In this document: positions 1 to 37,997 of the stretch, piece by piece
Numbering within the stretch: position 1 is the stretch's first letter
How the letters are laid out: every line of letters begins with the position of its first letter
DNA from: a virus
Lineage: Duplodnaviria > Caudoviricetes
Virus record (IMG/VR): IMGVR_UViG_3300017748_000027
Coordinates: 1-37,997 of that record
DNA: 37,997 nucleotides
Reading direction: 5' to 3' (one strand)
Notes under the pieces: generated by a model
What the model was told of the DNA's origin: nothing
The model's input: only the letters and a program-made list of their open reading frames with translations
Database searches by the model: none
Made by a program: the position numbers and the translations under genes

Positions 1-2
1 TT

Positions 3-62
3 ACAACAGCAAGTAGTATTAGTGCAGGAGCTATAAGAGCTTTAATAACAAAAATAGGATAA
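3..62 (+). CDS. 3' end of an upstream gene (partial), probably structural/tail-fibre related
   Basis: Frame 3 reads TTASSISAGAIRALITKIG* to TAA at 60-62, just before the next gene's leader. Confidence 0.55.
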   Translation, partial: TTASSISAGAIRALITKIG

Positions 63-71
63 TCAAATTAA

Positions 72-368
72 ATGGCAATAATATTTAAAGATGCTATAAA
101 CGTAACAGGGAACAGTACATTCACTTCGAGTGTAACTGTTTCCGCAACGTTAACAGCTGATACCGTAGTAGCAAGTAGCCAGCTCACCGCTGAAGGCGAT
201 GTAGACTTTAATAACGCAAGCATTGAAGGACTAAGTGCTACTGATGTTAATCTTGGTGGTGGTATAAGCGGAGTTAAATATTATTATGCACCAGGATCAA
301 GTTCTGGAAGTTTTGTACAAAAAGCTGTGACCTTAAGTAATGGTATAGTTACGAACTGGGCCACTTAA
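72..368 (+). CDS. Small S/T/G-rich virion (tail fibre/spike-like) protein
   Basis: 98 aa, beta-strand-like S/T/V/G composition; ATCAA-ATTAA-ATG leader; fibre-gene context. Confidence 0.5.
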   Translation: MAIIFKDAINVTGNSTFTSSVTVSATLTADTVVASSQLTAEGDVDFNNASIEGLSATDVNLGGGISGVKYYYAPGSSSGSFVQKAVTLSNGIVTNWAT

Positions 369-385
369 CAATTAAATTTAATAAT

Positions 386-724
386 ATGAAATATAGAGAT
401 AAACAAAGGTTTTTAGAAAAAGAAGATTTAGAAAAAGTAAAAGTACTTCAAGTTAGATTAAAAGAAGTTACTCAAACAGTGGCTGCTGTAACTGTAGCCT
501 ATGAAAGACAAAAGCAAGAGCTATTAAAAATGTTTGATGAAGAAGCTAACTTAAAAAAGTTTCTTGAGAAAAAGTATGGTGATGTTAGTATAGATGTTAG
601 TAACGGATCTATTAAAGCAAATAATGTGCATGATCACCCAGAGGTAGATATGCATGACCCAAGCAAAGGACTAGACTCAGGATCTGGTAGTGGTTCAGGA
701 GAAGGTACAAACTGGGGAGGATGA
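386..724 (+). CDS. Small coiled-coil protein with KKYG-x3-ID-x3-G motif and GS-rich tail (possible fibre chaperone)
   Basis: 112 aa; LEKKYGDVSIDVSNG resembles LQKKYGNIDIDLKTG of ORF 13468; ATGA overlap with next gene. Confidence 0.6.
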   Translation: MKYRDKQRFLEKEDLEKVKVLQVRLKEVTQTVAAVTVAYERQKQELLKMFDEEANLKKFLEKKYGDVSIDVSNGSIKANNVHDHPEVDMHDPSKGLDSGSGSGSGEGTNWGG

Positions 725-1377
725 TACCTAAAATAATTCACCAGCTTTGGATAGGTCCAGATCCTATGCCTCAGCACTGTGTAGAGTTCTGTAAAGAAAT
801 GAAAGAAATGAATCCAGAGTTTGAACATAAACTTTGGGGTAATGAAGTATTACAAGAATTTAAAGAAGATAAATATTTATATTCTTACTTAGAATTAAAC
901 TCAGGTATACCTATAGCTTTTATTTGTGATAGAATAAGACTATTGCTTTTAAAGAAATACGGAGGTATATACTTAGATGTTGATTGTAAACCTATAAAAC
1001 CTTTTAGCTTTATATTTAACAAGCTAAATGACCAGCATTGTTTTTTTGCTGGAATGAAGAGAACTCAAAATCATCATACATTAATAGACTGTGCTATATA
1101 CGGAGCTACAGTAAACAGTAGAGTTATAGACGATTGCTTAAGCACATACGAAGATTTAAATTTTGCAAATGGAGGACATTTGTTTAATAATAAGATAATA
1201 GAAACTATGGAGCCAGACATAGCATTATTTGGCTATGAATATTTTTATAACTGGGAAGTAACAGATAAAACAGTTTTATTACACGATATAGCTGATACTA
1301 GATTATTTAGTTGGGTCCCTGAAGACAAACTACCGCCTGAACGTAGAAACAAAAGAAATAATAAAATTGTAGAATAA
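721..1377 (+). CDS. Glycosyltransferase, GT32/OCH1-like (DXD sugar-binding family)
   Basis: N-terminal MIPKIIHQLW and DRIRLLLLKKYGGIYLDVD with the DXD motif are hallmark GT32 motifs. Confidence 0.9.
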   Translation: MIPKIIHQLWIGPDPMPQHCVEFCKEMKEMNPEFEHKLWGNEVLQEFKEDKYLYSYLELNSGIPIAFICDRIRLLLLKKYGGIYLDVDCKPIKPFSFIFNKLNDQHCFFAGMKRTQNHHTLIDCAIYGATVNSRVIDDCLSTYEDLNFANGGHLFNNKIIETMEPDIALFGYEYFYNWEVTDKTVLLHDIADTRLFSWVPEDKLPPERRNKRNNKIVE

Positions 1378-2484
1378 ATGCCTTTATTTCAAACATATCC
1401 TTTAAAAAACTCATATAGTGGTAATGACATTTTAGTTATAACAGACACTGATATAGATCCTAACACAAGTAAACCTATAGATGAAACTAAATCACTTAGA
1501 TTATCTACATTGATAAATGCTGCTAGTGGAGGCTTAACTTTGACTACTACAGGAACTTCAGGTGCTGCTACATTTAATACTAATACAAAAGTATTAAACA
1601 TACCTATTTATGCAGCTGATACTAATACTACTTACGATTTAAATGTTCCAACAGCTGGTACATTAAGATTAACAGGAAGCGACGGAACTACTGATAACGT
1701 AACATTTTCTGGTACTGGTGGTATATCAATAACTGCTTTAGCCGCTAATAACATTGCTATAGATGGATCAGGTATATCAGGTGGCGTTACTCAAGTAACA
1801 GCTGCTTCACCAGCTGCTTCAACAGGCGCTCCATTAGTAGTTAATCCTACAACTGGAAATGTAACTGTTCAATCAAAAGCTTATGCTGGTGGAAGTAATA
1901 TAGGTCATGTACCAGCAGGAGGTAGTTCTAATACATTTTTAAGAGGTGATGGTAATTTTTCAACAGTAGTTACAGCAACACCTGCTTTTACTCCGCTAAC
2001 ACATATGATGGCGACTACTTCAGTTGCTATAAGTACTGCTGCTTGTTATAAAGTAAAAGCACTAAGTACTGTTAAGATGTCTCCTACTAAAATTAAATTA
2101 TTTTTTCCATCAGCTGCAGGAGAGAATATTAGTATCGCTGTATATACAAGCCCTGCCTCTAGCACCGTCATGATTGATGCCACTTTATATGCTAGTTTAA
2201 TTAACCAAAATGTTGGAAGTAGTGCTGGAGAACAATCGTTTACATTAACACAAGAATCAGGAGTAGGAGATATTGAAGTAGGAGATGGAATAGTTTTTGT
2301 TTTATCTATAAAAGGCCAAGGTGCTGGTGACACTATATTGGGTGGAACAGGTGTATCAGATGCTGGATTAGCAGTATTGTCTAGTTCACAAGCTTATCAA
2401 TCAAGCAGTTTTCCAGCAAATGTTAGTGGTTTAGCAACTGGATTTTCAGCAACATCAAGAAGAATATCTTATTTCCTTTTTTAA
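1378..2484 (+). CDS. Tail fibre/spike-like structural protein
   Basis: 368 aa, rich in T/G/S/A; FLRGDG fibre-type motif; beta-rich C-terminal domain. Confidence 0.65.
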   Translation: MPLFQTYPLKNSYSGNDILVITDTDIDPNTSKPIDETKSLRLSTLINAASGGLTLTTTGTSGAATFNTNTKVLNIPIYAADTNTTYDLNVPTAGTLRLTGSDGTTDNVTFSGTGGISITALAANNIAIDGSGISGGVTQVTAASPAASTGAPLVVNPTTGNVTVQSKAYAGGSNIGHVPAGGSSNTFLRGDGNFSTVVTATPAFTPLTHMMATTSVAISTAACYKVKALSTVKMSPTKIKLFFPSAAGENISIAVYTSPASSTVMIDATLYASLINQNVGSSAGEQSFTLTQESGVGDIEVGDGIVFVLSIKGQGAGDTILGGTGVSDAGLAVLSSSQAYQSSSFPANVSGLATGFSATSRRISYFLF

Positions 2485-2500
2485 AATATTAAATAACCGA

Positions 2501-2516
2501 ACTATCAAGTGATAGT
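2501..2516. promoter_or_regulatory. Operator-like inverted repeat upstream of the chaperonin operon
   Basis: ACTATCA-AG-TGATAGT, perfect 7-bp arms, flanked by AATAACC direct repeats at 2492-2498 and 2521-2527, in an intergenic gap. Confidence 0.45.
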
Positions 2517-2551
2517 ATATAATAACCAACGTTTAACTAAAACCAAATACA

Positions 2552-2842
2552 ATGACGTTTTTATATACCCGCACCAATACGTGGTCTAGTGCACCACAAC
2601 CAACAGAAGAAACCATTAAGTACTGGAAACATATCTCACAGAAGAAAAACTGGAGAATAGTACAATTGCCTAATGGATTTTTACAAACCGAATATAAATC
2701 TATCGACTCAGACGACTGGATCGATGTTACCAGAAGAGAAACAATAGCTGGAGCAGAGCAAGCAATAGATGCTTCTATTGAGCACTATGCTAAAAAGCTA
2801 GAGTTTACCAAAGGACCGAAAGTAGTTAAAACCTTCGAGTAA
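2552..2842 (+). CDS. Hypothetical protein, first gene of the groEL operon
   Basis: 96-aa ORF with A-rich leader; many C-ending codons; no recognisable motif. Confidence 0.8.
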   Translation: MTFLYTRTNTWSSAPQPTEETIKYWKHISQKKNWRIVQLPNGFLQTEYKSIDSDDWIDVTRRETIAGAEQAIDASIEHYAKKLEFTKGPKVVKTFE

Positions 2843-2875
2843 AGTATTCATAACAATTATATTAAATTAAATTAA

Positions 2876-4423
2876 ATGCAAGAATTAAAGTTAGTTAAAA
2901 ACCTGGCTTTTGGCGATTATGCTAGAAGTCAGGTATTAACAGGTGTTGAAAAACTTACTAATGCAGTAGGTTCAACCCTGGGTGCCAGTGGTAAATGTGT
3001 TATATTAGAAGATGGCAATGGCGTACCACAAATTACAAAAGATGGAGTAAGCGTAGCTAATGCTATTACTCTGCAAGATCCTATTGAAAATATTGGAGCA
3101 ACATTAATAAAGCAAGCAGCTCAAAGAACTGTGTCAGATGCTGGTGATGGAACAACTACAGCTACAGTTTTAGCTAAAGCTATATTAGATGAGGCTCAAT
3201 CACACTCTTTATTAGATGATGAAAGAGGCATGAAAGACGGTATTAATAAAGCAGTTACTAAAGTTTTAGAATATATAACTAAAAATTCTAAAAAAGTAAC
3301 TGGTAAAAAAATTAATCAAGTAGCTACTATATCTGCTAACAATGACAAGAAGCTTGGTGATATTATAGGTAAAGCCTTTAAAATGGTTGACGAAACAGGT
3401 ATTGTTATGATGGAAACAAATGAACAGCCTGAAACTGTAGTAGAGTTAATAGAAGGAGTACAGTATGATCAAGCCTTAAAAAATAACCATTTTATTACTA
3501 ATAAAGAAAAAGGAACTGCTGAGTTAGATAATCCACTAGTGCTCGTTGTTGAATCACAAATAACCAACATAAGAAAAATTCAGTCTATTCTTGAGTACGT
3601 AATTAAAAATGGTAAAAGCTTACTTATTATAGCAGACGCTGATCCTCAAGTAGTATCTGCCTTAGCTATGAATAAAATGAAAGGTAATATTAAAGTCAAT
3701 GTAATAGACGCACCGGTATATGGAATAAGCAAAAAAGACATATTAGAAGATTTATGCTCAGTTACTGGAGCTAAACTTATTAATGAAGACTTAGGAGACG
3801 ATATGGATCTTATACAACCTGAATTTTTAGGTTCTTGTATTAAGTCAGTCACTAATCATGAAGAAACTATATTAAGGGTAGATTTATCTGATAAGCCTAA
3901 AGTTAAAGAAACTATAGACTTACTAGAAGATCAAATTAAAAATACTAAAAACCCTAACATAATAATTAGATTAGAAAAGAGATTAGCTAAATTAAATGCT
4001 AAAGTAGCTACAGTAAAAGTAGGTGCTAACTCTGAAGTTGAATTAAAAGAAAAAAGAGATAGAGTAGAAGATGCTATTTGTGCTACAAAAGCCGCTATTA
4101 AACAAGGCATAGTGCCTGGTGGTGGGATTGCTTTACTAAACGCTAGCACGCATTTAAAACCAGATTCAATAGGTGAAGAAGTATTATATCAAGCAATACG
4201 TAAACCTTATGAACTTATATTAAAAAATGCAGGCGTAAAAGAATATGTTGATCCAGATGAACAAGGTAGAGGACTAGACGTGGTTACAGGAAAAACGGTA
4301 GATATGGTAAAAGCCGGAATTATTGATCCTTTACTGGTTACTAAAAGTGCTTTAATTAATGCGGCTTCAGTAGCAACAACTATATTATCAACTGATTGTG
4401 TAATTAATAATATAAGAGCATGA
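2876..4423 (+). CDS. groEL: Phage-encoded chaperonin GroEL (Cpn60)
   Basis: 515 aa; ITKDGVSVA, ATP-binding AGDGTTTATVLA, GIVPGGG, GIIDP; no C-terminal GGM repeats. Confidence 0.97.
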   Translation: MQELKLVKNLAFGDYARSQVLTGVEKLTNAVGSTLGASGKCVILEDGNGVPQITKDGVSVANAITLQDPIENIGATLIKQAAQRTVSDAGDGTTTATVLAKAILDEAQSHSLLDDERGMKDGINKAVTKVLEYITKNSKKVTGKKINQVATISANNDKKLGDIIGKAFKMVDETGIVMMETNEQPETVVELIEGVQYDQALKNNHFITNKEKGTAELDNPLVLVVESQITNIRKIQSILEYVIKNGKSLLIIADADPQVVSALAMNKMKGNIKVNVIDAPVYGISKKDILEDLCSVTGAKLINEDLGDDMDLIQPEFLGSCIKSVTNHEETILRVDLSDKPKVKETIDLLEDQIKNTKNPNIIIRLEKRLAKLNAKVATVKVGANSEVELKEKRDRVEDAICATKAAIKQGIVPGGGIALLNASTHLKPDSIGEEVLYQAIRKPYELILKNAGVKEYVDPDEQGRGLDVVTGKTVDMVKAGIIDPLLVTKSALINAASVATTILSTDCVINNIRA

Positions 4424-4680
4424 AAGCAGTAGGTAAATATATAGTTATAGAGCAGATAAAAGAAGTTGACGTTAAAACTAAAGGTGGTTTAATCTTAGCT
4501 GAAAAGCAAAGAGAAGACGTTAGATACAGAAGAGCTAAGGTTATTAAACCAGGCTCTGATGTAGATGTATTAAAAATAGGTGATGAAATTTATTATGATA
4601 AAGCATCTGGATTTAATATTGAAATAAATAAAGAACAATATAAAGTTATCAAAGAATTAGACGTTGTAGTTATACTATGA
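4420..4680 (+). CDS. groES: Co-chaperonin GroES (Cpn10)
   Basis: 86 aa; mobile-loop-like KTKGGLIL, LKIGDEIYY; ATGA-coupled to groEL. Confidence 0.9.
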   Translation: MKAVGKYIVIEQIKEVDVKTKGGLILAEKQREDVRYRRAKVIKPGSDVDVLKIGDEIYYDKASGFNIEINKEQYKVIKELDVVVIL

Positions 4681-5105
4681 GAAAGTTAACTTCTTCGGAC
4701 TTAAAAGATCTTAAACTTTTAAAACATTACAGAATAATACGTAAATGGGCGTGTAAAACATGTAATCTTAAAGATGCGGACCTTGAGTTATTAATATATC
4801 TTGATGCTATTGAATTCTTTACAAAAGATGATTTTAAAAAAGGTACGTACTCTTATAGCTGGGACAACAGGCGCTGGAACAAATTATTGAAACAAGGGTG
4901 GATTATAGTGTGGAGAGAAAGAAATCGCACAACCCAAAAATATCATATATATAAAGTTTCGTATAAGTGCAAACAGTTAATAAGTAGAATGTATCGTATT
5001 ATGCTAGGTGAAGAGAATATGCCTACTAAAGTATTAGATAAAAATAATAAGTATAGTTATAAGGTTACGGCCGCTGCTATAAGATATGCAAACAAAGATA
5101 AATAA
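4677..5105 (+). CDS. Basic hypothetical protein, possibly winged-helix DNA-binding
   Basis: 142 aa; DLELLIYL...WNKLLKQGWI...YKVSYKCK pattern resembles a MarR-type wHTH; ATGA-coupled to groES. Confidence 0.5.
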   Translation: MRKLTSSDLKDLKLLKHYRIIRKWACKTCNLKDADLELLIYLDAIEFFTKDDFKKGTYSYSWDNRRWNKLLKQGWIIVWRERNRTTQKYHIYKVSYKCKQLISRMYRIMLGEENMPTKVLDKNNKYSYKVTAAAIRYANKDK

Positions 5106-5110
5106 AAATA

Positions 5111-5782
5111 ATGGGAGTACCAGGAAAAACAAGAGGCCATTCTATAGATATAGTTCTAGGTGGTAGTAGAAAAAACAGAGGAGTAAATCCTAATAGTAGC
5201 ATGGCTAACTTTACTGAAGCGTTAGTAAAAGAAGCTAAAGATCCTGAAACAGAAATGAATGATGGATTTAAAAAAGCAGTTTTAGATTCTCAAACAGCTG
5301 CTAATAGAGCAGGAACACCAACTCGAATGATGAACATGAATATGATGAATCAAAACGACATGAACATGCCTTTTCAGAATAATGCTATTTTTAATGCACA
5401 AGGAATGAAAGGTGTACCAGATCAAGGTTTACAAAATCCAAATATACCAGGAACATTACCAGGAAGTGGTAATATACCAGGAAATCAACAAGTACTTAAT
5501 CCAGTTGGAAGAATGGAAAATCCAATTGCAAGAACTGAAGGTGAAAAGCCATTTGTTCCTACAGGAACTGTATTGCCAGAATTAAATGTTGATTATAACA
5601 GAGGTGGTAGTGGTTATGCGTATAACACCGCTACAGGAGAAGAAAGAAAAGCTACAGCAGAAGAGCTAGAACAACAAAAAATAGATAATCAAAGTACAGG
5701 ATCAGGTAGAGTAACTGCTTCTTACGTAAATAAAGATGGTGAAAAAGTAGACTTAGGAAACACACTTTATGCTTCATTTTAA
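5111..5782 (+). CDS. Low-complexity hypothetical protein (M/N/P/G-rich)
   Basis: 223-aa ORF with MMNMNMMN run and repeated NIPG. Confidence 0.7.
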   Translation: MGVPGKTRGHSIDIVLGGSRKNRGVNPNSSMANFTEALVKEAKDPETEMNDGFKKAVLDSQTAANRAGTPTRMMNMNMMNQNDMNMPFQNNAIFNAQGMKGVPDQGLQNPNIPGTLPGSGNIPGNQQVLNPVGRMENPIARTEGEKPFVPTGTVLPELNVDYNRGGSGYAYNTATGEERKATAEELEQQKIDNQSTGSGRVTASYVNKDGEKVDLGNTLYASF

Positions 5783-5792
5783 AATATAAAAA

Positions 5793-5933
5793 ATGTCAGG
5801 AAAAAATATAAGCCCAAAACAAAAACCATTAGGCGAAAGAAAAATGGTTTCTAGAAACGAAACAATTAAAACAAGTTTAAAAATTGATAATTGTGAGTAC
5901 AAAGGAAACGCAGTTTTAAACGCTAATAAATGA
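5793..5933 (+). CDS. Small basic protein, 46 aa (not in ORF track)
   Basis: MSGKNISPKQKPLGERKMVSRNETIKTSLKIDNCEYKGNAVLNANK*; A-rich leader; ATGA overlap with next ORF; fills the gap. Confidence 0.7.
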   Translation: MSGKNISPKQKPLGERKMVSRNETIKTSLKIDNCEYKGNAVLNANK

Positions 5934-6088
5934 ATACATTAGACGATTTAAAGCTGTATTGTTTAAACATAACATCAGCTACGGTTGTTAGTCTAGGATG
6001 GCTAGAACCTGTATTGTCTATACTATTGTTGCTAACAACATTAGGCTATACCGCTCATAAGTGGTATTTGTTAAAAAATAAAAAATAA
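5930..6088 (+). CDS. Small membrane protein, putative holin, 52 aa (not in ORF track)
   Basis: MNTLDDLKLYCLNITSATVVSLGWLEPVLSILLLLTTLGYTAHKWYLLKNKK*; hydrophobic segments with basic C-terminus; ATGA and TAATG couplings; upstream of the amidase. Confidence 0.65.
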   Translation: MNTLDDLKLYCLNITSATVVSLGWLEPVLSILLLLTTLGYTAHKWYLLKNKK

Positions 6089-6777
6089 TGCATCACGATA
6101 CTTTTATTCCTAAACCACCAAAAACAGGCAATAAATATATAGATGCTATTTTAGGTCTTGCTACTAACTTTGTACCAGGCCAAGCAGAGCTAGGTTTATA
6201 TAACTCTGCAAAAGATGCATATAGTGATTATCAAAAAGGAGATTATAAAAGTTTAGGAAAAAAAGCTGCCACGGAACTTGCGTTAAATCTTGTGCCTTAT
6301 GGAGTTGGTAAGGCAGCTAAACCTGTGATAAAAGCTGTAAAAAAACGTGTAAAAAATATTAATCCTAACCAAATATTAGATGGTATAGGTCCAAGAGCTT
6401 TAAAAAACGACGGCACACTCAAAAGAGGTGTTAATGAGGCTGGCTTTGAAGATTTTAAAAAGACTGGTATTGTTAGATCAAAGCAGGGTGGAGTAAGTAA
6501 CCCAGTTGGAGGTAATGATGGTGGTGGAGGTTTTAATCTAGGCAAAGATTTTAGTAAAAACGATGCAACTTACGCTAGTCCAAAAATAGATGTAGCCAAA
6601 CAAAGCAGATATTATGGGCCAGGTGGAGCTATTTACGGTATAAAAAATCCAAACATTAAATTTAAAAAGAAATATCTACAAGATAGCTGGAGTATGGTTA
6701 CGACAGATAAAATAACAAAACCAGATGTTGATGTTTATTACAATCTCCCCCTTTTTGGTTTTAGAAAAATAAATTAA
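6088..6777 (+). CDS. Polymorphic-toxin-like protein (pre-toxin hairpin plus possible ADP-ribosyltransferase-fold domain)
   Basis: N-half FVPG...GDY...LALNLVPYGVGKAAK; C-half LKRGV...DFKKTG...YASP...VA...YYG...GAIYGI. Confidence 0.4.
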   Translation: MHHDTFIPKPPKTGNKYIDAILGLATNFVPGQAELGLYNSAKDAYSDYQKGDYKSLGKKAATELALNLVPYGVGKAAKPVIKAVKKRVKNINPNQILDGIGPRALKNDGTLKRGVNEAGFEDFKKTGIVRSKQGGVSNPVGGNDGGGGFNLGKDFSKNDATYASPKIDVAKQSRYYGPGGAIYGIKNPNIKFKKKYLQDSWSMVTTDKITKPDVDVYYNLPLFGFRKIN

Positions 6778-6781
6778 TACA

Positions 6782-7669
6782 ATGAAAAAATATAGCAAAC
6801 GAAGAGATGTTGACACTATGGTGCGCATGGTTAATAAATTAAAAAATCCAGCAGAAGAAACTGTAGCTAACTTAAGATCTATAGAACAAATGCAAGCTGA
6901 TAATGCTAAAAGTGGTGGATATATAGTTCCAGAAATTAGTTCTAATATCAGCGCATATGAACCTGATCAAGTTAAAGATGTTAAAAAGAAAGACAAGTCA
7001 TTAACTGATGAGCAAAGAACAACATTAGAAGGAGCTATAGAAACAGGTGATAAAAAAGCTATTAGAAAATCTGGAGCTGATGGTAAATACAAAAGAGCAG
7101 CTAAGCAAGATTTAAAAGCAAAACAAAAGCAAGATATAGATAAAGCTTCTGAGACTTTAAAGCTTACAGGAGAAACGACTAGATTAAATCCTACTGCTAA
7201 AAAAAATGATACCATAGTTGCTAGAATTTTTGGTAAAAGAAAAGCTAGAAAAGAAGAAGAAACTAGACAACAAGTAGCCGCAGCACTAGACAATAATTTA
7301 CAAGGAGTTAGCGTTTCTGGTGTAGAAGATCCAGAGCGAGATAGTGAAGGTTATTACATTGGGAAATATCCAGTGAGTGGTGAATTCCAAAGACAAAATC
7401 TTATATATGAAGATGAAAATCCTGAACTAACAGAATCTGACGAATCTGATATAGAATTTGGACGTGATGGTGAAGGAGGCTATGAAAAGTATGATGAGGA
7501 TTTAAAAATCAGCGATAGTGGATATGAATATATGGAAAAGACTATTAATCCAGATTTTAAAGTGGCAGCAAATGCATTGTTAGCTGAAAAAAGAGCAGCT
7601 GCTCTTAAAAACCTAGGTAGAGAAAAACCTATGTATACAGGATCTAGAGGACCAAGAAAAATTAGATGA
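6782..7669 (+). CDS. Highly charged hypothetical protein (possible internal virion protein)
   Basis: 295 aa; basic N-half, acidic C-half; ATGA overlap with amidase. Confidence 0.7.
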   Translation: MKKYSKRRDVDTMVRMVNKLKNPAEETVANLRSIEQMQADNAKSGGYIVPEISSNISAYEPDQVKDVKKKDKSLTDEQRTTLEGAIETGDKKAIRKSGADGKYKRAAKQDLKAKQKQDIDKASETLKLTGETTRLNPTAKKNDTIVARIFGKRKARKEEETRQQVAAALDNNLQGVSVSGVEDPERDSEGYYIGKYPVSGEFQRQNLIYEDENPELTESDESDIEFGRDGEGGYEKYDEDLKISDSGYEYMEKTINPDFKVAANALLAEKRAAALKNLGREKPMYTGSRGPRKIR

Positions 7670-8079
7670 GAAATATTAAAGAAATAATTATTCACTGTTC
7701 AGCTACAAGAGAAGGCCAAGATATAAGTGTAGACACAATAAGAAAGTGGCACGTTGAAGGTCGTGGCTGGTCAGACATAGGCTATCATTTTTACATTGAC
7801 ATAAATGGAAATATACAAAAAGGTAGAGATATAGCTAAAATCGGGGCTCATTGTTCAGGGCATAATCGTAATTCTATCGGTTTATGTTATTGTGGTGGCG
7901 TTGAGGAAGACGGTAAGACCCCGAAAGATACTAGAACACTAGAACAAAAAGAAGGTTTGCTACATGTGCTTAAAACATTAAGAGCAATGTACCCAGACGC
8001 TACTATTTATTCACACAATGAGTTTGCTAATAAAGCATGCCCATCATTTGACGCAACTAATGAGTACAAAAATCTCTGA
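7666..8079 (+). CDS. Endolysin, N-acetylmuramoyl-L-alanine amidase (Amidase_2, T7 lysozyme-like)
   Basis: IIIHCSAT, DIGYHF, GAHC.GHN..SIGLCYCGG, H...KACPSF zinc-ligand motifs. Confidence 0.95.
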   Translation: MRNIKEIIIHCSATREGQDISVDTIRKWHVEGRGWSDIGYHFYIDINGNIQKGRDIAKIGAHCSGHNRNSIGLCYCGGVEEDGKTPKDTRTLEQKEGLLHVLKTLRAMYPDATIYSHNEFANKACPSFDATNEYKNL

Positions 8080-8473
8080 GAACACTAATATACAACTTGA
8101 CTTAAAAACTGTAGTAGCAATAATAATGGTTACAGCCTCTTTCGTAGGTATGTATTACACATTGCAAGCAGATATTGAAGAAGCTAGAAAACTACCGCCT
8201 ATAGAAGTTACTCGCCTAGAGTACGAGCTAAAAGAAACGTGGAACGAGAAGATGATAATACAGTTAAAAGATCAAGTAGATATGCTTGAACAAACTCAAG
8301 ATATATTAAAACAAGAAATTAGTATAACTGCTAGTATGATTAAAGACGGTACAGAAGCTGATGGTAAATTAGAAGAGCTTAACAGGCAGCTAGAAGAATT
8401 ACAAAATAAAAAACCTAGTACTAGAGTTATAGTTAAAGAAGTTAAGGTCGATAAAAAAGGAAGAAAATTATAA
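8060..8473 (+). CDS. Single-pass membrane coiled-coil protein, candidate inner-membrane spanin
   Basis: Likely start ATG 8060 (MSTKISEN) rather than 8018; TM segment VVAIIMVTASFVGMYYTL then coiled coil; overlaps endolysin end. Confidence 0.55.
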   Translation: MSTKISENTNIQLDLKTVVAIIMVTASFVGMYYTLQADIEEARKLPPIEVTRLEYELKETWNEKMIIQLKDQVDMLEQTQDILKQEISITASMIKDGTEADGKLEELNRQLEELQNKKPSTRVIVKEVKVDKKGRKL

Positions 8474-8476
8474 GTC

Positions 8477-8776
8477 ATGACCAGGAAGAATAAAGAAAAA
8501 AAAGTTAAACATAAGAAGCTAAAAGAAGTAGTACAACAACTTAAAGGAGCTGTAGTAGCTCATGGTAAACAAGCAGATATTGTCGAAGAGCATATAGAAG
8601 ATATGGAAGGTGGTAGCATGGCTACTAAAATTAAAAGAACTAAAATATCTGGTCCTTGTAAAGCCGCTGCTAAAAAGAAATTTAAAGTATGGCCTAGCGC
8701 TTATGCCAGTGGCTGGGGTGTAAGATGCACTAGAGCTGGAGGGCCTAGCAAGATGGGAAGATCAAAGAAAAAATAA
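8477..8776 (+). CDS. Small Lys-rich protein with CK..AK.KFKVWPSAYASG motif
   Basis: 99 aa; two apparent modules joined at GSMATK; motif recalled from small marine-phage proteins. Confidence 0.75.
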   Translation: MTRKNKEKKVKHKKLKEVVQQLKGAVVAHGKQADIVEEHIEDMEGGSMATKIKRTKISGPCKAAAKKKFKVWPSAYASGWGVRCTRAGGPSKMGRSKKK

Positions 8777-8778
8777 CA

Positions 8779-9027
8779 ATGGCAAAGAAAAAACCTGAAT
8801 GGAAAGACAGCGAATATGCAGATGCTAAAGGTAAGTTTAAAGAACTGTCTTGTGGTGATTTAGCCAGTTGGTTAATTAAATCTAGAAAAGGTAATAAAAA
8901 AGCTATTGTTGGCAGCTTAAATCAACAAATAGTTTTTAATAGGAAAAAAAATCCTAGTTATGCTAAAAAAATGAAATGTGCTAGAAACGCAGCAATGAAG
9001 AAATTAGGCAATGACAAGAAAGATTAA
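8779..9027 (+). CDS. Small Lys-rich hypothetical protein
   Basis: 82 aa, basic, tightly packed with neighbours. Confidence 0.75.
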   Translation: MAKKKPEWKDSEYADAKGKFKELSCGDLASWLIKSRKGNKKAIVGSLNQQIVFNRKKNPSYAKKMKCARNAAMKKLGNDKKD

Positions 9028-9280
9028 AGGTGGTGGCACCAAGAAAGTCTGTCTACCTGCTAGTAAGGTAAGATCAATGAGCAAAGCTGAAAGAGATGCT
9101 GTTGTTAGAGCCAAGCGTAAAGCCGCATCATCAGGAGAATATAAAAGGTCAAGTAAGTCTAATGTTAAAGGAGCTCGTAAAAAAGGTGCTACGCTGAGAG
9201 ATTGGTTTCAAAAAGAAAACTGGATTAATGTCGCTACAGGCGAACCCTGTGGCGCCTCATCTAAAAAGAAAAAGAAGTAA
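9011..9280 (+). CDS. Small Lys/Arg-rich protein with LRDWFQKENWINV motif
   Basis: 89 aa, very basic; TAATG coupling to next gene. Confidence 0.75.
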   Translation: MTRKIKGGGTKKVCLPASKVRSMSKAERDAVVRAKRKAASSGEYKRSSKSNVKGARKKGATLRDWFQKENWINVATGEPCGASSKKKKK

Positions 9281-9540
9281 TGGCTGTAGATAAAAAAACT
9301 TTAAAGTGTAATAAACCTAAAAGAACTAGTGGTCACAAGACTAAGTCTCATATAGTAAAAGCTTGCAGCGGAGGTAAAGAAAAAATTATAAGATTTGGTC
9401 AACAAGGTGTTTCTACTGCTGGGAAAAAAACAGATTCTAAGTCTAAAGCAAGAAGAAAATCTTTTAAAGCAAGACACGCTAAAAATATAGCTAAAGGTAA
9501 AATGTCAGCTGCTTATTGGGCAGATAAAGTTAAATGGTAA
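9280..9540 (+). CDS. Small basic protein (KIIRFGQQG...RRKSFKARH...SAAYW family)
   Basis: 86 aa; motif recalled from small basic viral proteins; TAATG couplings on both sides. Confidence 0.8.
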   Translation: MAVDKKTLKCNKPKRTSGHKTKSHIVKACSGGKEKIIRFGQQGVSTAGKKTDSKSKARRKSFKARHAKNIAKGKMSAAYWADKVKW

Positions 9541-9707
9541 TGAAAGATAAAGGACTTGGCGATACTATAGAAAGATTTACAACTGCTACAGGTATAAAGC
9601 GTATAGCTGATATGATACCAGGTGGTTGTGGTTGTGATGATAGAAAGGATTGGTTTAATAAAAACTTTCCTTACAATAATAAAAACAATAGAGTAAAATA
9701 CGATTAA
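9540..9707 (+). CDS. Small CGC-motif protein, 55 aa (not in ORF track)
   Basis: MKDKGLGDTIERFTTATGIKRIADMIPGGCGCDDRKDWFNKNFPY...; TAATG overlaps at both ends. Confidence 0.8.
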   Translation: MKDKGLGDTIERFTTATGIKRIADMIPGGCGCDDRKDWFNKNFPYNNKNNRVKYD

Positions 9708-10069
9708 TGGCTTTTAAAATGAGATCACCCTATGTTGTAGATAACACGCCTGTGTATCACAAAGACGAACCGCCTAATATTATGGGTAGGGCTCATAAAA
9801 ATGGAGCTATAACAATAGACTTAGATATTCAAGTTGGTAGTAAAGAGTATGACAAAGTGAGAACTCACGAAGATGTACATGTTGATCAGTTTGAAAAATT
9901 TGAAAAAACTAATGGTAAACGAGGTTTAAATTATACTGCAGATACTGTTACTTGGAACGGGGAAGTTTACCCTAGAAAAAATGGAAAAATAAAATTCAAT
10001 GGAAAATGGATGATCGATGGTCACCCAGATTTTCCTTGGGAAAAAGAAGCATATAAAAAAGAAAAATAA
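9707..10069 (+). CDS. Small zincin-like putative metallopeptidase
   Basis: 120 aa; HEDVH (HExxH) with downstream PWEKEAY; N-terminus MAFKMR. Confidence 0.65.
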   Translation: MAFKMRSPYVVDNTPVYHKDEPPNIMGRAHKNGAITIDLDIQVGSKEYDKVRTHEDVHVDQFEKFEKTNGKRGLNYTADTVTWNGEVYPRKNGKIKFNGKWMIDGHPDFPWEKEAYKKEK

Positions 10070-10074
10070 AAATC

Positions 10075-11238
10075 ATGCCTGGAACAATGACATATAAAAA
10101 AGAGTTTGAAGCCATAACTAAAAGGGTTGAAACTATGGCAACAAAAACTTATAAAGAAGCTTATAAGGATGCCGACAAAAGTAAATATAAAACTTTTGCA
10201 GACTTTGAGAAAGCTGCTAAAGCTTATAACACTAAAAAATACGGAACTACAGAGCCAACAAAAACTGCTAAAGAAAAAGGAGTAAGCAAAGCAGAACTTG
10301 CTAAAACTAAATCTGATAGCAAAGTTAAAATGGATCCAATAAAAGCTAAACCAATAGCACCTATTAAGCCATCAGCTCCTAAGCCTAAAACTACTATGCA
10401 GAAAGCTGAAGACGCTATTAAAGCTGGAGATGCTAAAGGCGCTAAAAAAGCTATTAAAGACTCTGACATGAAGGGTAAAGTTAAAAGAAAAGTCAAAAGA
10501 GTTGCTGGTCAAGAAGCTAGAAAAACTAAAAGAGCTTCAAATAAAACTGATAGAATTAACAATAAGATAGATAAGCTAGAAGGTAAAAAACCTGAAAACA
10601 AGGCTATGGCGTCTGATAAACCAAATGAAAGGAAAAAATTAAGAAAAGCTAAAAAACTTGTTAAAGAACGTACTGCTGATGGAAAAGTTAAAAATTATGC
10701 AGAAAACGCAGCAGTAGCATCTGATATAGCTTTAGATACTAACCCAGGATCAAGCTACTCTAAACTACTCAAATCAAGAGCTTATAAAAAGAATGAAGCA
10801 GATCAAAGCGGAAAATCTATAAGACAAATGAAAAAAGAATCAAAAGACGAAACAGCAACTAACAGATACGGTGGAGGTGAAACGCCTGCTGCTTATTTTA
10901 AGCAAAACATTAAGTATAACAACTCTGCAAAAGCTACAGCTATTAGAGTTGCTGCTGATGAAAAAGATAAAATGAACGCTAGTCCTAAAGGTAAAAAAGC
11001 TTTAGATCATGACATTAGTTCTATGATTACTAATGCTAGTATGAAAACTAACGCTATGAACTATAAAACTAATTCTATGCGTTATGGTACTATGGCTGAA
11101 AAACATCACGGTGGTATGCCTAAAATGAAAACAAATCAAGATGGTGGTGCTTATGCTGCTATTAATTCTTCTGCACCTGCAAAGCAAATTAAAAAACTAG
11201 GAAGCATAATATCTAAACACTTTAAAAGAACAAAATAA
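10075..11238 (+). CDS. Lys/Ala-rich basic protein (possible DNA-binding internal protein)
   Basis: 387 aa, histone-H1-like K/A composition. Confidence 0.7.
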   Translation: MPGTMTYKKEFEAITKRVETMATKTYKEAYKDADKSKYKTFADFEKAAKAYNTKKYGTTEPTKTAKEKGVSKAELAKTKSDSKVKMDPIKAKPIAPIKPSAPKPKTTMQKAEDAIKAGDAKGAKKAIKDSDMKGKVKRKVKRVAGQEARKTKRASNKTDRINNKIDKLEGKKPENKAMASDKPNERKKLRKAKKLVKERTADGKVKNYAENAAVASDIALDTNPGSSYSKLLKSRAYKKNEADQSGKSIRQMKKESKDETATNRYGGGETPAAYFKQNIKYNNSAKATAIRVAADEKDKMNASPKGKKALDHDISSMITNASMKTNAMNYKTNSMRYGTMAEKHHGGMPKMKTNQDGGAYAAINSSAPAKQIKKLGSIISKHFKRTK

Positions 11239-11243
11239 TTACT

Positions 11244-12077
11244 ATGGCTTTTAAATTAAAATTACAAGGAAAATCAAAAGAACTTTACGGGTCAGACAAT
11301 ACTATGGTCCGTAAAGGACTTGTTACTCCAGCTTATTTAATGGAAGGCCCGGGTGATAAAGTAAAAAAAGGTGAACCAAAAACTCAACAACAAGTTGATG
11401 ATGAAGCTACTCAAATTGCTAAAGAAAATATGAAACTTGTTTCAACAGAAACTAGAAAAGTTGAAGGTGGTACAGAGAAAGTAGAAAATTTTGAAGGAGA
11501 AGGTGAATCTACAGGCTTTAGTAAAGATCCTGCTGAAAGAGCAAAACAAAAGCAATGGATAAAAGATAATCCAGAGTTACACGCAAAACTGCTAGCTGAG
11601 AAAAAAGCAAAAGATCAAAAAATTACTTTTATTCCTGATAAAGATCCAGATGAAGAACTAAAACCAAAGCCTGATCCTAACCAAAAGGCTAGTGTTAAAG
11701 CTACAAATATCGGAACTAAGCTTACTACACAAGAAGTTGATAAAGGTGATCAAATACAAGGAGGTATGCAACCTGTAGAAGAAGTTTATTATGTAACAGG
11801 TTATAAAGAAGATGGAACGAGAGGTAAAATTAAGAAAACAAGAACTGTTTATAAGAAAGTAGAAAATAAGAAAGTGAAAACTGAACAGCAAAAAAGAGAC
11901 GCTACTAAAGATGAAACAGATGATAGCGTTGTAATAGGTAGCACTGGAGATGCTGATAGAATTGCAAATGTAGTAACAGATCAACTTAATCAAAAGACTG
12001 TATCTAACATGTTAGATCCTTCTGCTATAATTAAAGGATCTATGATGATTAAAAACTTAATAGGCAAAAATAAGTAA
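11244..12077 (+). CDS. Charged hypothetical protein with MAFKLK N-terminus
   Basis: 277 aa, K/E/D-rich; TAATG coupling to next gene. Confidence 0.7.
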   Translation: MAFKLKLQGKSKELYGSDNTMVRKGLVTPAYLMEGPGDKVKKGEPKTQQQVDDEATQIAKENMKLVSTETRKVEGGTEKVENFEGEGESTGFSKDPAERAKQKQWIKDNPELHAKLLAEKKAKDQKITFIPDKDPDEELKPKPDPNQKASVKATNIGTKLTTQEVDKGDQIQGGMQPVEEVYYVTGYKEDGTRGKIKKTRTVYKKVENKKVKTEQQKRDATKDETDDSVVIGSTGDADRIANVVTDQLNQKTVSNMLDPSAIIKGSMMIKNLIGKNK

Positions 12078-12529
12078 TGGCTGAAAAAAAATCATTTAGA
12101 GAAACTAAAGTAGGGGCTTTTTTAGCTAGTAAAGCTCCTAAAGTACTAGATGCTATAGGAGACATACTGCCTAACCAAGGAACTCTTGGTGTAGTAAAAA
12201 ATCTTATAACAAGTGATAATAAGATTAAGCCGGTAGATAAAGAGCAGGCTATGAAGTTAATAGAGCAAGATCTACAAGAGTTAAAAGAAGTATCTAGTAG
12301 ATGGAGAGCTGATATGAAATCAGATTCTTGGTTAAGTAAAAATACTAGACCTTTAGCTCTTATATTTTTAACAGCATCAGCCGTATTTATGATGGCTGTA
12401 GATTCTTTTCATTTACAATTTGATGTGGATGATGCTTGGATAAGCTTATTAAAAACATTACTGGTAACAGTTTATGTAGCATACTTCGGAAGTCGTGGTG
12501 CTGAAAAAATAACAAAAATAAATAATTAA
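12077..12529 (+). CDS. Holin-like protein (3TM/GTA holin family)
   Basis: DSWLSKNTRPLALIFL and terminal YFGSRGAEK flank hydrophobic helices. Confidence 0.75.
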   Translation: MAEKKSFRETKVGAFLASKAPKVLDAIGDILPNQGTLGVVKNLITSDNKIKPVDKEQAMKLIEQDLQELKEVSSRWRADMKSDSWLSKNTRPLALIFLTASAVFMMAVDSFHLQFDVDDAWISLLKTLLVTVYVAYFGSRGAEKITKINN

Positions 12530-12531
12530 AA

Positions 12532-12888
12532 ATGGCTGGATCAATAGAAATAGATATTGCTGGACTAGAAGGTAACATGGCTGCTGAGCCAAGAAGATTT
12601 GCTCATTCTGCTAATGTTATAACTATAGCAAGTGGAACTGGTAAAGACGACGCAGCTCAAGACGTTTTGCCAGCTCCAGTAAACAATGAAGTAGCTGTGC
12701 TACAAAGAGGAGCTTGCTTATATATAGGCGGAACAGGTAATGTTAAAGTATTATTAGAAGGAGATACTACACCTGTTAAATTTGCAAGTGTACCTGCTGG
12801 TACTTTTATGCCTGTACTTGTTAAAAAAATATATGGCAAAGACGGAACTGATGGTACTACTGCTACTGAAATATTAGCGTATTATTAA
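12532..12888 (+). CDS. Capsid spike-base-like protein (RcGTA Rcc01079-like)
   Basis: LYIGGTGNVKV...VKFASVPAGTFMPVLVKKI...GTTATEILA matches the recalled family pattern. Confidence 0.65.
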   Translation: MAGSIEIDIAGLEGNMAAEPRRFAHSANVITIASGTGKDDAAQDVLPAPVNNEVAVLQRGACLYIGGTGNVKVLLEGDTTPVKFASVPAGTFMPVLVKKIYGKDGTDGTTATEILAYY

Positions 12889-13457
12889 TGATAACTCAAA
12901 GGTTTAACACTCATCTTCCTTGGAGAATGAGTGGAAGAGCTAAAAATAATCACTTTTTTGGCTTTGCATTTTTATTAAATTATGTTTGCGAGAACTTACC
13001 TGATTATGGTAAAGCTTTAGAAATAGGTAGTTATATGGGTGAGTCAACTCAAATGATAGCTGCTAGTGGTATATTTAGTGAAATACATAGTGTTGATCCA
13101 TTTAAAGGTACTGAAGAATTTAATAAAGAGTTTGGGCATACGTGGTCGAAAGTTAAATCAGAGTATAATAAAAATATAAGATACTTTGATAATATATATC
13201 ATCACCAAGGTTATAGCTATGATGAAGTTCCTAAGTTTCCAAACGCTGAGTTTGAATTTATATACATAGATGCTAGTCACAAGTACGAAGATGTAAAAAA
13301 AGATATTGAATTATCCCTGCCAAAATTAAAATATAAAGGCATAATTGCTGGCCATGACTATAGTTGGTCAGAAGTCAAAAAAGCAGTTGATGAAAAATTT
13401 AACCCAGAAGAAGTAATAGTATTTTTAGATTCTTCATGGGCGTATATTAAAAATTAA
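12888..13457 (+). CDS. Class I SAM-dependent methyltransferase (Methyltransf_24-like)
   Basis: LEIGSYMGEST, FIYIDASHKYEDVKKDI, GIIAGHDY. Confidence 0.9.
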   Translation: MITQRFNTHLPWRMSGRAKNNHFFGFAFLLNYVCENLPDYGKALEIGSYMGESTQMIAASGIFSEIHSVDPFKGTEEFNKEFGHTWSKVKSEYNKNIRYFDNIYHHQGYSYDEVPKFPNAEFEFIYIDASHKYEDVKKDIELSLPKLKYKGIIAGHDYSWSEVKKAVDEKFNPEEVIVFLDSSWAYIKN

Positions 13458-13467
13458 ATTAAATTAA

Positions 13468-13707
13468 ATGAAAAAAAATAAATTAAATAAAGTTGAATTA
13501 ACTAAAGCTAATGAAGTTGCTAAAAACTTTAATGATGTAATGATACAAATAGGCAATATAAAGCTAATTGAATATGATTTATTAGTTAAAGCTGCTCAAG
13601 AGAGAAGCAATGTAAAAGTTTTTAAAGAAGAGTTGCAAAAAAAGTATGGCAACATAGATATTGATCTTAAAACAGGAGAATACGGTGAAAGTAATAAGGA
13701 AGATTAG
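13468..13707 (+). CDS. Small coiled-coil KKYG-motif protein, paralogue of 386..724
   Basis: 79 aa; (ATTAA)3-ATG leader; LQKKYGNIDIDLKTGEY. Confidence 0.7.
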   Translation: MKKNKLNKVELTKANEVAKNFNDVMIQIGNIKLIEYDLLVKAAQERSNVKVFKEELQKKYGNIDIDLKTGEYGESNKED

Positions 13708-13909
13708 TATAGGTTCTGACTATAAAAATGATGCTATGCATTATTCTACTGGTCAAGAAGTATACGGTGGACATACTATTAGCGATATTCTTTTTGAAGA
13801 CAATGATCAGTCTTATAATATATTCATTGAAAAAAATAATGAAATATTACCTTGGAAAAAGTTTAATCGTAATATGGCTATATCAGTTGAATACGATTTA
13901 AAATACTAG
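13685..13909 (+). CDS. Hypothetical protein (RKISIGSDYKNDAMHY)
   Basis: Likely GTG start at 13685 within the 13661 ORF; TAG/GTG overlap with next gene. Confidence 0.7.
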   Translation: MKVIRKISIGSDYKNDAMHYSTGQEVYGGHTISDILFEDNDQSYNIFIEKNNEILPWKKFNRNMAISVEYDLKY

Positions 13910-14493
13910 TGAAAAGTTTATATCAATTTATAATAAAGCCTTTTGACGAAAGATATGATAATACAAAGAAGATCGATGATAAAACCCTCATTGTTAACAC
14001 TAGTATTGAAGATCATAAGTTTGTTAGTAAAAAAGCTATTGTCGTTTCTACGCCTGCAGCTTTTAAAACTAAAGTAAAAACAGGTGATATAGTATATGTG
14101 CATCATAATATATTTAGAAGATATTATGATATGAAGGGTGTTGAAAGAAATAGTGGAACATATTTTAAAGATGATCTTTATTTTTGTTCTCCTTTTCAAA
14201 TATATATGTACAATGGCAATAGCCATTTAAATTACTGTTTTGTTAAGCCTATTTTAAATAAAGAAAAATTTAGCATTAATAAAGAGCAACCTAATGTTGG
14301 TATAGTTAAGTATAGCAATAGTTCCTTAGAAGCTCTTAAAATAAAACCTGGAACACTTATTACGTTCACACCTAACTCAGAGTTTGAGTTTATTATAGAA
14401 AGTGAACGACTTTATTGTATGAAATCAAATGATATAGCTTTAATCCATGAATACAAAGGAGACGAGAAAGAATATAATCCGAGCTGGGCGTAA
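13909..14493 (+). CDS. Tandem GroES-like domain protein
   Basis: 194 aa; two repeats of F(I/V)(I)KP...(A/G)IV...(V/I)K.G..(V/I) GroES-like strands, ending LYCMKSNDI. Confidence 0.55.
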   Translation: MKSLYQFIIKPFDERYDNTKKIDDKTLIVNTSIEDHKFVSKKAIVVSTPAAFKTKVKTGDIVYVHHNIFRRYYDMKGVERNSGTYFKDDLYFCSPFQIYMYNGNSHLNYCFVKPILNKEKFSINKEQPNVGIVKYSNSSLEALKIKPGTLITFTPNSEFEFIIESERLYCMKSNDIALIHEYKGDEKEYNPSWA

Positions 14494-14722
14494 GGCTGTA
14501 GACGAGTTAGTTAAAGTAGCAGAAGAGCAAATTATAACTAATGAAGCAGATGATTTAGCTGCTGACAGGTTAAAGAATGCCGCAGCTACTAAAAAGCTGT
14601 GCATTATGGATGCATTTGAAATATTACAACGAATAGAAGAAGAAGAAAATATTTTAAAAGGTTTAGAGAATAAAAAAGAAATTAAGCCATTTAAAGGTTT
14701 TGCAGAAGGGAGAAGTAAATGA
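14447..14722 (+). CDS. Putative terminase small subunit
   Basis: 91-aa helical protein ATGA-coupled immediately upstream of terL; positional inference. Confidence 0.5.
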   Translation: MNTKETRKNIIRAGRKAVDELVKVAEEQIITNEADDLAADRLKNAAATKKLCIMDAFEILQRIEEEENILKGLENKKEIKPFKGFAEGRSK

Positions 14723-16944
14723 TTCACGAACAAACCCTTTGGAAAGAAGTTAAAGACATTGTAAATCCTAAAATATTAGCTAAAAACAATAGGTTTAAAA
14801 AATGGGAGTATGGCTATAACTCTGATTATGATTTTATAGTAATAAGTAAAACTGGAAAAATTGGACAAGTCATTGAAATACAAAATCTCCGCATCGCTTT
14901 ACCAACAACAGATAAATCGTTTAAACGAAGCGAAAACAAAGCGCAACAACGTTGGGAAAAGTTTGAATATCCAAAAGAACTACAAAGAATAAAAACTAGA
15001 TTTGACTGGGAAGAACACTCTGTAACTTTTAAAGAAAAATGGTACGATTATATTGACAATGAATTTACTAGACGAGAGCAAGGATTTTACTTTTATAACA
15101 ATGGTACTCCTACTTACATTACTGGCACTCATTACATGTACCTGCAATGGTCAAAGATTGATGTTGGATCACCAGATTATAGAGAGTCAAACAGACTCTT
15201 CTTTATATTTTGGGAAGCGTGTAAAGCAGATAAAAGGTGTTACGGAATGTGTTACCTTAAAAACAGACGATCTGGATTCTCTTTTATGTCAAGCGCGGAA
15301 CTTGTTAACCAAGCTACAATATCTTCAGACTCAAGATTCGGTATACTTTCCAAGTCTGGAGCAGATGCCAAAAAAATGTTTACAGATAAAGTTGTACCCA
15401 TATCAGTTAACTACCCGTTCTTTTTTAAACCCATTCAAGATGGTATGGACAGGCCGAAAACTGAATTGGCATATCGTGTTCCAGCATCGAAACTTACTAG
15501 AAGAAAGCTTGAGTCTAATGAACAACTCACAGAATTAGAAGGACTTGATACAACTATTGACTGGAAAAATACAGGTGATAACTCTTACGATGGTGAAAAA
15601 CTAAAACTATTAGCTCATGATGAAAGTGGCAAATGGGAAAGACCTGATAATATATTAAACAACTGGAGAGTTACAAAAACTACGCTGCGTCTAGGATCTA
15701 GGATTGTAGGTAAATGTATGATGGGCTCAACTTCAAATGCTTTAGACAAAGGTGGAGACAATTTTAAACACTTATACTACAATTCAGACGTTAAAAAAAG
15801 AAATAAAAACGGACAAACAACTTCTGGACTCTATAGCTTGTTCATACCTATGGAGTGGAACTACGAAGGATTCATCGATACTTATGGATCACCTGTCTTC
15901 GTTACTAGGGAAAATAGAGCTAAAGGAGTTGACGGTTACGAAATTACAACAGGAGTTATTGAGCACTGGAAAAACGAAGTTGAAGGATTAAAGCACGATC
16001 AAGACAGTTTAAACGAATACTATAGGCAGTTTCCAAGATCAGAGGCTCACGCTTTTAGAGATGAAAGCAAACAAGCTCTTTTCAATATAACAAAAATATA
16101 TCAACAAATAGATTATAACGAGGAATTAAACAATAAAGCTAATATAACTCAAGGTAATTTTTCTTGGAATAATGGGATAAAAGATACTACAGTAAGTTTT
16201 ATTCCTAATCAAAATGGTAGATTCTTTGTTAGCTGGGTGCCACCTAATAATTTACAAAACAAAGTAATAATTAAAAATGGAACAAAATATCCTGGTAACG
16301 AGCACATTGGAGCTTTTGGCTGTGACAGTTACGACATTAGCGGTACTGTGGATGGTAAAGGTTCTAAAGGAGCATTACATGGATTAACTAAGTTTTCAAT
16401 GGAAGACGCTCCATTTAATCAGTTCTTTTTAGAATATATAGCAAGACCTCAAACAGCTGAGATATTTTTTGAAGATGTTTTAATGGCGCTTAATTTTTAT
16501 GCAATGCCTATACTTGCAGAGAATAATAAACCTCGTCTATTGTACTATTTAAAAAGAAGAGGATATAGAGGCTTTAGTATTAATAGGCCAGATAAACTTG
16601 CAAATAAATTGTCGGTTACAGAAAGAGAAATAGGTGGTATACCTAATTCAAGTGAAGATATTAAGCAAGCACATGCTGCTGCTATAGAAACTTACATAAA
16701 TGATAATGTAGGTAGAATAAAAGAAGGTTACGGTTCAATGTATTTTCAAAGAACTTTAGAAGACTGGGCTAAATTTAACATAAACAATAGAACAAAGTAT
16801 GATGCTACTATAAGTTCTGGTTTAGCTATAATGGCTTGTAATAAAAACAAATATAGACCTGCACCTAAAAATATTATTAAATCTTTTAATTTAGGTTTTA
16901 AAAGATATAACAACGATGGCAATATTTCTAAAATAATAAAATAA
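14719..16944 (+). CDS. terL: Terminase large subunit
   Basis: 741 aa; Walker A-like LKNRRSGFS, Walker B LLAHDESGK, motif-III-like GSTSN, nuclease GCDSYD and C-terminal YDATISSG; precedes portal. Confidence 0.93.
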   Translation: MIHEQTLWKEVKDIVNPKILAKNNRFKKWEYGYNSDYDFIVISKTGKIGQVIEIQNLRIALPTTDKSFKRSENKAQQRWEKFEYPKELQRIKTRFDWEEHSVTFKEKWYDYIDNEFTRREQGFYFYNNGTPTYITGTHYMYLQWSKIDVGSPDYRESNRLFFIFWEACKADKRCYGMCYLKNRRSGFSFMSSAELVNQATISSDSRFGILSKSGADAKKMFTDKVVPISVNYPFFFKPIQDGMDRPKTELAYRVPASKLTRRKLESNEQLTELEGLDTTIDWKNTGDNSYDGEKLKLLAHDESGKWERPDNILNNWRVTKTTLRLGSRIVGKCMMGSTSNALDKGGDNFKHLYYNSDVKKRNKNGQTTSGLYSLFIPMEWNYEGFIDTYGSPVFVTRENRAKGVDGYEITTGVIEHWKNEVEGLKHDQDSLNEYYRQFPRSEAHAFRDESKQALFNITKIYQQIDYNEELNNKANITQGNFSWNNGIKDTTVSFIPNQNGRFFVSWVPPNNLQNKVIIKNGTKYPGNEHIGAFGCDSYDISGTVDGKGSKGALHGLTKFSMEDAPFNQFFLEYIARPQTAEIFFEDVLMALNFYAMPILAENNKPRLLYYLKRRGYRGFSINRPDKLANKLSVTEREIGGIPNSSEDIKQAHAAAIETYINDNVGRIKEGYGSMYFQRTLEDWAKFNINNRTKYDATISSGLAIMACNKNKYRPAPKNIIKSFNLGFKRYNNDGNISKIIK
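15059..15538 (+). CDS. Candidate overprinted (+1 frame) exported/lipoprotein gene inside terL
   Basis: 170 stop-free codons (15026-15535); ATGs at 15059 and 15101; MVLLLTLLALITCTCNGQ start. Confidence 0.4.
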   Translation: MNLLDESKDFTFITMVLLLTLLALITCTCNGQRLMLDHQIIESQTDSSLYFGKRVKQIKGVTECVTLKTDDLDSLLCQARNLLTKLQYLQTQDSVYFPSLEQMPKKCLQIKLYPYQLTTRSFLNPFKMVWTGRKLNWHIVFQHRNLLEESLSLMNNSQN

Positions 16945-16948
16945 ATAA

Positions 16949-19360
16949 ATGCAAATTTCTTACACAAGTAATAGTTCTTTTCCAGATCAGGTTGTACCAG
17001 CTGAAGAAAAAGCTACTTTAGAGTATGGGCTTGCCGTAGGTAGAGCTATAGAAAGTGAATGGTTTAAAAATTATAGAGGTGGAGTAAATGCTCCTGGTTA
17101 TGCTGTTAATTTTAATGAGTTTCATAATTTAAGATTATACGCTAGAGGTGAACAGCCTGTTCAAAAGTATAAAGATGAACTAGCTATTAATGGTGATTTA
17201 TCATATTTAAACTTAGACTGGAAACCTGTTCCTGTTATTGCAAAATTTGTAGATATTGTTGTTAATGGTATATCTGGTAGAACTTATGAAATAAATGCTT
17301 TTGCTCAAGACCCTGTTTGTTCAAGGCAAAGAACAGATTATGCTACAGGATTAATGACTGACATTGTAGCTAAAGATTATTTAAACAGCGCTCAACAAAT
17401 ATTAGGTGTTAATGCTTTTAATTCTGAAAATCCTGATGCTGCACCTCAAGATAAAGAAGAATTAGCTATACATTTACAAATGGATTTTAAACAGTCTGTT
17501 GAAGTTGCAGAAGAAGAAGCTATTAATTATATTTTAGAAAACAATAAATACGAGTTGACTAGAAGAAGATTAGCTTACGACTTAACTGTTTTAGGTATAG
17601 CTGCTGTTAAAACTACATTTAATCAAGCTGAAGGCGTTACTGTAGATTATGTAGATCCTGCAGCTATGGTATATTCTTACACTGATGATCCTAATTTTGA
17701 AAACTTATATTATGTAGGAGAAGTTAAATCTGTTTCTATACCAGATATTAAAAAACAGTTTCCACAATTAACTGACGAAGAATTAGAAACAATACAAAAA
17801 TACCCAGGTAATCCAGAGTATTTAAGAAACTGGAACGGTAGATATGACGATCTAACTGTACAAGTAGTGTACTTTGAATATAAAACTTACCAAGACCAAG
17901 TCTTTAAAATAAAGAAAAACGCTTTTGGATTAGAAAAAGTATTAGAAAAACCTGACACTTTTAGTCCACCTGAAACTGAAAACTTTGAAGTAATAACTAG
18001 ATCAATAGAAGTGCTATATAGCGGAGCAAAAATACTAGGGCATCCTATGATGCTAGAGTGGAAGCTAGCTAGAAATATGACTAGACCTACTGGTGACACA
18101 GTTAAAGTTAATATGAATTATAATATATGTGCGCCAAGATTATATAAAGGTAGAATTAATTCATTAGTAAAAAGAATAACAGGCTTTGCTGACATGATTC
18201 AGCTTACACATCTTAAAATACAACAAGTACTATCTAGAACAGTTCCTGATGGTGTGTTTTTAGACATGGATGGATTAGCCGAGGTAGATTTAGGTAATGG
18301 TACAAAGTACAACCCAGCCGAAGCTTTAAATATGTATTTCCAAACTGGTAGTATTGTAGGTAGATCGTTAACTCAAGAAGGTGATCCTAATAGAGGTAAA
18401 GTGCCAATACAAGAGTTACAGACTGGAAGCGGCAGTGCAAAAATATCAACCTTAATACAGACTTATCAATATTACTTACAAATGATAAGAGATGTAACCG
18501 GGCTTAATGAAGCAAGGGATGGTAGTACACCAGATAAAAATTCTTTAGTAGGTTTGCAAAAATTAGCAGCTGCTAATAGTAATACAGCTACTAGACACAT
18601 ACTACAAGCTCAATTATTTTTAACAGTAAGAACTTGTGAAAACATATCGCTAAGAGTTGCTGATGCTTTACAATATCCATTAACTAGACAAGCTTTAGAA
18701 AATAGTATATCAGAATATAATGTAGGTACTTTAGATCAATTATCTAAAATAAATATACATGACTTTGGTATATTTTTACAATTAGAACCAGACGAAGAAG
18801 AAAAACAACAGCTTGAACAAAATATTCAAATTGCTTTAAAAACTAACTCTATAACATTAGAAGATGCTATAGATATAAGAAATGTAAAAAATCTAGCTTT
18901 AGCTAATCAAATGTTGAAGTATAGAAGAAAGAAAAAAGCACAGGCAGATCAGCAAGCTGCACAAGCTAATATCCAAGCACAGGCTCAAGCAAATGCTCAA
19001 ACAGCAGAAAAAGCTGCATTAGCTGAAATGCAAAAACAACAAGCGCTAGCAGAAACGCAAGTACAGATAGAACAAGCTAAATCTCAGTTTAATATAAATA
19101 AAATTGAACGAGAGTCTCAAATGAGAAAAGAAGAAATGGAACTTAAGTTTACATATGATATGCAGTTAGCTCAGTTAGATGTAGGTTTCAGAAGAGATAA
19201 AGAAAAACAAATTGAAGATCGTAAAGATCAAAGAACAAGAATATCAGGAACTCAGCAAAGTGAAATGATTAGTCAGAGAAAAAACGATACACCTCCAACT
19301 AATTTCACTGAAACAGAAAATCCTGATGGATTAAACTTAAGTGCATTTAATATGCAATAA
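16949..19360 (+). CDS. Portal protein
   Basis: 803 aa between terL and scaffold/capsid; Q/A-rich C-terminal coiled-coil barrel typical of podovirus portals. Confidence 0.85.
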   Translation: MQISYTSNSSFPDQVVPAEEKATLEYGLAVGRAIESEWFKNYRGGVNAPGYAVNFNEFHNLRLYARGEQPVQKYKDELAINGDLSYLNLDWKPVPVIAKFVDIVVNGISGRTYEINAFAQDPVCSRQRTDYATGLMTDIVAKDYLNSAQQILGVNAFNSENPDAAPQDKEELAIHLQMDFKQSVEVAEEEAINYILENNKYELTRRRLAYDLTVLGIAAVKTTFNQAEGVTVDYVDPAAMVYSYTDDPNFENLYYVGEVKSVSIPDIKKQFPQLTDEELETIQKYPGNPEYLRNWNGRYDDLTVQVVYFEYKTYQDQVFKIKKNAFGLEKVLEKPDTFSPPETENFEVITRSIEVLYSGAKILGHPMMLEWKLARNMTRPTGDTVKVNMNYNICAPRLYKGRINSLVKRITGFADMIQLTHLKIQQVLSRTVPDGVFLDMDGLAEVDLGNGTKYNPAEALNMYFQTGSIVGRSLTQEGDPNRGKVPIQELQTGSGSAKISTLIQTYQYYLQMIRDVTGLNEARDGSTPDKNSLVGLQKLAAANSNTATRHILQAQLFLTVRTCENISLRVADALQYPLTRQALENSISEYNVGTLDQLSKINIHDFGIFLQLEPDEEEKQQLEQNIQIALKTNSITLEDAIDIRNVKNLALANQMLKYRRKKKAQADQQAAQANIQAQAQANAQTAEKAALAEMQKQQALAETQVQIEQAKSQFNINKIERESQMRKEEMELKFTYDMQLAQLDVGFRRDKEKQIEDRKDQRTRISGTQQSEMISQRKNDTPPTNFTETENPDGLNLSAFNMQ

Positions 19361-19386
19361 GTATTTTTTAACTATTATATTATATT

Positions 19387-20547
19387 ATGTCAACAACAAA
19401 ACAAGAGCAAGAGGCTTTGCCTTTGAAAATAAAAAAGCCTTCATTAAAAAGGGATAATGATCAAGTGTATAAGCTTGATATGAATAAAAAACCAGAAGAA
19501 AAACAAGAAGAAGATGCCATTCCAGAGCAAAGCGCAGGAAGTTTGGATGAGGATAAACAAACCACAAATGTGGAAAAAGTGGAGGAAAGAGCACCCGAAC
19601 CAAGTATTGAGCCGGTTGCCGAAGAAGAAAAAGAAGAAGTAAGTCCTATAGAAGAAATCACTGTTGAGAAAAAAGAAGAAGTAGTACAGGAAACTTCACA
19701 AGAGCATAAGGAAGAAACACCAACTAAAAAACTTCCAGAAAATATAGAAGCATTGGTAAGCTTTATGGAAGAAACAGGTGGTACTGTTGAAGACTATGCT
19801 AGATTAAATAGAGATTATTCACAGTATAACGAAGATGCTATACTAAATGAATATTATAAAAGAACTAAACCACATTTAAATCAAGAAGAGATTAGCTTCA
19901 TAATGGAAGATAATTTTAAAGTTGAAGAAGATGTGGACGATGAGCGAGAAATAAAGAAAAAGAAACTTGCTTATAAAGAAGAAATTGCTAAAGCCAAAGG
20001 TTTTTTGGAAGAAACAAAGAGCAAATACTACAAAGAAATCAAGTTGAGGTCTAGTGGTACAACTCCGGAACAACAAAAAGCTATGGACTTTTTCAATAGA
20101 TACAACAAAGAACAAGAAAAAGGAGCAAAGAACAGAGAGATATTTATTAATAATTCTAATAAGTTATTCAACGAAGACTTTAAAGGTTTTGAATATTCAG
20201 TTGGAGAAAAAACATTTAGATATAATGTAAATAACCCTAGTGATATTGCTAAAAAACAATCAAATTTAAATAGTTTGTTTCAGAAGTTCTTGAACAAAGA
20301 AGGTGCGATTGGTGATGCCAAAGGTTATCACAAAGCTTTATATACAGCGCAAAATCCTGATAGAATTGCAGCTCATTTTTATGAACAAGGTAAAGCAGAT
20401 GCTATAAGAAATGTTGCTTCTAAATCAAAAAATATTGGTGAAGATGTAAGACCTCAAGCAAATGGTGACATGTTTATAAATGGGTTGCGAGTAAAAGCGA
20501 TTAGCGGTGTAGATAGTTCTAAGTTGAAATTTAAAACAAAAAAATAA
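19387..20547 (+). CDS. Capsid scaffolding/assembly protein
   Basis: 386 aa; Glu-rich disordered N-terminus, helical C-half; between portal and major capsid. Confidence 0.7.
   Translation: MSTTKQEQEALPLKIKKPSLKRDNDQVYKLDMNKKPEEKQEEDAIPEQSAGSLDEDKQTTNVEKVEERAPEPSIEPVAEEEKEEVSPIEEITVEKKEEVVQETSQEHKEETPTKKLPENIEALVSFMEETGGTVEDYARLNRDYSQYNEDAILNEYYKRTKPHLNQEEISFIMEDNFKVEEDVDDEREIKKKKLAYKEEIAKAKGFLEETKSKYYKEIKLRSSGTTPEQQKAMDFFNRYNKEQEKGAKNREIFINNSNKLFNEDFKGFEYSVGEKTFRYNVNNPSDIAKKQSNLNSLFQKFLNKEGAIGDAKGYHKALYTAQNPDRIAAHFYEQGKADAIRNVASKSKNIGEDVRPQANGDMFINGLRVKAISGVDSSKLKFKTKK
19514..19642 (+). CDS. Overprinted (+1 frame) 42-aa basic peptide inside the scaffold gene
   Basis: MPFQSKAQEVWMRINKPQMWKKWRKEHPNQVLSRLPKKKKKK*; resembles the recalled MPFKSKAQ..W...N.P...KKW small phage protein pattern; local shift in scaffold codon usage. 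Confidence 0.7.
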   Translation: MPFQSKAQEVWMRINKPQMWKKWRKEHPNQVLSRLPKKKKKK

Positions 20548-20565
20548 CAACTAAAAACAAAAATT

Positions 20566-22080
20566 ATGGCTTTTGCTACAAGTGGGTCTTTTCCCGCAAG
20601 TTTAGTTCCAGCTCAAACTCGACAAGCTCTTCACACAAACTACTTAACGTTTGATGGAAGTACAGGTAATTTTGCTCAGCAATATTTACCAGAGCTTTAC
20701 GAAGCTGAGGTGGAAAGATATGGAAACAGAACAATTGGTGGTTTCCTAAGAATGGTCGGCGCAGAGATGCCGATGACATCAGATCAAGTAATTTGGTCTG
20801 AACAAAATAGATTACATATTGCATATAAGTCTTGTACTGTTGCTGCTCCAGGTGGGTTAGCTGATGCTGATATTACACTTACTATTGATTTAGCTGTTGC
20901 ACAGCCTGCTGTTGCTGCCGCTGATAGAAGAGGTGCTATCAGACAAGGACAAACAGTATTAATCTCTGACAATGCAACTGGATTAAACGTACAAAAAGGT
21001 TTAGTACAAGCTGTTTCTGGTGCTACTCTTAACGTGTTAAATGTTAAGTTTTATGGTACAGCTACTAACGCTTTACCAGTAACTGCAGGTGGATGTAACG
21101 TATTTGTTTACGGATCAGAGTTTGGTAAAGGTTCTATTGGTATGCAAGGAACAGTTCAACCTTCTTTTCAACAGTATGCTAACAGACCAATGATTCTTAA
21201 AGATAACTTTGAGATTAATGGTTCTGATACTGCTCAAATTGGTTGGGTTGAAGTTGCTACTGAAGACGGTCAGTCAGGTTATCTATGGTATTTAAAAGCT
21301 GAGTCTGAAACAAGACTTAGATTTGAAGATATGTTAGAGATGGCAATGGTTGAAGCAGAAAACATGTATAATGATGGTTATACTGAGGCTGGTAATGCTG
21401 TACAATATCAGTATGGTGGAGCTTCTAACGCTGCATTAACTACTAATATTCAAGGTTCTGAAGGTTTATTCGCTGCTATCGAAGCAAGAGGTAATGTATA
21501 CTCTGGTTTTGCTGGTGCTGCTGCTCCTGGTTCAGGTGCTTTATCTGATTTTGATGAAATACTCAAAAACTTAGATAAGCAAGGTGCTATTGAAGAAAAT
21601 ATGTTATTCTTGTCTAGAGCTACTGCTCTTGACTTTGATGATATGATTGCTGCTGTTAATGGAGCTTATGCTTCTACTGCATCTGCTTCTTTCGGATTAT
21701 TTGAGAATGATGGTGATATGGCATTAAACTTTGGATTTTCAGGATTTAGAAGAGGTTCTTATGACTTCTACAAAACTGATTGGAAATACTTAAATGATGC
21801 TTCATTAAGAGGTCTTGACAAAGAAATCGATGGTGTATTAATACCAGCTGGTACTACTACAGTATATGATCAAATGTTAGGATCAAACATCAGACGTCCT
21901 TTCTTACACGTAAGATATAGAGCTTCTGAAACTGAAGATCGAAGAATGAAGTCTTGGATTACTGGTTCAGTTGGTGGTGCATACACCGACACTCTAGATG
22001 CTATGACTGTAAGTTTCTTATCTGAAAGATGTTTAGTAACTCAAGCTGCTAATAACTTCGTGTTATTTAAAGGAGCTTAA
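20566..22080 (+). CDS. Major capsid protein
   Basis: 504 aa after scaffold; strong codon bias; QQYLPELYEAEVERYGNRT N-terminal region; terminator two genes later. Confidence 0.88.
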   Translation: MAFATSGSFPASLVPAQTRQALHTNYLTFDGSTGNFAQQYLPELYEAEVERYGNRTIGGFLRMVGAEMPMTSDQVIWSEQNRLHIAYKSCTVAAPGGLADADITLTIDLAVAQPAVAAADRRGAIRQGQTVLISDNATGLNVQKGLVQAVSGATLNVLNVKFYGTATNALPVTAGGCNVFVYGSEFGKGSIGMQGTVQPSFQQYANRPMILKDNFEINGSDTAQIGWVEVATEDGQSGYLWYLKAESETRLRFEDMLEMAMVEAENMYNDGYTEAGNAVQYQYGGASNAALTTNIQGSEGLFAAIEARGNVYSGFAGAAAPGSGALSDFDEILKNLDKQGAIEENMLFLSRATALDFDDMIAAVNGAYASTASASFGLFENDGDMALNFGFSGFRRGSYDFYKTDWKYLNDASLRGLDKEIDGVLIPAGTTTVYDQMLGSNIRRPFLHVRYRASETEDRRMKSWITGSVGGAYTDTLDAMTVSFLSERCLVTQAANNFVLFKGA

Positions 22081-22110
22081 TTATTGTTTAACATTTAAAA
22101 GATAAAAATT

Positions 22111-22380
22111 ATGGGACATATAAAATTAGCAAAAGCTAGTGGTGAATTTGACATAGTATCTGCCGATGGTGTAGGTTCAGTTAAATTAACATCGAACAAA
22201 GTAGTCATAGGATATATGGCTAATAAAGAAGTACAAATATCAGGTGCTTCTAACTTAACTGCTGCAGATGTTTTTACTGTTGTAAAAGCTATTGATGTAA
22301 TGGAAGGCTGTTCAGGGCCAGCTCCATTAACAGAGTTAAGTTCTAAAGTTACTGCTACAGATATTGAAGCATTAGCTTAA
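22111..22380 (+). CDS. Small protein co-transcribed with capsid (possible decoration protein)
   Basis: 89 aa between capsid gene and strong terminator. Confidence 0.6.
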   Translation: MGHIKLAKASGEFDIVSADGVGSVKLTSNKVVIGYMANKEVQISGASNLTAADVFTVVKAIDVMEGCSGPAPLTELSSKVTATDIEALA

Positions 22381-22391
22381 ACTAAAAAAAT

Positions 22392-22420
22392 AAGATCCCG
22401 CTTCGGCGGGGTCTTTATTA
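22392..22420 (+). terminator. Intrinsic terminator after the capsid operon
   Basis: AAGATCCCGC-TTCG-GCGGGGTCTT hairpin (C-UUCG-G tetraloop) followed by T-rich tract. Confidence 0.85.
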
Positions 22421-22441
22421 ATTATTATATTATATTATATT

Positions 22442-23212
22442 ATGGAAACAAAAGAAAAAAAGACTCAAGTAAAAAAAGATACTTGGGAATATAAAGATAG
22501 AAATTACTATCTATTAAAAAACAAAATGCCTTTAACTCACACTTTACCTAGTAGACACTCTGCTAGATACCCTTTGGTATGGTTTGACAAAGAAAAAGGT
22601 TATGAAAGAGAAATGAGATATGCTAGCAATCATAAAAGCATATTTGTTGATGAGCAAAAAGGAAACGTAACTTTAGCACATATTGTTTTTGAAAAAGGAC
22701 ATTTACAAGTTCCTAAAGAAAAAAGAAATTTACAAGAGTTCTTAACTAAACATCCACACAACGGTATTGTATTTACAGAGTTTGATGCTATAGTGGAAGC
22801 AGAAGATCATTTTGATTGGTTAGAACTAGAACTTGCAGCTTCTAATATGGCTTATGAAATGGATGTTGATAAAGCCGAAGCTATATTAAGAGTTGAAAAA
22901 GGATCAAGCGTAAATACTTTATCTTCTAAAGAATTAAAAAGAGATTTATTAATATTTGCTAAACAGCAACCTAAATTGTTTTTAAACCTTTGTGAAGATG
23001 AAAATGTTGAATTAAGAAACTTTGCTATCAAAGCAGTTGAAGCTAATATTATTAGTTTAGCTGATGATAATAGAGTATTTAAATGGACTAGTAATAGTAG
23101 AAAACTAATGACAGTTCCATTTGAAGAAAACCCATATTCAGCAATAGCAGCTTGGTTAAAAACAGATGAAGGTATTGAAGTTTATAAATCAATACAGAAA
23201 AAACTAAAATAA
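22442..23212 (+). CDS. Hypothetical protein downstream of capsid
   Basis: 256-aa ORF with (ATTAT)3 leader, bounded by two hairpins. Confidence 0.8.
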   Translation: METKEKKTQVKKDTWEYKDRNYYLLKNKMPLTHTLPSRHSARYPLVWFDKEKGYEREMRYASNHKSIFVDEQKGNVTLAHIVFEKGHLQVPKEKRNLQEFLTKHPHNGIVFTEFDAIVEAEDHFDWLELELAASNMAYEMDVDKAEAILRVEKGSSVNTLSSKELKRDLLIFAKQQPKLFLNLCEDENVELRNFAIKAVEANIISLADDNRVFKWTSNSRKLMTVPFEENPYSAIAAWLKTDEGIEVYKSIQKKLK

Positions 23213-23227
23213 CAAGTGATTATAATT

Positions 23228-23252
23228 AAGGCGGCTATGCGGCCGCCTTTTT
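23228..23252 (+). terminator. Intrinsic terminator
   Basis: AAGGCGGCT-ATGC-GGCCGCCTT hairpin ending in a T5 run. Confidence 0.8.
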
Positions 23253-23265
23253 AATATATATAAAT

Positions 23266-24339
23266 ATGGGAATTAATGTAAATACTGTTTACACTACAGT
23301 TTTAAGTATCTTAAATAAAGAGCAAAGAGGTTATTTAACGCCGTACGAGTATAATCTTCTAGCTAGTCAAATACAACTAGAAGTCTTTGAATCTTTTTTT
23401 GAAGATTATAACCAGTATTTACGTATGCCTAAAACAGACGAAGAGTATGCTAGTAGAATAGAACACATAAGAGATGAATATCAATTATTTGAAATGTTTG
23501 AGTCTGCATCACAAAATACTAATCCTTCTAACGTATACGCATATCCAACCGACTTACATAGACTAGGAACTGTGTTCTACAACGGCGTTAAAGGATCGCC
23601 AAGAATACAACTAGTTAGTCAAAGAGAATTTAGACAACTAAATATGTCACCGTTAACTCAGCCGAGTGAAACTTTTCCAATAGCAACATTTAAAGATAAT
23701 AAACTAACTGTATATCCACAGATAACTAATGGCAATCCAGCCGTTACATCTGTTAATGACGTTAAATTTAGCTACATGCGTAAGCCTACAGATCCACGTT
23801 GGGGATTTTATGTAGGTGACTTAGGCCAATATATATATGACTCTAGAACTTTTTCTACTTCTAAACTGATTATAGGACAAACTTTTACTGTTGTTCCATC
23901 TTTTGCAATTGGAACTACGGCAGTTGCTGGAACTTACACTGGAGTAGTTACGTCAACTAACGGATCTGGAACTGGTTGTTTATTAGATATAACTGTAGCA
24001 GGATCAGGTACAATAACTTTATCTAACGCTAATACTACTATAAAAATTTCTACTTTAGATAACAGCTCAGGATATGCTGTTAATAATGCGTTATCTGTTG
24101 CTGCTGGCGCATTTGGATCGTTGAACAATGGTTTTTCATTAAGACTTATAGAAGCAAAAGATTTAATGACTAAAACTAACACTACTCAAGGAAGTATCGA
24201 CTATGAAATAGATGATTCTCAAAGAAACATTGTTACTATGGAGATATTAAAATACTCTGGTGTAATCGTAAAAGATCCTGGTGTAGTCAACGCAGCTTAT
24301 AAAGAATTAGCTGAAGATGAAGCAAACGAAAAAAGATAA
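23266..24339 (+). CDS. Head-tail adaptor/tail ring protein with inserted beta-rich domain
   Basis: 357 aa; first gene of tail module; helical ends flanking a G/S/T-rich insert. Confidence 0.6.
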   Translation: MGINVNTVYTTVLSILNKEQRGYLTPYEYNLLASQIQLEVFESFFEDYNQYLRMPKTDEEYASRIEHIRDEYQLFEMFESASQNTNPSNVYAYPTDLHRLGTVFYNGVKGSPRIQLVSQREFRQLNMSPLTQPSETFPIATFKDNKLTVYPQITNGNPAVTSVNDVKFSYMRKPTDPRWGFYVGDLGQYIYDSRTFSTSKLIIGQTFTVVPSFAIGTTAVAGTYTGVVTSTNGSGTGCLLDITVAGSGTITLSNANTTIKISTLDNSSGYAVNNALSVAAGAFGSLNNGFSLRLIEAKDLMTKTNTTQGSIDYEIDDSQRNIVTMEILKYSGVIVKDPGVVNAAYKELAEDEANEKR

Positions 24340-24342
24340 GAT

Positions 24343-25545
24343 ATGTACACATCAGGAAATCAAAAACAACAAACTAACTCAGAGTATTACTCAGGTGAAG
24401 TATCTCAATCAGGCGACGGTACAACTACTAACGCTGTAACTTGGCCACAAACTTTACCGCCGTTAATTTTTAATGATGGAGCAACTCAAACTTCTGTTGA
24501 TAATTTTGACGTTTTTATTGATAATGTAAAGCAGTTTGGTCAAGCACCTTATATTTTTTCTACTTCATTAAGCACTACTATAACCAATGGTGTAGCTGTT
24601 CAAATATTAAATATAACTACTAATGTAGTTATTCCAAATACTTCTGTAATTAAAGTGTCTCTTATAGATGAAAGTAGATGGAGCAACTACGGAGGGTATC
24701 AATATACGCCATTAAATGAAGTGGTTAATAACTTTATGATTAATTATGTAGGAACAGATAAAGTAATACCAAGAGTTAAAAGAGCTGATTTAATATATCA
24801 CGCTAAAAGAGGTATACAAGAATTTAGTTACGACACACTAAAAAGTATAAAGGCTCAAGAACTAACTATACCTAATAATTTGTCTATAGTAGCTCCGCAA
24901 GATATGGTTAACTACGTGCAGCTTTCATGGGTAGATCAAGCAGGTGTTAAACATATTATATATAATACTAGATTAACAAGTAATCCTACAGCTCCAATAA
25001 TACAAGATGATCAAGGTATACCAACTCAAGACCAATATGGAAATAATCTAGAGTCTCAACAAGCTTTAATAAATGATAGATGGAGAACAGCTAACCAAAA
25101 TAATTTAGCAGGCTCGGCTGGTAGTGAAAATTTTACAGAAGCAGATGTTTATTCTAATGCTTGGTATAAAAATGTTTATGGACAAAGATATGGCGCAGAA
25201 CCAGAAGTTAGTCAAAAAAATGGATGGTTTACTTACGACCCTAGAAGAAATGTGTTTGCTTTTAGTGGTAATTTAGCTCAAAGATTAATTGTTTTAGAAT
25301 ATATTTCAGATGGTTTATACAGTGATGAAGATACTAAAATACCTAAACTAGCAGAAGATGCTTTATATGCTTATATGCTATATGCCGTAACTTCTGTTAA
25401 ACCTAAAGTACCTGAATATATTGTTCAAAGATATAAAAAAGACAAATCTGCTAAATTAAGAAACGCTAAGATAAGGTTAAGCAATATTAAATTAGAAGAG
25501 TTTACTCAAGTAATGAGAGGTAAGTCTAAATGGATTAAACATTAA
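24343..25545 (+). CDS. Tail ring/adaptor structural protein
   Basis: 400 aa; T-rich beta N-terminal extension; position in tail module. Confidence 0.55.
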   Translation: MYTSGNQKQQTNSEYYSGEVSQSGDGTTTNAVTWPQTLPPLIFNDGATQTSVDNFDVFIDNVKQFGQAPYIFSTSLSTTITNGVAVQILNITTNVVIPNTSVIKVSLIDESRWSNYGGYQYTPLNEVVNNFMINYVGTDKVIPRVKRADLIYHAKRGIQEFSYDTLKSIKAQELTIPNNLSIVAPQDMVNYVQLSWVDQAGVKHIIYNTRLTSNPTAPIIQDDQGIPTQDQYGNNLESQQALINDRWRTANQNNLAGSAGSENFTEADVYSNAWYKNVYGQRYGAEPEVSQKNGWFTYDPRRNVFAFSGNLAQRLIVLEYISDGLYSDEDTKIPKLAEDALYAYMLYAVTSVKPKVPEYIVQRYKKDKSAKLRNAKIRLSNIKLEEFTQVMRGKSKWIKH

Positions 25546-25549
25546 TTAA

Positions 25550-28500
25550 ATGGCATTAGCGAAAAATATATTTATCAAGTCTAAGATGAACAAAGACTTA
25601 GACGAAAGGCTAGTAGGTAAAGGCGAATACAGAGACGCGCAAAATATCAATGTAAGTAGATCTGAAGGTGATGATGTAGGTTCTGTTGAAAATTTATTAG
25701 GAAATGAATTAACAGCTAATTTAACAACTAGCACAATATATGATAATAAACAAGTAATAGGCCAATATGTTGATCAAAGTAAAGAAAGAGGATTTTTTTA
25801 CATAACAGATCATTTTGATAATTCAAGTGATAGGTTAAGTAATCCTACACACAAAGGGAGTACTTGTTTAATAGTAATGAGAGACTTTATAAATAATACA
25901 ACTCATACTTTAGTTTCAGGTATGTTTTTAAATTTTTCTATTACGCACCCTATACTTAACATAGATTTAATAGAGGATTTATTATTTTGGACTGACGATA
26001 GAAATCAGCCAAGAAGAATAAATGTAGACAAAGCTTTATCTAGTTCTACTTATTATACAACTGAAGATAATATATCTGTAGCAAAATATAATCCATATAA
26101 CGCTATAAGTTTAGTTAACGAGTTTACTGTTACTGTTACTGGTGGTACATTAACTGGGCCTGGTCCATTTACATTAAGCAATGCAGACTATGCTAAGATA
26201 AAACAAGGTCAATTTGTAAAAATGCCTAATACAAATACTCAAGTTACTCCTTGCGTTATACAGAGTACCTCTAATAGTGCTAAAAGTTTTACGTTAAATC
26301 AAGATTATGATCAAACAAATCCCGCAGCTACTACTATTACTATACTAGAAACAGGTTCAAAAAATGTTTCAGACAGATTTACAGAAGCTACAGTGTTTGG
26401 AACAGCCGCTGCACCTTCAACAGTAAGTGGTATTATTCAATTTACTGTAAGTAATCTATCTGGAACTATATATCCTAGTATGCGTATTTTTAACAGTAGA
26501 ACAAAATCTGTAATAACAATTATTGATTTACCTGGCTACGTGGCAGGTGATAATAGTGCTACTGTTAAAACAACAGGTGGAGGACTTAACGAGATGGAAG
26601 AAGCTTTTCAAAAATTTCCACCAAGCCAAGGAAATTATAATGCTTTAGTTTATTTTGCAGATTCTAATTCTCAATACTTATCTAACTTTTCAGGAGACAA
26701 AGAATATTTAAGAGATAAATTCGTAAGGTTTAGTTATAGATTTAAATTTGAGGATGGTGAATATTCTTTAATAGCACCCTTTACAAGTCCTGCTTTTGTA
26801 CCTAAACAAAATGGACATATTGTAGATATTAATCAGTTATATGATGGCTCTACTGCTAATACATCTCAACAAAACGTAGAAAGAGGTTATGAAAATATAG
26901 CTAGAAGTACTGTTGTAGATTTTTTTGAAAATAGTGTGAATGTAGTTGATTTAAACATACAAATGCCTTTTGCTGTAAATACATTATATGATAAATTAAA
27001 AGTAGAAGAAATAGATATACTTTATAAAGAGTCAGACACTTTAGCTATAAGAGTATTAGAAACAATACAAAAAACTGATACTAGAATTACCTCTAATTCA
27101 ACAGCTATACTTACTTATAACTACAATTCTAATGAGCCATTTAAACCTGTTACAGAAGCACAGGTAGTTAGAGTTTTTGACAGAGTTCCTATAAGAGCCA
27201 AAACTCAATCTGTTACCGGCAATAGAGTTGTTTATGGTAACTTCTTAAACAAACATACTCCCCCAGAATTTTTATCGTATAACACAGAAATTAGCGCTAA
27301 ATTAAATTCTAGAGAAGATAGTTCAGGTGTTCCAAAAGGTGTAGCAGATTTGCTGGTTAAGCATCCTACAGCTAGTGTTAAGCAAAATAGAACTTACCAA
27401 GTAGGCGTGATATTAGTTGATAGGTATGGAAGACAGACTGATGTAATTTTATCAGATGCAGATTCAAATTCTTTTACTTATGCTGGTGGTAGTTATGGTG
27501 GTGATACTATTTTTTATCCGTATTTCTCTACAGGAAGAGCACAAGTAACACCTATAACTAGATGGTTTGGTGATTCACTTAAAGTTTTGTTTAGATCTGT
27601 AATACCTAATAGTGTAGTTTATGCAGATGGTTACCCAGGAATTTATAAACCTGGTAATTACACTGTTGTAGCTAGTAACAACGTGACAGGCACCAGCTTT
27701 AATGCAACTGGTTTTGAACAAGATCCAGAAAAAGGAGATATTATTACTATAGGCGGTGTAGACCACGTCGTGATTAGCACTATTTTTAGTTATCCTACTT
27801 ATCCACTTGTACCTGTGTGCAATTTAACATTAAACTCTAGCGTTAGTGTTACTGCTGGAACAGCATATAATGTAGTAGGGAAAGCTAATCCTTTAGGTTT
27901 TTATACATACAAAATAGTTATAAAACAACTACAGCAAGAATATTATAATTCTTATCTAGGTAATGTTATACAAGGAGGTTTTAAAAATCAAAAAGACAGT
28001 ACAGGCACTTTACTGGAACAAGGTTTGTTTAGAACTTCACTAGCTTATGCTAGTTTATTTGGTAGTAACATAAATAAAATACCTGCAGATTTAGCTGAAA
28101 CAGAACCTAATCAACAATTATTTACACCTAACACTACAAAGCTATATACAAGAGTACAATCTACTATACCTATTGGAAGTAGCACTACTATAACTAATAA
28201 TTTATTTGTAGGTAATAATACAGTTTCTAAAAGTAATCCGTTTGTTACAGGTGTTTATTCAGCTAAATTAACAGATTTAAAAGCTTTAGATTTAGCAGCT
28301 AGTACACCATTACCTGGCATTGGTTTTTTAAACGCACAACAAGATCCTATAGGTTTTAAAATTAACACTAACGGTTCTGTTTTAGGCGTTCCAGTTGTAA
28401 ATCCAGCTTATGTAAACACATCGTTTATTAGTACTGATCTTAGGTTAAATGTTATGGAAGTAGATCCACCTAAGTCTAACATAGAAATATACTACGAAAC

Positions 28501-28609
28501 AGCTTGCTCTGGTTTAGTTAGAGAATTAAATAACTTAATACTGACAGGGACAGGGGCTTCTGGAACTGCTCCAGATCCACCATCAAGTGATGACGGAGTA
28601 AGTAGTTAA
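25550..28609 (+). CDS. Tail stabilisation/nozzle-like protein, N-terminal part
   Basis: 1019 aa; MNKDLDERLV..GEYRDAQNI, LLFWTDDRNQPRRIN, RFSYRFKFEDGEYS motifs recalled from Bacteroidota podovirus tail proteins. Confidence 0.65.
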   Translation: MALAKNIFIKSKMNKDLDERLVGKGEYRDAQNINVSRSEGDDVGSVENLLGNELTANLTTSTIYDNKQVIGQYVDQSKERGFFYITDHFDNSSDRLSNPTHKGSTCLIVMRDFINNTTHTLVSGMFLNFSITHPILNIDLIEDLLFWTDDRNQPRRINVDKALSSSTYYTTEDNISVAKYNPYNAISLVNEFTVTVTGGTLTGPGPFTLSNADYAKIKQGQFVKMPNTNTQVTPCVIQSTSNSAKSFTLNQDYDQTNPAATTITILETGSKNVSDRFTEATVFGTAAAPSTVSGIIQFTVSNLSGTIYPSMRIFNSRTKSVITIIDLPGYVAGDNSATVKTTGGGLNEMEEAFQKFPPSQGNYNALVYFADSNSQYLSNFSGDKEYLRDKFVRFSYRFKFEDGEYSLIAPFTSPAFVPKQNGHIVDINQLYDGSTANTSQQNVERGYENIARSTVVDFFENSVNVVDLNIQMPFAVNTLYDKLKVEEIDILYKESDTLAIRVLETIQKTDTRITSNSTAILTYNYNSNEPFKPVTEAQVVRVFDRVPIRAKTQSVTGNRVVYGNFLNKHTPPEFLSYNTEISAKLNSREDSSGVPKGVADLLVKHPTASVKQNRTYQVGVILVDRYGRQTDVILSDADSNSFTYAGGSYGGDTIFYPYFSTGRAQVTPITRWFGDSLKVLFRSVIPNSVVYADGYPGIYKPGNYTVVASNNVTGTSFNATGFEQDPEKGDIITIGGVDHVVISTIFSYPTYPLVPVCNLTLNSSVSVTAGTAYNVVGKANPLGFYTYKIVIKQLQQEYYNSYLGNVIQGGFKNQKDSTGTLLEQGLFRTSLAYASLFGSNINKIPADLAETEPNQQLFTPNTTKLYTRVQSTIPIGSSTTITNNLFVGNNTVSKSNPFVTGVYSAKLTDLKALDLAASTPLPGIGFLNAQQDPIGFKINTNGSVLGVPVVNPAYVNTSFISTDLRLNVMEVDPPKSNIEIYYETACSGLVRELNNLILTGTGASGTAPDPPSSDDGVSS

Positions 28610-28620
28610 ATTAAACAATT

Positions 28621-30327
28621 ATGTCAGCATCAATAGAAGTAGATTTTAACAACACTTATTTAATTAAGCAGACTTATGGTCAAACATTAAATGGTAGGCC
28701 AAACGCAAATCCTAACAGACAGATGGCCGTAGGGCCTGGTATATGTTGGCCTAGTGGTATTGATCTTACTATTGGGACGGCAATAAATCAAGATAGGAAA
28801 GAAGGATTTTATTCTAATTTTTATATAGAAGAATCTAGAATAAGAGGAGATTTTAATGCTGTGAGTATTGATCCTGGTGTTAGAGCGTATTTAAATGACC
28901 CGTTTCCAATACAGCAACATAGATTTAATACATTAATTTATTCTGGCATATATAACTCTAGAACAGGTATAAACAACACAAATGTGTTTTCTACTGGCAC
29001 AGACATTACTAAGTCCTTAGATCCTGAAAATGGGTCAATACAACGCACTTTATCTGAAGACACTAACATGATAGTGTTTCAAGAAAACAAAATTAGTAGA
29101 GCATTAATAGATAAAGACACTATATATACTACAGAAAGTGGTACTCAAACTCAATCAGGAGCTGCTGTTATAGGTCAGTTTGTACCTTACAAAGGCGTAT
29201 ACGGTATTAGTAAAAATCCAGAATCTTTAGCTAATTATGGTTTTAGAAAATATTTTTCTGATAGAAATAGAAACGCTATAATGAGATTATCTAATGATGG
29301 TCTTACAGAGATTAGCGCTTATGGTATGGAAGATTATTTTAGAGATGAGTTAGATAAAGTAAAAGATATTAATACAACTTACACTATACCTTCCACAAGT
29401 AGCTTAACAGTATCAAGTGGAGGTGCAGTAGGAGAGTTTACTTTAACTTTAAATCTTACTGGAATAACTCCTATACCGTCAACTGGAATGTCAATTAAGG
29501 ACAACCCAGGTTATATAACTCAAGTTGACTCATCTACTCCAAGTGCCGTAAAAATATTCTATTCAAAAGGATTTACTACAGATTTAACTGCTAAAGTAGT
29601 ATTTGAATATTCAGAAAACGGCAAAGTAAAAGGAGCTTGGGATGTTCATAATAGAAATTATATTTTGTCTTTGCAAGAAACTCCATTATTAAAGTCTAAA
29701 ACAGAAGACTTTCAAACACTATGTTTTGATGACAAAGTAAATGGCTGGGTAAGTTTTTTAACTTACAAACCAGAAACAATGTTTTCTGTAAAAAATAATT
29801 ATTTTACCACTCAAGAAGTAGGTTTATTTAAACACTACTCAGAAGTTCTTAATACTAGAAATACATTTTATGGCGTGTCTAGCCCTTCTACAATAACATG
29901 CGTATTTAATGTACAGCCAAGTTTAGTAAAAAACTTTAAAACTGTGGGATATGAAGGTAGTAGCGGTTGGGAAGTGGAGTCTTTTTTATCTGACTTTACT
30001 GGAATTAATGAATTGCCATCTGGAACTTATGTAGAAAATCAAGATAAAACGCTTTCTGTAAAAAGTTATGAAGAAGGAAAATATGTAGATCCTATTACTG
30101 GTCAAACTTTAAATGCTGGTTTTAATAGAAAAGAAAATATTTACTTAGCTAACTTAGTTTCTAACTCTATTGCTATGCCTAATGAAGTGTCTTTTGGAAA
30201 TCAAATAACAGGCGTTAGAGGATTTGTAGCTACTGCTAAATTTCAAACAGATAGCACTACACAACTTGGAGGAACAAAACAACTATGGTCTACAAGATCA
30301 GAGTATGTTAACTCATCTGGGTTTTAA
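28621..30327 (+). CDS. Tail stabilisation/nozzle-like protein, C-terminal part
   Basis: 568 aa; YGISKNPES, MRLSNDGLTEIS.YGM.DYFRD, GWVSF, KNFKTVGYEG. Confidence 0.65.
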   Translation: MSASIEVDFNNTYLIKQTYGQTLNGRPNANPNRQMAVGPGICWPSGIDLTIGTAINQDRKEGFYSNFYIEESRIRGDFNAVSIDPGVRAYLNDPFPIQQHRFNTLIYSGIYNSRTGINNTNVFSTGTDITKSLDPENGSIQRTLSEDTNMIVFQENKISRALIDKDTIYTTESGTQTQSGAAVIGQFVPYKGVYGISKNPESLANYGFRKYFSDRNRNAIMRLSNDGLTEISAYGMEDYFRDELDKVKDINTTYTIPSTSSLTVSSGGAVGEFTLTLNLTGITPIPSTGMSIKDNPGYITQVDSSTPSAVKIFYSKGFTTDLTAKVVFEYSENGKVKGAWDVHNRNYILSLQETPLLKSKTEDFQTLCFDDKVNGWVSFLTYKPETMFSVKNNYFTTQEVGLFKHYSEVLNTRNTFYGVSSPSTITCVFNVQPSLVKNFKTVGYEGSSGWEVESFLSDFTGINELPSGTYVENQDKTLSVKSYEEGKYVDPITGQTLNAGFNRKENIYLANLVSNSIAMPNEVSFGNQITGVRGFVATAKFQTDSTTQLGGTKQLWSTRSEYVNSSGF

Positions 30328-30336
30328 TTATATTAT

Positions 30337-30822
30337 ATGAAAGATTTAAACGAACTTATGGTTCAGATGAGCACTCTTGATAAACAAGATTTTAGAGATC
30401 AAATGATAGATCTTACTGTTAAGATGGCTCAACTGCCAGACGCTGCTGTTAGAGAAACTTATGCTGAAAATGCTAGCATAGACACTTACAATGGCAACAA
30501 TTTAGAACATTTTTTTGGAGAAGGTACTTATATAAGAAAAATTACAATGAATAAAGGTTCTGTAATCATGAGTGCTATACACACTGTTTTACATCCTTTT
30601 TTTGTGTTGAAAGGCAAAGCAACTGTATTATCTGAAGACGGTTTAATAAATGTAGAAGCTCCTTATTTTGGTATGACAAAACCAGGAACTCAAAGACTTT
30701 TATTAATACATGAAGATATGGAGTGGTATACAGTGCATCCTACAGAAAAAACAAACGTAGAAGAAATATTACAAGATGTAACTTCAAAAGATTATGACCA
30801 CCCAAAACTTAAAATAAATTAA
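30337..30822 (+). CDS. Cupin-like protein preceding the ejection genes
   Basis: HFFGEGTYIRKITM...IH...HPFFVLKG...KPGTQR...HED..W.TVH double-stranded beta-helix pattern. Confidence 0.6.
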   Translation: MKDLNELMVQMSTLDKQDFRDQMIDLTVKMAQLPDAAVRETYAENASIDTYNGNNLEHFFGEGTYIRKITMNKGSVIMSAIHTVLHPFFVLKGKATVLSEDGLINVEAPYFGMTKPGTQRLLLIHEDMEWYTVHPTEKTNVEEILQDVTSKDYDHPKLKIN

Positions 30823-30823
30823 C

Positions 30824-31534
30824 ATGTTATTATTAGAATTAGTTACCCATACTGGACCTGTCTATTACGAGGCTACTGTTGCTGCTGTAGCTATTACTGC
30901 AGGTGCTACTGCTTTAATAGCTGGTGCTGTAGACTTTGGTATTAGTAAAAATAAAGAGAAAAAAGCTGCAGAGGCAGCGGCACAAAAAGAAGCTGAATTA
31001 AAAGCATTTCAAGAAAATAGACAAGAAATTATTGATAACTCAGATGATATTAGAGCATTAGCAGCTCAAGTAAATAATCCATTTGCTAATTTAAGTGTAG
31101 CTACAGGCGCTGCAGAGTTTCAAGCTGAACAAGCAGATTTAGCTTTAGCTCAGTCACTAGATACTATGGCAGCTACTGGGGCAAGTGCTGGTGGTGCAAC
31201 TGCTTTAGCTAGAGCAGCTTTAGCTAGTAAAAAAGGTATAGCTAATAGCATAGAACAACAAGAAGCTCAAAACCAAAAAATGGCAGCGCAAGGAGCTCAA
31301 CAAGCGCAACAGCAAAGACTTAACTTGCAACTTCAGGCTGAAGCTGAAGAAGCTGCTGCTTTCGATAGGCAAGAAAGAAGAGATATGGTTGACATGGGTA
31401 TTATAAGAGAAGATCAACAATACCAACAAAACTTAGAAGTACAATATGGATTAGCCGCTCAAGAAGCTGCAGTAGGAACTATAGAAAACGTAGGTGGCGC
31501 GGTTGGAGATGCCGCTGGAGCAGGTTTATTATAA
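30824..31534 (+). CDS. Internal virion/ejection (pilot-like) protein
   Basis: 236 aa; hydrophobic A/G-rich N-terminus, A/Q-rich coiled coil, G-rich C-terminus. Confidence 0.65.
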   Translation: MLLLELVTHTGPVYYEATVAAVAITAGATALIAGAVDFGISKNKEKKAAEAAAQKEAELKAFQENRQEIIDNSDDIRALAAQVNNPFANLSVATGAAEFQAEQADLALAQSLDTMAATGASAGGATALARAALASKKGIANSIEQQEAQNQKMAAQGAQQAQQQRLNLQLQAEAEEAAAFDRQERRDMVDMGIIREDQQYQQNLEVQYGLAAQEAAVGTIENVGGAVGDAAGAGLL

Positions 31535-31547
31535 TAAAAATTAAAAT

Positions 31548-33248
31548 ATGGCATATCAAATACCAAACATCGCAGGTCTAGCTGCAGCTAGAAATAATAG
31601 AAGAGCTCAAGCTATAAAAGATATGGGAACTATGCTTGCTACTAGACAAAAAGAAAAAAATAAAATAGAAGCAGCAATTGTAAAAGATGCTAATGCTCGT
31701 AATGTAGATTTTTTAAATTATTTTGAAGAACAACCTAAATCTAGTAATCAAGCTTTTAATTCATCTGCAGAAGCATACGTAAGAAAAGCCTCTGCTAATC
31801 AAGAAGTAATGTATAGAAATGCTTTTGGTGCTCAAGGAAGTCCTGAAGCTAGAGCAGCATACAATGCTCAAGTAATGAAAGACAAAAGAAATTTACAGTC
31901 TATAGGTGAATGGATGACTTTAGGTAATGCTGCTAGTGTAGCTATAACAGAGAATCAAGCCGCGGCTGATCAAGAAACATCATTAGGTGCTTTTACTAGA
32001 GGTAATGATATAAATAAACTAAGTTTTCAAAGCGATTTAGCTAATTCAAAATTTACTAATTTTTTACTTAATGATGATGCTAATGGTAATATAAATTTAA
32101 AAGGTTTTTATTCTAGTGATGATTATGAAGGTTATCTGGCTGGCGATGATGAAAAAAAATACAACGAAAGAAATTTAACTGGAGACGTTCAAGCACATCA
32201 ATCTGGTCAAGTTTGGTTTACTCAAATACAAAATGATGACTTACTTCAGAATAAACTAGGTAATATATGGACAAACAAAAATCCAGCTATTGGTTTAAGT
32301 AACTTATTTCAAGAAGAAACTAAATCAAATAAATATTTAAGCGGAGGCAATTGGGTTTATACTAAAGAAAAAGTATATAATCCAACTAAGGTAAAAAGCG
32401 AGTTATTAAATAAGTATTCTAATAGACTTGATACTCAAATAAATGGACAAGGTTTTGATAAAACTTGGGATCAGCTATATAAAGGTGGTTATATAAGAAA
32501 TAATAAAGGAGAGTTTTTAGAAGAAGGAGATATTGCTTGGAACACTGTTAAGCAGATTAAAAATATATCTAATGAGATGTTCATGAAACAATATGGTGAT
32601 TTAACAGGTGATGAGAAAATTACTCAAGAAGATAGAGATTTATTTGTTGATAACATGAAAGACGCTGCTAGGCAAGGGCTAGCTAACTATTTTGCAGAAA
32701 CAATGGCGCCACAAAGTAATCAAGTAATATCAACTCAAACTACTGAAAAATACGAACAAGAAAACAAAAAGACGTATACGCCTGATCAAATTAATAAAAT
32801 GATGATGCATGAAGACGCTTACTTAGCAAATAAAAGAGATGCTAAAGAAGATGTTAAATTAGATAACGCTGCTGATTTGCAAAAAGCTATGGTTAAAAAT
32901 CTTAATGAAAACTCTCATTTAGAAAGCATGGGTAATGTAATATACGCTGATTATAATACAGCTATGGGTATATTAGAAAATACAGGGCAATTAGATGCTT
33001 ATCAAAACAGCATGGACAAAGGTAATATATTTGCTTTAAAAGCTACTTCAACTGTTTCTAAAGGAATTAAGCAACTTCAATATGATCTTTTACCAGACTA
33101 TGGAATTAAAGCTGTAGACATTGAAAATGCTGTTGGAAATGAAAAAGTTATACAAAGATTATTAAACAACGGTATAAACATAGATAGAGCTTCGGTAAAT
33201 TATCTTGAAAGTATGTCACAAAATAACAATCCACTTATAGATGAATGA
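31548..33248 (+). CDS. Internal virion/ejection protein
   Basis: 566 aa, helical; between pilot-like and giant genes. Confidence 0.55.
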   Translation: MAYQIPNIAGLAAARNNRRAQAIKDMGTMLATRQKEKNKIEAAIVKDANARNVDFLNYFEEQPKSSNQAFNSSAEAYVRKASANQEVMYRNAFGAQGSPEARAAYNAQVMKDKRNLQSIGEWMTLGNAASVAITENQAAADQETSLGAFTRGNDINKLSFQSDLANSKFTNFLLNDDANGNINLKGFYSSDDYEGYLAGDDEKKYNERNLTGDVQAHQSGQVWFTQIQNDDLLQNKLGNIWTNKNPAIGLSNLFQEETKSNKYLSGGNWVYTKEKVYNPTKVKSELLNKYSNRLDTQINGQGFDKTWDQLYKGGYIRNNKGEFLEEGDIAWNTVKQIKNISNEMFMKQYGDLTGDEKITQEDRDLFVDNMKDAARQGLANYFAETMAPQSNQVISTQTTEKYEQENKKTYTPDQINKMMMHEDAYLANKRDAKEDVKLDNAADLQKAMVKNLNENSHLESMGNVIYADYNTAMGILENTGQLDAYQNSMDKGNIFALKATSTVSKGIKQLQYDLLPDYGIKAVDIENAVGNEKVIQRLLNNGINIDRASVNYLESMSQNNNPLIDE

Positions 33249-36200
33249 TATTTATTACTACACTAATTCAAAAGGTGAAGTAGTAGAAGCCACTTATAGT
33301 CAAGTAGAAGAAGCGTCAAAACATTTTGGTTACCCTGATGCTCAAACATACATGACTGATAAGGGTATTACTACAGATCCTCCTTCTAAAGAGCAAGAAT
33401 CACCTATGTTTTCTGGAGAAGAAACCAAAGATGCTATTGATAAAGCTCAAGATGAGCAAGAGAAAATACAGCAAGAAAGAGATGAAACCAGAAAAAAAGA
33501 TTTAGATAACCGTATATCTAATGAGAAACCTAAAGTAAATAAAAGTATGTCTCAAATAGTTCGTGAAGCTAAAATGAAAGAGACAACTGAAAAAGCTATA
33601 GAGTTAGACGATGATCACACTTGGATGGATAATGTAGATGATGTTCAGTTTTCTAACTCTGGCAATAATAAAATGTCTGTAATGCTCAACGAAGCTTATC
33701 CAGGTTTTACAAGTAAAGAAGTAACTAAATATAGAACTGATTATGGCCCTGATGGTGCTGTAAATTTACCATATACTGAGCTACAAATAACTGACGATAA
33801 TACTGGAGACGTTAAAACAATAGATCCTAAGTCTAATAGTTTTAAAACAGATATTAGAGGTTTTGTTAATAAACATGGTGGCACAAAGAAATATAAAGCA
33901 GATGAAGAAACATTAAGATTATCTAGTGAAGCTGACGAAGCTACTAATCTTTCTGGTTATCAAAATTCAGAAATACAAAGTATAACTGGAAAACCTAATG
34001 AAGAGTTGTTTAAACCTTATACTGAAATGGAAACAGTTCAAGGTATACCAACTCCAGATGGTAGAATGATTAGTGGAAGTAGAAGAGTAGAGAAAACTAT
34101 TCAACCTTATGAAGCAGAGTTAAAGCAAGCTAAAGATATTCTTGATAGACAAGTAGCAGACATAAACGCTAAGAGATCACCTAGTGATCAAATACCAGCT
34201 GCAACTAGGTTAGATATAGAAAACAAAGCTAAAGACCTTATAGCTGCTGATATGACATATAAAATGCAAAATAACAATTTGCAAGACTATTTAGAAGATT
34301 TAACTGAATCTGAAATTGCCAAACTAAATATTTATACAACAAAAACTAAAGACGCTAAATCTAAAAAAGCAAGTGAAATATTAGCTGTTCAAAAAATAGA
34401 AATGGATAATTTTTTAGATGAAAATAAAAATCCAGATCTAATGCTGGTTAACTATGTTAACTCTACTTTATCAGATCCTACACAAGAATTTTTACCAGAA
34501 GAAGGAGAAAAAACTATTAAGCTTAACAACGGTAAAGTAATAGGCGAAAAATTATATAATGAGTATGTACAAGCAAAGTCTAATTTAGATAACCAATTAG
34601 TTCCCCTTAAAAAACGACAAGACGAAATAAATAAAGTAACAGGTGAAGTTTCTGATTTAAATACTAAAATGGATTTATACGGCAGAGACTACAGTAATAT
34701 GAGTAAGTTTACTTATAACTTTTTAAAAGGTTTTGAGAGTATTGGATCTGGTATATTGTATTATGGTGGAAGACTAGGAAGTGAAGTTATGCAATTAGGA
34801 GGTGGATTAACAGGTTTTGCTGGAGAAGTATTACAAAAAAATCTAACTGATTGGCAAATAAATAGATTTAAAGAAGATCAAGATCGTAGAAGAGTATTAG
34901 CTAAAGACGTTTCATTTGGAGATTTTAAAGATAAAAATGGAGAGTATGATGCTAGTAGATTTGGTAGATTTATAAACCAAGAAGTTAGCACTCAGCTTCC
35001 AATACTAGCTTCAATGGTAGTTACTGGTGGTAGTGGATCTGCCGTGTTACCAGCGTTGACTATTGGCACGTATAGTGCGGGTGAAAGATTAGCAGAATTT
35101 GATGTTAATCAAGCAACTGATCCAAATTATAATCCATCTGCTTTAGAAAAATGGTTTGTAAGTACAGGCTATGGTGCTTTAGACGGCACGTTAGGTACTT
35201 TACCAACTGCTAGAATATTAAGAAATAGTGTTAAAGCTGTAGGCACTTCTGGTACTAGCGGTTTTTTAAGCTTTAGTAAAGAGTTTAAAAACGCTTGGAC
35301 TAATGGAACGTTAAGAAAACATGTTATATATGAACCAGCTATAGACATGGCGGGTGAAGTAGGTACTACGTGGGGTCAAAATGCTTTAGATGGTAGACCT
35401 ATATTAACTAATACTGGTCATACTGCTTTTACTTCTGGTATGTTTAGTGTATTTTTAGGTGGTGGTCCTTTAGTTTATGGACATACTTTAACTGCTTTTA
35501 GTGATCGTAAAAAATGGAAGGAAACTAGAAGCTTAATAGATGATAAAAACAGGCTTGAGGCTAAATTAAGTAATGTTGATGGTCGTACTAAAGTTGGTAA
35601 AGCTTATAAAAATCAAATAACAAGTTTAGAAAAGCAAATTGAAAATAATATTAATACTGTTTCTAATAATGTTAATAATAAACTATCACCAAAATCTTAT
35701 AATGCTTATGTTAATGCTACTAAAAGACAAGAAGAAATAAGATTAGAAGCAGAAGCTATAGTGGACGATCAAACTATTAAAAATAGACAAGACAAACAAG
35801 AGCAATTAAAATATCTTAAAAAAGAGTTTGACGATATACAATATGCTAGAGATTTATGGAGAGATGAAGATGCATTTGGAAATGAATTTAACTTATTAAG
35901 TTCTGGTAATGAACAGCAAAAAGAAAGATACCAAAAAATAAAACAAGAAGCTATTACAAAGTTAAGAGTTGATAAAAATAAAGCTCCAGACTTTCAACCA
36001 GACGCTAAAGATATAAATGCAGCTGCATATGATATATATGTTAGAGAAGAAATACAAGACAGAATAGACCAAGCTAATAAAGCTAGTAACAATTTTAAAA
36101 CTATAGTATTAGAAACAAAAGAAGATGCTATAAATGAAATTAACAGATTGGCTAATGAAGAAATAAGTATAGCTGCCTCTGAAGAAAAAACTACTATACA

Positions 36201-37997
36201 AGATACTAAAACCGTAATAGATAAAATAAATAAAGGATCATTAAACGGTTTTCAAGTTGGTAAAAACAATTACGCTATAATGGAAAACGCTGTAGCTAAT
36301 GAAAAAACCGAAATAACTATACATGAACCTGGTCACCAAGTGTTTGAAGAAATACTTCAAAACAGAGATGCTGATTTTTCTGATATGGCTAGATCTGTTT
36401 TAGAGTGGACTAAAGCAAATAATCCTGCTGTATATAAAAGATTAAGTACTCAAGCTGGTGTTAATTTATTATTAAGTGATAACTTAGCAGATAGAAAAAG
36501 AGGTGCTGAAGAAGTTGTTGTAGAGTTTTTAGAAGAAGTTTCTAAAGAAAGATCATTTAACTTTGATAGAATACAAGACAAAGAATTAGCTGCATACTTT
36601 TCTTATATGGCATCAGACATGATGCAGAAAAACACATCTAATAATTTTGCTTTAAATTTAAAAGGACAAAATGACGCTGTTAGTTTTTTAGTTACTCTAG
36701 CTACTAAAATAAAAAGAGGTGATATAACTCAAAGAGATATACAAGAAGCTAGACAGTCACCTGTTATAAAAGCTATTGAGGAAAAAACCAGTGAGACAGC
36801 TGCTGTGGAATTAGCTGCTAAAATAAAACCAGAAGTTGGATCTATTAAAGAGTCTGTTTCAGAGACACCTGAAGAAAGAAAAATTAGACAAGATAATAGA
36901 AATAAACTTTTAGATAAAATTTATAATGAAAAAGCTTTAGATGAAGATGGCAAGCCTGTTAGCAAGCAAGAGTTTAATGAATTTTTAAATACTCAAGAAG
37001 GTAAAGACTTTGTAGGCGAGGTTTTGTTAATGTCCTATAATGATATATTAGCCTTAGTTAAAGGTGATGAACTTAAAATAGATTTTAATCCAATAATAAA
37101 ACACATAGAAGCTTTTAATCCTCAAAAGAAAGTTACAGAAGGTAAGTTTGATTTAAAAGGATATTTTGGTAGATTTTTAAAAGCTAAAGTTGGTACTGGC
37201 GCAAAGCGAGTAGCTAAATCAGAAGGTCCAAAAGCTGCAACTAGAATAGGTCAACAGCGAGAAGGTGGTAGAGCTTTTGACATAGCAGATACTAGAGGTA
37301 AAGCTGACCAAACAGTTGATTTAAATTTAAGGCAACTAGCAGATATTAAAGAAGGCAGCGACTTATATAACTTTATATTAGATAAAACTAAAAAAGTATT
37401 ATCTACTTTTAAACCTAAAGTAAAAGGTTTAAACGCTGAAGTTGTAGAACTAGCTAAACAACCTACAAACTCTAAAGCTATTGCTCAAGTAAATAAAGCT
37501 TATAAAAGTGTTAGACAACAATTAAATAGTGATTTTGATACTGAAATGTTTAAAGAAGTTAAAAACACTATTAAGAAACCTAACTACAAGTCTTGGCTAG
37601 AAAATAATAAAAAAGCTATACTTAGTTTAGATATAAACACTTTAGTAGCTTTTGAAAGGTTATCTAAGAATAAAATATTTGCTGTTGCTGAGAAAAAAGA
37701 TATGAGCCCTAGCGAAATTGAAGCTGCGTTATCTGTTGGTAGAAAAGCTGATTTAGTTTATATTAACCCTACATCTGGACCTACTTTATATAAAAGATTA
37801 GATCCTTCACCTGAACAAATATCAGAGTTCTTTTTGAAACGTGGTAGAGATAATGCTTTAGCAAAAGCTATAGCTGCAAAGCTAGGTGAAAATGCTACGA
37901 TGCAAGCATTAAAAGGAGAAGTTGGTCAAGATAAAGCAAAGGTAATAGAAATATTTTCTAATAATAATCCAGATCTTAATTGGATCCCATTAGAAAA
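33241..37997 (+). CDS. Giant internal virion/ejection polyvalent protein (partial, >1585 aa; not in ORF track)
   Basis: ATG 33241 overlaps the previous stop (ATGAATGA); frame read open to window end (MNDIYYYTNSKG...WIPLE); Gly-rich hydrophobic segments; HEPGH at 36322-36336. Confidence 0.85.
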   Translation, partial: MNDIYYYTNSKGEVVEATYSQVEEASKHFGYPDAQTYMTDKGITTDPPSKEQESPMFSGEETKDAIDKAQDEQEKIQQERDETRKKDLDNRISNEKPKVNKSMSQIVREAKMKETTEKAIELDDDHTWMDNVDDVQFSNSGNNKMSVMLNEAYPGFTSKEVTKYRTDYGPDGAVNLPYTELQITDDNTGDVKTIDPKSNSFKTDIRGFVNKHGGTKKYKADEETLRLSSEADEATNLSGYQNSEIQSITGKPNEELFKPYTEMETVQGIPTPDGRMISGSRRVEKTIQPYEAELKQAKDILDRQVADINAKRSPSDQIPAATRLDIENKAKDLIAADMTYKMQNNNLQDYLEDLTESEIAKLNIYTTKTKDAKSKKASEILAVQKIEMDNFLDENKNPDLMLVNYVNSTLSDPTQEFLPEEGEKTIKLNNGKVIGEKLYNEYVQAKSNLDNQLVPLKKRQDEINKVTGEVSDLNTKMDLYGRDYSNMSKFTYNFLKGFESIGSGILYYGGRLGSEVMQLGGGLTGFAGEVLQKNLTDWQINRFKEDQDRRRVLAKDVSFGDFKDKNGEYDASRFGRFINQEVSTQLPILASMVVTGGSGSAVLPALTIGTYSAGERLAEFDVNQATDPNYNPSALEKWFVSTGYGALDGTLGTLPTARILRNSVKAVGTSGTSGFLSFSKEFKNAWTNGTLRKHVIYEPAIDMAGEVGTTWGQNALDGRPILTNTGHTAFTSGMFSVFLGGGPLVYGHTLTAFSDRKKWKETRSLIDDKNRLEAKLSNVDGRTKVGKAYKNQITSLEKQIENNINTVSNNVNNKLSPKSYNAYVNATKRQEEIRLEAEAIVDDQTIKNRQDKQEQLKYLKKEFDDIQYARDLWRDEDAFGNEFNLLSSGNEQQKERYQKIKQEAITKLRVDKNKAPDFQPDAKDINAAAYDIYVREEIQDRIDQANKASNNFKTIVLETKEDAINEINRLANEEISIAASEEKTTIQDTKTVIDKINKGSLNGFQVGKNNYAIMENAVANEKTEITIHEPGHQVFEEILQNRDADFSDMARSVLEWTKANNPAVYKRLSTQAGVNLLLSDNLADRKRGAEEVVVEFLEEVSKERSFNFDRIQDKELAAYFSYMASDMMQKNTSNNFALNLKGQNDAVSFLVTLATKIKRGDITQRDIQEARQSPVIKAIEEKTSETAAVELAAKIKPEVGSIKESVSETPEERKIRQDNRNKLLDKIYNEKALDEDGKPVSKQEFNEFLNTQEGKDFVGEVLLMSYNDILALVKGDELKIDFNPIIKHIEAFNPQKKVTEGKFDLKGYFGRFLKAKVGTGAKRVAKSEGPKAATRIGQQREGGRAFDIADTRGKADQTVDLNLRQLADIKEGSDLYNFILDKTKKVLSTFKPKVKGLNAEVVELAKQPTNSKAIAQVNKAYKSVRQQLNSDFDTEMFKEVKNTIKKPNYKSWLENNKKAILSLDINTLVAFERLSKNKIFAVAEKKDMSPSEIEAALSVGRKADLVYINPTSGPTLYKRLDPSPEQISEFFLKRGRDNALAKAIAAKLGENATMQALKGEVGQDKAKVIEIFSNNNPDLNWIPLE

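Follow-up and report, generated by a model that had tools for sequence, protein, structure and literature searches.

A candidate lipoprotein-like gene overprinted on the terminase large-subunit gene in a group of marine phages

The window analysed here, i.e. the whole stretch of 37,997 nucleotides, is a linear 38-kb virus record of a marine phage with genes for GroEL/GroES, an amidase, a holin, the terminase large subunit (terL), a portal protein and structural proteins. The terL gene (14719..16944, + strand; phrog_6681, E=1.5e-161) encodes 741 aa and represents the ancestral frame, which serves as host for the overlapping frame described below. Its product is 37-45% identical to the terL products of Flavobacterium and Cellulophaga phage isolates, matches phages of Flavobacterium, Cellulophaga, Tenacibaculum and Maribacter at below 60% identity in all cases (87 records), and is related to those of phi38:1, phi13:2 and Elemovirus, in which the gene order GroES-terS-terL-portal is the same. 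We infer that the window fits group 2 of the phi38:1-related marine Flavobacteriaceae phages, many of which have GroEL according to PMC5332604; it differs in that the frame that is open in the window contains 5-9 stops in the records examined from that group, four of them from isolates and one an annotated environmental record. An amidase endolysin (7666..8079, + strand; phrog_822, Pfam Amidase_2) is followed by a gene (8060..8473, + strand) for a protein with an N-terminal transmembrane segment and a coiled-coil-like region, which has weak family matches only, may have an i-spanin-like topology, and is a candidate partner of the product discussed here. The holin gene lies at 12077..12529 (+ strand; phrog_3427, E=4.5e-20).

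Within terL, the +1 frame is free of stops for 170 codons (15026-15535), with a stop at 15536-15538, as the sequence-only reading had reported; the stop-to-stop frame (15026..15538, + strand) spans terL codons 103-273. Its likely product is 159 aa long from ATG 15059, with alternatives of 161 aa from TTG 15053 and 145 aa from ATG 15101, the last being the start favoured in that reading, where its A at -3 and the quoted peptide were also given correctly. The second-longest +1 run within terL is 81 codons, and none exceeds 62 codons in any other of the 40 genes in the window; likewise, just two same-strand nested ORFs of at least 60 aa exist, both within terL, as claimed. Shuffling of synonymous codons in terL, proposed as the null, gave a 170-codon +1 frame in only 4/20,000 cases (P=0.0002), and resampling by genome codon usage reached 170 codons in 1/20,000, while the best +1 frame across all 40 genes attained this length in 1/1,000 shuffles (P=0.001). 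When all five alternative frames are counted, the window-wide chance rises to 0.21, because antisense frames are frequently long.

The comparison with related terL genes is decisive. From 228 loci, once 7 that contained N or internal stops had been dropped, 204 coding sequences over codons 100-290 were obtained, the window among them; of these, 191 remained at below 95% nucleotide identity, and removal of five annotated out-group records gave 186. Expectations were computed from the codon usage of each gene itself. Over codons 131-224, an interval picked post hoc with the data already seen, the +1 frame lacks a stop in 130/186 sequences as compared to 0.37 expected, so that the frame asserted from a single genome proves open in most of its relatives. 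The 56/186 closed homologues have +1 stops near the expected rate (207 vs 262 expected), and beyond the hidden region (codons 331-741) stops occur as expected in both groups (3651 seen vs 3700). Fourfold-site identity outside the region is 0.445 vs 0.394 at random, i.e. near saturation, and common descent thus provides no explanation for the open frame. No comparable stop deficit was found in the other frames of the homologues. An alternative frame kept open to a degree for which neither codon usage nor the host protein can account is a hallmark of overprinted genes, and on this comparative evidence the +1 frame is very probably a real gene under selection. An estimated ~14,000 stored IMG/VR stretches carry a pattern match, and contigs of marine samples (DNA and RNA) span the stretch piecewise, with relatives mixed among them and with frame and strand not resolved by the contigs.

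The start of the putative gene appears to float within terL codons 109-121 (15044..15082, + strand), a zone that in the window holds TTG 15053 and ATG 15059. A usable ATG, TTG or GTG is present there in 129/130 open sequences (89 expected) vs 19/56 closed ones (27 expected). Where a stop occupies codon 112, an ATG follows at codon 113 or 114 in 43/53 open vs 3/41 closed sequences, and ATG 109 is found in 53/76 open sequences without the codon-112 stop vs 3/53 with it; an in-frame start is thus maintained by compensation near codon 112, as expected of an overprinted gene. ATG 15101 was rejected as the family-wide start, being present in 32/129 sequences vs 33.4 expected, with the family beginning at codons 109-121 instead (here and below, open sets of n=129 leave out one locus, L189, because it is without the leader). 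It may nevertheless be used in this genome, since its leader score is the best of the three candidates (1.1 vs -1.4 and -2.7), as judged by a matrix built on 928 gene starts, in which true starts have a median of 3.0 and internal ATGs of -2.4. Family-wide, predicted leader scores of the starts at codons 112-114 do not exceed the internal-ATG background, which suggests that the gene would be weakly expressed. The basic n-region that had been described as missing is supplied by the family start, from which the net charge is positive in 107/128 sequences; in the window itself, the region is acidic from ATG 15059. Entry or exit by frameshifting was considered and discarded, because starts compensate and ends float, and no conserved slippery site was visible by eye. 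A search for an internal promoter or terminator gave consensus matches at chance level, the -7 motif included.

Downstream of the start lies a hydrophobic core (h-region; 15110..15133, + strand) that is under selection, with Leu at codon 135 in 125/130 and at codon 137 in 127/130 open sequences. Hydropathy at codons 131-138 is 3.16 vs 1.12 expected in open lineages and 0.80 vs 1.06 expected in closed ones, and fourfold identity at codons 131-145 is 0.768 vs 0.445 outside. It had been cautioned that wobble T makes +1 frames hydrophobic by artefact; this fails as an explanation because the excess over the expectation from terL and codon usage is confined to open lineages, which supports selection on the hydrophobic leader of the hidden frame. 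In the AlphaFold2 model (mean pLDDT 46.7) the predicted helix at residues 3-37 is the only segment with pLDDT of at least 70.

The core runs into a Cys motif, L-I-T-C-T-C-N-G in the window (15128..15151, + strand) and L-(I/T)-(T/I)-C-T-C-(S/N)-G in the family, which by sequence comparison is a candidate non-canonical lipobox. The two cysteines, the conservation of which was proposed as a test, have different standing. The first (15137) is imposed by terL Met140 and occurs in closed lineages too, and the second (15143) is selected, being present in 109/130 open sequences (18 expected) vs 21/56 closed ones, with Thr or Ser preceding it in 118/130. The canonical lipobox [LVI][ASTVI][GAS]C is absent at both Cys in 129/129 sequences; a relaxed lipobox, a definition made for this analysis, is found at one of the two Cys in 121/129 open vs 14/56 closed sequences, with 8/129 open ones failing it. 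The lipobox-like character read from the window holds for a selected Cys motif and not for a canonical box. The first Cys is preceded by a median of 28 residues, in keeping with the lipoprotein pattern of n-region, h-region and Cys within ~35 residues, and Lys or Arg at codon 128 in 69/129 sequences leaves an 11-residue core typical of cleaved leaders. The other option that had been raised, cleavage by signal peptidase I (SPase I) before Gln, is weak: the Q-rule of Bacteroidetes, as given in PMC5837995, places Gln after the SPase I cleavage site, and codon 145, after the Gly, specifies Gln in 49 and Pro in 43 of 130 sequences, which does not follow the pattern of such substrates. A six-frame lipoprotein filter, set up once the motif was known, has the hidden ORF as its sole match within the window and finds it in 7/8 open genome sets, plus one further match. 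In our estimate, the protein is probably lipidated.

The remainder of the product is a hydrophilic, low-constraint tail (15152..15535, + strand; assigned from composition and synonymous change) that is predicted to be disordered. It is enriched in Pro, Ser, Thr and Gln and depleted in Leu, Phe and Val in open lineages only (Pro x3.1-4.2, Ser x2.4-2.8 and Leu x0.5-0.7 relative to expectation). Synonymous change shows no slowdown in the tail (35.9-39.7 parsimony changes per fourfold site vs 37.7 outside), and the ends float among relatives over terL codons 225-329, with product lengths of 112-220 aa. The tail is thus under selection for hydrophilicity alone, with no conserved residues. Its basic nature was rejected as a selected trait, being mostly forced by terL (net charge over codons 145-224 of 4.2 vs 5.3 expected); over codons 225-249 the net charge is 3.1 vs 1.5 expected. 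AlphaFold2 gives a single N-terminal helix with low confidence elsewhere and no predicted beta structure, and a second TM-like segment is found in 0/127 hidden proteins, so the C-terminal transmembrane helix characteristic of u-spanins is lacking. Searches of Pfam, PHROG, NCBIfam and the ESM Atlas with the hidden protein gave no match; a profile search gave 147 matches, and among the 9 inspected 8 derive from terL and 1 is a repeat-rich chance match. RNA structure was ruled out as the cause of the codon shift: folding z-scores are mild in open lineages (-0.5 to -1.9), and no shared structure was found in them, with consensus energies of 0 to -3.3.

A second, shorter +1 frame within terL (15746..15991, + strand; GTG 15752) follows 200 bases after the first one, in phase with it, and is a separate feature that is also constrained, being open at codons 343-400 in 218/248 in-group loci (45.5 expected) vs 47/166 out-group loci (38.4 expected).

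The state of the first frame was traced across the terL loci. The isolates and 161/166 loci at 55-69.5% identity are closed, 58/58 loci at 80% identity or more are open, and 99/189 are open in the clade at 70-80% identity. In FastTree trees the open state goes back to the root of a single supported clade, inside which numerous closed lineages are nested. Since distant relatives are closed, our reading is that the gene would have arisen once, by overprinting, and been lost repeatedly; being younger than the terL frame and having no homologue outside terL, it agrees with what is expected of overprinted genes in this respect as well. Five loci at out-group identity are open (0.3 expected), though without the leader.

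The losses are accompanied by a further association. In a closed complete genome (G002) nested among open ones, a Tyr/Pro-rich lipoprotein gene overlaps the start of the TM-coiled-coil gene, and the same slot before the TM-coiled-coil gene is empty in three open genomes. Scans for this lipoprotein family gave 28 records, 24 of them with terL over the region (one only from residue 158), and +1 stops are present in 24/24 of these checkable carriers, 18 of which fall in the clade where 99/189 loci are open. The lipoprotein was found in 0/50 open records, these being the 50 longest contigs of 98 open viral loci (4 reach 90% completeness, and most open sisters of the carriers fall outside the set), and in 2/40 closed ones, drawn from 61 loci; most of the records overall are fragments. 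The Fisher P of 5e-6 for the association ignores kinship; the carrier label on a quick tree of terL residues 331-741 requires 6 changes, at least 4 of them forced by well-supported branches. Two carriers (L709, L713) have the leader intact and stops only at 196/198, which is the pattern expected under recent decay. In 13 of the 20 loci shown the lipoprotein gene immediately precedes the TM-coiled-coil gene, and in 7 it immediately follows an M15-type endolysin (3 of those endolysins confirmed); the excluding stand-alone lipoproteins have conventional lipoboxes. The link to lysis lipoproteins that had been guessed at from the window is strengthened in so far as all carriers of the stand-alone gene have a broken frame and no searched open record carries it.

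Two other lineages that have lost the frame (L043, L672) encode, next to an M15 endolysin, a u-spanin-like lipoprotein that ends in a TM segment; lipoprotein-like ORFs are found upstream in 28/112 out-group loci with at least 2.5 kb of sequence there, and 28/34 stand-alone lipoprotein candidates have a C-terminal TM-like segment. It has to be noted that a strict rule of one gene or the other fails, as the open locus L036 also carries a u-spanin-like lipoprotein (in its hidden motif each Cys is preceded by Ile) and most closed phages show neither. No lysis-type lipoprotein was seen in the largest closed clade of 69 loci (24 loci with at least 5 kb upstream), and the six-frame lipoprotein scan gave no match in 6/8 near-complete closed genomes, which implies that the job is optional or done otherwise. 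Among the 23 genome sets from which stretches were surveyed, 10/12 open and 5/11 closed sets contain the TM-coiled-coil family, and its gene is often found beside a thioredoxin-fold exported protein instead of lysis genes. An association of flank gene content with frame state was set aside as confounded by clade.

Taken together, the comparison shows an open frame with a floating start, a hydrophobic core, a Cys motif, an unconstrained hydrophilic tail, an origin in one clade, repeated loss and mutual exclusion with the stand-alone Tyr/Pro-rich lipoprotein. Whether this amounts to an overprinted lipoprotein with an outer-membrane lysis job, similar to an o-spanin, is in our estimate an even call. 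The +1 frame would be translated from the late transcript, and its product exported by Sec, lipidated at one of the two Cys and sorted to the outer membrane, where it would work together with the TM-coiled-coil protein whose gene adjoins that of the endolysin; where the frame has been lost, the ordinary lysis-cassette lipoprotein likely fills the same role. The earlier suggestion that lysis is tied to packaging would not be required, with terL read as a convenient late-expressed host frame. A fuller version, which we put forward more tentatively, at somewhat below even odds, is that a de novo lysis lipoprotein and an ordinary one of the lysis cassette, unrelated to it, can replace each other, that the hidden copy decays repeatedly where the ordinary gene is acquired, that a lipid anchor plus a hydrophilic tail is all that an o-spanin equivalent requires, which may be encoded kilobases from its partner, and that a second hidden gene lies downstream. 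Several observations count against the lysis reading: there is no canonical lipobox, the first Cys is forced by terL, and the stand-alone lipoprotein is itself without known function. Against o-spanin membership in particular, 6.6 kb separate the hidden gene from the TM-coiled-coil gene, so that it is neither adjacent to that gene nor embedded in it, and the unconserved tail, the end of which floats by more than 100 codons, makes a specific C-terminal contact with an i-spanin hard to reconcile.

The closest model is Rz1 of lambda, which according to a spanin survey (PMC6139136) is a Pro-rich lipoprotein that is unstructured and read from a +1 frame. As with Rz1 and the other embedded o-spanins covered there, the hidden gene is lipoprotein-like, sits in another gene's +1 frame, has a Pro-enriched unstructured tail and was overlooked by gene callers, and a candidate partner of the TM-coiled-coil kind is encoded next to the endolysin. 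The hidden gene departs from the class in its position and in having no canonical lipobox, although spanins with non-consensus lipoboxes exist (PMC6139136). Unlike in lambda, the host frame is that of a terminase and not of the i-spanin; the widest separation between i- and o-spanin in that survey is ~1 kb, as opposed to 6.6 kb here, pairs farther apart being undetectable by it, and 13% of genomes were spanin-less (PMC6139136). The tail (85-190 aa) has no conserved C-terminus, and the gene was apparently born de novo and repeatedly lost, which also distinguishes it from Rz1. The u-spanins of the T1 gp11 type, and the out-group lipoproteins with a lipobox, a beta-rich region and a C-terminal TM, share the lipoprotein leader with the hidden protein, which differs from them in having neither the C-terminal TM nor predicted beta structure; genes of the u-spanin type adjoin the endolysin in closed relatives.

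Small phages are known to overprint membrane genes on unrelated essential genes, e.g. phiX174 E inside D and the single-gene lysis proteins nested in the genes of ssRNA phages. The hidden gene resembles these in that a membrane-targeted product is overprinted on an unrelated essential gene and is lineage-restricted. In contrast to those cases, this is a tailed dsDNA phage that encodes a holin and an endolysin of its own, and the hidden product carries a leader for export, a Cys under selection and an extended hydrophilic tail, with no target enzyme indicated.

The alternative that fares best is that the leader stays in place as a signal anchor, or else is a substrate of SPase I, yielding an inner-membrane protein with a periplasmic tail that would serve as an antiholin-like timing regulator or an i-spanin-like tether. 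The universal departure from the canonical lipobox would suit such an anchor, as would the hydrophobic stretch at codons 122-139, which suffices for a full helix, and small residues after the core are compatible with the general rules for SPase I. This is nonetheless unlikely, as the Lys or Arg at codon 128 in about half of the sequences breaks the stretch, the second Cys is selected over Tyr, Ser and Phe, the excluding genes are lipoproteins with conventional boxes, and Pro is as frequent as Gln at the site proposed for SPase I, at odds with the Q-rule as set out in PMC5837995. Another reading is a lipoprotein with a role outside lysis, such as superinfection exclusion, which had also been named from the window, or receptor masking in the likeness of T5 Llp or Cor. 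The lipoprotein-like leader fits, and many phages of the group live without both genes, which implies an optional job; the exclusion role is disfavoured because the tail sequence is unconserved, whereas receptor blockers require a folded specific domain, and the excluding lipoproteins are encoded among endolysin, holin and TM-coiled-coil genes, which together render this quite improbable. It is highly doubtful that translation itself is what matters, with +1 ribosomes tuning terL output or the nascent leader tethering the terL-portal mRNA to the membrane; it would account for purged stops and a kept hydrophobic leader while the tail drifts, and leaves unexplained the selected Cys, the hydrophilic shift over 100 codons and the exclusion of the stand-alone lipoprotein. 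That there is no gene at all, the frame being held open by codon bias, by constraint on the terL amino acids, by RNA structure or by common descent, is most improbable and appears largely refuted by the near-expected stops in closed lineages with similar terL proteins, the near-saturated fourfold sites, the want of a shared RNA fold and the start compensation and leader selection specific to this frame, even if the five-frame chance, the mild folding scores, codon choices that may partly avoid T runs and the 5/166 leaderless open out-group loci speak for it.

In the part of the literature that was covered, no report of a gene located inside terL was found. The locus offers a clear natural example of a gene born de novo within one of the most conserved essential phage genes; its gain, length drift, decay and apparent replacement can all be traced in public metagenomes, where this marine phage group is abundant. 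If the lysis reading is true, some of the phages counted as spanin-less in PMC6139136 may hide a lipoprotein in unrelated late genes, and such a lipoprotein may require little beyond an anchor and a hydrophilic tail. A caution also follows for the use of terL as a phylogenetic marker, in that codon and GC3 bias are here coupled to the frame (GC3 of 0.38 vs 0.21).

A second hidden frame lies within terL (14719..16944, + strand) at 15746-15991, corresponding to the +1 frame of terL codons 343-423, and is open in the in-group, where codons 343-400 are stop-free in this frame in 218 of the 248 loci against an expectation of 45.5. The second frame is kept open both in loci where the first hidden frame (the candidate lipoprotein gene at 15026-15538) is open and in loci where it is closed. 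Synonymous change in the second frame is lowered to 21.8 parsimony changes per fourfold site, vs 37.7 outside the first hidden frame, and its commonest start is GTG at codon 345. Neither a hydrophobic leader nor an RNA fold common to the relatives was found for the second frame, and codons 343-400 are not kept open in the out-group loci.

The region of the first hidden frame is also open in the +1 frame of five terL homologues with 64-66% identity (L189, L203, L204, L543 and L477), i.e. in 5 of the 166 out-group loci where 0.3 would be expected; the hydrophobic leader is absent from all five. At 15182-15200, inside both the terL frame and the first hidden frame, a hairpin resembling a terminator precedes a T-rich run; hairpins of this type occur at chance level, and its fold is not shared in relatives. 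Separately, the terL matches of L555 (2241-5459), L627 (4449-7652) and L631 (2858-6064) span approximately 3.2 kb rather than 2.2 kb, the insertions of approximately 1 kb being candidate introns or inteins.

Stand-alone lipoproteins are encoded by the relatives. An unnamed viral family (L677:10001-10435 and relatives; alignment A3) has a conserved Tyr-rich core followed by a Pro/Asn/Thr tail, and its genes adjoin the endolysin, the holin or the TM-coiled-coil gene, whose product has a predicted i-spanin-like topology. The Atlas clusters matching this family are nearly all viral, and no Pfam common to them was found. Diverse u-spanin-like lipoproteins, comprising a lipobox, a Thr/Val/Asp-rich middle and a C-terminal TM, are located near endolysins (L036:1378-1824, L043:395-832, L672:1130-1621, L210:4062-4544), with further ones in approximately 20 more out-group loci; their similarity is low both to one another and to known families.

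A recurrent module (L677:8327-9553, L678:10919-11317 and homologues), present in both open and closed genomes, is located where the structural region ends. It combines an exported protein of approximately 395 aa, for which no family match was found, with the TM-coiled-coil gene and a second exported protein, which has a thioredoxin fold. In the window, a series of small, very Lys/Arg-rich genes occupies 8477-11238, with the endolysin (7666..8079) on one side and the holin (12077..12529) on the other, and this run differs among relatives.

Follow-up and report, generated by a model that had tools for sequence, protein, structure and literature searches.

The window, i.e. the whole 37,997-nucleotide stretch of DNA analysed here, is a 38 kb virus record that is 63% complete. 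In its head region, a small gene lies inside a larger one, to which we refer as the host gene. The relevant features are as follows.

14719..16944, + strand: terminase large subunit gene (phrog_6681, E 1.5e-161), given for context
16949..19360, + strand: portal protein gene (phrog_6547, E 1.7e-143), given for context
19387..20547, + strand: host gene of 386 aa, a putative scaffold, located between the portal and major capsid genes; its homologues are labelled 'structural protein' or hypothetical
19387..19731, + strand: variable acidic N-terminal arm of the host protein (residues 1–115), predicted to be disordered; the cassette corresponds to residues 43–85
19494..19513, + strand: A-rich unstructured leader ahead of the nested ATG, with no Shine-Dalgarno sequence; likely translation-initiation region
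19514..19642, + strand: gene for a 42-aa basic peptide (MPF family), nested within the host gene and read in its +1 frame; the peptide is predicted to form a two-helix hairpin with a Lys-rich tail
20566..22080, + strand: major virion structural protein gene, likely the major capsid protein (phrog_13704, E 3.1e-91), given for context
33241..37997, + strand: giant virion-type gene that runs off the end of the contig after more than 1585 aa; in relatives, the cassette is hosted by the gene in this position

The host protein matches 79 cultured phage records, all at less than 60% identity. The matching phages are those of Flavobacterium, Cellulophaga, Tenacibaculum, and Maribacter, and their gene order is identical. 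Judging by these matches and by the conserved gene order, the source virus is a marine podovirus-type phage that likely infects a member of Flavobacteriia. No PHROG, Pfam, or NCBIfam family matches the host protein, and a Foldseek search of the PDB with its model returned no fold match (best E 1.7, for a model with a pLDDT of 63). Residues 1–113 of the model are disordered, with pLDDT below 50 over residues 1–85 and 93–113, and the part beyond them is helical. The gene displays scaffold-like properties, namely its position between the portal and capsid genes, its acidity, and a combination of disordered and helical parts. Because the protein has neither a family nor a fold match, 'scaffold' is a putative label here that reflects only position and predicted disorder.

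The nested ORF is complete (42 codons and a TAA stop), lies wholly inside the 386-aa ORF, and translates exactly as stated in the preliminary description of this DNA. Over the overlap, the host protein carries 15 D/E and four K/R residues and the peptide 14 K/R and two D/E (pI 11.3), which corresponds to net charges of −11 and +12, respectively. The +1 frame is already open 10 codons 5′ of the nested ATG. Within the available part of the source genome, the peptide is present in a single copy, and the portion of the giant gene at 33241–37997 that is present contains no copy of the cassette.

The use over this span of otherwise uncommon host-frame codons that end in G or C, as described earlier, holds across relatives. 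In these (53 distinct overlaps, chosen for carrying the ORF), host-frame GC3 falls from 0.32 over the overlap to 0.23 in the core and 0.13 in the flanking arm, and NTA triplets make up 110 of 442 I/L/V codons in the overlaps as opposed to 560 of 811 in the flanks. NTA codons create stops in the +1 frame. When the host gene of a near copy of the window (L001) was re-coded synonymously according to its own codon usage, the +1 frame remained open over 30 codons in about 12% of trials, was both open and supplied with an ATG in 9%, and was open with an M-P-F start in 0.5%. An open frame in a single genome is weak evidence, and the case for the gene rests on its relatives.

The nested start has the appearance of the other starts of this phage. 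The mean A content ahead of the ATG is 0.63 for 66 nested starts, 0.55 for 35 gene starts of the window, and 0.37 for 937 control +1 ATGs, with the A-richness of the leader being in part a by-product of the Lys/Glu arm. The leader in the window has a minimum free energy of −1.4 kcal/mol and lacks a Shine-Dalgarno sequence, as do the other starts. No second nested gene follows the first in the window, and a further ATG-started +1 ORF of at least 20 aa in or just past the arm is found at only 6 of 84 nested loci. A 30-aa +1 ORF at host codon 309 looks like the shadow of a conserved D-x-x-G-Y-H-K-A motif.

To establish whether the ORF is maintained, we turned to 80 loci collected with the host protein. 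An ORF of 36–52 aa that starts with MP[FLY] is found in the +1 frame at the same place in 64 of them (the criterion being this start and a length of at least 30 aa); 15 loci have none, and one (L079) is incomplete. The 64 loci encode 49 distinct nested peptides, and 39 aligned ones are 28–98% identical to that of the window. Despite this divergence, M1, P2, and Q8 are invariant and F3 and W23 nearly so.

Two tests involve no selection on the peptide sequence. In the first, we examined the codons of [DN]A[VI] tripeptides of the host protein. The rare Ala codon GCC is used in 57 of 72 such tripeptides in the arm and in 1 of 68 in the core, which bears out the proposal that the D-A-[IV]-x-E motif of the arm is the shadow of the peptide. 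In the second, substitutions were compared between the frames in 23 disjoint pairs drawn from 56 host-found, ORF-carrying loci (at least 70% DNA identity over the overlap and at least 60% over the core; L001 was dropped as a near copy). Substitution rates at the three host codon positions are 0.279/0.172/0.145 in the overlap and 0.182/0.112/0.359 in the core. The +1 frame is better conserved than the host frame in the overlap of 20 of the 23 pairs and in the core of none. Changes silent only in the +1 frame outnumber those silent only in the host frame by 141 to 71 in the overlap, as against 488 to 1229 in the core. In the other three pairs it is the host frame that is favoured, and its freedom from stops shows that the overlap is still subject to host-frame constraint. 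The pairs share ancestry, making the nominal p-values optimistic; a larger set that includes loci found by pattern (36 pairs) gives the same picture. These results show that purifying selection in this region falls chiefly on the +1 frame, in support of the idea of a hidden gene, and the nested ORF is almost certainly a real gene, judging from sequence comparison. Parts of the span are also present in metatranscriptome contigs (X15, X16, X20), from which neither strand nor translation can be read.

Used alone, the peptide of the window finds one homologue, no PHROG, and no Pfam family, and tblastn against cultured phages returns chance-level rows only. A profile of the nested peptides, in contrast, reveals a very large family: 901 matches among 1327 short candidate proteins, 1224 longer proteins, and 4360 clusters at 50% identity (E ≤ 0.001). 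The profile recovers free-standing proteins with E-values down to 3.6e-14, so that the stand-alone MPFKS-type homologues mentioned in the preliminary description do exist. The window peptide fits the M-P-F..S..Q..P..W pattern of the family; M1, P2, S5, Q8, and P17 are invariant in the alignment that contains it (A4). Five of five cultured phage types examined (gp48 of the Streptomyces phage FlowerPower, 023Pt_psg01, S-CBS2, P-RSP2, and C75C1) carry a free-standing member whose −1 frame is closed, and 33 of 34 free copies at pattern-found loci have stops in the host-equivalent frame. The members of 34–40 aa in S-CBS2 (GU936714.1:34225), P-RSP2 (HQ332139.1:7034, minus strand), and C75C1 (OQ984151.1:34579) are unannotated.

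The module also heads larger proteins. It starts at residues 1–3 in 113 of the 120 longer proteins among the matches listed, and nine of 12 that were scanned carry a known family, the fusion partners being MuF, InPase, LigD phosphoesterase, and NUDIX domains (P0151, P0168, P0183, P0221, and P0154 are proteins of this kind). Furthermore, a family variant with a short insertion occurs at 21 chromosomal-looking loci (within L258–L289), mostly of soil Acidobacteriaceae and with mixed neighbours. Owing to these chromosomal copies, the family cannot be regarded solely as a component of virions. Three related Acidobacteriaceae loci lie directly before Ku and uracil-DNA glycosylase genes, and two are near SRAP/ligase genes. 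These neighbours were not used as support for a function, since they concern 5 of the 21 loci, of which three are one lineage, and the rest are mixed.

Distant relatives of the family belong to PHROG 1375. A search of a viral fold library with the peptide model yielded uncharacterised homologues only and led to the Mycobacterium phage Barnyard, whose gp9, like gp10 of Adjutor, is a member of PHROG 1375. Eight of the 39 nested members match phrog_1375 directly (best E 0.0002), the window peptide not being one of them. Profile–profile comparison of the family with this branch gives 95.5%, and both Barnyard gp9 and Adjutor gp10 match the family profile, the former at 24.3 bits (shuffled sequences reach at most 10.8). 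Patience gp10, at 5.6 bits, is within the range of its own shuffles; it is 70% identical to Barnyard gp9 and one of 486 records related to it, which makes its link to the family an indirect one through PHROG 1375 relatives. The branch (Patience gp10, Barnyard gp9, Adjutor gp10, and cluster B gp~75) shares with the family an F-[KR]-S-x-x-Q..W..A..W..T..L-P pattern, a strongly basic composition, a size of 46–78 aa, and often a location between portal and head genes. It differs in being distant and free-standing and in having an N-terminal extension in place of M-P. It gives the family a name without explaining its function.

Other candidate identities fared less well. The nearest named cluster by language-model features is DUF3008 (PF11450), with a similarity of 0.85–0.86 and 14–37% of its members carrying the family. 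None of the peptides scanned has a Pfam match to it, so it remains a lead from feature similarity only, and the term DUF3008 was not found in the literature searched. Patience/Adjutor gp4, a split-hexamer stabiliser described in PMC11965321, is likewise a small basic capsid accessory protein, and no profile match connects the family to it or to Barnyard gp3; it is a different gene. PMC11965321 and PMC7150772 deal with accessory proteins other than the MPF family. Our literature search, which extended to neither subscription papers nor bioRxiv supplements, found no paper on the family or on the overlap.

A DNA pattern scan for the peptide produced 120 loci. In 55, the peptide lies in the host gene described above, in 10 it is inside ORFs of more than 1000 aa, and seven are open through a short locus; the remainder consists of 34 free copies, 10 N-terminal modules, two copies that overlap the end of a small gene, and two that are cut. 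This third arrangement, in which a small gene of 110–130 aa shares its acidic C-terminal end with the peptide, is seen at L134:2206-2589 and L198:215-613, and also in L235.

The giant genes show that nesting is not tied to one host. None of six more distant homologues of the host gene contains a nested copy, and in five of these six genomes (G006, G007, G010, elemoF, and ctfjg026) a single copy resides in a giant gene instead. G006, G007, and G010 belong to the broad phage family of the window (about 70% identity in the terminase and 46% in the portal); their head-region gene is without the ORF, and the sole copy is in a gene of 2191–2813 aa. Giant structural genes likewise harbour the cassette, unannotated, in elemoF 6-3D, a cultured phage of Flavobacterium, and in the isolate ctfjg026. 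In elemoF 6-3D, it is in the +1 frame of the gene of a 3694-aa structural protein (NC_055853.1:52379-52507, L228:1501-1629). The nested copy is carried by 68 elemo phage records, in which only the host 'structural protein' is annotated over it. Nested copies also occur in genes of 2043 and 2672 aa in G008 (60–64% GC) and G009, which have no protein match to the window within the stretches fetched. Contigs with no nested copy were searched for a relocated one, and none was found in G001–G005, G011, G012, or the Maribacter phage Panino; G001–G005 are fragments (18–82% complete), for which this absence proves little.

The cassette likely moves between hosts as a unit. Loci L053 and L059 are 95% identical upstream of it and 97% identical in the core, as opposed to 59% across the initial 90 bases of the cassette itself; one break point immediately follows the ATG-CCG-TT start, and the other lies some 30 codons further on. 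Among 120 pairs whose cores share 80% identity or more, 19 have peptides that are less than 50% identical. Conversely, peptides of the window type that are 86–89% identical are found on cores just 54–58% identical, and the elemoF cassette in the giant gene encodes a peptide 89% identical to that of the head-gene cassette of L048, with the DNA likeness confined to the cassette and the flanks unrelated. Subtype exchange is frequent and yet not free, because subtype labels still cluster on the host tree (27 changes versus 50.5 when shuffled). The cassette is also lost. Decayed remnants remain in situ in ORF-less lineages (L023, L030, L077), and on a tree of the host core, the six rows with no ORF correspond to five changes, at least four of which are forced by well-supported branches (the tree comes from a quick search, and the subtype labels are regex-based).

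Considering that (i) the family is far wider than the overlap and (ii) distant host homologues lack the ORF, the peptide frame appears to predate the host frame here, and the acidic segment of the host looks like a derived shadow of the peptide. The phylogenetic criterion in PMC8227390 treats the widely distributed frame of an overlap as ancestral. As described there, overprinted viral genes resemble this locus in internal +1 dual coding and in unequal selection between the frames, and differ from it in that the new frame is narrowly distributed and usually without remote homologues. Here the inner frame has 4360 clusters and free copies, and it is the nested peptide that would be ancestral and the acidic host segment new. 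The original notion that the peptide had been overprinted on a scaffold gene is therefore not supported. An origin of the overlap from a cassette is likely.

A second precedent is provided by embedded spanins such as Rz/Rz1 of phage lambda, in which a larger phage gene wholly encloses a small one read in its +1 frame; besides this embedded arrangement, overlapped and separated spanin pairs exist (PMC6139136). Rz and Rz1 are, however, fixed functional partners, and the survey in PMC6139136 found no spanin family that mixes the embedded with the overlapped or separated arrangement. The MPF family, unlike spanins, is embedded in unrelated hosts, free, fused, and exchanged as a cassette. An identity as an Rz1-like outer subunit was rejected on inspection of the sequence: the peptide has no Cys, no lipoprotein signal, and no hydrophobic or membrane stretch.

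As regards function, the model of the peptide is a two-helix hairpin (residues 6–15 and 17–26, pLDDT 84) with a Lys-rich tail. No DNA-binding fold match was obtained for it: Foldseek against the PDB gave nothing under E 4, the best hit of a wide structural search had a Z score of 2.2, and PDB sequence searches with two profiles produced chance matches only. A predicted complex of the capsid protein, the host core, and the peptide scored 0.00, which is uninformative either way. Conservation of the core motif across phages of several bacterial phyla would suggest a universal ligand, and the charge and aromatic residues would point to nucleic acid. Gene neighbourhoods are mostly late or head genes, with the cluster B mycobacteriophages, where the gene lies outside the structural arm, as an exception. 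Table S1 of PMC4324244 counts Patience gp10 among the particle proteins on the basis of one stringent spectrum, and since this is a single spectrum, the virion association is weak. MuF is a head component, and InPase fusions are likely packaged in virions, according to PMC5512222. We tentatively propose, at somewhat less than even confidence, that the product is a nucleic-acid-binding accessory protein of the late or virion class. The suggestion that it is a DNA-condensing core peptide is plausible. Within the head operon of Patience, genes 10–12 (L225:6962-7804) encode three consecutive small and very basic proteins. Each of them is reported in particles, with 30 stringent spectra for gp11 and 33 for gp12.

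There is next to no chance that the +1 frame is just the shadow of a conserved host motif and no second gene exists. Synonymous shuffling of one genome does leave a 30-codon frame open in about 12% of trials, but the substitution rhythm tracks the +1 frame, the GCC bias is all but confined to the arm, and nearly all free copies, cultured and pattern-found, have stops where the host frame would be. A programmed frameshift that would join the N-terminus of the host protein to the peptide, in place of a separate protein, is highly improbable. It would find some support in the A-rich runs before the ATG and the 10 open codons upstream of it in the window; against it, the ATG is kept in all aligned nested copies (a partly circular argument, as these were selected for MP, which the GCC test was not), and the upstream open length varies from 0 to 17 codons in most nested copies. 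Moreover, the module normally begins its protein, and its position at residues 1–3 in most of the longer proteins listed is the reason why a true start is favoured over entry by frameshifting. Specific pairing of the peptide with the acidic arm, which would be neutralised at linked stoichiometry, was the function first suggested and is very unlikely to be correct. The opposite charges, the common mRNA, and the retention of the ORF at 64 of 80 loci speak for such a partnership, but complementary charge is an automatic consequence of reading one base out of step, and this cassette is also found free and in unrelated giant genes and is swapped between hosts that are 95–97% identical. The ORF has, in addition, been repeatedly lost: of the 79 complete loci, 15 are without it although their host gene is intact.

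Two further explanations accept the gene and assign it a different role. The peptide may be an effector aimed at the host cell, produced late or entering together with the DNA, that either engages host machinery, for instance the ribosome or RNA polymerase, or counteracts a defence, in which case subtype swapping would reflect an arms race. This is unlikely but worth entertaining in view of the divergent peptides on near-identical cores, the repeated loss of the nested ORF, the fusions to effector-type domains, the copies in bacterial chromosomes, and the number of Patience gp10 spectra, which is greater in infected cells (four at 30 min and two at 2.5 h, Table S1 of PMC4324244) than in particles. 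Conservation of the core motif across phages of Bacteroidota, cyanobacteria, and Actinomycetota nevertheless suits a universal ligand such as DNA better, these data show no positive selection within a subtype, and no host-factor family was matched in Pfam or the PDB. ArfA, in particular, is absent among the Pfam matches of 20 peptides (E ≤ 10) and the PDB matches of two profiles, in searches whose HMMER filters drop weak matches. Alternatively, the module could be a tag for head packaging or capsid docking, with free peptides occupying the site and fusions bringing cargo domains into the head. Its location at the extreme N-terminus and the nature of its fusion partners fit such a tag, which we consider distinctly unlikely all the same, as it would have to be recognised by the unrelated capsids of phages from three phyla and as neither the N-terminal extension of the mycobacteriophage branch nor the chromosomal copies in non-phage neighbourhoods agree with it.

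Combining these findings, we propose that the 129 bases are likely a gene cassette that existed beforehand and was inserted in frame into a disordered linker, and that translation of the nested peptide likely starts at its own ATG on late mRNA. The +1 frame is the main target of selection in the overlap, and the peptide belongs to a very large family whose members are free, serve as N-terminal modules, or are nested in at least two kinds of host gene. Under the genetic code, Lys-rich codons read one base back give Glu and Lys, and a version of the gene freed of −1 stops would therefore pass as an acidic linker. Such a dual-coding version could then enter late genes by recombination wherever a linker tolerates it, and an A-rich Lys/Glu stretch there would provide the context of a start. 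In host genes that are nearly identical, cassettes of one subtype have taken the place of those of another; the head gene and giant genes have a subtype in common, and loss leaves a decayed frame in situ. The product would be a basic two-helix hairpin with conserved aromatics and non-specific DNA binding, either packaged in the head or active at packaging or shortly after ejection, and it would be an accessory and not an essential protein; these last attributes we hold somewhat short of evenly likely. Taken as a whole, a nested cassette translated from its own ATG on late mRNA into a small nucleic-acid-binding late or virion product is probable. In its broadest form, this proposal is of a portable dual-coding cassette, in which an ancient gene cleared of −1 stops moves in an allele-like manner between linkers of unrelated virion genes and encodes a widespread DNA-associated core protein; its chances we consider about even.

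If this explanation is correct, overlapping genes can arise by gene capture and not by de novo overprinting, and a very large family is hidden from annotation. The locus would be a clean natural case of an overlap whose inner gene is old and mobile between hosts, outside the standard overprinting model. Annotation misses this family of thousands of clusters when its members are nested, as in the 68 elemo records, and often when they are free (three of the five cultured phage types examined), and a 'conserved motif' within a disordered linker of a phage protein can in fact be the shadow of a hidden gene. The proposal is directly testable in cultured phages, namely in the Flavobacterium elemo phages for the nested form and with FlowerPower gp48 and Patience gp10 for the free form.

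Several minor observations concern the loci surveyed. Four of them (L052, L065, L114, and L143) have a second Lys-rich +1 ORF of about 25–40 aa, with a common motif, after the first nested ORF. In elemoF, a 10-codon look-alike of the start lies 396 bases upstream (L228:1105) and is possibly the start of a duplicated and decayed cassette. The window also contains a 515-aa chaperonin-like gene (2876–4423), GroEL-like by look, and a GroES-like gene (13909–14493, phrog_13932), both of which have homologues in G006 and G007.
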